Program-made: the position numbers and the translations under genes
Part shown: positions 1-64,000 of the stretch, one piece after another
Position numbering within the stretch: the stretch's first letter is position 1
How the letters are laid out: each line of letters opens with the position of its first letter
Notes under the pieces: generated by a model
Seen by the model: the letters and a program-made list of their open reading frames with translations, nothing else
What the model was told of the DNA's origin: nothing
Databases searched by the model: none
Source of the DNA: Piedraia hortae CBS 480.64
Taxonomy: Eukaryota
Direction: 5' to 3'
NCBI GenBank assembly: GCA_010093745.1
Contig: MU005981.1
Span: 62,001-126,000 of the forward strand
Length of the DNA stretch: 64,000 nucleotides

Positions 1-700
1 CACGTTTCAAATATCTTGCGTCAATTTGTTTGACTGCAGCTGTCTTGCTTGCTATTGCTCGGAGCTACCTAGACGTAGTGAAACAGAGGCTAGCTCTGGT
101 CCACTTTGAGAAGCCAAGGGGGCAAAAGATTTACCTGTTTGATGGACGGCCAGAGGCGTAAGTTTTTCGGAGGCAATCACCTGGGAGGTCATTGACTGCG
201 GCGTCGTTTGTGGTGTTTGGTTGAGCCTTTTGTTGTCTTATAGGGGCGTTAGAGTTAGGAAGTTTTCCACCCAGTATTCAGTCTCTTTTCCAGCACTACT
301 GATATGTCGTTCTCATGGCTTCATTCACTACATTTCGTGCGAGAAAGGCGGAAGATCATCATTGTCCTCGTGCCATCAATGGGGGAGATAAAGCAGTCCC
401 GTCCGGTTTCAATAGACCGTTTTCATGAATCGCTTTGAGTTGTTGAATTTGTTTGCGCATGATGTCGATCCCAAGCTGGGATCTAAAACGGCCATATTTG
501 GTTACGAAGGCCTATCTATGAGCTGAAACAGGTCAGAAAAGATGCGACGCGAGTTGTGTGCTTAGCATTGTTATGGTTCGAATACATGCGTGCTTGACAT
601 GCTTGTTGCTTTGTGTGTGTAGGTTTTGGTTTCTGATGGACAAAAATCTGCTAGGATATAGAGGGGCTCCTTCCACTGGGGAGAACATCGGTTGAGATCA

Positions 701-702
<2 letters not shown>

Positions 703-786
<84 letters not shown>
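703..786. repeat. (TCA)28 microsatellite
   Basis: Perfect trinucleotide run of 84 bp read directly from the sequence. Confidence 0.98.
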
Positions 787-1560
787 CCATATTCGTCTCA
801 CGGCCTCGTCTTCCCGCATCATCTCTTGAGCTCTCAAAAGAGCCCGAAAGAGGGAGATGAGGGAGTTTTGGCTCAAGTGCAACTCGTTTCCCTGGATTGA
901 AACGCTGTGGTACATTCCATGCATATAAGCAACCTTTCTAGGACCCATGCCTCGTTCACGAACGATTCGTTGAAGCTCTGAGTTCGCCGCGAGGGATTCC
1001 TCTAACGCGAGTGTAAGAAAAGGTGTTATAAGCAAGGTTTGAGACAACCTCAAGCAAAATAAAGTCTCGAAGGCGAATCCAGGTGGGCCTGAGTGGCAAC
1101 TCTTGACATCGCAACAATGACCCGATCCAGCAAGTCTCTCTTCTTTCCTCCCACAATATTTTCCAATCCCAGGAAACCATAGCCGCAAGATAGCGTGCAT
1201 TAACTCAAGAGTATTTCAGCCGAGCTGTGCAGAGCGCCTGAAATACCGTCGAGGAGAAGTTCACACGCCACAGCCATCACAAGCTCCATCATGTCTCTTT
1301 TCCTACTTCCTCCCTCGAGTTTCTTTAACCTCAGCCCTCCGCACCGCCAAGCCACCATACCTTCTCTCAAGAAATGTTCGGCCAAGGCGGCCTGTAACAC
1401 CGCTATGGAGACACTCATCCGCCGTCTCAAGGATAACAACCTCCAAATCCCAGCATTGCAAGCCAGAACGTCGCCTCTCGCCTCCCACGCTATATTCGTA
1501 CGCCCTCTTTCCTCTCCACCGAAAAGTCGACACCCCGGCCAAGCGCTCTCTTAAACAAAA

Positions 1561-1864
1561 TATAAGAAACCACTTCAAGAGCCCTATCGCCGATCCCGAG
1601 AAGGCTATTAGCATGGTGAGCCCTGTGTCATATGAAATATATTGGTGGTAGGTAGAACGCCCGAGGCTTCGCAGAGTTTTCTGCCTCATTGAGAAGATCT
1701 CCCCTGTGACGAGGTCACGTCATCGCGTGGTCTCGGCAAATGCGGTCTGGCCAACTGTGGGTCTGTGGAGGACGTTGCGTTAGCTCTCAGCACCTAGAGG
1801 TACACATTTACCCACATCTTTTCACCTAGACTTCACGTCTTAGCTATCCTCCATGTCACCGACA
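1561..1864 (+). mobile_element. Solo LTR, family B (decayed)
   Basis: 304 bp flanked by direct repeat CAAAA (1556-1560 / 1865-1869). Ends in CCGACA and starts TA (TG->TA likely). Internal similarity to 2273-2578 (GGCAAATGCGGT core). Confidence 0.65.
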
Positions 1865-2272
1865 CAAAAGATCAAGTCCTATTGGCAGAACAGGAGGACT
1901 GGGAAGCTATCGTCATATCTATGATCCAGCTGAAGTTGTCGATTTTGAGTAGGTGAAGTCATTTCTGAGAGGCATTGAAGTAGCCCTTGCCGTTCAACGT
2001 CAGTAGATAGAGAACTATGAATATGAATTTCAAGATCACGACGCAGCTGGCCGCTACTGTTCATAATCCGTTTTTGGGTCAAGCAAAGGTGAATAGGAAT
2101 GGGATAATGACATCATAGAATATGAGTGCTTATAGCAGGCCGTGGCACAAGAGCTCCGCTGGTTGGGCCTTTAAAAGTCCCAATGATCCAATCACAGCGA
2201 TCAGGGTTAGGCAGCTTACGCCCCGAAAGAGGCGCCTCAAAACGACTAAAGCTCTAACTACAGAAAGTTTAG

Positions 2273-2578
2273 TGTCAAAAGGATGTAGCACCCACCATGA
2301 TTAGAACCATAGATAGAAGTCGAAACTTTTCAGGGCTTTTACCTCTATAGAGGAAGTTTTCCCTGAGACAGGTCATTGTCTCGTTCATGCTTAAGGGCAT
2401 GGTTCGCTGACGTTGTCCTGGCAAATGCGGTTAGACTGAGGTAGTGTGGGGGAGGTTTCGAACCTCACCTCATAGAAATAGACAACTACATTACAAACTT
2501 TTTCAGAAAAAGTTGAGTGAAAACTTTCGTCGTTGACATCCACTCCGCTCTAGTCCTCGGAGGTTCACCCCTCCGACA
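2273..2578 (+). mobile_element. Solo LTR, family B
   Basis: TGTC...GACA termini, 306 bp, perfect 5-bp TSD TTTAG (2268-2272 / 2579-2583). Related copies at 1.6, 3.1, 20.7 and 21.0 kb. Confidence 0.85.
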
Positions 2579-3038
2579 TTTAGCGTATAGGAAACCTACT
2601 TTCACGCGAACGATCGCTCGTTCGCTTGTGATAACGTACGTAATTACAGGGTCACTCCTCTCTACCGGATCTCCTCTTATAATCTGGCTACCGGCCCGTT
2701 CCTCCCCGGCCCGTTGCGGCCCATCCAGACACAACCTTACGTCACACCTGTAACAATCCCACATACTAAATTCTCCGATTGGACTAAACTTAAAATACAA
2801 AACATCCAAAGCATATTTTGGAACAATAAAAAGGAAAGGAGAGATCTTTGCAAATTGTAGCACGGCTCATGAACCATCGATCTTAATTGGGCTCAAACTT
2901 GATTTTGATGGAACATGTGGGTGGTGATATAGCGCAGCGTCATATGCCATATGGACATAGAGAGTGGACTGTGTCCGTAATTATGCTCATGCATTGAGTT
3001 GTATTGTCTTGTCATATTGTTATAACGAAGTGAGGGGT

Positions 3039-3180
3039 TGAGGTGAAGTGCCACTACTGCACCATATTCCGGCACGGTCCAGACCGCATTCGCCGTGATC
3101 ACCTCATGTGACGTGACCAGTCCCCGGGAAACATCCTCTGCGAGGTAAAAACCCCGGGGGCCTTGCGACGCCCTCCGACA
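3039..3180 (-). repeat. Partial family-B LTR-like copy
   Basis: TGAGGTGAAGTGC...CCGCATTC...GAGGTAAAA...CCTCCGACA is similar to 21018-21182. No TSD found. Confidence 0.6.
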
Positions 3181-4057
3181 TCTGTCAAGCCTCAATCCTG
3201 GAGTTCCGTAACCTCGTCGAAAGATGGTCGTCATGCGAAAGGAAGGCATTCGCCCAATCCGGCAAAATCCAGGTATACTGACTGCCGGGACACTCAGGCA
3301 TAGCAAGGAATGAGGTAGCCGACTCTCTGGCCAAAGTCGGAGCGGCGAGAAATCCCAGTCGAGGGCGAGGACCCAGACAACCTTCATTCTCTCACATTAG
3401 GTGCATTGCTCGGGCATCGCACGTGGGGCCTCTGCGACCATGGTGGGCAGGGAATGCACCTAAGTCGTACCAATACCTCGCAATTGGTATCTCATCTTGT
3501 TGCGTACAGGACCGATCACGGCGACTTCGCAGACTATCACAACCGCTTCGATCACCCCGACGCGCCCCGGCACTTCTCCTGCGGCGCCTTGAAGACGCCG
3601 ACACACTTTTTCTTCTGCGAGGAGGGCCGTAGGCATTCAGAGGCTCTGAGATGCTCGGACCCCTGTCTGGGCGTTTCGTGGGACCTTTCGACCGCAGACG
3701 GAGCTCAGGCCTGCCAGCTTTTCCTGAAGCACACCAACTTCTTCATCTCTGTACGCCCACAGCGCCAGCTGCCAACTCAAGATGAGACGGTCGGCCGTGA
3801 CGCATAGGAAGACACAAAATATTTAGCTCATGAAATGAAAGGTGGGGCCGATTAAGTAGGTTATACACTGACTGCGGGGGTTAATCCCGCCGTTTAGTGC
3901 CCCATAGGGACATATAGAGACGTAAAACGCATCAAAGCAAAACAACATAATGAAAGGTAAAAACCTGTGAAGCCGATCATCTATGCTCACGTGCTCATAG
4001 CAGCGAGGCTTCATGCCAACAGATTCCACGCCGGTGGAGAGACTAACATGCTCACGA

Positions 4058-4145
4058 AGTTAAAGGAAACGAGCTAATAGTATTTTATACGTGCTGTATA
4101 CATAAGGACGTTGTACATGGTCATCACATGACACATCCTTCAACT
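4058..4145. mobile_element. 88-bp mini-element (family D) with AGTT...AACT termini and 5-bp TSD
   Basis: Starts AGTTAAAGG and ends CCTTCAACT (9-bp imperfect inverted termini). TSD CACGA at 4053-4057 and 4146-4150. Second copy at 15337-15455. Confidence 0.85.
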
Positions 4146-4212
4146 CACGAACAACCTAGAAACCCCTTTTTTCGAAAATGTTAGCTACTTTCAACTTCTT
4201 TCGAAGGACACA

Positions 4213-4901
4213 TTACCAGAAGTTGTCCATGTCTGCACTGTAGGTATTTGGCTCTCGTGGGTGAGAGTGCACAGCGACCCGAAGAGGGCGGAGCGATAGA
4301 CGGAAACAGGGACAGGAAAGATGTAGATGTGTGTAAGTCAAAATACCAGTTGCAGCATGGTAGTGTGAATGACTATTTTCAATAAGGGGACGTTCAGAAT
4401 GAAAATTCTGTTCCGGTGGGCCGGTGACGTCACGTCGTACACTAGCGGGGCGTATTCACCATGTCACATATGACATGACCCTGAGGGAAAACCTCTGTGA
4501 GGCAAAAACCTAGGGTGCAGCTGGTAGTGTAGGAGGTATCGCTGACTTGCTATGCAAGTGCCCTGCATACGCGCTAGCGGCGATGCTTGAATCCAACATG
4601 CACCTGTCGTCATCAAGGCTTGCAATCCCTCGTCAAGTTCTTGAATCCCCCACATGTTAGAACGAATCATCAGTTGGAGGCAAGCCTTTAGAGCGTTATG
4701 CAAGATGTTAATCTTGCGTTCACGATGTTCCAATTCGTCCCTCATTTTCTGACGGCGGCGGGCTTGGCATAGGGCGTTTCTCGTCTTACGTTCCTCTTGC
4801 GACATGGCGGTGCGTCCACCGCGAGTAGGGGCGTTGAGGTTGTCACAAATGGAACTGGGAATGGGCATAGCATTGCCAAAGTTGACAGAGTTGACAGACA
4901 T
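4213..4901 (-). pseudogene. Small bZIP-like gene interrupted by a family-A solo LTR
   Basis: ORF has a basic region EERKTRNALCQARRRQKM followed by a heptad-like ELEHRERKINILHNALKACL. The frame runs into the LTR at 4598. Removing the LTR plus one TSD gives ...MTTGADMDNFW*. Confidence 0.5.
4239..4598 (-). mobile_element. Solo LTR, family A
   Basis: 360 bp, TGTAG...CAACA termini, perfect TSD TGCAC (4234-4238 / 4599-4603). Reverse complement of the copies at 15107 and 24611. Confidence 0.92.
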
Positions 4902-5134
4902 GGTAGTAAGGTAAACAAAGCTCAGATGGTTGTGAGTCTTTTCTGGATCGCTATTGAGTTAAGGAGTATGGAGGAAGTGTGAAAGGCAGGCTAAGTTATA
5001 TAGGTGTTCTGATGCACAGCCAGGTTCATTCCGTTCATGCGCGGGTGAATCACTAGTGGCTATGTTAAGAAGTTCCAGCGCGTGCAAGGTATCCGTTTAC
5101 TCGCATCAATTCACCGGGTAAGACCCGTCTCCAC

Positions 5135-5275
5135 TTTTGTGCAGTTCGCCACGGGGTGCTCCGCAGGTGATGACCCACATCCCTGACCAGGTTTCGAGTA
5201 CTCAGAAATTTTCTTGTAGCTCTAGATACGCGTGTATACTGACACACCTGTGAGGTGCCGCTGCTTATTAGAACA
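5135..5275. mobile_element. 141-bp solo LTR-like element, family C
   Basis: Near-identical to 49131-49271. Ends AGAACA and is flanked by TSD TCCAC (5130-5134 / 5276-5280). Confidence 0.85.
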
Positions 5276-5580
5276 TCCACCAATCAGAAGTTCTGGGGCT
5301 TGCGTATATTTGCGGCTGCAGCTGCAAACCAGAGGTCTCTCCATGAGTCAATATCAAAGGTCACTCCAACGTGAAACGAGAGGTTGGCAGCACCATATCG
5401 TCGCATTCCTGATATGGACATTGGTTTCACTCTCTCGGCCAATTTCAATAAGGAACGATGAAAGTAACCAAACCATTCAATTGATACAGTTGGGGCGCGA
5501 AACTACAAAACTATCACTATTTCTTTCTGGGCCCCATCACACAGGGGCAGAACATCACAGATCCTGAGTATTCCGGGCTG

Positions 5581-5657
5581 CACAAGACCTGCCGCCGCAC
5601 AGTAGGTCGCCACAAGAACAGCAGCTGCCCAGTGGGTCGCCACAAGACCTGCCGCCC
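5581..5657. repeat. Short imperfect tandem repeat (~30-bp period)
   Basis: CACAAGAC/A...GCC...GGTCGC units recur about 2.5 times. Confidence 0.6.
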
Positions 5658-5825
5658 AATGGATCACATAGAAAACAATCCTAAATCACTCATTAAGGCC
5701 CCTGGAGATGTCGGGTTGCGCGGGGTACAGCCTCGCGCCGTCTAACGCCCATTGGGATCCGGGCATATGCTTATCAGGAGCTATGACCCATCCCCAGACA
5801 TAAAATGAAAACCAAACAACAAACA

Positions 5826-6119
5826 GCTCCTACACTACCAACTTCACCCCAGGTTTTTCCCTCACAGAGCTTTTCCCCCCGCTCATGTTACATGTGACTT
5901 AGTGAATGCGCCCTGCTAGTGTACGACGTGACGTCACCGGCCCACCGGTACAGAATATTTATTCTGACGTCCCCTCATTGAGATAGTCATTCACACTGTC
6001 ATATCGACGCTGGTATTGACTCATATCCATCTGCATCTGTCCTGTCCCTGTTTCTATCTATCGCTTCGTCCTCTTCGGGCCGCTACGTACTCCCATCAAC
6101 TAGACTCCTATCGCCACAC
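5826..6119 (+). mobile_element. 5'-truncated family-A LTR copy
   Basis: Contains the family-A core GCTAGTGTACGACGTGACGTCACCGGCCCACCGGTACAGAAT. Inverted relative to 4239-4598. Confidence 0.85.
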
Positions 6120-6710
6120 AATATGTAGATTCATTACTGTATGTCACCTTGCATCATCGTCGTGAATGCAGCCATGCCCGCAGTGTGTGGGGTAGATGCC
6201 TTTGACGTATGGCACATCTCTTATTTGGCTAGAACATGCATAGTCGCAGACACCAATTTCGTCCCGTCTTTGTCGTCGGCTCGTATCTCGTAAGTCTTGA
6301 ATATCCGTCGAGATCGTGCTAAAATACTGTACCCTTCATGAAATCATGAGGTCATCATCATGTCTGCGCGCGAGTTGTGGGCTAAAGTTAAGCATGAAAT
6401 AGTTTGCAAATACGTTACCTACTTGTACGTACTCGATATCAATTCAGGTATTTGGCATCTTGTCCGTTTCTGAAGGAAGGTCGTTTACAGGTGCACCCGA
6501 CGGTGTTACGATTGCAACGATGCCATGCTATCAATTCACCTTGCGAGCTTTGGTAATTTCTTGCCAGCAAATGGTTATGATGCGGCGCTCTAGGAGGTCC
6601 CGATAGCTTAGCATAATTCGATAATTGACATAACGCTAAACCCCGTTCGCCTAACCAAGACCCTCAAAACAACCCACTACAAGCTTATCCAGAATCTCTT
6701 TATCCCTTCA

Positions 6711-7921
6711 ATGTTCCCATTCACCAACCTAACCCGAAACGAACGAATGTCCCTTTTACATGACCCTTTCAACAACACCACAAAGCCCTTTGCGAAGCAA
6801 CAATGTACTACGATGGCATATCCCCAAGCTTCCCTCCCACCTCCTCGAGCACGAAAAACCCCACCACCCATCCTTCAATTTAAACCCCGTGCCAAAAGAA
6901 AATGCCATCCAAGTCGGAACTCATCCTCAAACTCAAATTTTCCTCAAAGGCGACACCCTTTGAACTCCTCCTTCCCCCTTGCACCAACAATTCAATCCCT
7001 CCCCGTCGTCGAAGGCCACAAAGAGTGGGGAATACACCACCGGCTGGTCCCCACCCCCGCCGCAAAACCCCTCTGGGGGACCAAAAATCTCCTCCGAGCC
7101 CCCTGCACCTGCTCCACCCGCAACAAAATCACCTGCAAAGCAAAATGCGAGACCCGAATGATGCAGTACCAATGCAGAAGAAACCAATGCAGGTTCGGAG
7201 CAACAAATTGTGCGAGCAGGCCCTTTGATGATCTCGCGAAACGGCGGAAGGATAAGGATTTAGGGATTGAGTTGATTCAGACGGAGAATCGGGGGTATGG
7301 GGTTCGAGCAGCGAGGAGATTGAGGTGGAGGAGATTGTGATAGAGTATATGGGGGAGTTGGTCACCGAGGTGGAGAATAGGGGGAGATATAAAGGTAAGA
7401 AATTTATGTATTCGATAGGTTTCGAGGGTGGGGTGGTGATTGATGCGACGGAACGGAGCGGTGAGGCGAGATTTGTGAACCGTTCGCGTGAGCCGAATTG
7501 TGAGGCCGTGAAGGTTGTAGTGGATGAGAGTCCGCATATTGGGATTTTTGCGGGGGAGAGAGGAGTTAAGTCTGGGGAGGAGGTTACGATTGATTATCGG
7601 TTGGATTGTAATTCGGAGAAGTGTTACCGTGGAATCCCGAGTTGTAGGAGGGGGTTGGGGAGGAAGAGAAGCGCATCTGTGCCAGAGGAGAAGAAGGTGC
7701 CAAAAACCAGAGGGAGGAAGAGGAAGGCGAAGGAGGATGTTGTTACGACTAAGACACCTCCGGAGGAGAAGGAGGCTGGAAAACGTCTTTTAAACGCGAT
7801 TGATGGTGGAGTTGGGCTGGATGGTGTAGGGGTAAAGGTGAAGAAGGCTGACCAAATGTCGGAAAGGGATAAGCGCTGGGCGAAGCGTGCGAGGCAGATG
7901 AAAGATGCAGGGACGAGATAG
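6711..7921 (+). pseudogene. Frameshifted AWS-SET-postSET histone lysine methyltransferase (Ash1/Set2-like)
   Basis: Frame 1 has an AWS cysteine cluster (CTC...C...C..R....C....C.FG..NC) and GYGVRA. After a 1-nt frameshift near 7320, frame 2 has EIVIEYMGE, IDAT..GEARFVNRSREPNC, GEEVTIDY and CYRG..SCR. Catalytic NHSC and post-SET CxC are altered. Confidence 0.75.
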
Positions 7922-8071
7922 TAATTATAGTCAAAGAGGATAATAAACCAAGTTCTAGTGTTTCTGTCCATGAATTTTGACGTCGGTGGTGTGTCCATGC
8001 CAAGATCTTGGCGTCATCGCTTTTAGAGTTCAAACCTTAATCATTATTACTTCCCTCATTGGGCAAGCTTC

Positions 8072-10189
8072 TCACCCATCCATTGTTTCATCTTCATCAT
8101 TGTCAATATTGACGATTCCCCTCACCGCATGTTTCCCACTCGCCTTGGGCGTCGCTACCGCAGAAGCGACATGTTCACCTTCCTCTGGCGAAAGGGTCAG
8201 ATCTAAAATTTTGTGCGCCAACTCCGAAACCTCGTCATGGATCTCAGACTCGAAAAATCCATCGTCCTCTGTGAAAGCCACTCGCGTCATAGACAACAAG
8301 AATTTATGATAACCTCCGTGAATTGTGGATAGCTTGCGTGTGGTATCAAGTGCGAGCTGCTCCTCTTCCTCGGGTACCGATGTTTCCGCTGACGCAGCCT
8401 CGTGAAAGAGGAGGAAATATATGATTTTGACGGAAAGGTTGACTCCATCTGACAGAACAGTGTGTAAAGAGGCGGACTCAAAGTCAGAAAAGGTGTAGAT
8501 CTCATTGAGTGTTGTAGAGAGAAATTTGACGACCCTGCCGAGGAAGATTGGATCTCGTTTGAGTAGGGCGCGGCCGTAGCGGGTGAGGCACATTCTGTGG
8601 AAGAGTGCTAGGACTGAGTAGTGCAGTTTGGCTATTTGGAGGGGACTGGGCTCAGCTTGTGTGGGGATGAGGGTTGATTGGATGGGGACTTCGAAAAGGA
8701 GGCTTGTCAGGCGAATTATAAGTCCGGACTCCTGCTTGGCTTGAAGGGTTTCGTCGGCACTTATGGGGCCAAAAGTGGAGCTGGACTCATCTTCGATGAT
8801 TGAGTTGGAGAGCAGGGTAATTGCAGTGGTGATTTGTTCGATCGGTTGCGCTTTAGTGAGCATTAGAAGGATGAAGTGGATGTCTAATCTTCTCCAGAAC
8901 TCCTGTAGGGTGTTGTCGAGAACACAAGCCTCACAGAGGCTCAGGAGAAGAGTGAATATTGAGGTGGTGGGGATCCGGTCGTGCAATTCTGATATGTGGA
9001 GAAGGTCGAGACCGGTGGACGGATGAAGCGCCGCGCGACCAAGCGGTATGGCAACAAGGTTGATGCACCGCGTTAACACTGGGAGAGTGTCTTCGAGGAG
9101 GGAAGCTACTACACTGCTGGTCATGGAGGAGAAAGCTGTACGTAGCAGACTGGTTAGTGGACTAATGGGGCTGAAGTATCTTTCCTGGAGGCTCTGTGTC
9201 CAGAGAGTGAGGATTTTTCGGGAAACCTGGACTAGAGAAGGGGCTGCTGAGAGGAACATCAAGAGTATGGAGCCAAGAGATGGGCCTTTGAGATCAGAGG
9301 GCAAATGCTGGGTACACAATTCTTCTAGGCTGGTACTTTCCGAGAGAAGATTAGGAATAAAAGGGTCTGGCTCGGGCTCAGAGAAGTGAAGAGGAAGGGA
9401 AGGAGGAACATTAATGGCTGCTCCGGGACTATCTGTTCTTTGGCGTTTGGCAGATTGTTTAGGAGGAGATTCTCTGCGCCTCTCTCTTTTTGGGGGACTT
9501 TTGGCCACTTCAGCGTCATTAAAGCCGTCGCCCGTCCCCGTGCGCTTGGTTATTCGAGGCTGAACCTTTGTCGGCATTCGCTTTGGCTTGTGTGATTCCT
9601 GTTCGAGGTCATGTTGCAAGAAGCGGTTATTGATAGTCATCTTTTCCTGCTCTTTTTTGCTTGCCTCGAGCTGCGACTTGTGTTTTGCAAGTTCTTCTGC
9701 GTGCGCCTGTCGCATCGAGTCCATCTTGCGCTCAAAGTCTTTGTTGGCCTTTTCGTAATTGGCCCGAACTATGGCAATCTCGCCCTGACGAGCCAGAGCC
9801 GTAGCCCGCGCCTCCTGTTCAGAATTGCGCAATTTTATCTGCTCGGCCTCCAGCTCAGCGATGCGCTTCTCTAGATCCTGATTACCTGGCGCTTTGCCCT
9901 TGAGGTGCGCAGCCTTTGCCCATTCCCCTTCCAATTCAGCATCAGCTGACGCATACGCGGCTTCCGTGTTGGGAGTTAGGTGGGCACTTGGCCGCCCCTG
10001 CCGAAGAGCTACATTATGCGCAACAGGCGGTTGGTCCAGGACAATCACATCTTCGTCAGAGTCTTCGGCCAGCTTCTTGGGCGGTTGCCATTTCTTTTGG
10101 AGCTGCGTTGACGCAATTGCATTCAGCTCCAGCTCCTCCAACGTATTATCGTCGAAATCAAATCCAGAAAAGAAGTCTTCGTCGCCCAT
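8072..10189 (-). CDS. rad26: DNA-damage checkpoint protein Rad26/ATRIP/UvsD-like
   Basis: 705-aa ORF with acidic N-terminus (DEDFFS...LEELELNAIASTQ), coiled coil with GEIAIVR, basic linker and helical-repeat C-terminal half, as in fungal ATRIP homologues. Confidence 0.75.
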   Translation of the reverse strand: MGDEDFFSGFDFDDNTLEELELNAIASTQLQKKWQPPKKLAEDSDEDVIVLDQPPVAHNVALRQGRPSAHLTPNTEAAYASADAELEGEWAKAAHLKGKAPGNQDLEKRIAELEAEQIKLRNSEQEARATALARQGEIAIVRANYEKANKDFERKMDSMRQAHAEELAKHKSQLEASKKEQEKMTINNRFLQHDLEQESHKPKRMPTKVQPRITKRTGTGDGFNDAEVAKSPPKRERRRESPPKQSAKRQRTDSPGAAINVPPSLPLHFSEPEPDPFIPNLLSESTSLEELCTQHLPSDLKGPSLGSILLMFLSAAPSLVQVSRKILTLWTQSLQERYFSPISPLTSLLRTAFSSMTSSVVASLLEDTLPVLTRCINLVAIPLGRAALHPSTGLDLLHISELHDRIPTTSIFTLLLSLCEACVLDNTLQEFWRRLDIHFILLMLTKAQPIEQITTAITLLSNSIIEDESSSTFGPISADETLQAKQESGLIIRLTSLLFEVPIQSTLIPTQAEPSPLQIAKLHYSVLALFHRMCLTRYGRALLKRDPIFLGRVVKFLSTTLNEIYTFSDFESASLHTVLSDGVNLSVKIIYFLLFHEAASAETSVPEEEEQLALDTTRKLSTIHGGYHKFLLSMTRVAFTEDDGFFESEIHDEVSELAHKILDLTLSPEEGEHVASAVATPKASGKHAVRGIVNIDNDEDETMDG

Positions 10190-10397
10190 GGTCCAAGAAC
10201 GGTTGCCATGTTGTTTGAGGTTCCTGTGCTAGTGCCCGGGTCAGCCCGCTGCCCGTTAGTGGCTAGCGCGACGGTTATCATATACGCTAGTGCGCGGTGG
10301 CTGTTTTGACATTCCGGGCCGAGCCGCCCGACTACGCCATTGTTCCAGCCGTTACGTCAATCGCCAACTTCTTCGCACTCGACAACGAAATCGCAAA

Positions 10398-11906
10398 ATG
10401 AGGCGACGTGGAAGCGTCCAGTTTAACCAGCGGCACGCCCGAAACGGCGCAGCGGATGACGCGACCGGGGAAAAGAACAGCGCGCCAAAGGCCTCGCGGC
10501 CGGGCAGCGGACATGCCAAGTCGCAACAGTCAGAAAAGCGCGAGGCGCCGGGCAGCGGTTGGGCGACGGAGAACGAAGAGGAGGTTAATATTCCCCTGCA
10601 GCAGACTCGGGCCGACCGCGAGAAAACGCGGCAGTCGATTATCACTCGCACCATCTGGACCCTCGTTATGATCGCCTCGTTCTTTGCCCTGATGTTTCTT
10701 GGCCACATCTACGTTATAATTGCCGGCACGTTTGTCCAAATCATCTGCTTTAAGGAGGTCATTGCTATTTCCAATGTGCCGTCGAGAGCGCGTAGCCTTC
10801 GCTTTACCAAGACGCTGAATTGGTACTTTCTCGGTATCACCATGTACTTCCTCTACGGCGAGAGCGTCATTTACTACTTCAAGCACATTGTCCTGATTGA
10901 CCGAATTCTCTTGCCGTTTGCAACCCACCACCGGTTCATCTCCTTCATGCTCTACGTGATTGGTAGGTGGCTGTCTCTCTCCACTTAATTTACTGACATT
11001 TAGGCTTTGTTTTCTTCGTTGCGTCCTTGCAAAAGGGCCACTACAAGTTCCAGTTTACTCAGTTTGCTTGGACGCACATGGCCCTGTACTTGATTGTTGT
11101 TCAAGCCCACTTTATCATGAACAACATTTTCGAGGGGATGATCTGGTTCTTCTTGCCCGTTTGCTTGGTCACCACGAATGACATCTTTGCATACATCTGC
11201 GGAATCACTTTTGGCCGGACGCGGCTGATCGAGTTGAGTCCAAAGAAGACGGTTGAGGGTAAGCTAATCCGTGTACTGAATTGTTCTTTGCTAATTTGTA
11301 GGCTTTGTTGGGGGTTGGATCTGCACTGTAATTATTGGGTTTGGCCTGACAAACCTCTTGATGCGATCGAGCTACTTTACCTGTCCCGTGAATGACTTGG
11401 GCGCAAACTTCTTCACTGGTCTCCAGTGCGAGCCGAATCCAGTCTTCATTCCGAGGACGTTTCAGGTTCCCTTCATTCCCTTCAACTGGACCTGGCTGCC
11501 TACAAGCATCACCGTCAGTCCTATGCAATTCCACATCCTCGTTATGAGCACATTCGCCAGCCTAATCGCCCCCTTTGCGGGCTTCTTTGCATCGGGAATC
11601 AAGCGATCGTTCAACATCAAAGACTTTGGCCATTCCATTCCCGGTCATGGCGGTATGACTGACCGAATGGACTGCCAATTCATCATGGGCTTCTTCACTT
11701 ATGTCTACTACCAGTCCTTCATCGCCGTCCACCGAACCACGGTTGGCTCAGTCATCGAGACGGCTATCACCGGCCTGACTCTCGAACAGCAGGTTGAGGT
11801 CGTCAAAGGACTGACAAAACATCTTTACAATCAAGGGGAAATTGGACACGAGGTGCTAGAGTATCTTGGAGGGCACCTTCGAAAGCAACTGATGGAGAGG
11901 AATTGA
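10398..11906 (+). CDS. CDS1: Phosphatidate cytidylyltransferase (CDP-DAG synthase), 3 exons
   Basis: Motifs [31 protein letters not shown]. Introns 10963-11003 (41 nt) and 11259-11301 (43 nt) have GT..AG and branch sites and restore the frame. Confidence 0.96.
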
Positions 11907-12064
11907 CGATGTGACGCGAGGCGGATTGTGTATAATATTACCTGCTCTGATGCATCATCCATATGCAGCATTACCCAACCATGTCCCAGAACGGCTAGAC
12001 GCAAGTCGAGCTACCCCGCCGTTGGGACCCGAGAGTTCCCCGACTTCCTCGACCTGTCACAGTC

Positions 12065-14762
12065 ATGTCCAACCCAACTAGTCCCCGAGAGCGGAGACCA
12101 TCCACTTCAGCCCCGATTACTGACTTTCAGGGCCCAATTGGGCCGTCAGGAATCTCCCGTCCCAAACATAAGCGGACGGTGACTGGTTTCGGGCCCCAGG
12201 AGATCAAAAGTGTAGAGGCCAGCATTCCCGAACCCCAGCGAAAAGCGTAGGTTTTCCCGTAGTCTCCAGTTGAGCCACTAATGATGGTCCAGCTGGAAGA
12301 ATCATTCGGCCAAGGAATTCACTACAGAGGACGAGTTCCAGAGTGAAGTTGTCCGTCATGTAGAAACTTCTCTTGCTCGTTCTCTGTTCAACTGTGATGA
12401 TGCTGCTGCCTATGGCGGTACCGCCCTGGCCTTTCGTGACCGTCTGATCATTGAATGGAACCGAACCCAGCAGAATCAGACTTTGGCCGGCCAGAAGCGA
12501 GTCTACTATCTTTCCTTAGAGTTTCTGATGGGCAGGACGTTGGATAACGCCATGCTTAACGTGGGCATGAAGGATATTGCCCGCAAAGGCCTCGGCGACC
12601 TTGGCTTCCGCATGGAAGACGTCATTGATCAAGAGCGTGATGCTGCTCTTGGAAACGGCGGGCTGGGTCGTTTGGCTGCTTGTTTCTTGGATTCTTTAGC
12701 CACGCTGAACTACCCGGCTTGGGGCTATGCACTCAGGTACCGCTATGGCATCTTCAAGCAGGAGATTGTCGACGGTTACCAGGTTGAGGTGCCGGATTAT
12801 TGGCTAGATTTCAATCCCTGGGAGTTCCCACGCCATGATGTGACGGTGCCTATCCAGTTTTATGGTAATGTTCACATGTACACCAACGAACAGGGCAAGG
12901 AAGTCAGCGTTTGGGAAAACGGCGAGATCGTCACTGCCGTAGCTTACGATGCCCCTATTCCGGGTTATGACACCAGCACCACGAACAATTTGCGTCTGTG
13001 GTCCAGCAAGGCTTCCCAGGGAGAGTTTGACTTTACAAAGTTTAACAGTGGTGAATATGAAGCTTCCGTGGCTGATCAACAACGTGCAGAGACCATTTCC
13101 GCCGTGCTCTATCCCAACGATAGCCTGGAACGCGGCAAGGAATTACGTTTGAAGCAGCAGTACTTCTGGTGCGCTGCCTCCCTTTATGACATTGTCAGGC
13201 GCTTCAAGAAGTCTAGAAAACCGTGGAGCGAGTTCCCCAACCAGGTCGCTATCCAGCTAAATGACACCCACCCAACACTCGCCATTCCGGAGCTTCAACG
13301 CATACTGGTTGACGTTGAAGGACTCGAATGGAACGAGGCGTGGGATATTGTCCACAAGACGTTCGGGTACACAAATCACACGGTGCTTCCAGAGGCGTTG
13401 GAGAAGTGGTCTGTTCCGCTTATTCAACACCTTCTTCCACGCCATCTCCAAATCATCTACGACATCAACTTGAACTTCCTCCAGTATGTCGAGCGCAAGT
13501 TTCCCAACGATCGTGATATGCTGTCCCGTACGTCCATCATTGAGGAGTCAAATCCGAAAATGGTTCGCATGGCCTATCTTGCCATTATCGGTAGCCACAA
13601 GGTCAACGGAGTTGCTGAGCTCCATTCTGATCTCATCAAAACAACAATCTTCAAGGACTTCGTCAAAGTCTACGGTCAAGACAAGTTCACCAATGTTACT
13701 AATGGCATCACTCCTCGCCGATGGTTGCACCAGGCCAATCCACGCCTGTCTGAGCTGATTGCCAGCAAGCTTGGCGGTTACGACTATCTTCGTGATTTGT
13801 CGAAGTTGCACATGCTGGAGAAGTACGTCGATGACAAGCAGTTTAGAAAGGAGTTTCAGGAGATCAAATGGGCCAACAAGGCTCGCTTGGCGAAGTACAC
13901 CAAAGACGTTGAGGGGATCACTGTCAACCCTTCCAGCTTGTTCGACATTCAAGTCAAGCGTATTCACGAGTACAAACGACAGCAGCTCAACATTTTTGGA
14001 GTCATTCATCGCTACCTAGAGCTCAAGGACATGTCGCCCGAAGCCCGGAAAAAGGTGCAACCGCGCGTTGTCTTCTTCGGTGGCAAGGCAGCTCCTGGCT
14101 ATTGGATGGCAAAGACTGTCATTCATCTCATCAACCAGGTTGCCAAGGTCGTTAACAACGACAAGGACATTGGCGATATCCTCAAGGTGGTGTTTTTGTC
14201 CGACTACAACGTGAGCAAGGCGGAAATAATCTGCCCGGCTTCGGATATCAGCGAACACATTTCCACAGCTGGCACCGAAGCGTCTGGAACTTCCAACATG
14301 AAGTTTGTTCTTAACGGAGGCCTTATCATTGGCACCTGCGACGGCGCCAACATTGAAATTACACGTGAGATCGGCGAGGAAAACATCTTCTTGTTTGGCA
14401 ACTTTTCAGAGGATGTTGAGGACATTCGCCATAAGCACTTTTATGGTGAATTTCACCTCGACCCGATGCTCAAACGCGTGTTTGACACCATTCGTTCTGG
14501 CATGTTTGGCGACGCTGGCCAGTTCTCTGCTCTTGTGGACAGCATCGTGGAGCATGGTGACTATTATCTAGTGTCTGACGATTTCAAATCGTACATTGAT
14601 ACGCAGAAGCTCATTGACAAGGCGTATGCCGACCAGTCGACTTGGCTGACCCAGTCGATAACGAGCGTCGCACGCATGGGATTCTTCAGCTCCGATCGCT
14701 GTATAGATGAGTATGCCGAGACAATCTGGAATATAGAGCCTGTTGCCCCGTCGAAGAAGTAA
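12065..14762 (+). CDS. GPH1: Glycogen phosphorylase, 2 exons
   Basis: Motifs LGNGGLGRLAACF, NDTHP, TNGITPRRW, EASGTSNMKF. The fungal regulatory N-terminus RPKHKRTVTGF lies on exon 1. Intron 12247-12292 (46 nt) joins in frame. Confidence 0.98.
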
Positions 14763-15106
14763 GCAGGATTAGACTAAAAGTTATGATTTTATCATGATGC
14801 AAACATGCGATCTTTTATCCTTGACAATGCTGAGCATGAGAAGTCATTCGACTTCAAATTTTACTTGTCCACCAGGACTATTCAATGGAGCGGGTAAATG
14901 GATGAATGTGAACATCACAGTCCGAGAAACGGCCAAAGACTCTGCAGCGTTTTCATCTAAGCAAGCACAAGGTTGAGGACCACTTGTCCTTGTTGCTCAG
15001 AATGTTCATCAAAGCTCACTACTGGGTACACGCTCTCTCTCTCTACAGCTTCCAATCTCATAGCTAGATAGCGCCTACTGTGGTAGAGTCTTCAACAACC
15101 CGTTCC

Positions 15107-15587
15107 TGTAGGATACAAGCAGCGCCGCTAGCGCGTATGCGGGGCACTTGCATAGCAAGTCAGCGATATCTCCCACACTACCAGCTGCACCCTAGGTTTT
15201 TCTCTTACAGAGGTTTTCCCTCAAGGTCATGTCATATGTGACATGGTGAATGCGCTCTGCTAGTGTACGACGTGACGTCACCGGCCCACCGGTACAGAAT
15301 TTTCATTCTGAACGTCCCCTCATTTGAGATAGATAGAGTTAAAGGGGACGAACTGATAGTGTGAGTACACTAAGACATGAATAATAGTATTGTTATATGT
15401 GCTGCATACATGAAAGGACGCTGTACATGGCCATCACGTGACACATCCTTCAACTGATAGTCATATTCACATTGTCATATCGACACTGGTATCGACTCAT
15501 ATCCATCTGCATCTGTCCTGTCCCTGTTTCCGCTTCGTCCTTTTTGGGCCGCTGCGCACTCTCATCCACGGGAGCCCAATCGCTACA
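15107..15587 (+). mobile_element. Family-A LTR containing a nested family-D mini-element
   Basis: TGTAGG...CTACA termini. Colinear with 24611-24969 apart from the insertion at 15337-15455. Confidence 0.9.
15337..15455. mobile_element. 119-bp family-D mini-element nested in LTR A
   Basis: AGTTAAAGG...CCTTCAACT, TSD GATAG (15332-15336 / 15456-15460). Absent from the other family-A copies, which show the empty site. Confidence 0.88.
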
Positions 15588-15629
15588 CGCAGCTTAAGGA
15601 GGTCATATCTGAACGCCACCGCCAGGACA

Positions 15630-16080
15630 CAGATGCACCCCATCGCTTATTTCTTGAGCCAGCCGCAGTTCGGTACTCCGTTCAGGAGCGGGAACTGCTT
15701 ACAATCGTCATAGCTTGCTACCATTGGCGACATGGGGTCGAGGGCAAAGACGTCACCGTCGCAACCACAAATCTCTTAAACTCCTGACGGCTAGACGGAA
15801 GTGCAGCACTTCTCAAAGGAAAGACACCAGGCGCCCTTCCAGGCTTCCCTTGCAGGGCGCAGATTATTGTACGCCTCGGTGTCGTAGTCGCTGACGGTCC
15901 TGCGCATGTCCACTGAAAAAGTCATATGGCCACATTATCTACGGTAACATCTGTGCTATCCAAATGGGAGGTTCTGAAAGGACAACTACCACCAGCACAC
16001 TGGATTCACAAGAAAGTGTTTTTGACCGCCCTTTCAAACAAACTGCCACCACGTCGCCCGTGCGACCAACATAGCAAAAT
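15630..16080 (+). mobile_element. Ty3/gypsy pol remnants
   Basis: Translates to HPIAYF and ERELLTIVIACYHWRHGVEGKDVTV (gypsy RNase H signature ELLAI...WRHYLEG), then LPPRRPCD (LPPHRxxD linker). Fragmented. Confidence 0.75.
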
Positions 16081-16369
16081 GAGAACAAAGCGCCTGCAGA
16101 AATCTGACCGTGCCCTCTACTCTGGACTTAGCCTGAACCTTGGGCGGATTTTACAGCCCGGAACTCTCAGCACACATGCAACTTCCTTTCGTGCCAGCAG
16201 CAACCGACCCATACATGAATCGAGGCTGCGAAGGGCTTGAGGTGTGGTTTCTTCTCAAATCATATCTGGTCTATTGGGGTTGTTGCTCGTAACAGTGATG
16301 CTTTACTACCTTCGCTTCCGCTGCCGTTTGACTGAACAAACCGATGACAACGGTATGTATGTCAATCAT

Positions 16370-16575
16370 CTATACAGGCCGCTAATGCCGTACCCGCACT
16401 TCACTTTCGACCTAGACACCTCAACCAGACAGGATATCAGGACCCTGGTGTTTTTATTCGATCTGGAGTCAATGAACATTAGGTACAGGTATAAATTGCC
16501 TGCAGAAACTTGCCTGTGCCTTCTAATTTACAGGCCCAGTTGGTTAATGCGGTATTGTGAGCTGGCAAAGTTCGA
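16370..16575 (+). mobile_element. Possible Harbinger/IS5-like transposase N-terminal remnant
   Basis: RYKLPAETCLCLLIYRPSWLMRYCELAKF resembles the E.LC.LL.RL.YP.R..DL..F helix motif of DDE_Tnp_4-type proteins. Confidence 0.4.
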
Positions 16576-17129
16576 GCAAGGAGTTTCTTAGGCCAGATGA
16601 CGCAACACCTGCAGATGGCGGCCCGTGGTTACTGGAGCTCCCGATCCACGAAGGATCTTCATGTCAACGCCGTGGGCATCTGACAACAGATCAGTGTGCC
16701 ATGCATTGATACTGCCGTTGTTGATGCTCATATGAGCGCGGGCGTGAGGGCGTCGCCATGGTAGTGTTGCATAAGCAGATCGAAATTTCTTGTGGTGGGA
16801 GGGGGAGGAGAAGTCGAGCGTCGACAAGCATCCGGCGGAGGATTAGACATATCCTCTGTCAGTTATGAGCTCGGATGCCAACTCTGCTCAGATTCACGCT
16901 ACGACATGTTGACTTTTCTGCACCCTATTCAAAGCCCAAACACTTGAACGGGCGTTAAATGTTGACAATTTTCTTCCAGAGCAGCTCCATGCGGTGCCGC
17001 GGGGGTGTTTAGCAATAGATCACGAAGTCACACAAGCGGAAGCTCGACACGCCACAATTGGAGTGACTGGTGCAACCCCAGACCGAGACGACATAACAGT
17101 TCGTGTGTTATTCTCGCTGTTGGAGTCCA

Positions 17130-17320
17130 ATGGGGTAGAAGTACCGAATCATTTCCGACATTCTCTCACGTGCTTCCAAACGACGGAAGTGGTAATGCTA
17201 CCAAAGCCCAACAAAGACCTTACACGGTCGAAGGGGTAGTTGCCCAATCTCTCTGCTGCCCTGCCTGGGGCAAGGATTTGAAGGGCTACTGGCTAAGAGG
17301 GTCGCAAAATCTGCTCTTCG
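17130..17320 (+). mobile_element. LINE (Tad1-like) reverse transcriptase remnant
   Basis: FQTTEVVMLPKPNKDLTRSKG* followed by PISLLPCLGKGFEGLLAKR, the classic non-LTR RT motif (PKPxK...RPISLL..LGK..E). Confidence 0.8.
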
Positions 17321-17359
17321 ATCTCGTTATCCACAATTCTCTTCTATAAAAATGCACAA

Positions 17360-17515
17360 ACAATCCGTCTTGTCAACAATCCAATATGGGGTTCACAATG
17401 AGAAAGCGAAATATTGACATCTATCAACACTGGGTATGCCAGGAAACACCGGTTGGACGCCTGCACTGCTCATGGATGGGAAGGACCGATATGCCAGCAG
17501 ATGGCATGACCAAGA
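17360..17515 (+). mobile_element. Ty1/copia RNase H C-terminal remnant
   Basis: RKRNIDIYQHWVCQE...WMGRTDMPADGMTK matches the copia motif KHIDI..HWLRQE...M.ADGLTK. Confidence 0.8.
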
Positions 17516-20500
17516 TTCGGTTCCGTAAACGCAGATCTACTGTCAGAAGTCTGTCGCTTGCGGAAGAGTTGTTGATACCGAAGCCGTCTCCGAATAAAGG
17601 AGATGATGATATAAAAGGATTTGAGGACAAAGTCCTCTCATATGTTTAGTCAGAAGGGTTTCCTCCCTGAATATCATTCAGCTAGAGATATTCACTTTGC
17701 TCCCTACTGGGATATGAGTTCTTTCCTTCCCCTCTGGCAAGCATTTAAGCGACAGCGACGATGCAAACGTTCCGCGAAAACTTACCTCTGCACGCAAGAA
17801 GCAGAACACGCAAGTGGGGAGCGGAAAGAAGCAGACAACGACAACGGCAAGTGGTAAAAAGCCGGCCAATTCGGTTACAAAGCCGTCCAAGAAAGACGGC
17901 AAGGGTCAGAGACTAGCAACAAGAAAAGGTCAGGAGCCAGAGCGAAGGGTGAACTCGAATTCTTCGGATAAAGAAGACTTCGGGTCCGAGGGCTCAGAAT
18001 CAGGGCTTGACGACATCAATCGTTATCTCCATCTGTCTCATGCAGTGTCATCGAAGCTGAGCGCAATTACCCTACAGGAGCGACCAGATGCACCATCGCT
18101 GGGTCCAATTGACAATATAGCTAGCATGTCCTCCAGAACTTCGCCCGATAAAGGCGTGTCGGGGGGAACATTGTGCTTTATGAACTCGCCCATCCATGAC
18201 CCTTCACCTGAGATATCCACACCACAGGCCTCCAGGCGACCAGTACCGATTCAAAGTCTCACACGTGGCCACCCGATGTCTGCACCCGCTGGACAGCCAG
18301 TAAAGACAATACTCAGCCAGCCTCGCCGCCAACGGATGGCAAGTTCCCTGTCGTTGCGCCCAGCCCAGTGACGACTGGAAAGCTTCACGCCTGGATGGGC
18401 GAGCTCAACAGCGACAACGCCAAATACCTCGTCAGGTTTTGCCGGGCTGGTTTTTGCAACATGTCTCCTGCCACTCCGAGCTGACCAAAGCTACCAGGAA
18501 AACCCAGGTGTCAAGCTGGCGGTTTTGGCACGAGAACTCCATGAGCTAAAGGCACAGAACAAAGCGCTCGTGGTGCGCCTGGATAAGCAAGATGAGGCTG
18601 CCAGGTCTGCGCAGCAGGAGGCTGCCCTGGGTCAGGTGGGTCGAGATCGATGGTCATTCCAAGGAATGGCTAATCCAATGTCAGCGCGGCGGCCGCACCA
18701 TGCGTGAAGCTTTATACTGGGCTACACACGGCCCCACCAAGTGGGAAAGCCCACTGTCTGTCACGGTAGCATCCCCTAATTCGTACGTGTACTGATTGGT
18801 GAACACCTTTTGCCAGGAGTTCTTGGTGGCCAAAGGTGTTCTTGAGCCCGATCCGGCGCCCTCGGTCGTGGCTAAAGCTGGTCGTCAGTGGTTTTGGCCT
18901 TTCGAAAACTGCCAGCGGCCATTCTTCTGAAGGGCACACTCTGGGAAGCTGTCAAGGGCCTTGTTCCCAAAAGCAAGCTTACTGCTGCTCAATGTCCAAT
19001 CGAGCGGGCAGAGATAGCTGCAACCTGGGTGTTTTAGCATTTTTTCTCTACTGTATGTTTTGCTTTGCCTGACAAGGATTGTAGCAATGGACAGCCGAAC
19101 TCGCCGTAGTGACGTCCGAAGACTTCTTCGATCGCTCTCATGAAGCCTACAAGTCCTTGACCGTAGAAGAAAAGCAAAATCGCCTTCCTTAACTCGACTG
19201 TGTTGCTAAAATCTACCAGACAAAACATCTTGAAGACGGATGTGGAGGAGTTCGGGTGGAAGAAGAGGGATGATGGTGGGGAGGGTGTCTTGCAACAGCC
19301 GGGACCTGGCCGCTTTGATGAGCCCATGAGCTTTCAGGAGCATGACGTCTAGACGGTCTAGGTTGTTGAATGTGTAAATCAAGTCAAGAGCATCATAGTG
19401 ACATGGTAGTCAGTATCCCAAGCATATTGCAACGATATAGTATCGATATTTCAGAAAACACTTCCACGATGTGCGAGAAGACATTGCGGTACAATGCTGA
19501 GAAGTTTTATCATAATACTTCTGCAAGTATTCTCATCACATTACTGGGATTATTATCATAATATGTGATGGAACGTTGCAGTGAGATACCAGTGAATATT
19601 CACAAGATACTTCAAGGAGTATCACCATAATATTAGGTTGCCCAAGCACAATATTATATAATAACTAGAACAACATCATACAACCACGGGATTTATGCTA
19701 TATCATATCTTGCGGGTTTGACTGTGTACGCACACGGTACAACTTCCAGTCCATGCACGAAACCTCGTACGCTCTGGCCACCAATTACCATGCGATGGGA
19801 ACAGGTAACGACAACAACAGTGATGAGAGGGCGAGAACCAGCGCCGCCAATGATGAGGTATATGTGTGAGAAGTGCGCATTCGGTTAGAAACCATACCTT
19901 TTCCGGAAAATACTTCCCAAGTCCAAACAACTCCTTACCCATGATTCCAAGCGTTCAAAGTATCTTGAGTGGCTTCCTTAAGATTTATAGCCAGCGGCCA
20001 CATCGTTTTTGAAGCAAGGGTATTGCGAATCAATTGTCTTGCCAATCAAAGACTCCCAGGTGGACAAGGAATGCAGGGCCGGTCTCGCGCAGGCTTACGC
20101 CAATGACTATGGATTGAATCTGGGAGCCGGCACTCTGCACACTGGTCGTAGCATCAAATGGTTCAAACAATTCTCATTCGCAGACCCGTAAGTTTGTTGT
20201 CCACCAAGCTAACACTCGACAACAAATACTGATAGTTGTTCACAGCTCCACACAGCAGAGAGTGACTCTCGACCGCCTTGAGTTTGTTCTCTTTCACGAC
20301 AACAGCATTGGTAATGTCGATTGCATCTTTTCAAACAAAACAGCCGACGGCAACCGCAGGATTTCCCTGCGTATGTTCTTGACCTCTTCCCATCCTTCCG
20401 TCCTGAACAAAGTTCTCACTGGTCTGCCTCTTCGGCGATTCACTGACGAACGAGCTATCACAACTGGCGCTCCGGCCGTCAAGAGTCAGAGGTTATACCT

Positions 20501-20658
20501 ACTGTCAGTGTAGAGGAAAGGTGATCACATCATGGTGGAAAAGCAAGACTCTTGGGGTTTGTTGCACGTGCACTAGGACATAACTACAAAAAGGAAGTAG
20601 ACTGAGGATAGTTTTGAGACGGTAAACCCTCCCATGCGATATTCAGCCAGGTCGCCTC

Positions 20659-21182
20659 TGTGAGCATAGATAGAGGTCGAGGCTTCTCAGGGTTTTTACG
20701 TCTCTGGAGGAACGTTCCCCTGAGATGGGTCATTGTCTCGTTCATGTTCTTGCATGTCTCGATGATGTTGTCCTGGCGAATGCGGCTAGACGGAGACAGA
20801 GTGGAAAAGGGTTCTCCGACCTCCCTTCATAGAGCCATAGGAGTCTACATCCACTTTTTGGTTAGAGTCGAGTCCACACACTTGTCCTCAGTCTACATTC
20901 CGCATTAGCCATTGGAGGCCCTTCCCTCCGACAATAGCCTATTTGGGGAGGGGAATGTGTCGGAGGATGGGACAGGCAATGGTGTGAGAGGCACATATAT
21001 GTGCCGAGGTGATATGATGAGGTGAAGTGCGGAACTTCACCTCACGCTAACCCAGGTCCAGCCGCATTCAACAACACACCGACCATGCACCGATAATGAA
21101 CAGAACCGTGTCCCGTCCCAGGGGAAACTTTCTCCTACGAGGTAAAACCCTCGGAAGCCTCGACTTCAAAGACCTTCTGACA
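20659..21182. mobile_element. Two family-B LTR-like copies in opposite orientation
   Basis: The plus copy ends CCTCCGACA at 20933 and resembles 2318-2474. The minus copy 20958-21182 has TGTCGGAGG...CCTTCTGACA termini. TSDs unclear. Confidence 0.7.
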
Positions 21183-21510
21183 ATAGCACCCTAGATTTTG
21201 TCCTCATATATTGTTAGAATATTGTTAGAGATGGGTCACGAACCAACAGATTGTATAATCGTTACAGCGGCCATCCGTTCGACGTCTGATGTGACTCTAC
21301 ATGCGAAGCTCCTCATCTGCCTACCGGTCCAGAATATATTCTCTGATATCCTTTGGTAGATATGACTAACACACACCACTTCTCTCCATCTATTGTTCCT
21401 ACTCGTAGATACCATCAATTCTACTGCTGAGGTGTATCGTCTAGCGTATAAATGCAAGGACTACTGACGCAAGCAGCATGCAACACGCGATACACTCTAT
21501 CCACATTACC

Positions 21511-22884
21511 TCACCCCTTTCTCTTCTCCAAACTCTCCTTCAACTCAACAACAGCATGGAACACCGCTCTGGCAATCTCATCCTTCACCAAATTCTCTCC
21601 GCCCTCCCTCCTTCCTAACCTGTCCGAATGCCACCTCAAAACCTCCTTCTTCAGCAGCTTTCCCAGTTTGCCCATCGCATCCCCATCTCCATGGTAAAAA
21701 CCAAGCTCCACCCTTCCGCGCCCAAGATCCCTATACCGCGGTCGCAGGCCTACAGCACGGAGGAAAAATGCCTGCGTGTTAGCTTTTATCACCGTTTCGG
21801 TTGACCAGGTTGGGTTGAGATAGGATGCTTCGCGGAGGGGCGAGGCGTGGAGGTTATATGTTGGGTATGGGATTACGGAGGAGTTGGGCGGGAGATTAGA
21901 CCATGCCGCTTCGTAGGCTTTAAAGAGAGTGTCTGGGGAGATTGGGTGGTTTTTGTCCTTTTTGAAAGATGGATTGTCGAAATTCCTCGTGGGTTTGTTG
22001 GGGCGGGGAGGTGTTGTAAAGGTATCACGTGTGTGTAATTTAGGGACTCGCTGTCGGGGTGGCGGACTGTGATTATCGTTGTCGTCGGGGTTGAAGGCTG
22101 GAGGGGGCGTGCGGTGAGTGTGTGGATTTGAGGAGCGTGCATTACCGCTCGGATGCTCGGTTGTGTGATTATGATGAGTTTTAGGGGAGAGGCGACATGT
22201 TCTTTTCCAGCTAGGGCCAGTGTTTTTGTGTTCGTCATCTCCGGGAGGTTTTTGACCGCGATGCGCGTGGTTGACTGGAGGAGTGTTATGGGAACCTTGG
22301 CCGCCTACTGGATCCGGTGTCCTATAACTATTTTTGCAAGATGAACCATCGTTGGTATTTGCACTTTGTTTCGCTTTTTTGCCGGCGCCGGCGTTCGCTT
22401 GCTCATCATCGCCGTAGTCCCGTTTTCTTTTCTTGCCGCCGTTGAAGAGGTTTGCCGAAGGGTCATTCGCCGACGTGGTATCAGAATTGTGACCACGGGC
22501 ATACCCTTGACGTTGGGCGTAGAACGCCTGCATGCCTGACGGAGGATCACACCAACCTGCAAGGTTCCATCCATAAGACTGTCTATGATGGTCCATTCCG
22601 AAAGGTCTCACATCGCGAAACCGGCATTCTGCTCTGGCCAGCATGAACTCCGCGTGTTCCAGCTCGCATAATAACCGCTGCAGGTTATCATATATCTTAC
22701 CTGGGTGATCCAGAATGGTGCGCATCGAAGCTTTGATTCTCTGAACAATTCTGTCCCACCCACGCAAGTTCTGCAGGCAATGCTGGATATATACTTCCTT
22801 GTCCGACATAAAGAAACTTTGGTGACTACCTGCAGCGTGGTTAAAGAAGTTGAAGATGTGCTGCGTGCCGTTGCTATACGCCAT
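21511..22884 (-). CDS. Hypothetical protein with NFKBIL1-like/J-domain-like C-terminal helical domain
   Basis: Intact ~457-aa ORF with a low-complexity middle, a KKRKR NLS-like motif and C-terminal YEAAWS.L...IPYP...LKKEVLRWHSDRL (RWHPDK-type motif). Confidence 0.6.
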   Translation of the reverse strand: MAYSNGTQHIFNFFNHAAGSHQSFFMSDKEVYIQHCLQNLRGWDRIVQRIKASMRTILDHPGKIYDNLQRLLCELEHAEFMLARAECRFRDVRPFGMDHHRQSYGWNLAGWCDPPSGMQAFYAQRQGYARGHNSDTTSANDPSANLFNGGKKRKRDYGDDEQANAGAGKKAKQSANTNDGSSCKNSYRTPDPVGGQGSHNTPPVNHAHRGQKPPGDDEHKNTGPSWKRTCRLSPKTHHNHTTEHPSGNARSSNPHTHRTPPPAFNPDDNDNHSPPPRQRVPKLHTRDTFTTPPRPNKPTRNFDNPSFKKDKNHPISPDTLFKAYEAAWSNLPPNSSVIPYPTYNLHASPLREASYLNPTWSTETVIKANTQAFFLRAVGLRPRYRDLGRGRVELGFYHGDGDAMGKLGKLLKKEVLRWHSDRLGRREGGENLVKDEIARAVFHAVVELKESLEKRKG

Positions 22885-23543
22885 GATCGTGCAACGCAAA
22901 AATTACGCCAACGGAAGGGTTTTGCTTGGCACACTTTTGTTGCGCTGGCGGTCAACTGCGATTCGAACTATTTTAGAGGCGTCTCAATTGCGCATGCGTG
23001 ATGTGGCTTTGCCAGTTGTTATGGAAGAAAGTGCGCGGGATCGTTGTGTCAAAATGAACGAGAGGGGCCTTTTGTGTAGTAAGCTTCGTGCTAGACCGGA
23101 AAGGCACTTCAAAACTTTTCGAGGTGTCCGATTTCAAGACTGGCGCTTATCTTGGTAGACAGTCTGGTGGACGGTGCTATGTGGTAGCCGGGATCTGAAT
23201 ATGAATGTTTTATATATGCCAAATGTTGTAAAGCAGCAGCACGTCACAGGTTTGTTCGTGTACATGCGTAACTACAACTACAAGAACAACAAAGATGTAC
23301 TTGACCAAAGGCATTGATCATTCTCCACGGATGGTTTCGTAGCGACTTGCACGGCACCAACATGGATATTTTCATATCGGACCCAAACTCCTAGGGTGTA
23401 AAGACAATGAACGAAAAGCATGTGCTATGTTGAACTGCTAATCGTGACAAAAGATTGATATTTGGCTTGGTCCAGACACCGCTAAAGAAAAGAGCCACCA
23501 GCGGAAAAGCCCATCAACGAATAGTGGAGCATGTTTGATTCCT

Positions 23544-23980
23544 TTCAAAAGAAAACTTTACCCTTGAGGATCAGTACGATGAAACCATTCTTGCCATTGG
23601 TAACGACTATTGTCGGTCCACACGAGATGCAATTGTGGTGTTTCAGCTGATCAGGAAACCTCAACATCTTTCGGCTGACCATGACCCATCTTCCATTATT
23701 GTAACCAAATGATCCCAAGACATAAGATTCAATGTCTCAGAGCATTAAAAGGGCTCTAGTTGAGGCAGGTGAGTTCGCCTGCGCCTGGCGCAGCTAAGTT
23801 CTACCAGACACCGACCGAAACGAAGACGAGAAGAGAGCTGCATCCTCAAAGTAATGGTTCTAGAGTGCCGATTTACCCAACACTTTATCGATATTGAAAC
23901 AATATTGCGATCTTTTTCAATATCCCATACGCATATGAGGTGGTTTTCGTCCAGTGTGTATAATGTTCGCCCACCTATCG
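23544..23980 (-). pseudogene. C-terminal fragment of an NLR (NACHT-WD40) paralogue
   Basis: GGRTLYTLDENHLICVWDIEK resembles DGRMLYTHDSKDCISEWDIEK of the 57-kb gene. RWVMVSRKMLRFPDQLKHHNCISCGPTIVVTNGKNGFIVLILKGKVFF* resembles its terminal WITVNGRKM...PDQLL...SCGRTM...GFTVLYFTGKDSF*. Confidence 0.75.
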
Positions 23981-24610
23981 AGAAGCTTGTACTCAAGTCC
24001 AAGTACTACTATCTTAGTGTCAGCACAAAATCTGCCGGACACTTCAAAAGTCGCCAACTTTGGAACGACATAACACAACACAGGAACATCCCCTGGAATG
24101 CCATAAAGTGGTTTATGGCCTCCATGGTGGACTCCCTTGGGTACATGTAACGGATTTACGTAGGCAAGTGGGCTGAAATTATTCGCCCTAGTCTTCTGTC
24201 CATCGCCTATAGACCTCATCATTGTCCTAAAACCACACTTATTGCATGACACGGCAGGACTGTGAAGTCGTGTATGATAATCAGGGTCATCTAAGCGCGA
24301 AGTAGATCGAACATATTCCTCTGAGCTCCGTAACATTGCAAGAGTGAGGCGGCAATGGCGAGCCTCACACGCAGGATTAATCTCAAAATGGTGGGCTTTG
24401 AGGCAAGATGTAGCGCGGGCCGGGTGTTTGTGTGCATGGGTGCTTGACACCCATGAGGGCCAGATTCTTTATTGAGGCTCTGAAATAGCTTTTGTTTTCT
24501 GTTGCTGTTTGGCCTGGCGTTGACAAAGGCCGTCCCTGGGTATAGAAAGAGTCCTCCCACCAGGGGCAGCATCGATAGAGATCTCACCATCTTCTTGTCT
24601 GTCTTGTCGT

Positions 24611-24969
24611 TGTTGGATTCAAGCATCGCCGCTAGCGCGTATGCAGGGCAATTGCATAGCAAGTCAGCGATACCTCCTACACTACCAGCTGCACCCTAGG
24701 TTTTTCCCTTACAGAGGTTTTCCCTCAAGGTCATGTCATATGTGACATGGTGAATGCGCTCTGCTAGTGTACGACGTGACGTCACCGGCCCACCGGTACA
24801 GAATTTTCATTCTGAACGTCCCCTCATTTGATATAGTCATTCACACTACCATACTGCAACTGGTATTTGACTCACATACATCTACATCTTTGCTGTCCCT
24901 GATTCCGTCAACTGCTCCGTCCTCTTTGGGTCGCTGTGCACTCTTACCCACGAGAGCCAAATCTCTACA
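24611..24969 (+). mobile_element. Solo LTR, family A (full length)
   Basis: 359 bp TGTTGG...CTACA, close to the reverse complement of 4239-4598. Flanks GTCGT/ATCCT match only 3/5. Confidence 0.9.
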
Positions 24970-26104
24970 ATCCTTGGGCTCCCTTATATCAGGGAAGAAG
25001 GTGTCTCTGTAATTTGTCACATTGCCACAACCAGAATAAGGCAGAGGAGAATGCCCATGTTTTGGCAGGATAAATATGGACTGTCAAATGCATTGGGAGG
25101 AGTTTTATCTCATTGTAAATGTCAATGTCATTTCAAAATGACTGATGCTTGCTTCTGCTTGGTGATAATTTCTACCACGCGCGTCTGTCTGGCGATAAGG
25201 TGCACTATAAATGTTTCCCCACCTCGATGACTGCAGCTACAAAAACAATCTTGCTCACTGAAAAGGTTCCCTGCATAACAATGTAACCAGAGTATTGAAA
25301 AAACAGCTCGGTTACAGGATGGAAGACGAGACATGAATCGTCTCATTTAGATACGAGAACGTAAAGACAATATATACAGAAGGAACGCTAGACTTATATT
25401 ATACTGAAGGAAACAGATATATGATGAAGATCTCAACAGTACATTGTCAAGGATAGGACATGGTCTGTGTGAATATGGCAACAAGCCGGTCGGAATTGAT
25501 GCAAGGCAGGCCAAATAATGGCTGAATTGGGCATATACAAGGCGGATATGAACAAGGCAATTATTAGGATATGCAAGATGCACGCCAGGGTAGTGTGAAG
25601 CTGTTAATGCGGAGTTGGCAGTAAGTCGGTCGGGACTGATGCAAAGCAAAAGAGAAGAAGCCTGGGATGGACACAAGCAGAACTGAAACGAGTCCAAGCG
25701 TCTTCAGAAAGTGCAATTTTTTGTCCGGGTATTGTTGGTGCAGAGTTTACAACGACTAGATTTGCTAGCAGGATGGACAAGAGTAAGGTCGGGGTGGGCG
25801 TACACAGAGTGAAAATGAAGACAGAAATCATCAGAGTATCTAGAATCCCACGCCAGGATCAGGAACAATTGGTTGTGCAGGGCAAATGAGTCGAGACTGG
25901 GACAAAACGAATGAACCGAAAGCTGGAATGGGTGTAAGCCATAATTTTGGATTTTCGAGTAGCTACGAATTGCGTGGCGGACCTAATTACAGTAGGCGCT
26001 GGCGCTCCGCGGAGGCGAGCGGCTGCGGCAGAACAAACAGGCGCCAGCGACTGAGACCAACAAGACGGTGGGAACAATAGAAGCCCCGCCCGCTCCCTCA
26101 CTCA

Positions 26105-26135
26105 CTCCCTCCTCCTCCTCCTCCTCCTCCTCCTC
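26105..26135. repeat. (CCT)n microsatellite
   Basis: Directly visible run of CTC/CCT units. Confidence 0.9.
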
Positions 26136-26387
26136 CCCCTCCTCCCCCTTCTCCTCAATCCTTATTTCTGTATTCGTCACCAAACTGGGTGGAGAGAGAC
26201 CCAGATTATGTGTAGCGTCGAGGGTACCCGCACTGTGCGAATGAAGCCTAATCGTTAGTTAAACACTTGTAGATGGACCGCATGCCCTTCTAGGAAGAGC
26301 TATGATGCATTCCAGCTCCATCGGCATAAGAGAAATAATAATAATAATAATAAAAATGACAGCAGGCTTGCCGCACGGACACAGACT

Positions 26388-26680
26388 CTGATCAGTCCAA
26401 AACTTAGAGTTGTCTTTCAAATTGGAATCCACAAGAAAGTCTCGGACGGATTCGTGATAGATCTGAACCTTAGATCCTAAATTCTCCCTGCCATTTGAGA
26501 AATCAATCACCGAGCTCAAGGGTTTGTGAGCGCATGAAACGACCACATTGTCTTCTTCCCCTAAGAGTTTTGTAAGCGCAAAGATGGCGAGTGTGGAGTT
26601 TAGACTATTAATGGGTTTGATAACTTGGCTGAACTAGTCCAGCCACTCCAACTCGAGTTCTGTAGCCTGTTCCAGAATCT
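26388..26680 (-). pseudogene. NACHT winged-helix region fragment of the same NLR family
   Basis: ILEQATELELEWLD*FSQVIKPINSLNSTL...KPLSSVIDF...IYHESVRDFLVDSNLKDNSKFWTDQ aligns with ILKQAADLDKEWLQWFSQVIKPIALLHSTL...IYHESFRDFLMNSSLKDHPEFWIDQ. Confidence 0.85.
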
Positions 26681-27136
26681 CCAAGTGATTCTGGACAACG
26701 CTTTCGCAGTGGGGAAGACTTCTAACATCGCAACCACGCATACATCGAATCCGAAGATGACTTACACAAGTTACCATGGAGTCTCTGCCCATTGCTATGT
26801 TGGATACTGAAACGCTTGGAGCCTTTTGAGGGTGCAGGGATCCATCTTGAACGGGTTATCAGCATTACTGACCTTCAGCTCACGAAAAAGCACCACATTT
26901 ACAACGATGATAATGCTGGCCCAAATATTGATTGAAAAGGGGTATACAGGCACTTTCCACTAGCAAAACTAGGTCACCAATACATAGCCTCCAATTCATT
27001 AAATTTAACCACACTCTCTAAACATTTCCACCCAAGCACTGCCCATGCCCTTGAAGAAAGACTTGAAACCTTCCATCCCTCAGCAGACCCAAAGATATTT
27101 CCAGAACGTGTGCGGGTAGCAAAAATTTAAAAAAAT

Positions 27137-27233
27137 TGACCGTAGCAGGGGTCGAACCTGCGATCTCTTGATGACGTTGTGCGGGGTAAGCAATCAATCG
27201 TAGTCAAGCGCCTTGCCATTGGGCCATACGGCC
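27137..27233 (-). tRNA. tRNA-Arg(ACG) with 25-nt intron
   Basis: GGCCGTA...TACGGTC-A acceptor stem, CTTGA-CT-ACG-A[intron]A-TCAAG anticodon arm, GGTTCGACCC T-loop/B box, followed by a Pol III oligo-T terminator. Confidence 0.95.
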
Positions 27234-27949
27234 TTTTCATATTAGCGAAGCCAGAAGAAGTTAATATATACTAACAAATAAAAGAGATTTAACTTGTACA
27301 GCCAAATCCCTCTTGAATGACTTCATTTTCATGACATTATTTTTCAGTTTAAGGTTCAGCTGTGTGTCGCATTGCTATTGCTTCTCCTATGGAGCTGAAA
27401 AAGACCTCAGAAGAATGCAGAGCTACAGTCTTAGAACTCTTGACACCATATCTAGCGAAAAAAAAAAACTCTTTTCAAGCCACAGTTAAAACCCTTCCTC
27501 ATCAAGCCGCCACCATGTTCCTGCGACCCTCGTGTCAGAAGTAAAGGAAAGGACTGATACCTGAGCGTGTGATGTGCAAACCGGAAGCTCTCCAGACTGG
27601 ATAAAAGTGAGGCCCCTCATTTGTGCAATACCATCTCATGCAGCCGCCTTACCGATCACTTGACCTTCCCCTCATCTACTGCGACTTGTCACGGCTAACG
27701 CAGAACCCAAGAAATACGTCGCTCCGTACCCACAGGTCAATGCAACCGCAAGCAGCGAATGTCTGACACCACTGCCACCAGAATAGCAGGACTCCCCAGC
27801 CAATGCGAGGTTCTGGACAAGGGCAGGTACCCTGCCCAGACCTCCATGTATTGCTGCAGCTAGTTCAACACCATCCCCTGCTGTACAAGTTTAACATATG
27901 CAGACTCGGTTGCTCTAAAGTTAGCTGGGTCGGAGAGCTGGAAGACCGT

Positions 27950-30270
27950 ATCGTTGTCGCATTTTCGGAAGAGAACATGTAAGCCTTACTGGCAGTTAAT
28001 ATGGCGGAGCAGTTGGGCTGGTTTTTCTCCGACAGAAAAACGCCCATTTTCACTTCTTCTATACGGCACAGTTAGGCTGTACACCCTGGAACTTCTCAAC
28101 GATGAGAGATCTGGCTTTGAGCCATGCAGAATCTCATATCGCGTTTTACAGACCAACGTCTGCTCGGTAAAACGGCCGAGAATCCAGCAGGCAAGCTGTA
28201 CAAGCTTTGGACAGACAGATCCAAGTAAAGTAGCTTGAATTGTCATGACCCTTGCTGTTTTGGAAATCACTCCCCTATTCCACTCTGGGATTTGTGGTAC
28301 GCGGCGGTGACGAAGAGAACTGTATTCCCCTGCCGGCAATCGTGCTTGGATTGAAAATCTTGAGCAGACTTCACAAGGCTTGTTTTGGACGTGGACTTTT
28401 ACGCCTATGTCTCTGTATATGTGGGTTGTCGTTTCTTGGCTATATGACATGGGCATGATTGCCACAGGGCGGCATCTGCGGTATCTCTCAATCGTATTCT
28501 TTCGTAACTCACCGTGCCTTGTGGCGTGTGGGATTACCATCACTGCCTGTATTGTTTGGAGGCAAAATTCACCTGCGACCACAGGCCTGTCCACTAAGAT
28601 TCATACCTTGCTGGTGTGGGGACTGTCCATTTTCTCTTCGCATGGCTGCCTCTGGGCTAGCCATCGCCTGCTTGTAGGGTTTAGAAGTCTGTACTGGTCA
28701 AACCGCACAAGCGACTCTTGGACTGCGTTCTGAGATGCCACTCTGATGGTTGTTGTGAACCCCAGCAATCCGGAACTTGATTCTGCGCATCTTGCATCAT
28801 GCTTCATATGAGGATGGCTTGAAAGAGGCGCCTCCATTGGTCAATTCCCTCGCGCTGTCGATATGAGAGGACGGATCGAAGAGAGTTGTCGCCTGGGTGT
28901 TCATCGTCTAGAGTGCCTTCATGATTTCTACTTTGGTCGTGTGGCATACTACCTAGCGGTTCGTAGAGTGCTGGTCGATGATGGGTTTGGATGGATTGAA
29001 GTCGAGACGAACACTTTCGTGGACTTTGAGAATTTTGAACAGGCCCCTTGAGCTTTGTGTCTAACTTTAGACGGTGAGAAGTTAGACCCGTATGCTTTCA
29101 GGGAAATGTATTCGGCTCCCCTTTTCGAAGTGAGGATTATCGTCTACATAGACTCTGCACGGCGTAGGCCCTGAAAGGTGAACTTTCCTTCCTTCTCGTT
29201 TCAGTATACGTGCATTTGTGACTGGGCTTTGTTGCGCAGTAGTCAGGAGGTGTCAGTAGCCTTGAAGACCACCTTGACAGTCCAATGTGTCATGTATCTG
29301 GAAGACGAGAACAAATCACTGATCGTTAATCCATCCAGTTCTCTGTAATCTTGGCAGATCCTCACGCCGCCGCAATCTATGCATGTAGGACGGCTTTTCC
29401 AGCACTCCGACCACATCCCACAACAGACTTTTCTTCTTCCCCCATCCCGAACTAGTCTAGTCCCGACAAAGTCAAGACCACTACGGTCACGAATGCGAAG
29501 AAGCTGACCCATCTCATTGGTGATCTGATATGATCAAGCCAGCGCCTCACAGTTCAAATCTCGCACCAAATAGACCATTCTCGAAAGTGTACCAGATCGC
29601 CAACAGTGAATCTGATTTCTGTACCGCCCTTGGTGTAATCTTCTAGGAACTTGCTGGCCCACAGGGAGGCATGCCTGATGGTGGTCACGGCCTTATAGAC
29701 GGTGGCATACCCTATTACAGAGTACGGTCGACGGAAAACATCCCATGCCTCGAAAGCTGTTGAACATTGTTCGACCATTGGCTGCATTCCGGGGAAGCAG
29801 CGATCGTAAATGATTCTCAAAGCGAGATCATCATCTTCCGACCACTTGGCGTAGTCCTGGGCATATGCCGCCCACCTTAGCTTGTTGGCCTTGATCTTTT
29901 GGGGCGACCATTCCTTGTGATCATCCGAGATCTGTTCCGTTATGACGCTTCGAGAACTCAGACACAAAGGGATCGCGAAACAGCTGTTCGGGGTCGCTTT
30001 GAGGAACAGCAAAAGGTGGTGAGACGCCTGCATCTCACCGCTATCGCGGACGCAAAGGGATGTTTTCCCCAGCGCTACACCTCCCATGGCAAACAACGTC
30101 GTCATCAGCGTTTTGCTGAAAGGCAGCGCCTTCGAGAATCCGTCCACAAGCATGGCAGCAGAAGTAAACCAAGTGACAACAGCATAGCCCGTTCTGCACT
30201 CTTGTCGGAGCCAGCGTCGACGAAAATCACCATTCCCGTCAATTCGACTGTCAAGCGTTGCAGCAACCAA
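27950..30270 (-). mobile_element. Degraded Ty1/copia element(s)
   Basis: RNase H tail RRWLRQE...MLVDGFSKAL, gag-like WSEDDDLAL..IY.RC...TAFEAWD, GAG-pre-integrase CEVC and integrase tail KTRYEILHGSKPDLSSLR. Many stops and frameshifts. Confidence 0.75.
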
Positions 30271-31863
30271 CCTTAAAAATGCTCCTCTTGGTCATTATCA
30301 TGAGATTGTGGGCCCTTGCTGTAGTAGATTCCCAGAGGAGAGAAAAAACCCACACCCAGGGGCTGCAAACGAGAGGTCGCGCGGATTCGCCGTGGATCTG
30401 CGGTAGAAACTTCAGCCACCAGCAATAGTGTTGTGAAGGACAATGACGGGACACTTGTGACACGACTGACAATGTAAAGCGGAGACTTTGCCTCTCTTAG
30501 TGTCGACTTCTTCAGTCCAGATACCCAGAATCTGCGGCAAAGACCACCGCCGGATGTAAGGAAGTCACATCTCCACACATGGAGTCATGCAACTAGAAGA
30601 TTGTACGCATTGCATCCTCGCTACCAGATCCCCAAAGGGCCATCCTTGACTTGTGAACCAGCTTCTTCTTCAATTCCGGGTTTACGGCGCTAAGAGGTTG
30701 GTCTTACCACAGGGCTTCAGTGTTTGCCACACTTTCGACCATTAATCTCTCGAACTCGACGAAGAACTCGACAAGCCTTGCTGCAGCGCCAAGTACTGTA
30801 AGCGTGCACGTTCTTTGGCATCAACTCAACAGTCACCCGTTCCCGACTGCCACTCTGCCCAGCCGTTGATCCAGATGGCCTTAAACCCAAATCGCAAGAT
30901 TAACGAATTTATTTCACACTCATCTTACTCTTGGCATCAGGACATTTCCAGTGGTTTAGCTTGGCATAGCGTTTCCCACGTAGCGATGAGTGCGGTACGC
31001 CGAGTCACCAGGGTGGAGAATTGATGAGTCTGGAAATTATCGCCCAGTCGTGCCATGGTGCTGTCAGCTACAGGCCCTTCATAGAGCCATTTAGGGCAAG
31101 CAAACCATCGGGGGTATATGCACTCAGGTACTCCAAGCCATGCAAATTCTTGCATCCAGAGTAGAAGCCTCGTTGGTTGGCAGACAACAAGTGCAGAAAG
31201 TCCGATCAATGAAGCCCCGGAATTTGTTATTCTGATCGTCCATTTTGTACACTTCACCCCTTGGATTTTGCATACCACAGCAGTAGCGACTCTTTCAGCC
31301 CATAGATTGCTTTCAGTCATACGAAGACCTCCTCTGGTTGGACAAATATCATGTATAGTACCAATCAAACTGCGCTTGTCACGTCATACTGGGATGTTTC
31401 CAAGCAGCAATTCAGAGCACAGCAGCTCGATTCAATCCCTTCGAGATACCTTGCTTCTGTTGAAAGAGTGGGATTTTCAAGGAATCACCCTGCTGCTGTT
31501 TAAAAAGGCCTTCCACCGATTAGACTCCAATTCCACTCCCGTAGAGTACATAAGCGGTAGCTCGTCTACATCGCAAAATCCCCGGGATGTGATTACCTCG
31601 CGCGTAAATGTAGCGCCCCGCAAGTAACAGCGAGGTGAAGTGAGAGGTCTTGGCACAATCGACCGCACTGGACGGATCGGTCCGTAGTCACATCACTTCA
31701 CCAAATCACCCAAATCCTCCCCTTCTTCATCGAGAGACAGTCATATACACATCCTTCTGTCCCCCCTCCTCTCAAGGAGAAAAAAATAAAAATAACGATA
31801 AAAAAATAAAAATAAAAACGTAGAAAAGAAATGCTAGCCAAACCCTCATCATTACCATTACCT

Positions 31864-34800
31864 CTACGTCCTCTTTCCCCCATCTCTTTCTTTCTCCCTT
31901 TCCTTTGTCCATACCCTCGTCTCTTTCTCACCAGGCGAAGCATCCCTCCCCCTAATTTCTTTCCTCTCCCCCCCAAGATAATTAACGCCCCAAAGCCACG
32001 CGCAGAGGAGATTAACCCCATGGTGGAGTCTATACGCATATGTTACCCCATATACGGCCGCGTACAGGGCCAGGAGGAAAATTAGGACGTTGGTTATGAA
32101 TCTGTGTCTGCATTCAGTTAGCCAGATTCGCGGTAATGGAGGGTGGGTGAGCCAAGCGAGTCAAAGCAGCCGGGAGGGCTAGGTGGCTAGGCGGGTGATC
32201 CGGACGAGCAGCGAGCAGCAGCCAGCGTCGGACAGCCACCGCTACCGCCATTCCAACCTTCCCTCCACTCCTCGCGACCCGCCCAGCCTCCCGGTTCACC
32301 CGCCCGCTCGCCTCCCCTGGGTGACACATACCTCGAGGTGACCCGTCTAACCATCCTCCCCCTCCCCATTTCCTCGACAAGGAGCACAAACGGCACAATT
32401 GCCAAGAAATTCGCATTCATCTCAAACGGAATAAGCCACCTGACTCTCAAATTCTGCATCCACACCAGCAAAACCGGCAGATTGATCGGGAGTATCCACA
32501 GCATAAGCATAAACAGACTGTGGACATAGTGGTAAAAGTTCCAAGTTTCGGGGGAAGCTTCGCGGAGGGATATCGCGTGTGCGCGTACGCAGGTAGAGGC
32601 TTGGATGAGGCAGAGGAGGAGGTAGGCTAGTTGGTAGGGGATTAGGGTCATGATGAGTAGGAGAAGGAGGAATCCGGTTGTGATGAACCTGCGGTTCGGG
32701 TTGGTTGGTGATTGGGGTTCGGATGCGGGGGGGTTGGTGTGTACGAGGTTGTGGATGAAGACCATTGCCCGGGAGAGGGTTAGGATTAAGTAGTTCATTG
32801 CAATGCAGACTCCGACGCTGATGCAGCCGAATAGAGGGACTAGGAACCAGAAAAAGGGGTCGGAGGTGCCGAGCATGAAGTCGTTGACTGTGAAGTCGAT
32901 TAGGAGGTCTGTTGGGACGGATTCGGGGTGGATGGTGGGACCGAGGGGGCCTTTGGAGGCTTTGGAGAGGGTTATTCCAAGGGCGGTTAGGGCGATGAAG
33001 ATTGCGGGTAGGGACGTGCGGATGCAGACGTCCATGCTGGTGGAGAAGGACATGAATATGCCGGTGCTGTCGTAAACTTTGAATTGCTTTCGTAAGACGA
33101 TGGCGATCACGAGGAGAGGGAAGGCTGCTAGTACCGTTCGGTAGCGGAGGAAGAGCTTTCCCGCGCTGCCAAGAACGTCGACGTTAAGGGAGACTTTGAC
33201 GGTGGCGTTGCAGGTTGGGTCGGTCCAGAGTTGGAGGGAGAGGCCTTCACTTGCGTCTTTGCCACGGAGAGGGGGAGGCATATAGGGGGAAATGCCGTGG
33301 ACGTTGATGTTGCCACCGCGGGTGTTGACAAAGTACTTGGACTCGTACGGCTCCTGGATGTACTGTCGTAGCAGAGGGGCGAACATCTCTGCTGGACAGA
33401 CGCCGCGCTCGATGCGGAAGTTGTAAGCAAATAAAGTAGAGTGAATCTCTGGAATCTTCAGTTTCGTCATCATCGGTTTCTGAGGCGGGTACTTGTGTTT
33501 CAGGCCTTGGATCAGGAGCTGGTGATGGCCACGGCTAACTGTCGTCGTGGACTCGGCAGCGCTGCTGAACTCTGCAACGAGCCAGCCAGGAGCAGTGTAA
33601 CTCGAACCTTCCACGACGGCAACGAAGTGAAAGTCAGCCAGATCATCGAGGTTGTACTGCAAATAGGAAAAGCTGGGAGAGTCATCAAAGGCTTCTGTCG
33701 ATTCGTTTGTCGAAGCAGGGAGAGGAGACACGTCTCTAGCTGCGTTTTTGCAGGCAAGTCTTGTTGATCTGGCGTCAGAGTCCATGGACACAGCCATAGA
33801 TAGACCAGACACCTCCGACAAGGGGAACACACTACAAAATAAGACGGTCAAAGACACATTAGTTGCATCACCCAACTGCTGATTAGTTAAAAGCGTGAAC
33901 TTGCTGCCATCATCTGGACGTTTTGGAATCGGCATCAAATGTGCTCTGGTTTTGTGACCCAACGAGCGCAGGACCAGCCTCTCGCCGTGAGACACGACAT
34001 TTGTAGATGCATGATCTAGTGTTAAGAGAGTCGTTGGCTCCTCTTCAACGGTCTTTTGAACGACGGACTCCATGCCGGTGAGCAGCCTCTTTCGCAGGGC
34101 AACCACTCGTTCCGACTGCACCAAAGTCTGCGAGGGCCGCCGGGCATCGACTACGTCAAAAATGGCTTTTACCAAAGCTTTGCGGAGCTGGTTGCACCAT
34201 GTTATGGCCAAGTGATCCATGCCTGTCCACACTCCAGGTATGGCAGAGGTAAAAACAGTGAAGCCATGCGTGTCCGGGACGAGAGAGGTGAGGCTAGTGT
34301 ATTCTGACGGGATCATGGTGTCGAGGCCACCGCCGGCCACGGAAACCAAAGTAACATCTGAAAGTGGATTACGAGAACTGGCGGCGGAGTAAGAGCGCCT
34401 CCAAAAGGTATTGACTTGGTGATAAGTCTTGACCATTTTCGAATCAAACGAAACGGGAGCCCGCGCGTGGGGGGCTGAGAGGGTGATGATTGTGTTCACT
34501 GTTCGTTCCTGGTAGTTTGGCATTGTGGGCATCGTCCTGGCCACCATGCCGCCCATGGAATGGCCGATTACGATGACTGAATTAGGCTGCGGCAGTCCCG
34601 GCTCGCGGATCGATCGGGCCGGGTTGTGGTAGAGGGCGAGGATGTATGAAACTGCCTCGTTCAAGTACTCTGCCTGATCCAAGAGCGTCTGACCGTGGAA
34701 GGCGCTGAGCTCCTCGTTGAAGTCCACAGTAAAGAAGTCCAACGGGCGCTTGCCCTTGTCCAGCGCGACGAGATCGCGCCGCAGCGTATCTTGAAAGTAC

Positions 34801-35294
34801 TGAGCGGCTTCTGCAGCGATTGGCCGCACCTGCTTGTAGCTGCCGGCATTTCCGGGCACGAAGATGACGGGAACTCCCTTGACGCGTGTGTCTTGGTCGA
34901 CGCCGCCTTCCCGGTACAAGTAGAGCGAGTATTTGCTGGCAAACGGCGTGTGTTCGGTATCAAAGTCGGCAAAATGGGTGAAGACGGGCCACATGTACGA
35001 CATCTGGCAGCCCTTGGGGTCCTGCTGGAGGCCGAGAAAGGAGCGCACGATGACGGCCAGCAGCACGAATGCGCCGACGGTGGTGGCGGCCGTCAGGAAC
35101 GACAGCGACCATGGCCGCTGCAGGCGCGACGGCTTGATCTTCTTGCCGAGCGGTGCGTCGTCGGGCGCATTGCGCATCCATGTCGGCATGGCGGGAGTCG
35201 CCGCTCCGCTCCGCCCCGCCGTGTCCGAGTCCCCGCGCGGGACCATGTGACTGGATGTCAGCACGTCATTATCCGCGGCCGACGAGCGTCTCAT
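31864..35294 (-). CDS. BST1: GPI inositol-deacylase (PGAP1 family), 2 exons
   Basis: Motifs FVPGNAGSYKQVR, lipase-like GHSMGG, DHLAITWC and multiple C-terminal TM segments. An intron of ~32108-32330 (GTATGT...GCTAAC...CAG) restores the conserved tail LYAAVYGVTYAYRLH, with stop at 31864-31866. Confidence 0.93.
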
Positions 35295-35467
35295 TAAATG
35301 CGCCAATGACCATTCGGTGAAAGAAGGAAGTGACCAGGGCTGGCCGGAAGCGCCCGTCGTCACGCGTGGCTGCAACCGTCAGCCCGGGACACGACAAAAA
35401 TATCCCAGCAGTAGGGAGGTCGTCGTACCGTGCACCTGTCAACTAACTACATTCATCTATCTTACAG

Positions 35468-37471
35468 TTACTTTCCATAGACAGGCCCGACTTTGACCTT
35501 TGCCCGCCTGTTCTGCTCCTCTAACTGTGCCTTCTTCACCATTGCTTCATGAGTCTTCCGCTTCTCGTCTTTGATTTTGTTGATCATCCCCTTGGCACCG
35601 TGCTTCAGCTTCGTGATCATGGCTGCAGCATCGCCTTTAGTCAGATGACCAGCCTGGGTTTTATCTTCCTTTTCACAAAACTTGTTAAGGTAAGCCAACT
35701 GCGACTCTGATGCTGGCATTTTTCGCCATTTCGCAAATCGCGAGATGAATGGAAACGGCATCCTCTCCTTTGCAAAGGTGTCGGCGCCTCGAATGGCATC
35801 CGCCAAATCCAATGCCTGTAATATTCGGTATGGCCGCGCGTACGACGCAGATGAGTCTTTGCCTGAGCGAAGCTTCCGCGTGTACGTGGCCTCATAAAGA
35901 CCATGGGCTGGCTTAACAGTGACATAGCTGCCGTCTTTATTATGGAGATAGTGTTTTCCGCCAACTCGCACCCATGCCAAAGGCGAGATCATGTGCAGCT
36001 GGCGATCTCCAGCTGTGTCTGAGAGGAGATCATTGACAGTATCATAGTCGGTAAAGATGACGTGTCCGGGCAACTCTGTTGAGTGTTTTAGTTCAACAGA
36101 AGATAACTCGTCTGATCTAGGCTCCTTGCTCTTCTCGGTCTGGTTCTCTGCATCACTCGTCTCGGTCTGGTTCTCTGCACCACTCTCCTCACTCTCCTTC
36201 TCGATGAGCTCGAGCTCTTTTAGTTCTTTTCCCCGCTTGAGGCTCTCCATTCCCAAAGCATCAACCTCATCAACGTGTTCATTCGGCATTAGACCAAAAA
36301 GAGTAGGCACGGTCACGATGCCCTCTGCCAGCGAACCAACAAAGTCAAAAATATGACAATTCTCCTTTTCTTTATGCTTCCTCAAACCCCGTCCAATCAT
36401 TTGAACCAGCAGATTCCTGGATTTAGTCGGCCTGACCAAAAGCACACAATCGATGCCCGGTATATCGGTGCCCTCGGTAAAGACACCGCAATTGAGCAGT
36501 ACTGGGTACTTGCCCTCCTTGAAATCTTCCACCTTTTGCCTCCTCGTCTTCACTGGCGTTTTTCCAGTCACATAATGAGCCTCGACCCCGTACTCGCGAA
36601 ACCTGTTGGTCAAATCGACTACATGATCAGTGTCTACACAAAACACAAGCGTTGACTTCCGGTTCGCTGCCCTCGCGAGCCAAGAGCGCACGACCAAGTC
36701 ATTCTGGCTCTCTAAATTCACTGCCTTGGATAGCGATGCAGTTTGAAAGTCTCCACTAGAAGACTTTACTCGGGATAAGTCTGCGCCGAGTTCAACCGTG
36801 GTAAAGATGGCATTGGACAGCCAGTCATTTTTGATCAATTCCAAGTAATCCTTATGATATGCAATGTGATCAATGGCCATTTTCAGACTCCGGCCATCAT
36901 ATCGTGACAGGGTAGCAGAAACACCGACGAGGGCCGGTTGAATGGCGACAGAGTCCTCCAACAAATTAAAATGGCGCAGAAGACTCACATAAGAAGCCGA
37001 GACGGCATGATGCGCTTCATCAATTAACAGCAGTTTGAACTTATCTGCCTCGAACTTTTGCAGTCTGTCGCGTGATCTTAACGAAGCCACAGATGCTACG
37101 GTAATATCTGCCGTACCGGACGATCTGCTCCTCCCCATTTCGATGTCAATCGTCTTGTCAGGATAGAGGTCCCGACAGTGACGCGTCGCTTGCTCTATCA
37201 GTTCCCGACGATGAGCCACAATCAGCGTACGTGTGGCTTGGTCCGTCTGTGGCTTCACCCGGTCTATCAGTTGCGTGAAGATGACCGTCTTGCCACCGCC
37301 CGTAGCGAGAGAGACTCCCACCCGTCTGACGCCATCGTTCAGGCATCCTAACACCGAATCGATGCATTCTTCTTGATACGGCCGGAGTTTGATGGGAGAG
37401 TGAGTGGCCGTAGTTCGAATAAAAGCCCGTGAGACGTGAAGAACATTGGATCTGAACAACAGGGAACTCAT
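35468..37471 (-). CDS. IRC3: Mitochondrial SF2 DEAH helicase Irc3-like
   Basis: LRPYQ, ATGGGKT, DEAHH, VSAT, VFTEGTDIP, QMIGRGLR and C-terminal ITKLKHGAKG. The Arg/Ser-rich N-terminus from the ATG at 37471 resembles a mitochondrial presequence. Confidence 0.88.
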   Translation of the reverse strand: MSSLLFRSNVLHVSRAFIRTTATHSPIKLRPYQEECIDSVLGCLNDGVRRVGVSLATGGGKTVIFTQLIDRVKPQTDQATRTLIVAHRRELIEQATRHCRDLYPDKTIDIEMGRSRSSGTADITVASVASLRSRDRLQKFEADKFKLLLIDEAHHAVSASYVSLLRHFNLLEDSVAIQPALVGVSATLSRYDGRSLKMAIDHIAYHKDYLELIKNDWLSNAIFTTVELGADLSRVKSSSGDFQTASLSKAVNLESQNDLVVRSWLARAANRKSTLVFCVDTDHVVDLTNRFREYGVEAHYVTGKTPVKTRRQKVEDFKEGKYPVLLNCGVFTEGTDIPGIDCVLLVRPTKSRNLLVQMIGRGLRKHKEKENCHIFDFVGSLAEGIVTVPTLFGLMPNEHVDEVDALGMESLKRGKELKELELIEKESEESGAENQTETSDAENQTEKSKEPRSDELSSVELKHSTELPGHVIFTDYDTVNDLLSDTAGDRQLHMISPLAWVRVGGKHYLHNKDGSYVTVKPAHGLYEATYTRKLRSGKDSSASYARPYRILQALDLADAIRGADTFAKERMPFPFISRFAKWRKMPASESQLAYLNKFCEKEDKTQAGHLTKGDAAAMITKLKHGAKGMINKIKDEKRKTHEAMVKKAQLEEQNRRAKVKVGPVYGK

Positions 37472-37959
37472 AGGCCTACATTGGAGGGCGAAGTTGTTGT
37501 TGTGCAAGGTATGCAATGACCAAGCAGGTGGATTCCGCCGTTGGATGGAGGATTGGACAGCTACGGGGTGTAACGGCTACTGTGACACCGTCTTTCTCTC
37601 TTCAACTATCGAGTCTTTGTGAAGTTCTGATACCGGACGGTTGGACGGATTGAGTACACGGAACACTTCCGCACTCACCTGCGGCGGGCCGAACCTTGGC
37701 GCTCGGCCCGTCGATTCACGGCGAACTTCTGACGGCACCGTTCTGCCTAATCACGACCCCCACGCTTCGAGCGACGGCATTCACCAAAAGCTGGCAGAAG
37801 CACAAATGTGGGCTTCGTTGGAAAAGAGATTCTGTGTTGACAACCCTGCAATGACCAACCGGTGACATACATCACGAAATTTTGTTTGCAACAACTTCAA
37901 TCGCAGCGGCGGGTAACAACTCCAATTGCGGCGGCTGAGAAGATTGTGTGGAGAGAGAT

Positions 37960-40900
37960 ATGGAGCGCCAGAGGAAGCGCGAGCTACGGGAACTAAATGC
38001 AAGAGCGTGGGACGGGGAAACGGTGTTCAGGGTGCAGCCGACGTTGGACTCCAATTTGAAGAAAAATACGGCTTTTATCAAGCGTCTGCGCACTGCCATC
38101 ACTCCTACTGGCGCAGGGCAGTTTTTGCTGGAGGTGAAATCGCTGTCTCTGCACAAATACCTGACGGAGATTGTGTCGGCGTGCTACGAGGGCCTTACCA
38201 AGCTGAAGACGGCGGGCGAAATCTCGGCGGGAGTTGAGGTTGTCAGCGCCCTGCATCAGCGGTTTGGGCCGGACGAATTTACCAAGTATCTAGCGTGGTT
38301 GGTCGGAAATGGGCTGTTGCCCCACGACAAGGCTCAGCTTAAGGCTCTGCCGGCCGAAGTGCGCGAGCGGGAAGAAAAGGAACGCATCATGCGGCAGAGA
38401 AACGTGCTCAGAATGGCAACTGAGCTGTGGCTTGTGGGTGTACTGAAGGGTGTCAATGATGTGGCTAAGCCAGAGGAAGCGACCAGGCAGGGCAAGAATA
38501 ACAATCTGACACCCCGAAAGGCCAACGGCGTCCTTGCTGAACAGCCTGACACCGATCCCTTGCCTTTGGAAGCGCTCAAGAATCTGCTAAACCATGACCG
38601 CGACCTCATCAATCTGCCGCTGGTCGTCACCTTTGTCAAGAGCTTTGCTTGGGATGTCCTGGGGTCCAGTTTGCGCAAAGATGGCTCCAAGCTGTCAGAT
38701 GGTCCTACAGAAATTGCCCAAAACTCCCCCAACGACAACCCATTGACTCCTCCAGATACCCAAAAGCGCTTCAAAAACGTCATACAGCGCTACTTTGAGC
38801 AGGTACTGCTATACGTGGCCAAGGATAAAGACAACCTCACTGCACAGGGGAAGCGCAATGCGGAGGCCTATGTACGCTCCGGTGAGGTCTTTGAGGACCG
38901 CCAAGCCAGCTACGAAAGGGCCACCAAGGCACATGAAAAAGTCGTCACCAGCGCCCAGGTTCTCGCCGAGGCTCTCGGAGCGGAGATGCCTGATTTGACG
39001 GAGAAAGACGCCGCGGAAGCCAACTCCGAAAGCGTCATTGGTCTGGTCAAGGCTGGAGAGTATCTGCGAGGACAGGGTGATGCGGGTATCTGGGAGGACG
39101 AGGAGGAAAGGCGTTTCTATGAAAACCTCGTTGATCTAAAAGATAGAGTCCCGGGCATTCTGCTGGAAGACGGCAAGAAGGGAAAGTCTTCGGAAGATGT
39201 AAAGAAGGCAGAGAGAGAAGAAGCCACCAAGACTCCTGATGCCGATGATTCCACCGCAATTGCCAACAAAACCGTCGGTGCTCAGGTTGACGCTCTTTTG
39301 TCTCGTCTGCCTGAGTTCACCAATAAGGAACAAGTCGACCAGTTTGCTCTTGACTTTTGCTTTGTCAACTCCAAGGCATCGCGGAACAGGCTCATCAAGG
39401 CAATTCAAGTCATGCCAAAGGGACGCACCGATCTTCTGCCGCTATATGCGCGGTTAATCGCAACTCTGGGCCGCTACCTGACTGATATCCCCCAGGCCAT
39501 CATATCAACCCTGGACGACGAGTTCAGGAGCCTGCAGCGTCGCAAGGCCAAGGACTTTCTCGGCCAGGTTCGCTTGAGTAACGTGCGGTACCTCTCGGAG
39601 CTCACCAAGTTTGGCGTTGTGCCCGAACACGTCATCTTCCACTGTCTCAAGGTGAGCTTGGATGATTTTTCTCGCATGAACCTGGAGATCATTGCGTGTC
39701 TGCTGGAGAACTGCGGTCGTTACCTCCTACGCCATGCAGACACAGCCCCTCGCATGGGCTTGTTCCTGGAGACGCTGCAGAGGAAGAAAGCGGCCCAGCA
39801 TCTGGGACAGCAGGAGCGAATGCTCATCGAGAACGCTATCTACTATGTAAACCCACCTGAACGAGCTGCCATTGAGCAGAAGGAGCGCACGACGCTCGAC
39901 CTTTATGTCCGCAAGCTCATCTACCTGGATCTGAACAAGAAGACAGCCGACAAGATCACAAAGCAAATCCGGAAGCTGCATTGGGAAGAGCCCGAGGTTG
40001 TGCAGATTCTGCGCAAGATCTTCGTCAAGCCCGGCAAGATCCGGTACAGCCACGTGAACCTGCTGGCCGTTTTGCTTGGCGCACTATATCGATTCCACGC
40101 AGACTTTGCCATTTCCGTCATCGACGATGTTCTGGAGCGCATCACCGCTGGGTTAGAGACGAACAACTTCAAATACAACCAGAGCCGCCTTGCCGAAGTG
40201 AGATATCTGGGCGAAATGTACGTCTACCGCCTCGTTGACTCCAACGTCATCTTCGACACCCTCTACAACATCCTCAACTACGGCCACGAGCCATATGCTC
40301 AGCGTGGGAAGCTCTCTCCCTACGACTTGCCCGATGACTTTTTCCGCATCCGCCTCGTAGCGACTCTGCTCGAGACGTGCGGCGTGTACTTTGAAAAAGG
40401 AGCTGTGCGGAAGAAGCTCGACTTTTACCTCACCTTTCTGCAGTACTACATCAACGTCAAGGACCCTTTGCCCATGGACGTGGAGTTTGTGGTCCAAGAC
40501 CTCTTCACTCTACTCCGTCCACAATGGAAGCCAGTCCTGAACGACCTTTCAGAAGCAAGCCGCCTCTTCGCTGAAGCATGCAAGCGCAACTTCCAAGCAA
40601 ACACCAACAAAGCCGTCGAGACCGAAGAGGTCGACGAGCGCGACGACAACGGCCAAGTAAGGGGAACACCCTCCTCCCAATCCGAAGCCGGCGAAGTCAT
40701 GGACCCCATCGACAAGAGCTCCTTTGCCGACGAACAAATTGTCGTCACCCTCCCCGAAGACGAGCGTGACCCCGAAGCAGAAGCCGAATTTGACCGCGAA
40801 TTGGCAAAACTCATGGCCGAGAACGTCGAATCGCGACTCACAGAAAGACGAGCACTCTTTGACGCCCCTCTCCCCATCCGCCGCACAGCCCGCGACCAAA

Positions 40901-41235
40901 CCCACACCTCCGAAACCGCCGTTCCCGAATCCGATAAACCCGCACCAGGCACAATACGCTTCTCCCTCCTCAGCAAGAAGGGAAACCGCCAACAAACCCG
41001 CGCGATTAACCTCCCCTCGGACTCGAATCTTGCAGTTGCGTTGCGTACGCAGCAGGAGGCCGAACGCGCGGAGCAGCAGAGGATCAAAAGCCTGGTGTTG
41101 AATTATGAGCTTTCCGAGAGTGAGAATACGATTGAGAGTTTGCATGGCCCCCGTGTGGAGAGGCCGGCAGGTAATGCGAGGAAACAGCAGCGTGTGAGGA
41201 AGTTGCAGATAGGGGATTTGGATTGGTTGGTTTGA
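37960..41235 (+). CDS. UPF2: Nonsense-mediated mRNA decay factor Upf2/Nmd2 (three MIF4G domains)
   Basis: LDSNLKKNTAFIKRLR, IWEDEEERRFYE, LENCGRYL, DDFFRIRL..LLETCG and C-terminal Upf1-binding FSLLSKKGNRQQTR...EQQRIKSLVL. Confidence 0.95.
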   Translation: MERQRKRELRELNARAWDGETVFRVQPTLDSNLKKNTAFIKRLRTAITPTGAGQFLLEVKSLSLHKYLTEIVSACYEGLTKLKTAGEISAGVEVVSALHQRFGPDEFTKYLAWLVGNGLLPHDKAQLKALPAEVREREEKERIMRQRNVLRMATELWLVGVLKGVNDVAKPEEATRQGKNNNLTPRKANGVLAEQPDTDPLPLEALKNLLNHDRDLINLPLVVTFVKSFAWDVLGSSLRKDGSKLSDGPTEIAQNSPNDNPLTPPDTQKRFKNVIQRYFEQVLLYVAKDKDNLTAQGKRNAEAYVRSGEVFEDRQASYERATKAHEKVVTSAQVLAEALGAEMPDLTEKDAAEANSESVIGLVKAGEYLRGQGDAGIWEDEEERRFYENLVDLKDRVPGILLEDGKKGKSSEDVKKAEREEATKTPDADDSTAIANKTVGAQVDALLSRLPEFTNKEQVDQFALDFCFVNSKASRNRLIKAIQVMPKGRTDLLPLYARLIATLGRYLTDIPQAIISTLDDEFRSLQRRKAKDFLGQVRLSNVRYLSELTKFGVVPEHVIFHCLKVSLDDFSRMNLEIIACLLENCGRYLLRHADTAPRMGLFLETLQRKKAAQHLGQQERMLIENAIYYVNPPERAAIEQKERTTLDLYVRKLIYLDLNKKTADKITKQIRKLHWEEPEVVQILRKIFVKPGKIRYSHVNLLAVLLGALYRFHADFAISVIDDVLERITAGLETNNFKYNQSRLAEVRYLGEMYVYRLVDSNVIFDTLYNILNYGHEPYAQRGKLSPYDLPDDFFRIRLVATLLETCGVYFEKGAVRKKLDFYLTFLQYYINVKDPLPMDVEFVVQDLFTLLRPQWKPVLNDLSEASRLFAEACKRNFQANTNKAVETEEVDERDDNGQVRGTPSSQSEAGEVMDPIDKSSFADEQIVVTLPEDERDPEAEAEFDRELAKLMAENVESRLTERRALFDAPLPIRRTARDQTHTSETAVPESDKPAPGTIRFSLLSKKGNRQQTRAINLPSDSNLAVALRTQQEAERAEQQRIKSLVLNYELSESENTIESLHGPRVERPAGNARKQQRVRKLQIGDLDWLV

Positions 41236-43511
41236 TGAGAAAAGAGAGGGATAGGGCTGACGTGTATAGGACTTGAGATGGTTGATGAAGGTGGGGAACA
41301 AGGAGTGAAAAGAGGGATTGATGGTATGCCTGTTCGTTATGCAAGATGGCAGGAAGTTGAGGGCTACCGCCCCGGAGATGAGCAAAACAGCACAGTGCGT
41401 GGCTTCGAGACGGAAAATGAACAGGAGATAGCTCGGTAGTGTCAAGGAAATGAAATGCGGTTTTAGTTTTGGGGACTGCCTTCACATAACATTCCCTCCG
41501 GAGCCGTAGGGCACTTTTTACGTGGACCTCGTCGCCGGTCGAATCCTTTCACGAATCTACGCACCAATCGTGGCAGGTGCAGAATTAAACGTCTACTAGC
41601 GACCTGTCTCTCCTACCAACCAGAGAGGTAGGCAAATCCCCCCACAACGCCACGATCCAGCCACGGAAACAGCGATCCGCACACTTACTAACGTCCTTAC
41701 TCTTTGAACCAACTCGAATGGAGCTTTACTCGAGCTGTTGAAGCGGAACATTTCTGCAAATTTTAGCCTTAGCACGCTGTGGGGCAAGTCAAACGATCCC
41801 AATCAGTCCATGCCAAGCGCCTCTCTTTTAGTGCGTGACTCCTTCCCTCTCCGTGAAAATAGAATGTGATTATTGTGCCAAGGCTTAAGTGAAACTTTGT
41901 GAACCGATTTCTCATCTTTTCAAATTCTCCACCTCCTCTACCTCACTATCTCCTCTGCCTTCTCTTCACATCCTCCAAGACATCGCTTGACTCAGAACCT
42001 CGATTTCGCTGTCCTTTTCATTATGCAGTGGACCTGGCCCCGACGATTGAGCTCTTGGCGCTGGGTAGTACAGTGGCTCGTTCAAGCCTTGACGCTTAGC
42101 ATTCTTCTGTGCTGGTTGTGATTGAGGTAAGTTGATTGGGGTGGGGAGGGTTGTATCCAAGTTGAGGCTAATTGATTAGGATGAAGTGAAACCATCCAAC
42201 TGGGTTTGGAGATCGGATGGTTGAGGCCCTTCTGCAACTTTAGCCCCCTGACACCGCAACAGCGAACATCGCTTTTGGGACAGGATGATGGAAGGCGGCA
42301 GGTTGCAATGACTTTGCAGAACGTCGCTGGGGCCCATCCTCTTCTATGCCCTCGAATGGTTTGACGACAGTGGCGACGGCATGGACCTCCCAGACTGTAC
42401 GGTGGATTACGCGAAGGGGACACACAGCATTGAGTGTCTTATTTGGTGGTTGACCTCAAAGGCATGTTAATTCCGTGACTTTGTGAAAAATTTCTGACGG
42501 ACAGTTGACAAGGTCCCTACTCTAACGCACTTTGAGATCCTGTATGTGGTGCCCAGCGCACGGTCTCGATTAGTCAGGTCCCTCGAAAGGACTCTACATG
42601 GGCTCGCACCAGAGAGTCCACCGAGGTTTGCCGGTAGTGACACAGCGTGTGTGGGGGGATGGGCGCGCTCGACATCTCGTATCAGCGTACACGTACGAGT
42701 TGCTTGCGATCACGTACACTTTCCACCATAATCTGGAGCCGTAACTTGGCCAAGGCCCGCACGTGGTCGGCTACGTTCCCAAATCGGATGAAGGATTTGA
42801 TCTCTTCATGGAGTTTCCGAATTTCACGGTTGAGAGATTCGCCGTGCTGCCTTTATCGAAGAAATTATGGCGGCGAGGAAGGTTGCGACAGGTCGATTTG
42901 TCTTTGGCAAGTGCGGCCTCGACTCGGACTCCTCCCCAAGTGAGTACCTCATGAAGCCTCGCGTGAGGCTGTCGCTGGCCAAGTCGGAAAAAAAGATCCA
43001 GAGATAATCACACCGATCGAAGCCGCTGGAACCTGTCGACTCTTCAGGGTGGGCGTGCATTCTTTCCTCCGCGGGTCAGATCTGACTGAGCATATTGGAA
43101 CGATGTTCAAGGAGGTGTGGGGATGATTGGCAGAGGGTTTAGAACTGAAAATATGGATCTTATCGCGCAGCGAGGTTTCCTATGTACGGTTTTTGTACTA
43201 ATATCATATAGTCCATCCACGGCTATCTCCAAAAATACTTCACTGATTAAGTTGATGGGTCAATGTAAAGTGTTATCTGGTTGTTCTGCAGATCCATGAG
43301 CTATTTCGTTGAATTTGATTCTTTTGGCCACTGCGAAGCCTTTTTCAGTCAACCTTGTCTGCCGACCGGTCTTCATGCTCGATTCGTCTGCCAAGTTGTC
43401 ATCCATCATCCTTGAATCAGCGAGCTTAAGGTGCAGTCTGTCGCGGAAGTGTTCCGCTCCGCTCCCCACCACCCAACAACTAAGAACGTCACTTGAAAAA
43501 AATCCAACAAA

Positions 43512-44624
43512 ATGCAAGAAGACCACAAACTCACATTCGAACCAACCGCCCAACCAGAATTCTCACCCATCATAAAATCGCACATCCTCAACTGCTCCTA
43601 CAACGCTTGGTACCCCATCTACCGCCACCTCGCACCCAAAAGCGAAATCATTCCCCTCACAAAGCCTTTTATCGAATACCTCAAATGCGACGGGATTGTT
43701 GTCCCTCCTGATAAACCCTCATCACAAGACGACGATAGCGACAACTCTTTCACCTCAACCTCCTCCTTTGCATCCTGGTCCGAAATCCACACTCAGATCA
43801 CCCGCTCAATCACCAAACTCGGAGGCCACATCATCCCGAAATTAAACTGGTCCTCCCCAAAAGATGCAACATGGATGAATGCGAATACATTGGAATGTAC
43901 CCTGCCCTCACAGATTTACCTGCTGTTGAAAGCGTCGGATTTTGTAATGCATGATTTTGAATACCCTTTCGATGGATGTGTTGCTTCGTCTGAAGGTGTG
44001 GGGGGTTCTGGCAAAGGGGGGAAGGGGGGTGCTGATGAGAAGAAGGGGGAAGGGAGTTTCGATGACAAAGAGAGGGTAGAGGATTCCGATGACGCAGGGG
44101 TGGAGTATGTCCTCGTTCTGAGAAAGTACATGGACATCAACCCCGCATCTGAATTTCGCTGTTTCGCCTTCCAGAGAAAGGTAGTGGGAATCTCCCAGCG
44201 AGACGTAAACTACTATCCCTTCCTCCACCCCATGCGAGAAACCATCACAACCAATATCCTGACATTCTTTGAAAAACACCTAAGGACATTTTCGGATGAA
44301 AATTTTGTCTTTGACGTCTACCTCCCCGAGAGCGGAAAAGTGTGGTTGGTTGATATCAACCCCTTCGCGCCTAGGACGGATGCGCTACTTTTCGAGTGGG
44401 GGGAGGTTTTGGGCATGGATAGGGATGCTCCGCCCGAGGTGAGGTTTGTGGAGAAGAATGATCCCAGGGGGTTTAATTTCGGGGAGATGAGGTTTAGTGC
44501 GAGTAAATTGCCGATTGAGGTTGTTGATGCCGGAAGGACAGGGGAAGGGATTGTGGAGTTTGCGAGGGGTTGGAGGGATATTATTGGGGGGAAAGGGGGG
44601 GAGGAAACTGATGAGGAGGGGTGA
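43512..44624 (+). CDS. CDC123: Cell division cycle protein 123 (eIF2 assembly factor, D123 family)
   Basis: Motifs CSYNAWYP, PKLNWSSPKDATWM, LLLKASDFVMHD, EFRCF, ISQRD, LVDINPF..TDALLFEW. Confidence 0.95.
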   Translation: MQEDHKLTFEPTAQPEFSPIIKSHILNCSYNAWYPIYRHLAPKSEIIPLTKPFIEYLKCDGIVVPPDKPSSQDDDSDNSFTSTSSFASWSEIHTQITRSITKLGGHIIPKLNWSSPKDATWMNANTLECTLPSQIYLLLKASDFVMHDFEYPFDGCVASSEGVGGSGKGGKGGADEKKGEGSFDDKERVEDSDDAGVEYVLVLRKYMDINPASEFRCFAFQRKVVGISQRDVNYYPFLHPMRETITTNILTFFEKHLRTFSDENFVFDVYLPESGKVWLVDINPFAPRTDALLFEWGEVLGMDRDAPPEVRFVEKNDPRGFNFGEMRFSASKLPIEVVDAGRTGEGIVEFARGWRDIIGGKGGEETDEEG

Positions 44625-47461
44625 TGTGGGTGGGGCAGGTAAGATGGCAGAAAGGATGATGGGCTTGGGTCTATGGTGCTAAAACATCACTCGTTCTGCT
44701 ACGGTTCCGTGAGTGGCGTGCGCGAGAAGAGAGCGGGGGATGTCCCTAGGGGTCTTCACTGGAGAATGATGCGTGATGGCTTCAAGAGCGTGGATCCTCG
44801 GTACACTTGAAAATGTAGCCAGCTGGATGATGTTCGCTTTGGGATACGCCAAGTACTGATTCGTTGGCATCATAACACAAATTGGGTTTTGAAGAAGATT
44901 CAAGCCAGAACGCCAGTGAATTTTGTAATTACAATTCTATACCAGTGGTAGTCAGACAACTGTTCTGTCACCATATCAGCAACGTCGAACAACGCCCGGC
45001 CACTTTAAAGCTTTTCCTTCGCTTGATTCGCATGGCATGACAGCAAAGCTATCCCATTAAGTGGGGCCGTTGCCCTTAGCGCATTTGCAAAATTTGGAAT
45101 CCCTCAGCACATTTACTAGATATGGGAGAGATAGGCGACAAATCTTTTCCAGTCCCCCAATCTTGCAAGTAACAGGCAAGTATCAGATGCAAGCTCATAT
45201 TGCATAATGTACCGAAGTTCGAGACCTTCCCTTCCCGCAAAAGGGCCTCTTGGAGCGTCTTGCCAAAAATGTTAACAATTGCACCTGTTGCACGACAGAT
45301 TGCCCCGCACCATGACCTGCCGTACGTATCTGCCGTCCGGACCACGACACTCGGGCGCTTAGGCGTTCCCCAGGGTATGTAGTCACGTTCTCACCTAAGT
45401 AGACATGAGCACGACAGGACATTTCTTGGGACTGAGTCCGGTCTCCAACTCTTAATTCCCCCGCCACAGCGCCCCTCGATGGCCTGGTAAGATTACATAT
45501 AATTGACTCCAGATTTTTTCGAAAACTTATAAAGCCTCCTCATAGCAGCCCTGGGAGAGAGCCTCACCACCTAGGTGTCTCGTGGCTGCAGTGGTGTTTA
45601 GCAAAGACTCCGTGCTTGGGGCAGGTAGATGCACTCTTTGATCGAAGAACCAACGCCGGAATATCAGCGGCTGTGTGGATGGAAACCCTCCAGGTATATC
45701 CCAAAACGGAAGGACTTGGCTCTGTTCCATACCAGCAGGAAATTGCCGCTGGCATTCAATCTCTGGGTATGGATCAAAGAGATGAAGTTCCATTTCAAAA
45801 CGCATCCGGGAAACGTTGTTCAGGATGATCACTATTCACGTCTGGACGAACTGGTTCAAATCTGACGCGAAAATTTAAAACGACATTTCTTGATTTTGGG
45901 CCGGATTTTTCTTGTTTAAAATCGGCACGAAATCATGGGTGATATCATGAATGGACGCTCGGCCAAATGGGTCTTAATCCTTACCATTCGGCATTCCTCT
46001 CAAAATGCCGACCTGGCCTCGGTATAAAGATGTTTTTTCCCCAGCTGAACCCGCTTGGTGCCGGAGAAATCGCATCAGACAAAGTAGGGAGGAGAGGAAT
46101 TCGTTGGTGAAGGCGGTGTTCTTGTTGATAGCCGTTGTGGAAGTTCAATTGTACGGTGATGCTTGGAGAAGTTGCTTCATATACTAACATTGTTCCAGGT
46201 TTAACTCCTGTAGTTAGAACGCATGATGTGATGTTATATCTAGTTTATCTGATCTCTTTGCCCTTTTTCGTTCTCTCAATGATCTACAATTGATTGTTTT
46301 CCAGAATTGAGGGATAGTTGCTGGCATTTTCGGCGTTGGGGCCCCTGAATCTCTGATGGAAAACACAAATAGAATTTCTGAGACATGAGCGAGCTCCAAG
46401 TCAAAGACCTTCCTTAACTCGCTTAGAAGTCTTCCCCACTGCGTGCACATTTTTGATCACCACTTCAAACGCAAATAGCACCACACAAAACCACTCTACA
46501 TAGCTATGTACTATATTTTTCGAAAGTGCATCCTCTAAGGTTTCATAAGGTACTCTTTTGATAATTAGCGATTCCATTGGAAGCGGGAATGTTGCAATTT
46601 ATGCCAAAATGCGTTCTCGCACACATGACGCCCGTACGCCGCCATCTCTGGGCCAAGGCGTATGAGGCACCGACCGTTACAATCTTGAAGATATTGGCTT
46701 TCCTGTTTGCCTTGTTTGAGGTGCGCGCGACGTCTGAGCGCGGTGGGTCATCGATTCAAAGTTGATGAAGTCGTCACGATATCGACACGACAACTTTGAA
46801 TCGACACAACAGATCGCATAATTATCGCAAACAATCATAAGTGCATACAAATGAACGCTAGAAATGCACAGATTCCCAATGCTATGCACCGCAAGGATTG
46901 AATTCGTTTTTTATCGTGCCATTTTGCGAGATTTGATCATGCGCGAAACGGTCTTCGAAACTCGCGAAAAATTGGGCCATAATCTTACGAAAATCTACAA
47001 AAACCGGTGGGGTACGGTCTTCAAGGTATATTCTTCTCCCTCAATCAATCAGCTAGTGCTGGATACGTTCGAGTGTCGCGTTACATCGCTCGAAAGTCGG
47101 CGAGTTTGAGCGATTTCGAGGCGGCTTTCGCGGGGGAGCGCAGGGCGGCTCCTCCACGTCCAACCGCTTTTGCGCTACATGGATGGCTCTTGTCTCTCTG
47201 ACACTGTAGGCAGTTCTAATATGTCAATCTTGTTGCTTTTGCACCTCGAAAGTCCTTCGGAAGGCAGTTGGTAGAATGGCAACTCCTAATCCTCTAGCAT
47301 AAGTCGCGTCCAGAGCGACCATAACACTGGAACGGGATGAATTGCCTATTCCGGGTCCGCCATACAAACAACTATATCTATAACAGAGAATAAGTCTGCC
47401 AGAATGTGTAGATGCATGTAGATGTTCATATAAAGCCATTCCCGCCGGTCCATGTTCCGTA

Positions 47462-48710
47462 CAGACGGTCTGCTCTTCTGTTCTCACTCCGTATTTCTTT
47501 CGTACCGCTTCACATCTCTTATCATCATGGACGCTGCCATTAGTGGAACTTATGCTCTGGTCGAGAATGGCATCAAGCCAAATTTTCGCGACTACCGCCA
47601 AAAAGCATCTGGTCAATCGTACAACCTTGTACGAACGGTTCCAGGGCCTCACGGTAGATCGAGACACCGCATTGGAGGCGCGCAGGAGCCTGTCACAGGA
47701 GCAAGAGGAGGAGCTGGTCAAGTACATCAGCTTTACGTGTGATTGGTGCTTGCCTCCCTCGCCAGCCATGGGTTGCACCTTAATCTCAAGTTTCTCCAGT
47801 ATTGCATCGCCCACAAGATTCTGGTAGCTTTTAATCCCCCCCACGCAACCCACCGTCTTCAGCCCCCGGATGTGGGCTTGTTCTCCCCTCTGGGGAACTA
47901 CTACAGCCAGGGGTTGAATAGCTTCATAAATATGTCGCTGGGGCAAACAATGATGACTAAGAGGAGTTTCCTAGGTATCATTTGACCTGCCTTTGAGAAG
48001 GCCTTCGCCAAGGAGAATGCCCTGTCGGCATGGAGGAAAACGGGCATCTTCCTCTTCAATCCAGAAATGGTCCTAAGCAAGCTGCCTGCCGCTCGACCTG
48101 TGGCGGTCCAGAGCAGTGCAGAGCTAGGCACATCCACAAGACAACTACGCTTAAAAGTGGGAATGGTCTCCCGACGGGCAGGTCCTGAAACTCGGGAGGT
48201 GCTACAGGAACTGAGCTAAAGTGCTCTGAACACAGCCGCAAGATTGACGCTGATGGAGCATAAATGCTCCAATCTTGAGAAAGCTTTGGCACTGGAGCGG
48301 AGGAAGAGGAAGTGCAGGTCCAGATGAATGGAGCAGGTTAGGGATATGGAAGGATAGGGAGGGGCACTGTTTGTTGACACTGGGGTCCTTCAGAAGGCTT
48401 GGGAGTTGGAGCAGCTGCAGGCAGATGCGAAGGAGCGGGAGGGGTGGGAGGAACAAGAGAAAGCGCAGAGGGCGTGTGAAAGGGCGGAGGCCAAGCCGTT
48501 GAAGGCTGCGGAGACGTTACGGAAGCGACAGGAACGACAAGCCGCTAAAGATGCCCGTATTGCAGCAAAGGCACGGAAGAAGGCCAAAGTCGCGGCGAGG
48601 AAAGCCGCCGCCCAGCGCTAGGATGATGACGACGACGACTACGTCGAGGAGTGGCAAGCCAGGAGGTCCACGAGGCAGGCGATCGGTAAGAACAACTAGC
48701 TTCGTATCTG
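47462..48710 (+). mobile_element. Internally deleted pogo/Fot1-like DNA transposon
   Basis: HTH/CENP-B part (VNRTTLYERFQG...LSQEQEEELVKYI...LPP) jumps directly to the DDE tail PPHATHRLQPPDVGLFSPL, then a charged C-terminus. TA flanks with degenerate inverted ends (TA-CAGA...GCT...TGTTCTYAC). Confidence 0.82.
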
Positions 48711-49130
48711 TAAGTAGGCAGTATTGATGTATTCCTATCCGTGTAGCGCACAAGCGGTTGAACAACGAGTTGGCGTGTCGTTGGCCGAGCGATGTAGCGA
48801 AACACCTAAGCGTCTCAAATACTTGATGATTGATTTAGACGAAAGTCCATGCCTTCAAATCTATATTCCATTGGTTTTCATGTTAGTATTCAAAGGGCTA
48901 TGGCTCGAAATCTTGCGGGTTTCTAGGGCCATTAAGGATCGAAACAAACATGACTAGATAGCAAGCAAAACAGGACATTAACCATGCAAATTGCATACCA
49001 TTAGAGTCTATACAATGCAAGCTATGATATAAGACCGCTCATGACTGTTTGCGGCAATTATACGTTATGTTAGGTCGATTCAAAACTGTCAGTGACGTCA
49101 CGAATTCAACCCACCAACTTTGAACGAACA

Positions 49131-49271
49131 TATTGTGCAGTTCGCCACGGAGCGATCCGCAGGTGATGACCCACACCCCTGACCAGGGTTCGCGTACTCA
49201 GAAATTTTCTTGTAGCTCTAGATACGCGTGTATACTGACACACCTGTGAGGTGCCGCTGCTTATTAGAACA
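49131..49271. mobile_element. 141-bp solo LTR-like element, family C
   Basis: Near-identical to 5135-5275. TATT...AACA termini, TSD GAACA (49126-49130 / 49272-49276). Confidence 0.88.
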
Positions 49272-49589
49272 GAACACAACACAGCGACCCAACCTTGCGC
49301 ATGCCTGGAACAAAGTGCACTGGGAACGCGAGACTTCAAACAGTACGTTCATGGGCGCAAATTATGTAAAGGATGTTATTCGGTGCTGTACTGTCGTAAT
49401 CTCTGCAATGGTGCTATTTGACATGAATTGCAGTATACCGATCGCGGCAGGGAACATGAACATACGAAACCTAAACCATACAAATCCTTAGAACATGTAC
49501 TTTCGAAAAAGCCAACCTATAGCTGTGTAATATGGTTGTGCGTGATGTTATTCAAGTTTGAAGTAGTGATCAAAAGTGTGCACGCAGTG

Positions 49590-50430
49590 GGGAAGTGCAT
49601 GCTGTGGGAAAGACTTCTACCTGGATCTTTCCGCTTGCACACATTGCGGCGAAGCTTGTTTTCCAGCAAGGCTATGCATCTGCCCAGGAGGACATCGTGT
49701 GTCTCACCTTCAACATTCCAATACTGAGACCTGACTTTGATATTGGAATCTGCTAGAAAGTCACGGAAAGATTCGTGATATATTCGTACCGTAGCCCGTG
49801 CATCTGCTTTCAGCTCTTTACCGTTTGGAAACTCGACCGCCGAAATCAAAGGCTTTAGCGTTTCGGGAACAATCATATTGTCTCCTTCTCCCAGCATACC
49901 TGTAATTGCTGGGATGGTAAGTGGAAAGTGTAGAAGAGAAACCGGATTTATCACTCGGTGGAATTGGCTGAGCCACTCAGGGCCCTGTCTAGCAGCTTGG
50001 TCCAGAATGTTGCAGTAAATTTCAGTCAGCGCTTTAGAGCCAGTGAAGCTGAGTCGGTCCACCCACTGTTGTAGTTGCCGCCGTGGACAGTTGATCATTT
50101 CTCGGAATACAAGGAAGCGTTGATGAACTGTGGCTGCGATATTTCAACCAGTTTATTAACCACGACTTCTTCTGGCCAATCATCATCTAGTCCATCATAG
50201 CTAGAATCATTTCTGCTCTGTTCGCGAAGCTTGGCCAACTCATTGCGACAGAACAATCTCAAGTCATCTTTTATGGTACTCGATTGCCAACGCTCAAGCC
50301 TCTCGTGCTGGAGATCCTTGCCCACCAATTGTCGCAGCTGATCCCCGATCTTATCGTCTGACCGGCTCGTCACAATCACCCTAAGGTTCATGGAAGTAGG
50401 AGAACCGAGTTTTGTCCAAAGGGTCATGGC
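49590..50430 (-). pseudogene. Frameshifted NACHT-domain fragment of the NLR family
   Basis: MNLRVIVTSRSDDKIGD...ERWQSSTIKDDLR and ATVRIYHESFRDFL are nearly identical to the 59-60 kb NACHT. Frameshift near 50110, no P-loop and no WD40. Confidence 0.9.
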
Positions 50431-50861
50431 ACAAGCGTTCTCAAGTCTCTAATCTAGCTGATGGTTCTGATCTAATGAAGTTTGCCAAGACCGCAATAGC
50501 GATCCTAATCATTCCAGCAGTCATTTTCATGCTCAGCAATAGGTCCCCTAATTCATAACAGACTGACTTTCTCTGCATCTAAACTTTGGCTCTGAGCGGA
50601 GACAAAGATCAAAGTCTCCTTCCTAGTGTGTGACAAGACAGATAGTATGTATGAGTGAGAACGATGGATGGAAAGTAGAGATGTGTTTTATGAGTGAATA
50701 CAAGTATATCTTCGAGGGAACATCAGAGAATATATTCTGGGCTGGAAGGCCCGTGCGTAGCCTCGTATGAAGAGTCATCAATTGTATGACCATAAGCAAG
50801 TGGTCATACATGCAGTAAGACTGTCAGCATGCAGTCTTACTCCATGACTCACCTCATAACA

Positions 50862-50961
50862 GTAGCAGGGCGCATTCACCATGTCGCATGCGACATGACC
50901 CTGAGGGAAACCTCTGTGAGGACAAAACCTAGAGTGCAGCTGCTGGTGTAAGAGGTGTCGC
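50862..50961 (-). repeat. Family-A LTR fragment
   Basis: CATTCACCATGTC...GACATGACCCTGAGGGAAACCTCTGTGAGG...AAAACCTAG matches 4450-4540. Confidence 0.85.
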
Positions 50962-51769
50962 GCAGTGGCATCGTACACTGATAGCAACGAGACTTCATGC
51001 CAACAGTTTGCACTACATCAAAGATTACACGCTTTCGTCAGCATTTAAACGAATCACCTTACATGGGTATGAAATCGCCCGTCCGATAGTACTCTACGGT
51101 CACTTCGCTTTATGATTTCCTTCCAAAGCCTAGAATCATCTTTTCTGCGAAATAGCCCCTTTGCGATAGGTAGGCGGGATGCCACCCATTTATAAACAGT
51201 GCCCTGACCCCAAATGAGCAAAAAAAACTGTAATAACGCTAATTCTTGCTAGCGAACAATGCCAGGTCTCTTGTTTGCATTGCGTATGCCATCGTCCTAG
51301 ACGGAGGTTTCATACACCTCTGGTGCACCGCCGCCTGCCTGAGAGACCAAGGGTCCAATCACCACGTGGACAGAACATTCTTGACAGAATTCACGATGAC
51401 TTGCCTACGCATTAAACCGTTCATGGAAAGATTTCACTGCCCTCAGAGCCCCAAAATTTAACATACAGCTATCCACAACATAGCCTCAACCCCACCACTC
51501 CCTCCCCCCTGTCAAAATACGCATCCCGTCTCTTTCCCTCCAGCAGTAACGCCAAAAAAAAAAAAATCACACCCTTCCCCTAGGGTATCCATTCCATTCC
51601 ATTGTCTAGGCTAGTTGCCGCGCCCGTCTAGTTCGAGATCCATTTCCGAATGTAGTAGGAATAATGCTGTTACACTGAGAGAGGGCTCTCTATCTATGCT
51701 AGGCTATGCGTCATTGAGAATCCTTGGGCATCAGACGTGACAGCTGTCCCGGAGTGCATGCCGAATTGC

Positions 51770-52020
51770 CCTTGTCGGAGTGCCTGCTAAGTGTCTAAGG
51801 CAACGCTTCGCTTGGACTAGTGCCGCATCCATAGATTGGCATTCCATTGACATTTGATAACCTGGACATGGCGAGCCGTGAGTGCTCTGTCTTCTTGAAG
51901 TTCTCGAGCCAAAAAAACCGTCAGCTTCTTCCTGATAATTTCTATCTGCTCGGGATGACACAATATGATGCACTCTGCCAAAGCATGAAGAACATGATGT
52001 TGGCAACAACATGGTTCGTT
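51770..52020 (-). mobile_element. Ty1/copia RT-RNase H junction remnant
   Basis: AALVQAKRCLRHLAGT resembles the copia motif AKR.LRYL.GT. Confidence 0.55.
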
Positions 52021-52249
52021 GGATTCGTCCTTCAGCCGGGTGAAGAGTGACGCTTGTTCAGCTTGGTGTCACCGCTGTCTAGCTCGCTCATTCGGGAGAA
52101 GGACCCCTCCAGTCGTTACTGGAGCTGGACGCATCGAGAGGGAACTTGCCCATAAAATGCTTTCCTAGCTTTGGCACTATTGTACATATCTCCCGTCAAA
52201 ACGATTGGCAATGAGTTTCCCGAGTGAGGGTAAGTCATCTGCTGACATC

Positions 52250-54020
52250 ATCTCATCTGCTGTGAGATCAATTTTCGCGTAGTGGTGACTGGAGCATATT
52301 CCGTTTGTCCAGGACGATCGATAACTTCCAGCCAAGTTACATTTGGCGTCTGACGGATGTCCAACGCCACTCTCTGCTGCCGTTCCTTGCACGGAATCAT
52401 TGCAATTTGCAAGGGGACTTGAAGCTGGCGCAGTTTCTCCAGAACGCTTCCATCAGCCTTGTGTAAAGTCCACCCCTTGTTTAGGATGACCCGATTTTTG
52501 TAATTATATCCATCAACAATATCGACTTCCGTTGCCAGCCTGACTTCGGGCCAGGCCATTCTCATCCATTCTTTTTCACTGCCTTCGAGAATGGCAGTCG
52601 GCCATCAGGGCTACCCAACTCGACGCTCGTCATCGGTTCAGGTCGGGAGTGTAGACTGACTTGCCAGACCGCTTGGCGTATTGGTTTCCGTGAGGTGGTC
52701 ATATGTCTCCTTAAACGCTTGAAGCGTCTAGGCCATGGAGGGGACTGCCCGAGAGAGGCTTTATAGATGCATTCCTGGCGTGACATTGGGTATATACCCC
52801 CTCATGGAGTTTTGCGCTTGTGAAAGCTGATACTGCGTCGAACAAGAGGATGGTCAGTCCCATTTGCTCACTGCCTTCTTCAATTTATCGCCCACATTTC
52901 CCCGTTTGTCGTCGTACATTGTGCCTTTGATAACCAGATCCAGCGCGGCGACAGTCGCTGGATCTCAGGAGACTCGAGTCTTCATGCAACGATCCGTGGC
53001 CTTTGCGTATCTCTTTGTGGCAGCCACTCACAGGCTGTGGACCAAGCGAATCTGCTCATAGTGGAATCGCCGCTCGTCGCATCAAGATCCAACTCGCCAA
53101 AGTCCGCAGGGCATCGAGTGCACATTCGACAGGCATTACTGGCACTACTGTTCTCCACCTGCTGTGGCATATCGCCAATGCAACAATAGATCATGACGCA
53201 GAGAACGTATTTCTGGCCGGCCATGTTAACCTCGATGCCTGCGTCCAGCTGTTCCATCTCCAGACCGATGGCATCTAGGACTTCGGAGGTGTTGGTTCCA
53301 TGTGGTCCCGGCATGATAGGAATGACATTCGACGGACGAGCGCGCTCTTTGGCGGACAGGGCACGATTCGTAACATAGAACCCCACGAGCGAATGGCGCA
53401 TGTTCTTGTAATGGCCGCACGCGTCGAAGAACACGATCAGAGGCAAGGATACGACTGGAACACCGCCATGGAAACTAGGGTAGAATCCGGTCAAATGGGA
53501 ACTTCCGAAGTGCAAAATCTCAAGCTCACCGCGAATGGGATGCTGCTTCCAGATAGGGCGGACTGTGGACGTTGTAGATACGTCGAACGAGATGCGCGTA
53601 TCCTCAAACCATCTGAGATAGGTCAGTACGATTAACGGCACCGTGGAACCCATAATACATCATAACGGGCACACTGGATGGTCTACAGGCGTCCGGCTGC
53701 GTGTATGTGATGTCGCCTTCGATGAGGAACAATTCCAATGGTTGTGCAGGTGGTTCTTCCGCATTCTTCGAGGCGGCGCAAGGGTTGAACACGCACAAGG
53801 CAAAATAGTCATGCTGATCTTCTTCCAGCGTGGTGGTATCAAGTTTTTCAGGAAGGGCGACACAGTTGGCTGTGCCCAGCTCTTTCAAGTGAAGTCTGAG
53901 CCGGTAAATAGTCTGGAAACCACATTTCACGACCCAACACTGCATTTGACAGGCGCATGCAAGCGGGCAAACGCCTTGTACAATTTTTGGGACCAGTCCA
54001 AGCCAAACTTCGTACAAAGG
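52250..54020 (-). mobile_element. Decayed CACTA/EnSpm(Plavaka)-like transposase
   Basis: PLIVFFDACGHYKNMRHSLVGFY...ERARPSNVIPIMPGPHG...EQLDAGI...CIGDMPQQ...CRMC resembles fungal CMC-type transposases. Broken into several ORFs. Confidence 0.55.
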
Positions 54021-54364
54021 ACACTCCCTCCGATAGCTGCTCTGTGCTGCGCTGCAACGTGCAGAAGCGGACGATGGGACATGGCCAAATCAAAGATTCA
54101 GAAACATACCTGCCGAATGGAACGCCAAACGCGCAACGACGAACGAGTCGAACGAGTTTGGTTGGTGCGACGTTGTGTTGTGTCGCGGAGTTGCGGTTGT
54201 GAGTGGGGTTAGTGTTGTGAATATGCGGTATATTACGCGCATTATTAGTAAGCGGCGCTCGGCTCTCGACTCGACACGCCAACTAGTTTTCCGTAGAGAC
54301 TTGTATGCATACTGGTACACATCTACTCACAATTCTAACAAATGGCCCTTTGGAACTTTGTATC

Positions 54365-57300
54365 GTTAGGCTGACCAATCCAGTGCTTCCCTTCAGAATT
54401 TCAGCAAAAACACATGACCATAAATCCCTCCAAGTTCTTGCGCAGATGCCGGTCATGGGAAATGCTCATGGAATGCCGGCGCACCCAACGCCACCACAGA
54501 GCGTGGAGACATCCACAGCACGACGCGGCCGAGGACTGGCATCTGCCTCTAAAGGAATTCAACAAGGCCCTTCCTCATATGGTCTGGCGGCGATGACCAC
54601 ATCGTGCATTGCATTGGTTCTTCCTATGGAAACATTCTCGGCAGGTTCAAGAAAAAGCTACAGATGTAGCGGCACGGACCGACTGTATCGCTCGGTAAAG
54701 GAACCGGGACCGTTGGAAATTTGAACAAAGTGAATTTCATTCAGAAGGAGTCTTTGCCCGTGAAATATAGCACAGTAAAACCAGTCTCTTCATTGGAAAA
54801 AGTCATTGTTCGCCCGCACGAGAACCAATAATCGCCTAGCAGCTGATCAGGTTTGCGCGAGGTGATACTGCCAGGCGTAGAAGGTGGACCCGGAGTCGAC
54901 CGCGGAAGGTCGTCATCGCCGTCGCCGGTGGCGAAACCCACAGCCCTTCTTTGTGGAGTGCTGCTAGTTGAGGTCGCTCTGGACATTGTTCCACCAGTGA
55001 TCGACCGTGGCTTATACTCCTTTCTTGTTGTCATGAAGGACGGCTTGGCTATATTAGCTGGCTCGCTAATGTTGGCGAAGGATAATTTCACCCGAAATTC
55101 TTGCATGGCCTTAATCACCAAGCGTCCATCTTCCTTGGCCTTACGGAATATGGCCTCGGTGTTATCAATGGTCTTGCTATCCCGAGGTGCTTTGAAAACC
55201 TGTTCGATTTCCTCGAATCTGTCGACCATTTCAGTAAATGCAGATATGAAGTTCTCTGCACTATTGTCAAGGCTTCCTGCCATCTTCCGACCATTGACAG
55301 TGATCCAATTTTCCCTGTGGTCCAAGGCCCAGATTTGCCGGTTTTCGGACAGCGAAGTTGAGCTTGTCGAGGCGGAAGAGTCCGCCTGCGTTTGGGGCTG
55401 ATTGTCTTCGTTGGCTGCTAAGCTGTCCACGACAGGCAGGAACCTTAACGGCACAAAGCGACCATCGCTAAGTATCGAACCAGACGTATAGCCCGGATCG
55501 AGTGTGCGCACAATGCACGCCTTTTCAATGTCCCATTCAGATATGCAATCCTTGGAGTCATGAGTGTAGAGCATCCGACCATCTGCTGAGAAACATGCCT
55601 CATACGCCGGATGATCAAATGTCTGTACCAGCGGGGTTTGTGACTTCCATTCCTAGATCCTTATTTTCCAATCTTCTGATGCCGATGCAAAGTTCTGCCC
55701 ATCTGGAGAAATCGCTATATCGTGGACTTCTTCCATATGACCGGGGAAGTTTTCTCGCAGAAGTCCACGTTCCAGATCAATAGCCCATATCTGACCGTCG
55801 CGCAAACCGCAAAGGAGTGTTTTTTTGTCTGCGGATAACGCAAGAGCATTAGCATGGCCCGGTCTGTCCTTTAGCTCTCTCAAAGCATTCGCTTCCAGAT
55901 CCCAAATCAACACCACGTTTTTTGGGGGATCGTCCGTGCATGCAACAACCACGAAACGACTGTCCGATGAGATCAGGATCTGGTGATTAATATTTGAAAG
56001 CCTTTCATCTGTTAACCGCCGTTCGCAAATTCGCGTTTCAATGTTCCAAACTCTGAGCTGGTTATCTTTAGTCAATGAAGCGAGTGATCGTCCATCCGTT
56101 GACAGTGCAAGAGGAACGGGACCAGTCGGACGCTGCGGGCTCTTCAAGGCTAGATCCAGGTCCAGCTGTTTAATTTGTCCANNNNNNNNNNGTTAGGCTG
56201 ACCAATCCAGTGCTTCCCTTCAGAATTTCAGCAAAAACACATGACCATAAATCCCTCCAAGTTCTTGCGCAGATGCCGGTCATGGGAAATGCTCATGGAA
56301 TGCCGGCGCACCCAACGCCACCACAGAGCGTGGAGACATCCACAGCACGACGCGGCCGAGGACTGGCATCTGCCTCTAAAGGAATTCAACAAGGCCCTTC
56401 CTCATATGGTCTGGCGGCGATGACCACATCGTGCATTGCATTGGTTCTTCCTATGGAAACATTCTCGGCAGGTTCAAGAAAAAGCTACAGATGTAGCGGC
56501 ACGGACCGACTGTATCGCTCGGTAAAGGAACCGGGACCGTTGGAAATTTGAACAAAGTGAATTTCATTCAGAAGGAGTCTTTGCCCGTGAAATATAGCAC
56601 AGTAAAACCAGTCTCTTCATTGGAAAAAGTCATTGTTCGCCCGCACGAGAACCAATAATCGCCTAGCAGCTGATCAGGTTTGCGCGAGGTGATACTGCCA
56701 GGCGTAGAAGGTGGACCCGGAGTCGACCGCGGAAGGTCGTCATCGCCGTCGCCGGTGGCGAAACCCACAGCCCTTCTTTGTGGAGTGCTGCTAGTTGAGG
56801 TCGCTCTGGACATTGTTCCACCAGTGATCGACCGTGGCTTATACTCCTTTCTTGTTGTCATGAAGGACGGCTTGGCTATATTAGCTGGCTCGCTAATGTT
56901 GGCGAAGGATAATTTCACCCGAAATTCTTGCATGGCCTTAATCACCAAGCGTCCATCTTCCTTGGCCTTACGGAATATGGCCTCGGTGTTATCAATGGTC
57001 TTGCTATCCCGAGGTGCTTTGAAAACCTGTTCGATTTCCTCGAATCTGTCGACCATTTCAGTAAATGCAGATATGAAGTTCTCTGCACTATTGTCAAGGC
57101 TTCCTGCCATCTTCCGACCATTGACAGTGATCCAATTTTCCCTGTGGTCCAAGGCCCAGATTTGCCGGTTTTCGGACAGCGAAGTTGAGCTTGTCGAGGC
57201 GGAAGAGTCCGCCTGCGTTTGGGGCTGATTGTCTTCGTTGGCTGCTAAGCTGTCCACGACAGGCAGGAACCTTAACGGCACAAAGCGACCATCGCTAAGT

Positions 57301-58007
57301 ATCGAACCAGACGTATAGCCCGGATCGAGTGTGCGCACAATGCACGCCTTTTCAATGTCCCATTCAGATATGCAATCCTTGGAGTCATGAGTGTAGAGCA
57401 TCCGACCATCTGCTGAGAAACATGCCTCATACGCCGGATGATCAAATGTCTGTACCAGCGGGGTTTGTGACTTCCATTCCTAGATCCTTATTTTCCAATC
57501 TTCTGATGCCGATGCAAAGTTCTGCCCATCTGGAGAAATCGCTATATCGTGGACTTCTTCCATATGACCGGGGAAGTTTTCTCGCAGAAGTCCACGTTCC
57601 AGATCAATAGCCCATATCTGACCGTCGCGCAAACCGCAAAGGAGTGTTTTTTTGTCTGCGGATAACGCAAGAGCATTAGCATGGCCCGGTCTGTCCTTTA
57701 GCTCTCTCAAAGCATTCGCTTCCAGATCCCAAATCAACACCACGTTTTTTGGGGGATCGTCCGTGCATGCAACAACCACGAAACGACTGTCCGATGAGAT
57801 CAGGATCTGGTGATTAATATTTGAAAGCCTTTCATCTGTTAACCGCCGTTCGCAAATTCGCGTTTCAATGTTCCAAACTCTGAGCTGGTTATCTTTAGTC
57901 AATGAAGCGAGTGATCGTCCATCCGTTGACAGTGCAAGAGGAACGGGACCAGTCGGACGCTGCGGGCTCTTCAAGGCTAGATCCAGGTCCAGCTGTTTAA
58001 TTTGTCC
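54365..58007. other. Apparently identical 1816-bp direct duplication (54365-56180 = 56192-58007) separated by an 11-N gap
   Basis: Identical translated ORFs at a 1827-nt offset. The junction is the N run 56181-56191. Confidence 0.95.
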
Positions 58008-61000
58008 AAAAACATCCCCCGTCCAGATTGTCTTCCCGTCGGGCGATGATGTCATAGCTGTGACGCCGCTTCCCAATTCCAGTCCCATCGGCTCTTGTTG
58101 CGTTTGAAAGTCGTAGAGATAAAGACGAAACGTGTCACCAAAAAGAACTTTCTGGCTGCCTGGCGTAACCATGAGAGGATATTCTCTATGGCGCACTTTC
58201 ATGATGTGCTCAACCTTACGGGTGGTGCAGTGAAACACCGATATTGTGTCATCCCAAGAGCGAAAGACAACGAACTTGCGGTTTGGCGAAATGGCGATGC
58301 GCTCGATAATAGTACCAGTTTGGTATATCCTCTCATGCCCAGCTTGTGGGCTCCATTTCCAGATGTCTGTGGATCCCGACACCAGTGTCTCGCTATCCGA
58401 CGAGAAGTGCAGGCACCACACTGGAGAGTTATGACCCTTAAGCACCCGTCCGGCGCCCTCTTCGGAGTTGTTGTCGGCGTCCCAGATGTAAATCTCGCCG
58501 GTGTCCAAGCCCCAAGCGGCATATCGGCCGTTCGGAGAGACGGAAACGCTTGCTGCAACGCCTGGCAGTTTGATATTAATTGGCCTGGCGTCGTCTTCCA
58601 AGTTCCACCTCCAATAACCTCCGGTCAACTCGGCAATGACCACAATGTCTTTTTCAGGGAACGCTGAAGCGGCGTCGCGAAGATAACCTACTGACGACGT
58701 TTTGACCACACTTATTACAACTTCCGTACGTTTTTCTTCGGTGCCGCTTTCAACATCCCATAGTCGCACTGTGTTGTCCTCGGCAACGGTGACAAGCCGT
58801 CTCCCGTCGATTGAAGGCGTTATCGACAGTATCCTTCCAGTATGCCCCCTCAGGGTTTGCAACTCAAAGCCCCAATCAGTCGCGACTGGCGGCCAAACTT
58901 GCAAAAACTCTTCCATCTCACTTCTGAAGGTATTTCGCACAACACTGTTGCTCGGCGCAAAAGCCAGTGCTGAAAGATATGTCTGAAGCGGTGTATCGCT
59001 GATCAGCTTTCGGTTTGCTGGTACCCATCTTAGCGCATCGGCGACAAAGGCGTGTAGCTTGGGCGAAGATTTCGACTGCGCACGGTTAGGCATACTTTCG
59101 GCAGACTGAAACGGAAGCAATACATACGTCGATGGCCTTTTGCAGCTGCTTTAGGCATACCACCATTCCCCCAAGCTTGTCCAGCCACGCCATTGCCTCT
59201 GTCCAACAAAGAAGAAATGCGCGTAGGAAAAGATCTACTTGTCCACCATCTTTGATTGCCTCGTTGCTATCGATCGCATGGCTGACCCAGTAGCGGCAGG
59301 CGTACTGTACGGACTCTGGGATGCGCTTTTCGACATGCTCTGCGGACACATCTTTGCGTTTCGTTACTAGATCTTTCTGCTTGCAGACGTCGCGGACCAG
59401 CTTTTTCTCGAGCAAGTTTCGACATTTGCTCATGAGAACGCCATGTACTTTCCCTTGATCAATCCAGAATTCAGGATGATCCTTGAGACTAGAATTCATG
59501 AGAAAGTCTCGGAAGGATTCATGATAAATCCGTACCGTGGCCCGAGAGCCTGTTCTCACCTCCTTTCCAGTCGGGAATTCGATTACCGAACTCAAGGGTC
59601 TGAGAGCATTGAAAACAACGCTGTCATCTCCTTCCCCCAGCAGATTCTCCAGTTCCGGAATTGTGAGTGTGGAATGCAGAAGGGCGATTGGTTTGATAAC
59701 TTGACTGAACCATTGAAGCCACTCTTTGTCGAGATCAGCGGCTTGTTTCAGAATACCAGAGTAAATCATGGTCAGTGTATCCGTTTCAGTGAATTTGAGC
59801 CGTTCGACCCACTCTTGAAGCCGCTTTCGTGGATTGTTGCTCACTTCCCTGAATATCGTAGACGCCGCGATGAACAGTGGATTTGATATTTTCACAAGTT
59901 TGTCGACAACGCTTTCCCCTAGCCAGTCATCCTCGAGCTCATAATTACTAGACTCTTTCCTGCTTTGCTCCCGAAGCTTTCTCAGTTCATCGTAATAAAA
60001 CGACCTCAAGTCGCCTTCGATGGTACTCGATTGCCAGTCCTCAAGCCTCTCATGCCGGAGATTCTTGTGCCCCAACTCGCTTAGCTTATCCCCGATTTTG
60101 CTGTCCGACCGGCTCGTCACAATAACTCTTAGGTTCATAGAGGTATGAGCACTAAGCGTCGGCCAAAGTTTCATGGCTTGCGCTATGGCTCCTTTGGCGT
60201 CGCACTCATCGAGAGCATCGACGACAATCGCCCTAACATCGGTTGCAGACCCCGTGTTATACCCTGAAAGCGGTCCCTCGATGAGCATCTTGAACTGCTT
60301 TTCCAAGAGCTTTGAACCTGCATCAGGTGAGTCGCGAGAAGCATTAGCGATCTTGTCGCTGATGCTAGGTATGAAACAGGCCATGTGATGTGCAAGGGTG
60401 GGAAACAGATATTGAGCATTGCTCAGTTCTTCGCCGCCGCCGCGCTTGAAAAAGAAGCTGCCCACCAAATACCCCCGTTTCGCCAGTTCATGAGCAACGG
60501 TTCGAGCTATTGTGGATTTACCCGTCCCAGCTTTCCCGGATAGCCAGAACACCCTTTGCTCATCGTCGGTGGTGGCCCATTTTTGTATAGTCTCTCTGAT
60601 ATCAACTCGGGTACCGTCTAGACACAACTGAAAGTCACCATCCTGGTTGTCGCCACTGTAGTCCATCGAGTCGTAAGCCGCCTTCTAAGCGTATCGAAGA
60701 GTACTAAGGTCTAGGGTTTTTTGAACGCCCTTGACTCCCTGATTGATCTCTGCTTGGGCATTCTCCAACGCCTTCAGCTGTTTGTTGACCCAAGCCCGCT
60801 GCCTTTTCGACACCTCGTCATTCACAGCTTGACGATGAGATTGAACAGTTTCCAGCATCCTGTCGTGTTCGGTCTTGAACTTTGGTATAATTTGACCAGT
60901 CAGAGAGTGTATCATCCGCTCAAACTTGTTCATATCGCAAGTGTGCTGAGCGTGCGCCACGAACGTCAGATTGAGGCTGTAGAGCTTGAGGACATTGAGA

Positions 61001-61632
61001 TACAGACGTTCAATTGCGGGCGTCGGATCAAGCTGGCCGTATATGTCAAAATACACGTCCAACAGGTGGCCTGTATCTAGCACCGTTTCGATTCCTTTCA
61101 GGATCGATTCACTTTGCTCTTGAGTTCTCTGAGCCACCTAGAGAAATAGTGTTATTCAGGTTCGCAGTTGCACAGAATTGCTGCTTACCATCAAGAGAGA
61201 GCGAATGCCGGCCCACGGCAGACTAAGCACGTCCGCTTGGGCATTCGTCGCAACGTCAAACACCGGCGCAAATTGCATGATCTGGCACGCAATCTTTCTC
61301 ATGCTCACGATCCATTTATGGGACCTTTCTGTTTCATTTTGCCCTCTTGAGGTCATGACTCTGGCCGCGTCCCGATCGAGCTCGCTGTTTGAACCAAGCT
61401 GCTCCTCGACAAACTTGCGATCTTCGGGGGCAAGATCATCAAGGGCATCAAGGATCAACTTGTTCTTGTCTCTGAAGGGGTTGTTTGGAGCTGGCCCGGC
61501 AGCTGAAGCATGGACGGGCGATTTGTTTGGTTGCGAGGGCTGTGCTGACGCTGAGGCTTGTATAGCGGATGGGGGCGTGTTCGGGGGCTTAGACCTCCCT
61601 TTCGACTTCCAGCGCTTCGACCCTAAGGGCAT
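56568..61632 (-). pseudogene. NACHT-WD40 fungal NLR (HET-E-like/NWD), 3 exons, two in-frame TAG codons
   Basis: Exons 61632-61189, 61137-59128 and 59075-56568 (introns of 51 and 52 nt with GTAAGC/GTATGT...AG). Helical N-terminal domain (LSLPWAGIRSLL), CLDGTR, Walker A GKAGTGKST, Walker B IVVDALDEC, YHESFRDF, QYACRYW, P.Q.Y.SAL.F.P and >10 WD repeats. TAG at 60685-60687 and 57480-57482 without any frameshift. Confidence 0.9.
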
Positions 61633-61945
61633 GTTGGGTACGATGAACGACGGTCAGGAAGGGGAACTAGGGAATGCGGGACGAGAGAGGCTGTTTCGAG
61701 GGCTTATCGAGTTCAAGGCTGAGGTTTAATGAGGCGGGGTAAGAGTGGCGTGCATGCATGAGCCTACTGTTAGCCTGTGTGAGCGGAGGATTACCTGGCA
61801 AGATATTGGAGAGATGCTGCAGAATGACCTTTTGGTGTAACGTTGGCCACAACAGACAATCGCAACACTTGTTGGATCACGACCGCAATTGCACTCATCA
61901 GTGCAGTCCGCAGCAAGCATTCTGTTGTTCGCTCTAGGCAGGAAA

Positions 61946-62900
61946 CATCATATCGCACCTGAGTAGACCATTATCTGGAATGATGATATCACTATCTGGC
62001 TGAAGATATCGCCGTAAAGCCAAGCACAAGCATTCCGGACGATGTATGTGGCGAGAATGTCAAACGTCTCCGGGGAAGCTGTTAGATGTCCAGCATGACA
62101 CTGGATGTCGCCGATCAAGATGACGGTCCTAGATGGTGCCGGGTGCATACCAACCAGGGCTCAGCAGTTCGATGGCGGGTTCTCCGCTGACGGGGACATT
62201 TTCAAAGCGTCCTATATATTCCACCATAGCTTTATCACAACGATGAGGCAAGCGGGGCGAATTCTGTCCGCTTTTGTACGTATGTAGTAAGCATACAATT
62301 TCGGCTCTGAAAGAAGCAGGGTATATACCAGAGGGTATCGATTTTCTTCCTTTCCGGAACACACTGGTCTCCAGCACTGCCATTATCAGGAGCAGCACAA
62401 GACCCTTCCTATGTTACTGCGAGAAGCTCCCCAGTAGGTATCGGTCCTGCATCAAACTCAACGAATGTGAATACTTGCTAGGAGATGCCTTTCCGCCGTT
62501 CTGACGCTGCCTAATCACCGACGAGATTTTCGATCTCCTAGAGGACACCGCGGCAGAAGCAATGAAGGTCGGCACAAAGGCTGCTACAGCGCGTTTCGAA
62601 CGCGAGGTTTGCGAGCTGCTCGAAAATTTGCCCGTATGCGCATCGCGCCGCCTCGTTCTTGCCTATGTTGCGGATGATCTTCGGGATGATCTAGCCGATA
62701 TCGCAAAGGAGGCAATTCAGACCGGATGTCGCGATCAGAAGGCGCACCTCAGGCGCAAAATCCAGTGGCTGCTCGAAAAGCTCCTTCGGCGGGGATCCAT
62801 GAGCTCGCGGACCTGGGCATAGATCTTTTGTGGAAGATGGCTGGACGGGTCCGGTGGGCCTTTGGACAAGATCTGCATCACCCAAAAGGCACGTCTGTGA
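61946..62900 (+). pseudogene. Decayed gene of unknown family, divergent from the NLR
   Basis: Consecutive ORFs share frames across isolated stops (for example TGA 62502-62504 between 62274.. and 62562..), with a candidate 40-nt intron at 62280-62319. No family recognised. Confidence 0.35.
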
Positions 62901-64000
62901 ATTTTTGATCGCACTTTTGTTTGGAGAGTTTCTGACAGATACCCCCAATCAGGCTCGTTCCCTCACGCCGGCGCTCACATCTACCACATCACCATCCGCA
63001 CGTCTCGTTCATGTCTGGAAAACAACCCCGGTTACGGGAAGATCCCCAGGATGGCCAAGATCCTCCGACAGACAGTTCAAGTCCAATGAAGACCAGAACT
63101 CGTCACAATGGGCGTGTTGGTTACAAACAGATAACAGGCACTCGATAGAACGCTGGGAACTTCTGAATTAGACTTTTTTGATCTCTCTCTTTGTAATACT
63201 ATCATAGTCTACAATTGTCAAAGCGCCGTATCCGGTAAGCCAGCCCTTTCGATGAGATGACTTCTCATATTACGTTTGTGCCTTTTTCCTCCATCCCATT
63301 GCCGTTCATGGCCGAGTGCACGCAATCCTTGAGACACAAATTCAAGTACGCCATCCTTTTTAAGTCATATTTGAGGAAAAAGTGGACTTCTACCCAGTCC
63401 CATGAACATACATCTGGCCTCGATCTCCGGTAAGATATGAGGGGCATTCCTCGGAAAGAAGCCAAGAAGGCAGCGAAGAGGAGTAGAGAAGCAAAGAACC
63501 CGTCGGACAAGCCAAAGAGAAGAAGCGAGCACACCGATGGACTTCGTGGGGACCGAGGCACAAAGCTTCGAGGATATTTTCAAGGACGCCAAAACGATAC
63601 CTTTCTTGACCCTTCAACAATTATCCGGCCATGGTCATGACTTCAAAACCAACCAGAACAGCGGAACTTGCCGGCAAGACGACTCGGAGTGAATAGTGGC
63701 CAGGTGGAAGAGCAGCTAGACTACGACATATATATGGCGATTTCCTTTGCTTGTCAAGGCTGGCGAAGGAAGTAGCAGGTCTACCTCCTCTATGGCCTCA
63801 TATCGTTTCAAAGCGTCTCAACGAGGGCCATGCTACCTGTACAATCTCCACAGTGTACATACAATATTGAAAGGAAACAACGGAACCAAGTGTAAGCGCA
63901 AGGCTGATGACGAAAGACTTTTCTAGCATAGATCATACTAACGGCCCATTTGTACCCCTTAATTTGGACGCTAGAACGTGCTAGAGCTGGTAGCCCTGTC

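Follow-up and report, generated by a model that had tools for sequence, protein, structure and literature searches.

To our knowledge, hardly any ligand of a fungal NLR is known, and we know of no dsDNA virus that has been established for Dikarya. In the published accounts considered here, work on endogenous viral elements (EVEs) of fungi covers zoosporic fungi, early-diverging or unnamed phyla, and Glomeromycotina (PMC10640383, PMC13533422, PMC7017919); one of these accounts describes no dsDNA virus infecting fungi as known in 2023 (PMC10640383), and another reports giant viruses found in zoosporic fungi (PMC13533422). VLEs, the cytoplasmic linear killer/helper plasmids of yeasts, Zoopagomycota and Mucoromycota, are described as gene-dense fungal dsDNA with its own DNA and RNA polymerases (PMC13348850). 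On the side of the receptors, at least one account puts forward putative integrated decoys in NLRs of fungi (PMC12258605). Here, we describe a locus of the ascomycete Piedraia hortae CBS 480.64 at which a fragment of a virus-like-element gene lies in frame inside an NLR gene. The window analysed is the whole stretch of 64,000 nt from contig MU005981.1 in which this locus lies.

A 143-codon insertion in the tail of an NLR gene

A 429-nt insertion, stop-free and preserving the reading frame, lies in the C-terminal tail of a gene for a NACHT-WD40 NLR (Table 1). Read on the minus strand, it starts with GCA at 57107 and ends with AAA at 56679, with an ATG at 57110-57108 preceding it and CCT GAT CAG CTG (PDQL) directly 3' of it. 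Three native codons (F-K-R/S in the paralogues) have been replaced by the insertion, which a structure model places in a loop between two predicted beta-strands, not within a strand. All 14 annotated full-length paralogues (P0001-P0012, P0014 and P0015, labelled Piedraia hortae by their source) lack the segment and read RK[MILV]-[FL]K.-P.. without interruption, such that only one of 15 family members carries the insertion. Base-shuffled versions of the insertion were free of stops in 0.1% of 20000 trials. A random insertion would be in sense orientation, in frame at both ends and stop-free in about 1 in 9 to 1 in 18 cases, odds that hint that the reading frame mattered at the time of insertion. 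We found no RIP signature and no difference in composition between the insertion and the host gene, and a Pfam search of the insertion and tail returned nothing beyond one chance-level match (E 0.088).

The host gene has a P-loop NACHT/NPHP3_N NTPase domain (PF24883, E 2.8e-28; PF05729, E 8.8e-07; at 59086-60684) and C-terminal WD40 repeats (PF00400, E 2.4e-35, together with many propeller families; at 57480-59150). Two in-frame TAG codons, read from the assembly alone, interrupt the reading frame of the full-length receptor; the gene is otherwise collinear with its paralogues, with no frameshift and with 1510 codons when the insertion is left out, compared with 1507-1518. Since both TAG codons are upstream of the insertion, no fusion of NLR and insertion can come from the present sequence, and the two nonsense codons suggest that the host gene is a young pseudogene, probably a transcribed one. 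Neither codon had been noticed in a preliminary description of this DNA. A protein search found no annotated long protein with the insertion-bearing tail; the only model, of 277 aa, covers the tail alone.

Table 1. Positions of the host gene, the insertion and related features, counted from the first letter of the window.
Feature	Positions	Strand	Basis or remarks
NLR-tail relic, paralogous and degenerate, lacking the insertion	23548..23844	-	Matches tails of paralogues at 34-40% identity
Relic of a paralogous NACHT region	49619..50430	-	Further relic at 26385-26687
Exact duplicate of 1817 nt, left copy	54365..56181	.	Letter-identical to right copy at 56192-58008; 10-N gap at 56182-56191 between them
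Second copy of the insertion, letter-identical, left of the N gap	54852..55280	-	Probably the same DNA written twice; depth of the exact insertion contig not doubled
Host gene (NACHT-WD40 NLR); conceptual CDS, 1653 codons with the insertion and two internal stops counted; TGA at 56570-56568	56568..61632	-	tblastn, Pfam, contig joints
Exons of the host gene	61632-61187, 61135-59128, 59075-56571	-	tblastn segment ends, GT..AG reading, X1 joints
Native tail 3' of the insertion: PDQL.., then three strands ending the protein	56571..56678	-
Insertion: helical hairpin (about 57098-56901), then disordered Ser/Thr/Pro-rich part (about 56900-56679)	56679..57107	-	Structure models, donor-family match, tree
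Native tail 5' of the insertion: degenerate WD-like strands, disordered linker, strands IWALD and WITV	57108..57479	-
Second in-frame TAG, where a WD repeat ends	57480..57482	-	Trp (..IRIW..) in 13 of 14 paralogues; no motif match in one
Intron 2, 52 nt; GTATGT donor, CTAAC branch-like site, CAG acceptor	59076..59127	-	tblastn segments stop at 59128 and restart at 59075; joints found in X1 alone delete a net 52 nt
First in-frame TAG, past the N-terminal helical domain and before NACHT	60685..60687	-	Lys in the two closest-matching paralogue motifs
Intron 1, 51 nt	61136..61186	-	Two in-frame stops inside; X1 joint 61135->61187 skips 51 nt and is absent from X2

Contigs from two public sequencing runs of two studies, X1 and X2, bridge the insertion. 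Each run has an exact contig, with 0 other letters, over the whole insertion and both junctions (X1, record 2, 56599-57209; X2, record 10, 56627-57209); these contigs, of 611 and 583 nt, reach more than 70 nt beyond each junction, with the limit that the best DNA run may be the window's own source sample, so that this evidence is less than fully independent. The only label of X1 is 'RNA?'; we treat it as RNA because joints that skip introns occur in X1 alone. Its depth over the insertion is 566, compared with 312-600 for the gene's other exact contigs. The depth of the DNA run in the two bins of the insertion (15.1 and 16.5) equals that of one exact contig, so no second copy was seen at a likeness of at least 90%. 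In both runs, further contigs connect 56655 with 57108/57109 through just 32-36 other letters; because these letters are foreign, and because such joints are present in the DNA run too, we assign them to paralogues. The duplicated tail around the N gap likely reflects overlapping contig ends that were joined across the gap, a scaffolding artefact; this tail, with its second copy of the insertion, had also been overlooked before.

Much else in the preliminary description agrees with these data. Its coordinates and content for the insertion (143 aa, 429 nt, stop-free, in frame, without GT/AG ends) are correct when re-read on the minus strand, and the relic sequence that it set beside the gene, ..RWVMVSRKM-LRF-PDQL.. 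without the insertion, is found as described at 23545-23736. Its interpretation of the segment as a frame-preserving insertion in an NLR tail is upheld by the comparison across the GRKM/PDQL junction, at which 0 of 14 annotated paralogues carry the segment, and by the exact contigs of two runs over both junctions; the possibility it had raised that the 23.6-kb relic is instead a deletion was not borne out. Retention of the segment in RNA, on which its reading depended, is seen in the contig of X1, the run that behaves as RNA.

The donor family and the element that carries it

BLASTP aligned the insertion to residues 240-375 of the protein P0013 (69/136 identities, 51%, E 1e-37). Among 1.84 billion representatives, phmmer found 31 proteins at E<=1e-3, including the window's own 277-aa model; two repeat proteins among these matches (P0024 and P0042) were set aside, and the remaining matches are mostly 525-560 aa long and aligned at about residues 240-380. 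No cellular homologue in the host was found by phmmer or by word-based protein searches, and a word-based search with the insertion among longer proteins returned only the window's own model, itself weak evidence. Relatives of the family were absent from IMG/VR and from a prokaryote genome collection. Seven of seven invariant or near-invariant family positions in the captured stretch are kept by the insertion. In a maximum-likelihood tree of 30 rows, from which P0055 (13% identity) had been excluded before building, the insertion is nested inside the family as sister to the clade of P0013, P0018, P0054 and L001 (support 97/94). Its end branch (0.59) is longer than the stem of the sister clade (0.26) plus its tips (0-0.17), a length that would fit relaxed constraint, though it is no proof of it.

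In structure models, proteins of the donor family (about 540 aa) have a uracil-DNA-glycosylase (UDG)-like fold at the N-terminus, continue through a helical hairpin and a disordered linker, and end in a helical domain; the captured portion corresponds to the hairpin and part of the linker only, and the UDG-like part is not in the insertion. The N-terminal 230 residues of the donor (model pLDDT about 90 over residues 80-190) have the UDG alpha/beta fold: in Foldseek searches, each of the 12 PDB hits at E<=1e-3 is a UDG (TM to target 0.45-0.58), as are the three best viral matches in BFVD (E<=1e-3). Likeness to UDG at the sequence level is marginal (E 0.096), and Pfam found nothing above chance in four donor-family proteins and P0053. 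The loop motif of UDGs, with the catalytic Asp, is G-Q-D-P-Y; compared at the level of the sequence motif, the family consensus at the putative water-activating loop is G-E-R-P-Y.

The insertion had been proposed to be the N-terminus of another protein, beginning with the Met that precedes it, but it is an internal piece, from about residues 240-400 of about 540, and that Met is an internal residue in the closest donor relatives and in several other family members. The proposed succession of a helical part and a Ser/Thr/Pro-rich tail is recovered by the models as two long helices followed by disorder. From the proposal of a captured gene or TE-ORF fragment, gene capture stands, the donor family having been found by protein search and tree, with a virus-like-element gene as the donor. 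The suggested role as an integrated sensor or decoy is not supported by the present sequence, given the two upstream in-frame stops and a donor that is a virus-like-element gene and not a host target protein. Nor do the data support a pathogen's host target as the source of the segment, whose closest relatives among the proteins searched are virus-like-element genes.

On metagenome contigs L001-L003 (24-42 kb, 44-49% G+C), the family lies within a conserved gene order among gene-dense, intron-free ORFs on both strands. Pfam matches on these contigs include DNA_pol_B (E 7.5e-42 and 3.1e-35), Rpb2 domain 6 (2.7e-16), Rpb1 domain 2 (2.1e-06), DUF5906/P-loop (a primase-helicase-like ATPase), NADAR plus RNase H, and 3CxxC. 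The beta and beta'-like subunits of RNA polymerase are each encoded by a gene of their own, and the best solved relatives of the element's polymerase are archaeal B-family polymerases and Pol alpha. PHROGs matched 6 of 23 element ORFs, all in replication/transcription families and none in a structural or packaging family, and PDB sequence searches with two large ORFs gave weak beta'-like hints or nothing. Since neither Pfam nor PHROGs found a capsid or packaging gene in the element contigs, we label the element 'virus-like' only. As in an endogenous viral element, the insertion is homologous to a gene of a virus-like replicon and has NLR sequence on both sides, with junctions bridged by outside contigs. 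No other element genes were found within the 64-kb window; elsewhere, this fungus has a second endogenous piece of such an element, P0053, which is collinear with four successive genes of L001 and whose gene model lacks family residues 173-557. A limited literature search turned up neither an ascomycete element of this sort nor a virus-derived insertion in an NLR.

Capture of the fragment and fate of the host gene

We think it probable that the insertion is an endogenous virus-like fragment caught in a recently dead NLR, with no present function as a part of that NLR. A 429-nt piece of a dsDNA virus-like-element gene would have entered, in sense orientation and in frame, a loop between two beta-strands in the final blade-like unit of an NLR whose NACHT-WD40 family has expanded, bringing with it a two-helix hairpin and the first part of a disordered, acidic, Ser/Thr/Pro-rich linker. 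Capture would most likely have proceeded by illegitimate end joining, a route that we infer, as we do the order of insertion and gene death. Lys-Met is common to both partners at the 5' junction and would allow up to 6 nt of microhomology; at 53% nucleotide identity over aligned codons, the insertion is too far from L001 for junction microhomology to be read from the DNA. Several observations count against this reading of a functionless fragment in a dead gene, namely the in-frame, sense and stop-free insertion, the otherwise intact host gene, the donor residues that are kept and the normal depth in X1.

An alternative possibility is that the NLR took up the hairpin and linker of a viral replication-accessory protein as a sensor module, an integrated bait, such that a viral partner or modifier of the segment would activate the receptor, the stops being recent, strain-specific or assembly errors. 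The orientation, frame and openness of the insertion would be expected of such a module, as would its position between predicted strands, the retention of conserved donor residues, and an otherwise intact host gene that is present in the RNA-like run X1; the putative integrated decoys proposed for fungal NLRs provide a precedent. Nonetheless, we consider this unlikely, since two nonsense codons lie upstream of the insertion, the insertion is one case among 15 family members, its end branch may reflect relaxed constraint, and no intact paired or helper NLR adjoins the host gene, the window holding only degenerate NLR relics, none of them head to head. Slightly less likely still is that, before the NLR was knocked out, its captured segment served as an integrated bait, with a hairpin and linker derived from a UDG-fold replication-accessory protein of an undescribed ascomycete dsDNA virus-like element. 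The tail might also be a gene of its own, with the 277-aa frame from the Met at 57401 (P0017) encoding a small protein of NLR tail strands and viral hairpin; a database model identical to the window and coverage by X1 contigs agree with this, but an in-frame stop leads gene callers to yield such models, the tail by itself is predicted to fold poorly (mean pLDDT 51.6), and contigs do not reveal transcript ends. We regard this as improbable.

Two further readings have still less to recommend them. The 10-N gap and the 1817-nt exact duplicate might indicate that the segment was misjoined to the NLR tail near a scaffold gap; with the gap 497 nt away from the nearest junction, and with both junctions crossed by the exact contigs of two runs described above, an assembly chimera is very improbable. 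Lastly, a length that is a multiple of three, with no stop, would suit an unusual retained intron or an intein-like element that is excised on the way to the mature product. A spliceosomal intron fails on the ends of the segment, which are GC..AA and not GT..AG, and on its retention in an exact contig of X1, the run with spliced introns elsewhere; moreover, the joints that skip it belong to paralogues, and it is homologous to the coding region of another family. We give intron-like or intein-like removal almost no credence.

At least twice, the nuclear genome of an ascomycete has taken up DNA from a replicon that encodes DNA and RNA polymerases of its own, and one of these pieces came to lie, in frame and with no stop, at the sensor end of an NLR. 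Should this gene copy be dead, the locus would still provide a named protein family, element contigs, and a testable pair in the hairpin and the element's proteins. If the captured segment did serve as a bait, this would speak for infection of Dikarya, now or in the past, by DNA viruses with their own polymerases, and for the sensing of viruses by fungal NLRs via integrated viral fragments. If the copy is only junk, relic-rich NLR clusters tolerate such insertions, and a frame-preserving insertion should not be read as an integrated domain without a check of the whole gene.

Comparison with described systems

Like the fungal EVEs of large DNA viruses in early-diverging fungi and Rhizophagus, the insertion is virus-like coding sequence in a fungal chromosome, flanked by ordinary host genes, and the likeness extends to a second, multi-gene piece elsewhere in the Piedraia hortae genome. 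It differs from those EVEs in its ascomycete host, in its length of only 429 nt, in its position in frame inside a host gene, and in a donor element that lacks Nucleocytoviricota capsid or packaging genes in the parts examined. As in the integrated decoys of plant NLRs and the putative kinase decoys of Sordariales NLRs, a foreign segment lies near the C-terminal sensor part of an otherwise canonical NLR; indeed, the extra, non-canonical 143 aa are absent from 14 of 14 paralogues. By contrast with those decoys, the donor is a virus-like gene and not a host target, and the segment is a hairpin with a disordered linker and not a folded domain. The receptor here is also interrupted by stops and has no helper NLR pair, in which it differs from the decoy systems as one account presents them (PMC12258605).

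The N-terminal 230 residues of the donor fold like the family-1 UDGs of pox-, herpes- and giant viruses, from which the donor differs in the G-E-R-P-Y consensus of its putative water-activating loop and in its additional hairpin, long linker and helical C-terminal domain. The element as a whole resembles VLEs in being fungal, gene-dense dsDNA with its own polymerases. The DNA polymerase of VLEs is of the protein-primed type, whereas that of the element matches Pfam DNA_pol_B and is archaeal B-family/Pol alpha-like; the element is further set apart by contigs of 24-42 kb and by separate beta and beta'-like genes.

An in-frame insert in one NLR paralogue

The host NLR gene lies on the minus strand and, as read from translation and Pfam, consists of three parts and a tail (Table). 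Full-length paralogues are collinear with it at 61632-59128 and then from 59075 or 59099, depending on the query, to 57108, where their alignments break, to pick up again near 56684-56571. Two short introns fit these data: joints removing both are present in contigs of X1, a public run treated as RNA, and absent from X2, a probable DNA run. The conceptual coding sequence has 1653 codons, or 1510 without the insert; paralogues mostly have 1507-1518. As the preliminary description reported, the insert comprises 429 nt or 143 codons without a stop, keeps the frame between GRKM and PDQL, and has ends other than GT..AG; after base shuffling it was stop-free in 0.1% of 20,000 trials. When the tail was used as a query among longer proteins, 14 of 16 matches were NACHT-WD40 proteins with the source name Piedraia hortae CBS 480.64, 38-79% identical in the native tail. 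P0016 is an unrelated WD40 protein, and P0013 was the one match to hit the insert. Aligned across the GRKM/PDQL junction, none of the 14 paralogues carries the insert, so it is not common to most of them; three residues stand there instead, mostly F-K-R or L-K-L. The relic near 23.6 kb (23545-23736) likewise lacks it, as described earlier.

Contigs of X1 and X2, which come from two studies, were placed on 56192-61700. One exact contig per run (611 nt and 583 nt, 0 other letters) bridges the whole insert and both junctions, which gives support outside the assembly that is not fully independent, the best DNA run possibly being the sample behind the assembly. Both runs also contain diverged contigs in which 56655 is followed, after 32-36 other letters, by 57108/57109; read on the minus strand, they encode the short paralogue form. 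In X2 the insert is covered at 15.1 and 16.5, matching the one exact contig, and the flanks, to which many paralogues contribute, at 96-250; X2 thus shows no second insert copy of 90% or greater likeness.

Because an 1817-nt block is duplicated, the NLR tail, with the insert and the second TAG, appears twice in the window; by letter-for-letter comparison the copies are identical, with nothing but a 10-N gap between them. The exact insert contig does not reach double depth: in X2 it stands at 15.1 and other exact contigs at 9.9-13.2, in X1 at 566 and others at 312-600. This is slight evidence for overlapping contig ends with a gap set between them, rather than a genuine tandem duplication. The repeat looks like overlapping contig ends that were scaffolded but not merged.

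Features of the host gene, the window and the donor-family protein P0013
Feature	Coordinates	Strand	Remarks
N-terminal helical part	61632-60688	-	no Pfam family
Intron 1	61186-61136	-	51 nt; removing joints in X1 contigs
TAG no. 1, in frame	60687-60685	-	LRYA-stop-KAAYDS; P0002 and P0015 there YAKK/YAKR
NACHT/NPHP3_N NTPase	host gene	-	PF24883, E 2.8e-28
Intron 2	59127-59076	-	52 nt; GTATGT, CTAAC, CAG; removing joints in X1 contigs
WD40 repeats	host gene, before tail	-	PF00400, E 2.4e-35
TAG no. 2, in frame	57482-57480	-	KIRI-stop-EWKSQ; 13/14 paralogues IRIW or IKIW, one without motif match
Tail after WD40 repeats	57479-56571	-	303 codons; translation
Insert	57107-56679	-
Antisense open frame	56674-57228	+	184 codons, spans whole insert; weak antisense L001 match only
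1817-nt block, two copies	54365-56181; 56192-58008
10-N gap	56182-56191
Degenerate NLR fragment, NACHT region	49619-50430	-
Degenerate NLR fragment, post-NACHT region	26385-26687	-
Degenerate NLR fragment, tail	23548-23844	-	relic also cited as 23545-23736
Open frame, 463 codons	21511-22902	-	middle Pro- and His-rich; no Pfam family; adjoins NLR tail relic
Dispersed repeat, ~240-260 nt	4341-4598, 15095-15332, 24611-24868; also 4239-4342 / 24866-24969		90-96% identity, direct and inverted
P0013 alpha/beta domain	residues 1-230		AlphaFold, confident
P0013 two long helices	residues 247-272, 282-310		AlphaFold, pLDDT 55-70
P0013 disordered stretch	residues 311-463		AlphaFold
P0013 helical domain	residues 465-557		AlphaFold, confident

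The insert derives from a family of uracil-DNA glycosylase-like proteins

A phmmer search (144-residue query, 1.84 billion representatives, cut-off E<=1e-3) returned 31 proteins, 10 of them at E<=1e-10; one of the matches is the window's own model. P0024 and P0042, repeat proteins matched in 19 and 8 stretches respectively, were set aside. The remaining matches form one family, in which no Pfam domain was found; its full-length members have 525-560 aa, with the match at roughly residues 240-380. Over 136 aligned residues, starting at the preceding K-M, the insert and P0013 (560 aa) share 69 identities (E 1e-37), and all seven invariant or near-invariant family positions of the captured stretch are retained (F263, F270, F286, E314, P315, K320 and G338 in P0013). 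In a maximum-likelihood tree of this stretch (30 rows, P0055 left out), the insert is sister to the clade of P0013, P0018, P0054 and the metagenome locus L001 (support 97/94), well within the family. This nesting gives the direction of transfer as from the family to the NLR and bears out the earlier suggestion of a captured gene fragment. The insert's terminal branch measures 0.59, the sister clade having a stem of 0.26 and tips of 0-0.17. Within the window, similarity to the family is confined to the insert, appearing twice owing to the duplicate.

We modelled P0013 with AlphaFold (16-row alignment, mean pLDDT 67.6). All 12 PDB matches of its first domain in Foldseek at E<=1e-3 are uracil-DNA glycosylases (UDGs; TM to target 0.45-0.58), as are the three best viral structure matches at that threshold (giant virus, herpesvirus and uncultured marine phage) and the next ones, from giant viruses and poxviruses (E 1e-3 to 2e-3); two weaker leads concur. 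The loop that reads G-Q-D-P-Y in UDGs is G-E-R-P-Y in the family consensus, which would make glycosylase activity doubtful. Of the donor protein, only the hairpin and some 70 residues at the start of the linker are present in the insert, including one G-F-A-acidic motif. In keeping with the helical part described earlier, the insert is predicted to form a pair of helices, at residues 128-153 and 159-193 of the tail (pLDDT 65-82), and then disorder. The tail model, only a sketch at mean pLDDT 51.6, has strands IWALD and WITV ahead of the insert and three strands behind, and the insertion site would thus be a loop of the last blade-like unit.

The donor family is carried by a polymerase-encoding element

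A scan of metagenome contigs yielded seven loci with family members (L001-L007) from 48 pattern matches. L001-L003 lie on contigs of 24-28 kb with 44-49% G+C, whose dense, intron-free ORFs occupy both strands and keep a conserved order; the lengths analysed were 18.9, 21.6 and 21.1 kb, and similar gene-dense loci include L004-L007. Pfam families at E<=0.01 were found in 12 of 26 element ORFs, among them DNA_pol_B in L002 and L003 (E 7.5e-42 and 3.1e-35), RNA polymerase Rpb2 domain 6 (E 2.7e-16), Rpb1 domain 2 (E 2.1e-06), NADAR with RNase H, a 3CxxC zinc ribbon and, in a 447-aa ORF, DUF5906 with P-loop families (DNA primase by PHROGs). The closest solved structures to the element polymerase are archaeal B-family polymerases and Pol alpha; the Rpb2-like match is restricted to the catalytic C-terminal part, and a 610-aa ORF has weak beta'-like matches. 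Besides a primase-helicase-like ATPase, the polymerase and the beta- and beta'-like RNA polymerase subunits, the contigs encode a kinase-like protein and many ORFs without a family. Pfam and PHROGs found no capsid, portal, terminase or tail families in the element ORFs, and no donor-family relatives were found in IMG/VR or in one genome each of 185,579 prokaryote species.

An annotated family member occurs in Exophiala oligosperma (P0048). In Piedraia hortae itself, P0053, a 793-aa fused gene model on a 307-kb contig outside the window, is collinear with four consecutive L001 genes and includes the donor family's first 172 residues at 69-72% identity. The model breaks off at residue ~172 of the UDG-like family and resumes where the second gene along begins, so that some element sequence has either been lost there or lies within a predicted intron. 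Since identities within the family differ by region (P0013 and P0019 share 76% in the N-terminal domain and 43% in the middle stretch), the insert (51%, middle stretch) and P0053 (72%, N-terminal domain) are compatible, on sequence identity, with a common lineage. The donor is here termed an ascomycete-associated dsDNA virus-like element; L001-L007 may represent an undescribed DNA virus-like element of ascomycetes.

Capture, decay and present state

We propose that one NLR paralogue, at a break in its tail, took up a piece of element DNA in place of three codons. At the 5' junction R-K-M or R-K-I/L/V is found in paralogues and K-M-A/S-G in many donors, an overlap by which the junction may share up to six bases and a likeness that points to end joining with microhomology as the possible route. 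The comparison at DNA level used L001, which is only 53% identical to the insert in aligned codons. Sense, in-frame insertion at both ends is expected in about 1/18 of random insertions, or 1/9 counting the stop-free antisense frame, a figure biased by the finding having been chosen for being open, and only a hint that the reading frame was under selection at the time of insertion. The 184-codon antisense frame is probably a by-product of sense-frame codon composition.

The preliminary description had also suggested an integrated sensor or decoy, which is unsupported for the present sequence: two in-frame TAG codons, both read from the assembly sequence, make a full-length NLR-insert fusion impossible today. 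None of the annotated long proteins has the insert-bearing tail, and among database models only a 277-aa protein (P0017), whose start Met lies at 57401, is identical to the window. We therefore regard the insert as unlikely to be an integrated bait of the NLR, the nonsense codons barring the fusion this would need, and somewhat favour a young pseudogene, probably transcribed, in which an endogenous virus-like fragment is lodged.

Further NLR relics lie in the window among ordinary housekeeping genes, three such fragments making up a small NLR graveyard. The dispersed repeat probably represents a small mobile element or else a solo terminal repeat.

Comparison with published systems

The main value of this locus is the donor, which points to a polymerase-encoding DNA element family with at least two footprints in this ascomycete genome. 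The literature searched contains no description of such an element in Pezizomycotina, nor of a virus-derived segment within a fungal NLR. Endogenous pieces of large DNA viruses are known in early-diverging fungi and Rhizophagus (PMC7017919, PMC10640383, PMC13533422), and linear virus-like plasmids in yeasts, Zoopagomycota and Mucoromycota (PMC13348850). Putative integrated decoys, mainly kinase domains, have been described in NLRs of Sordariales (PMC12258605).
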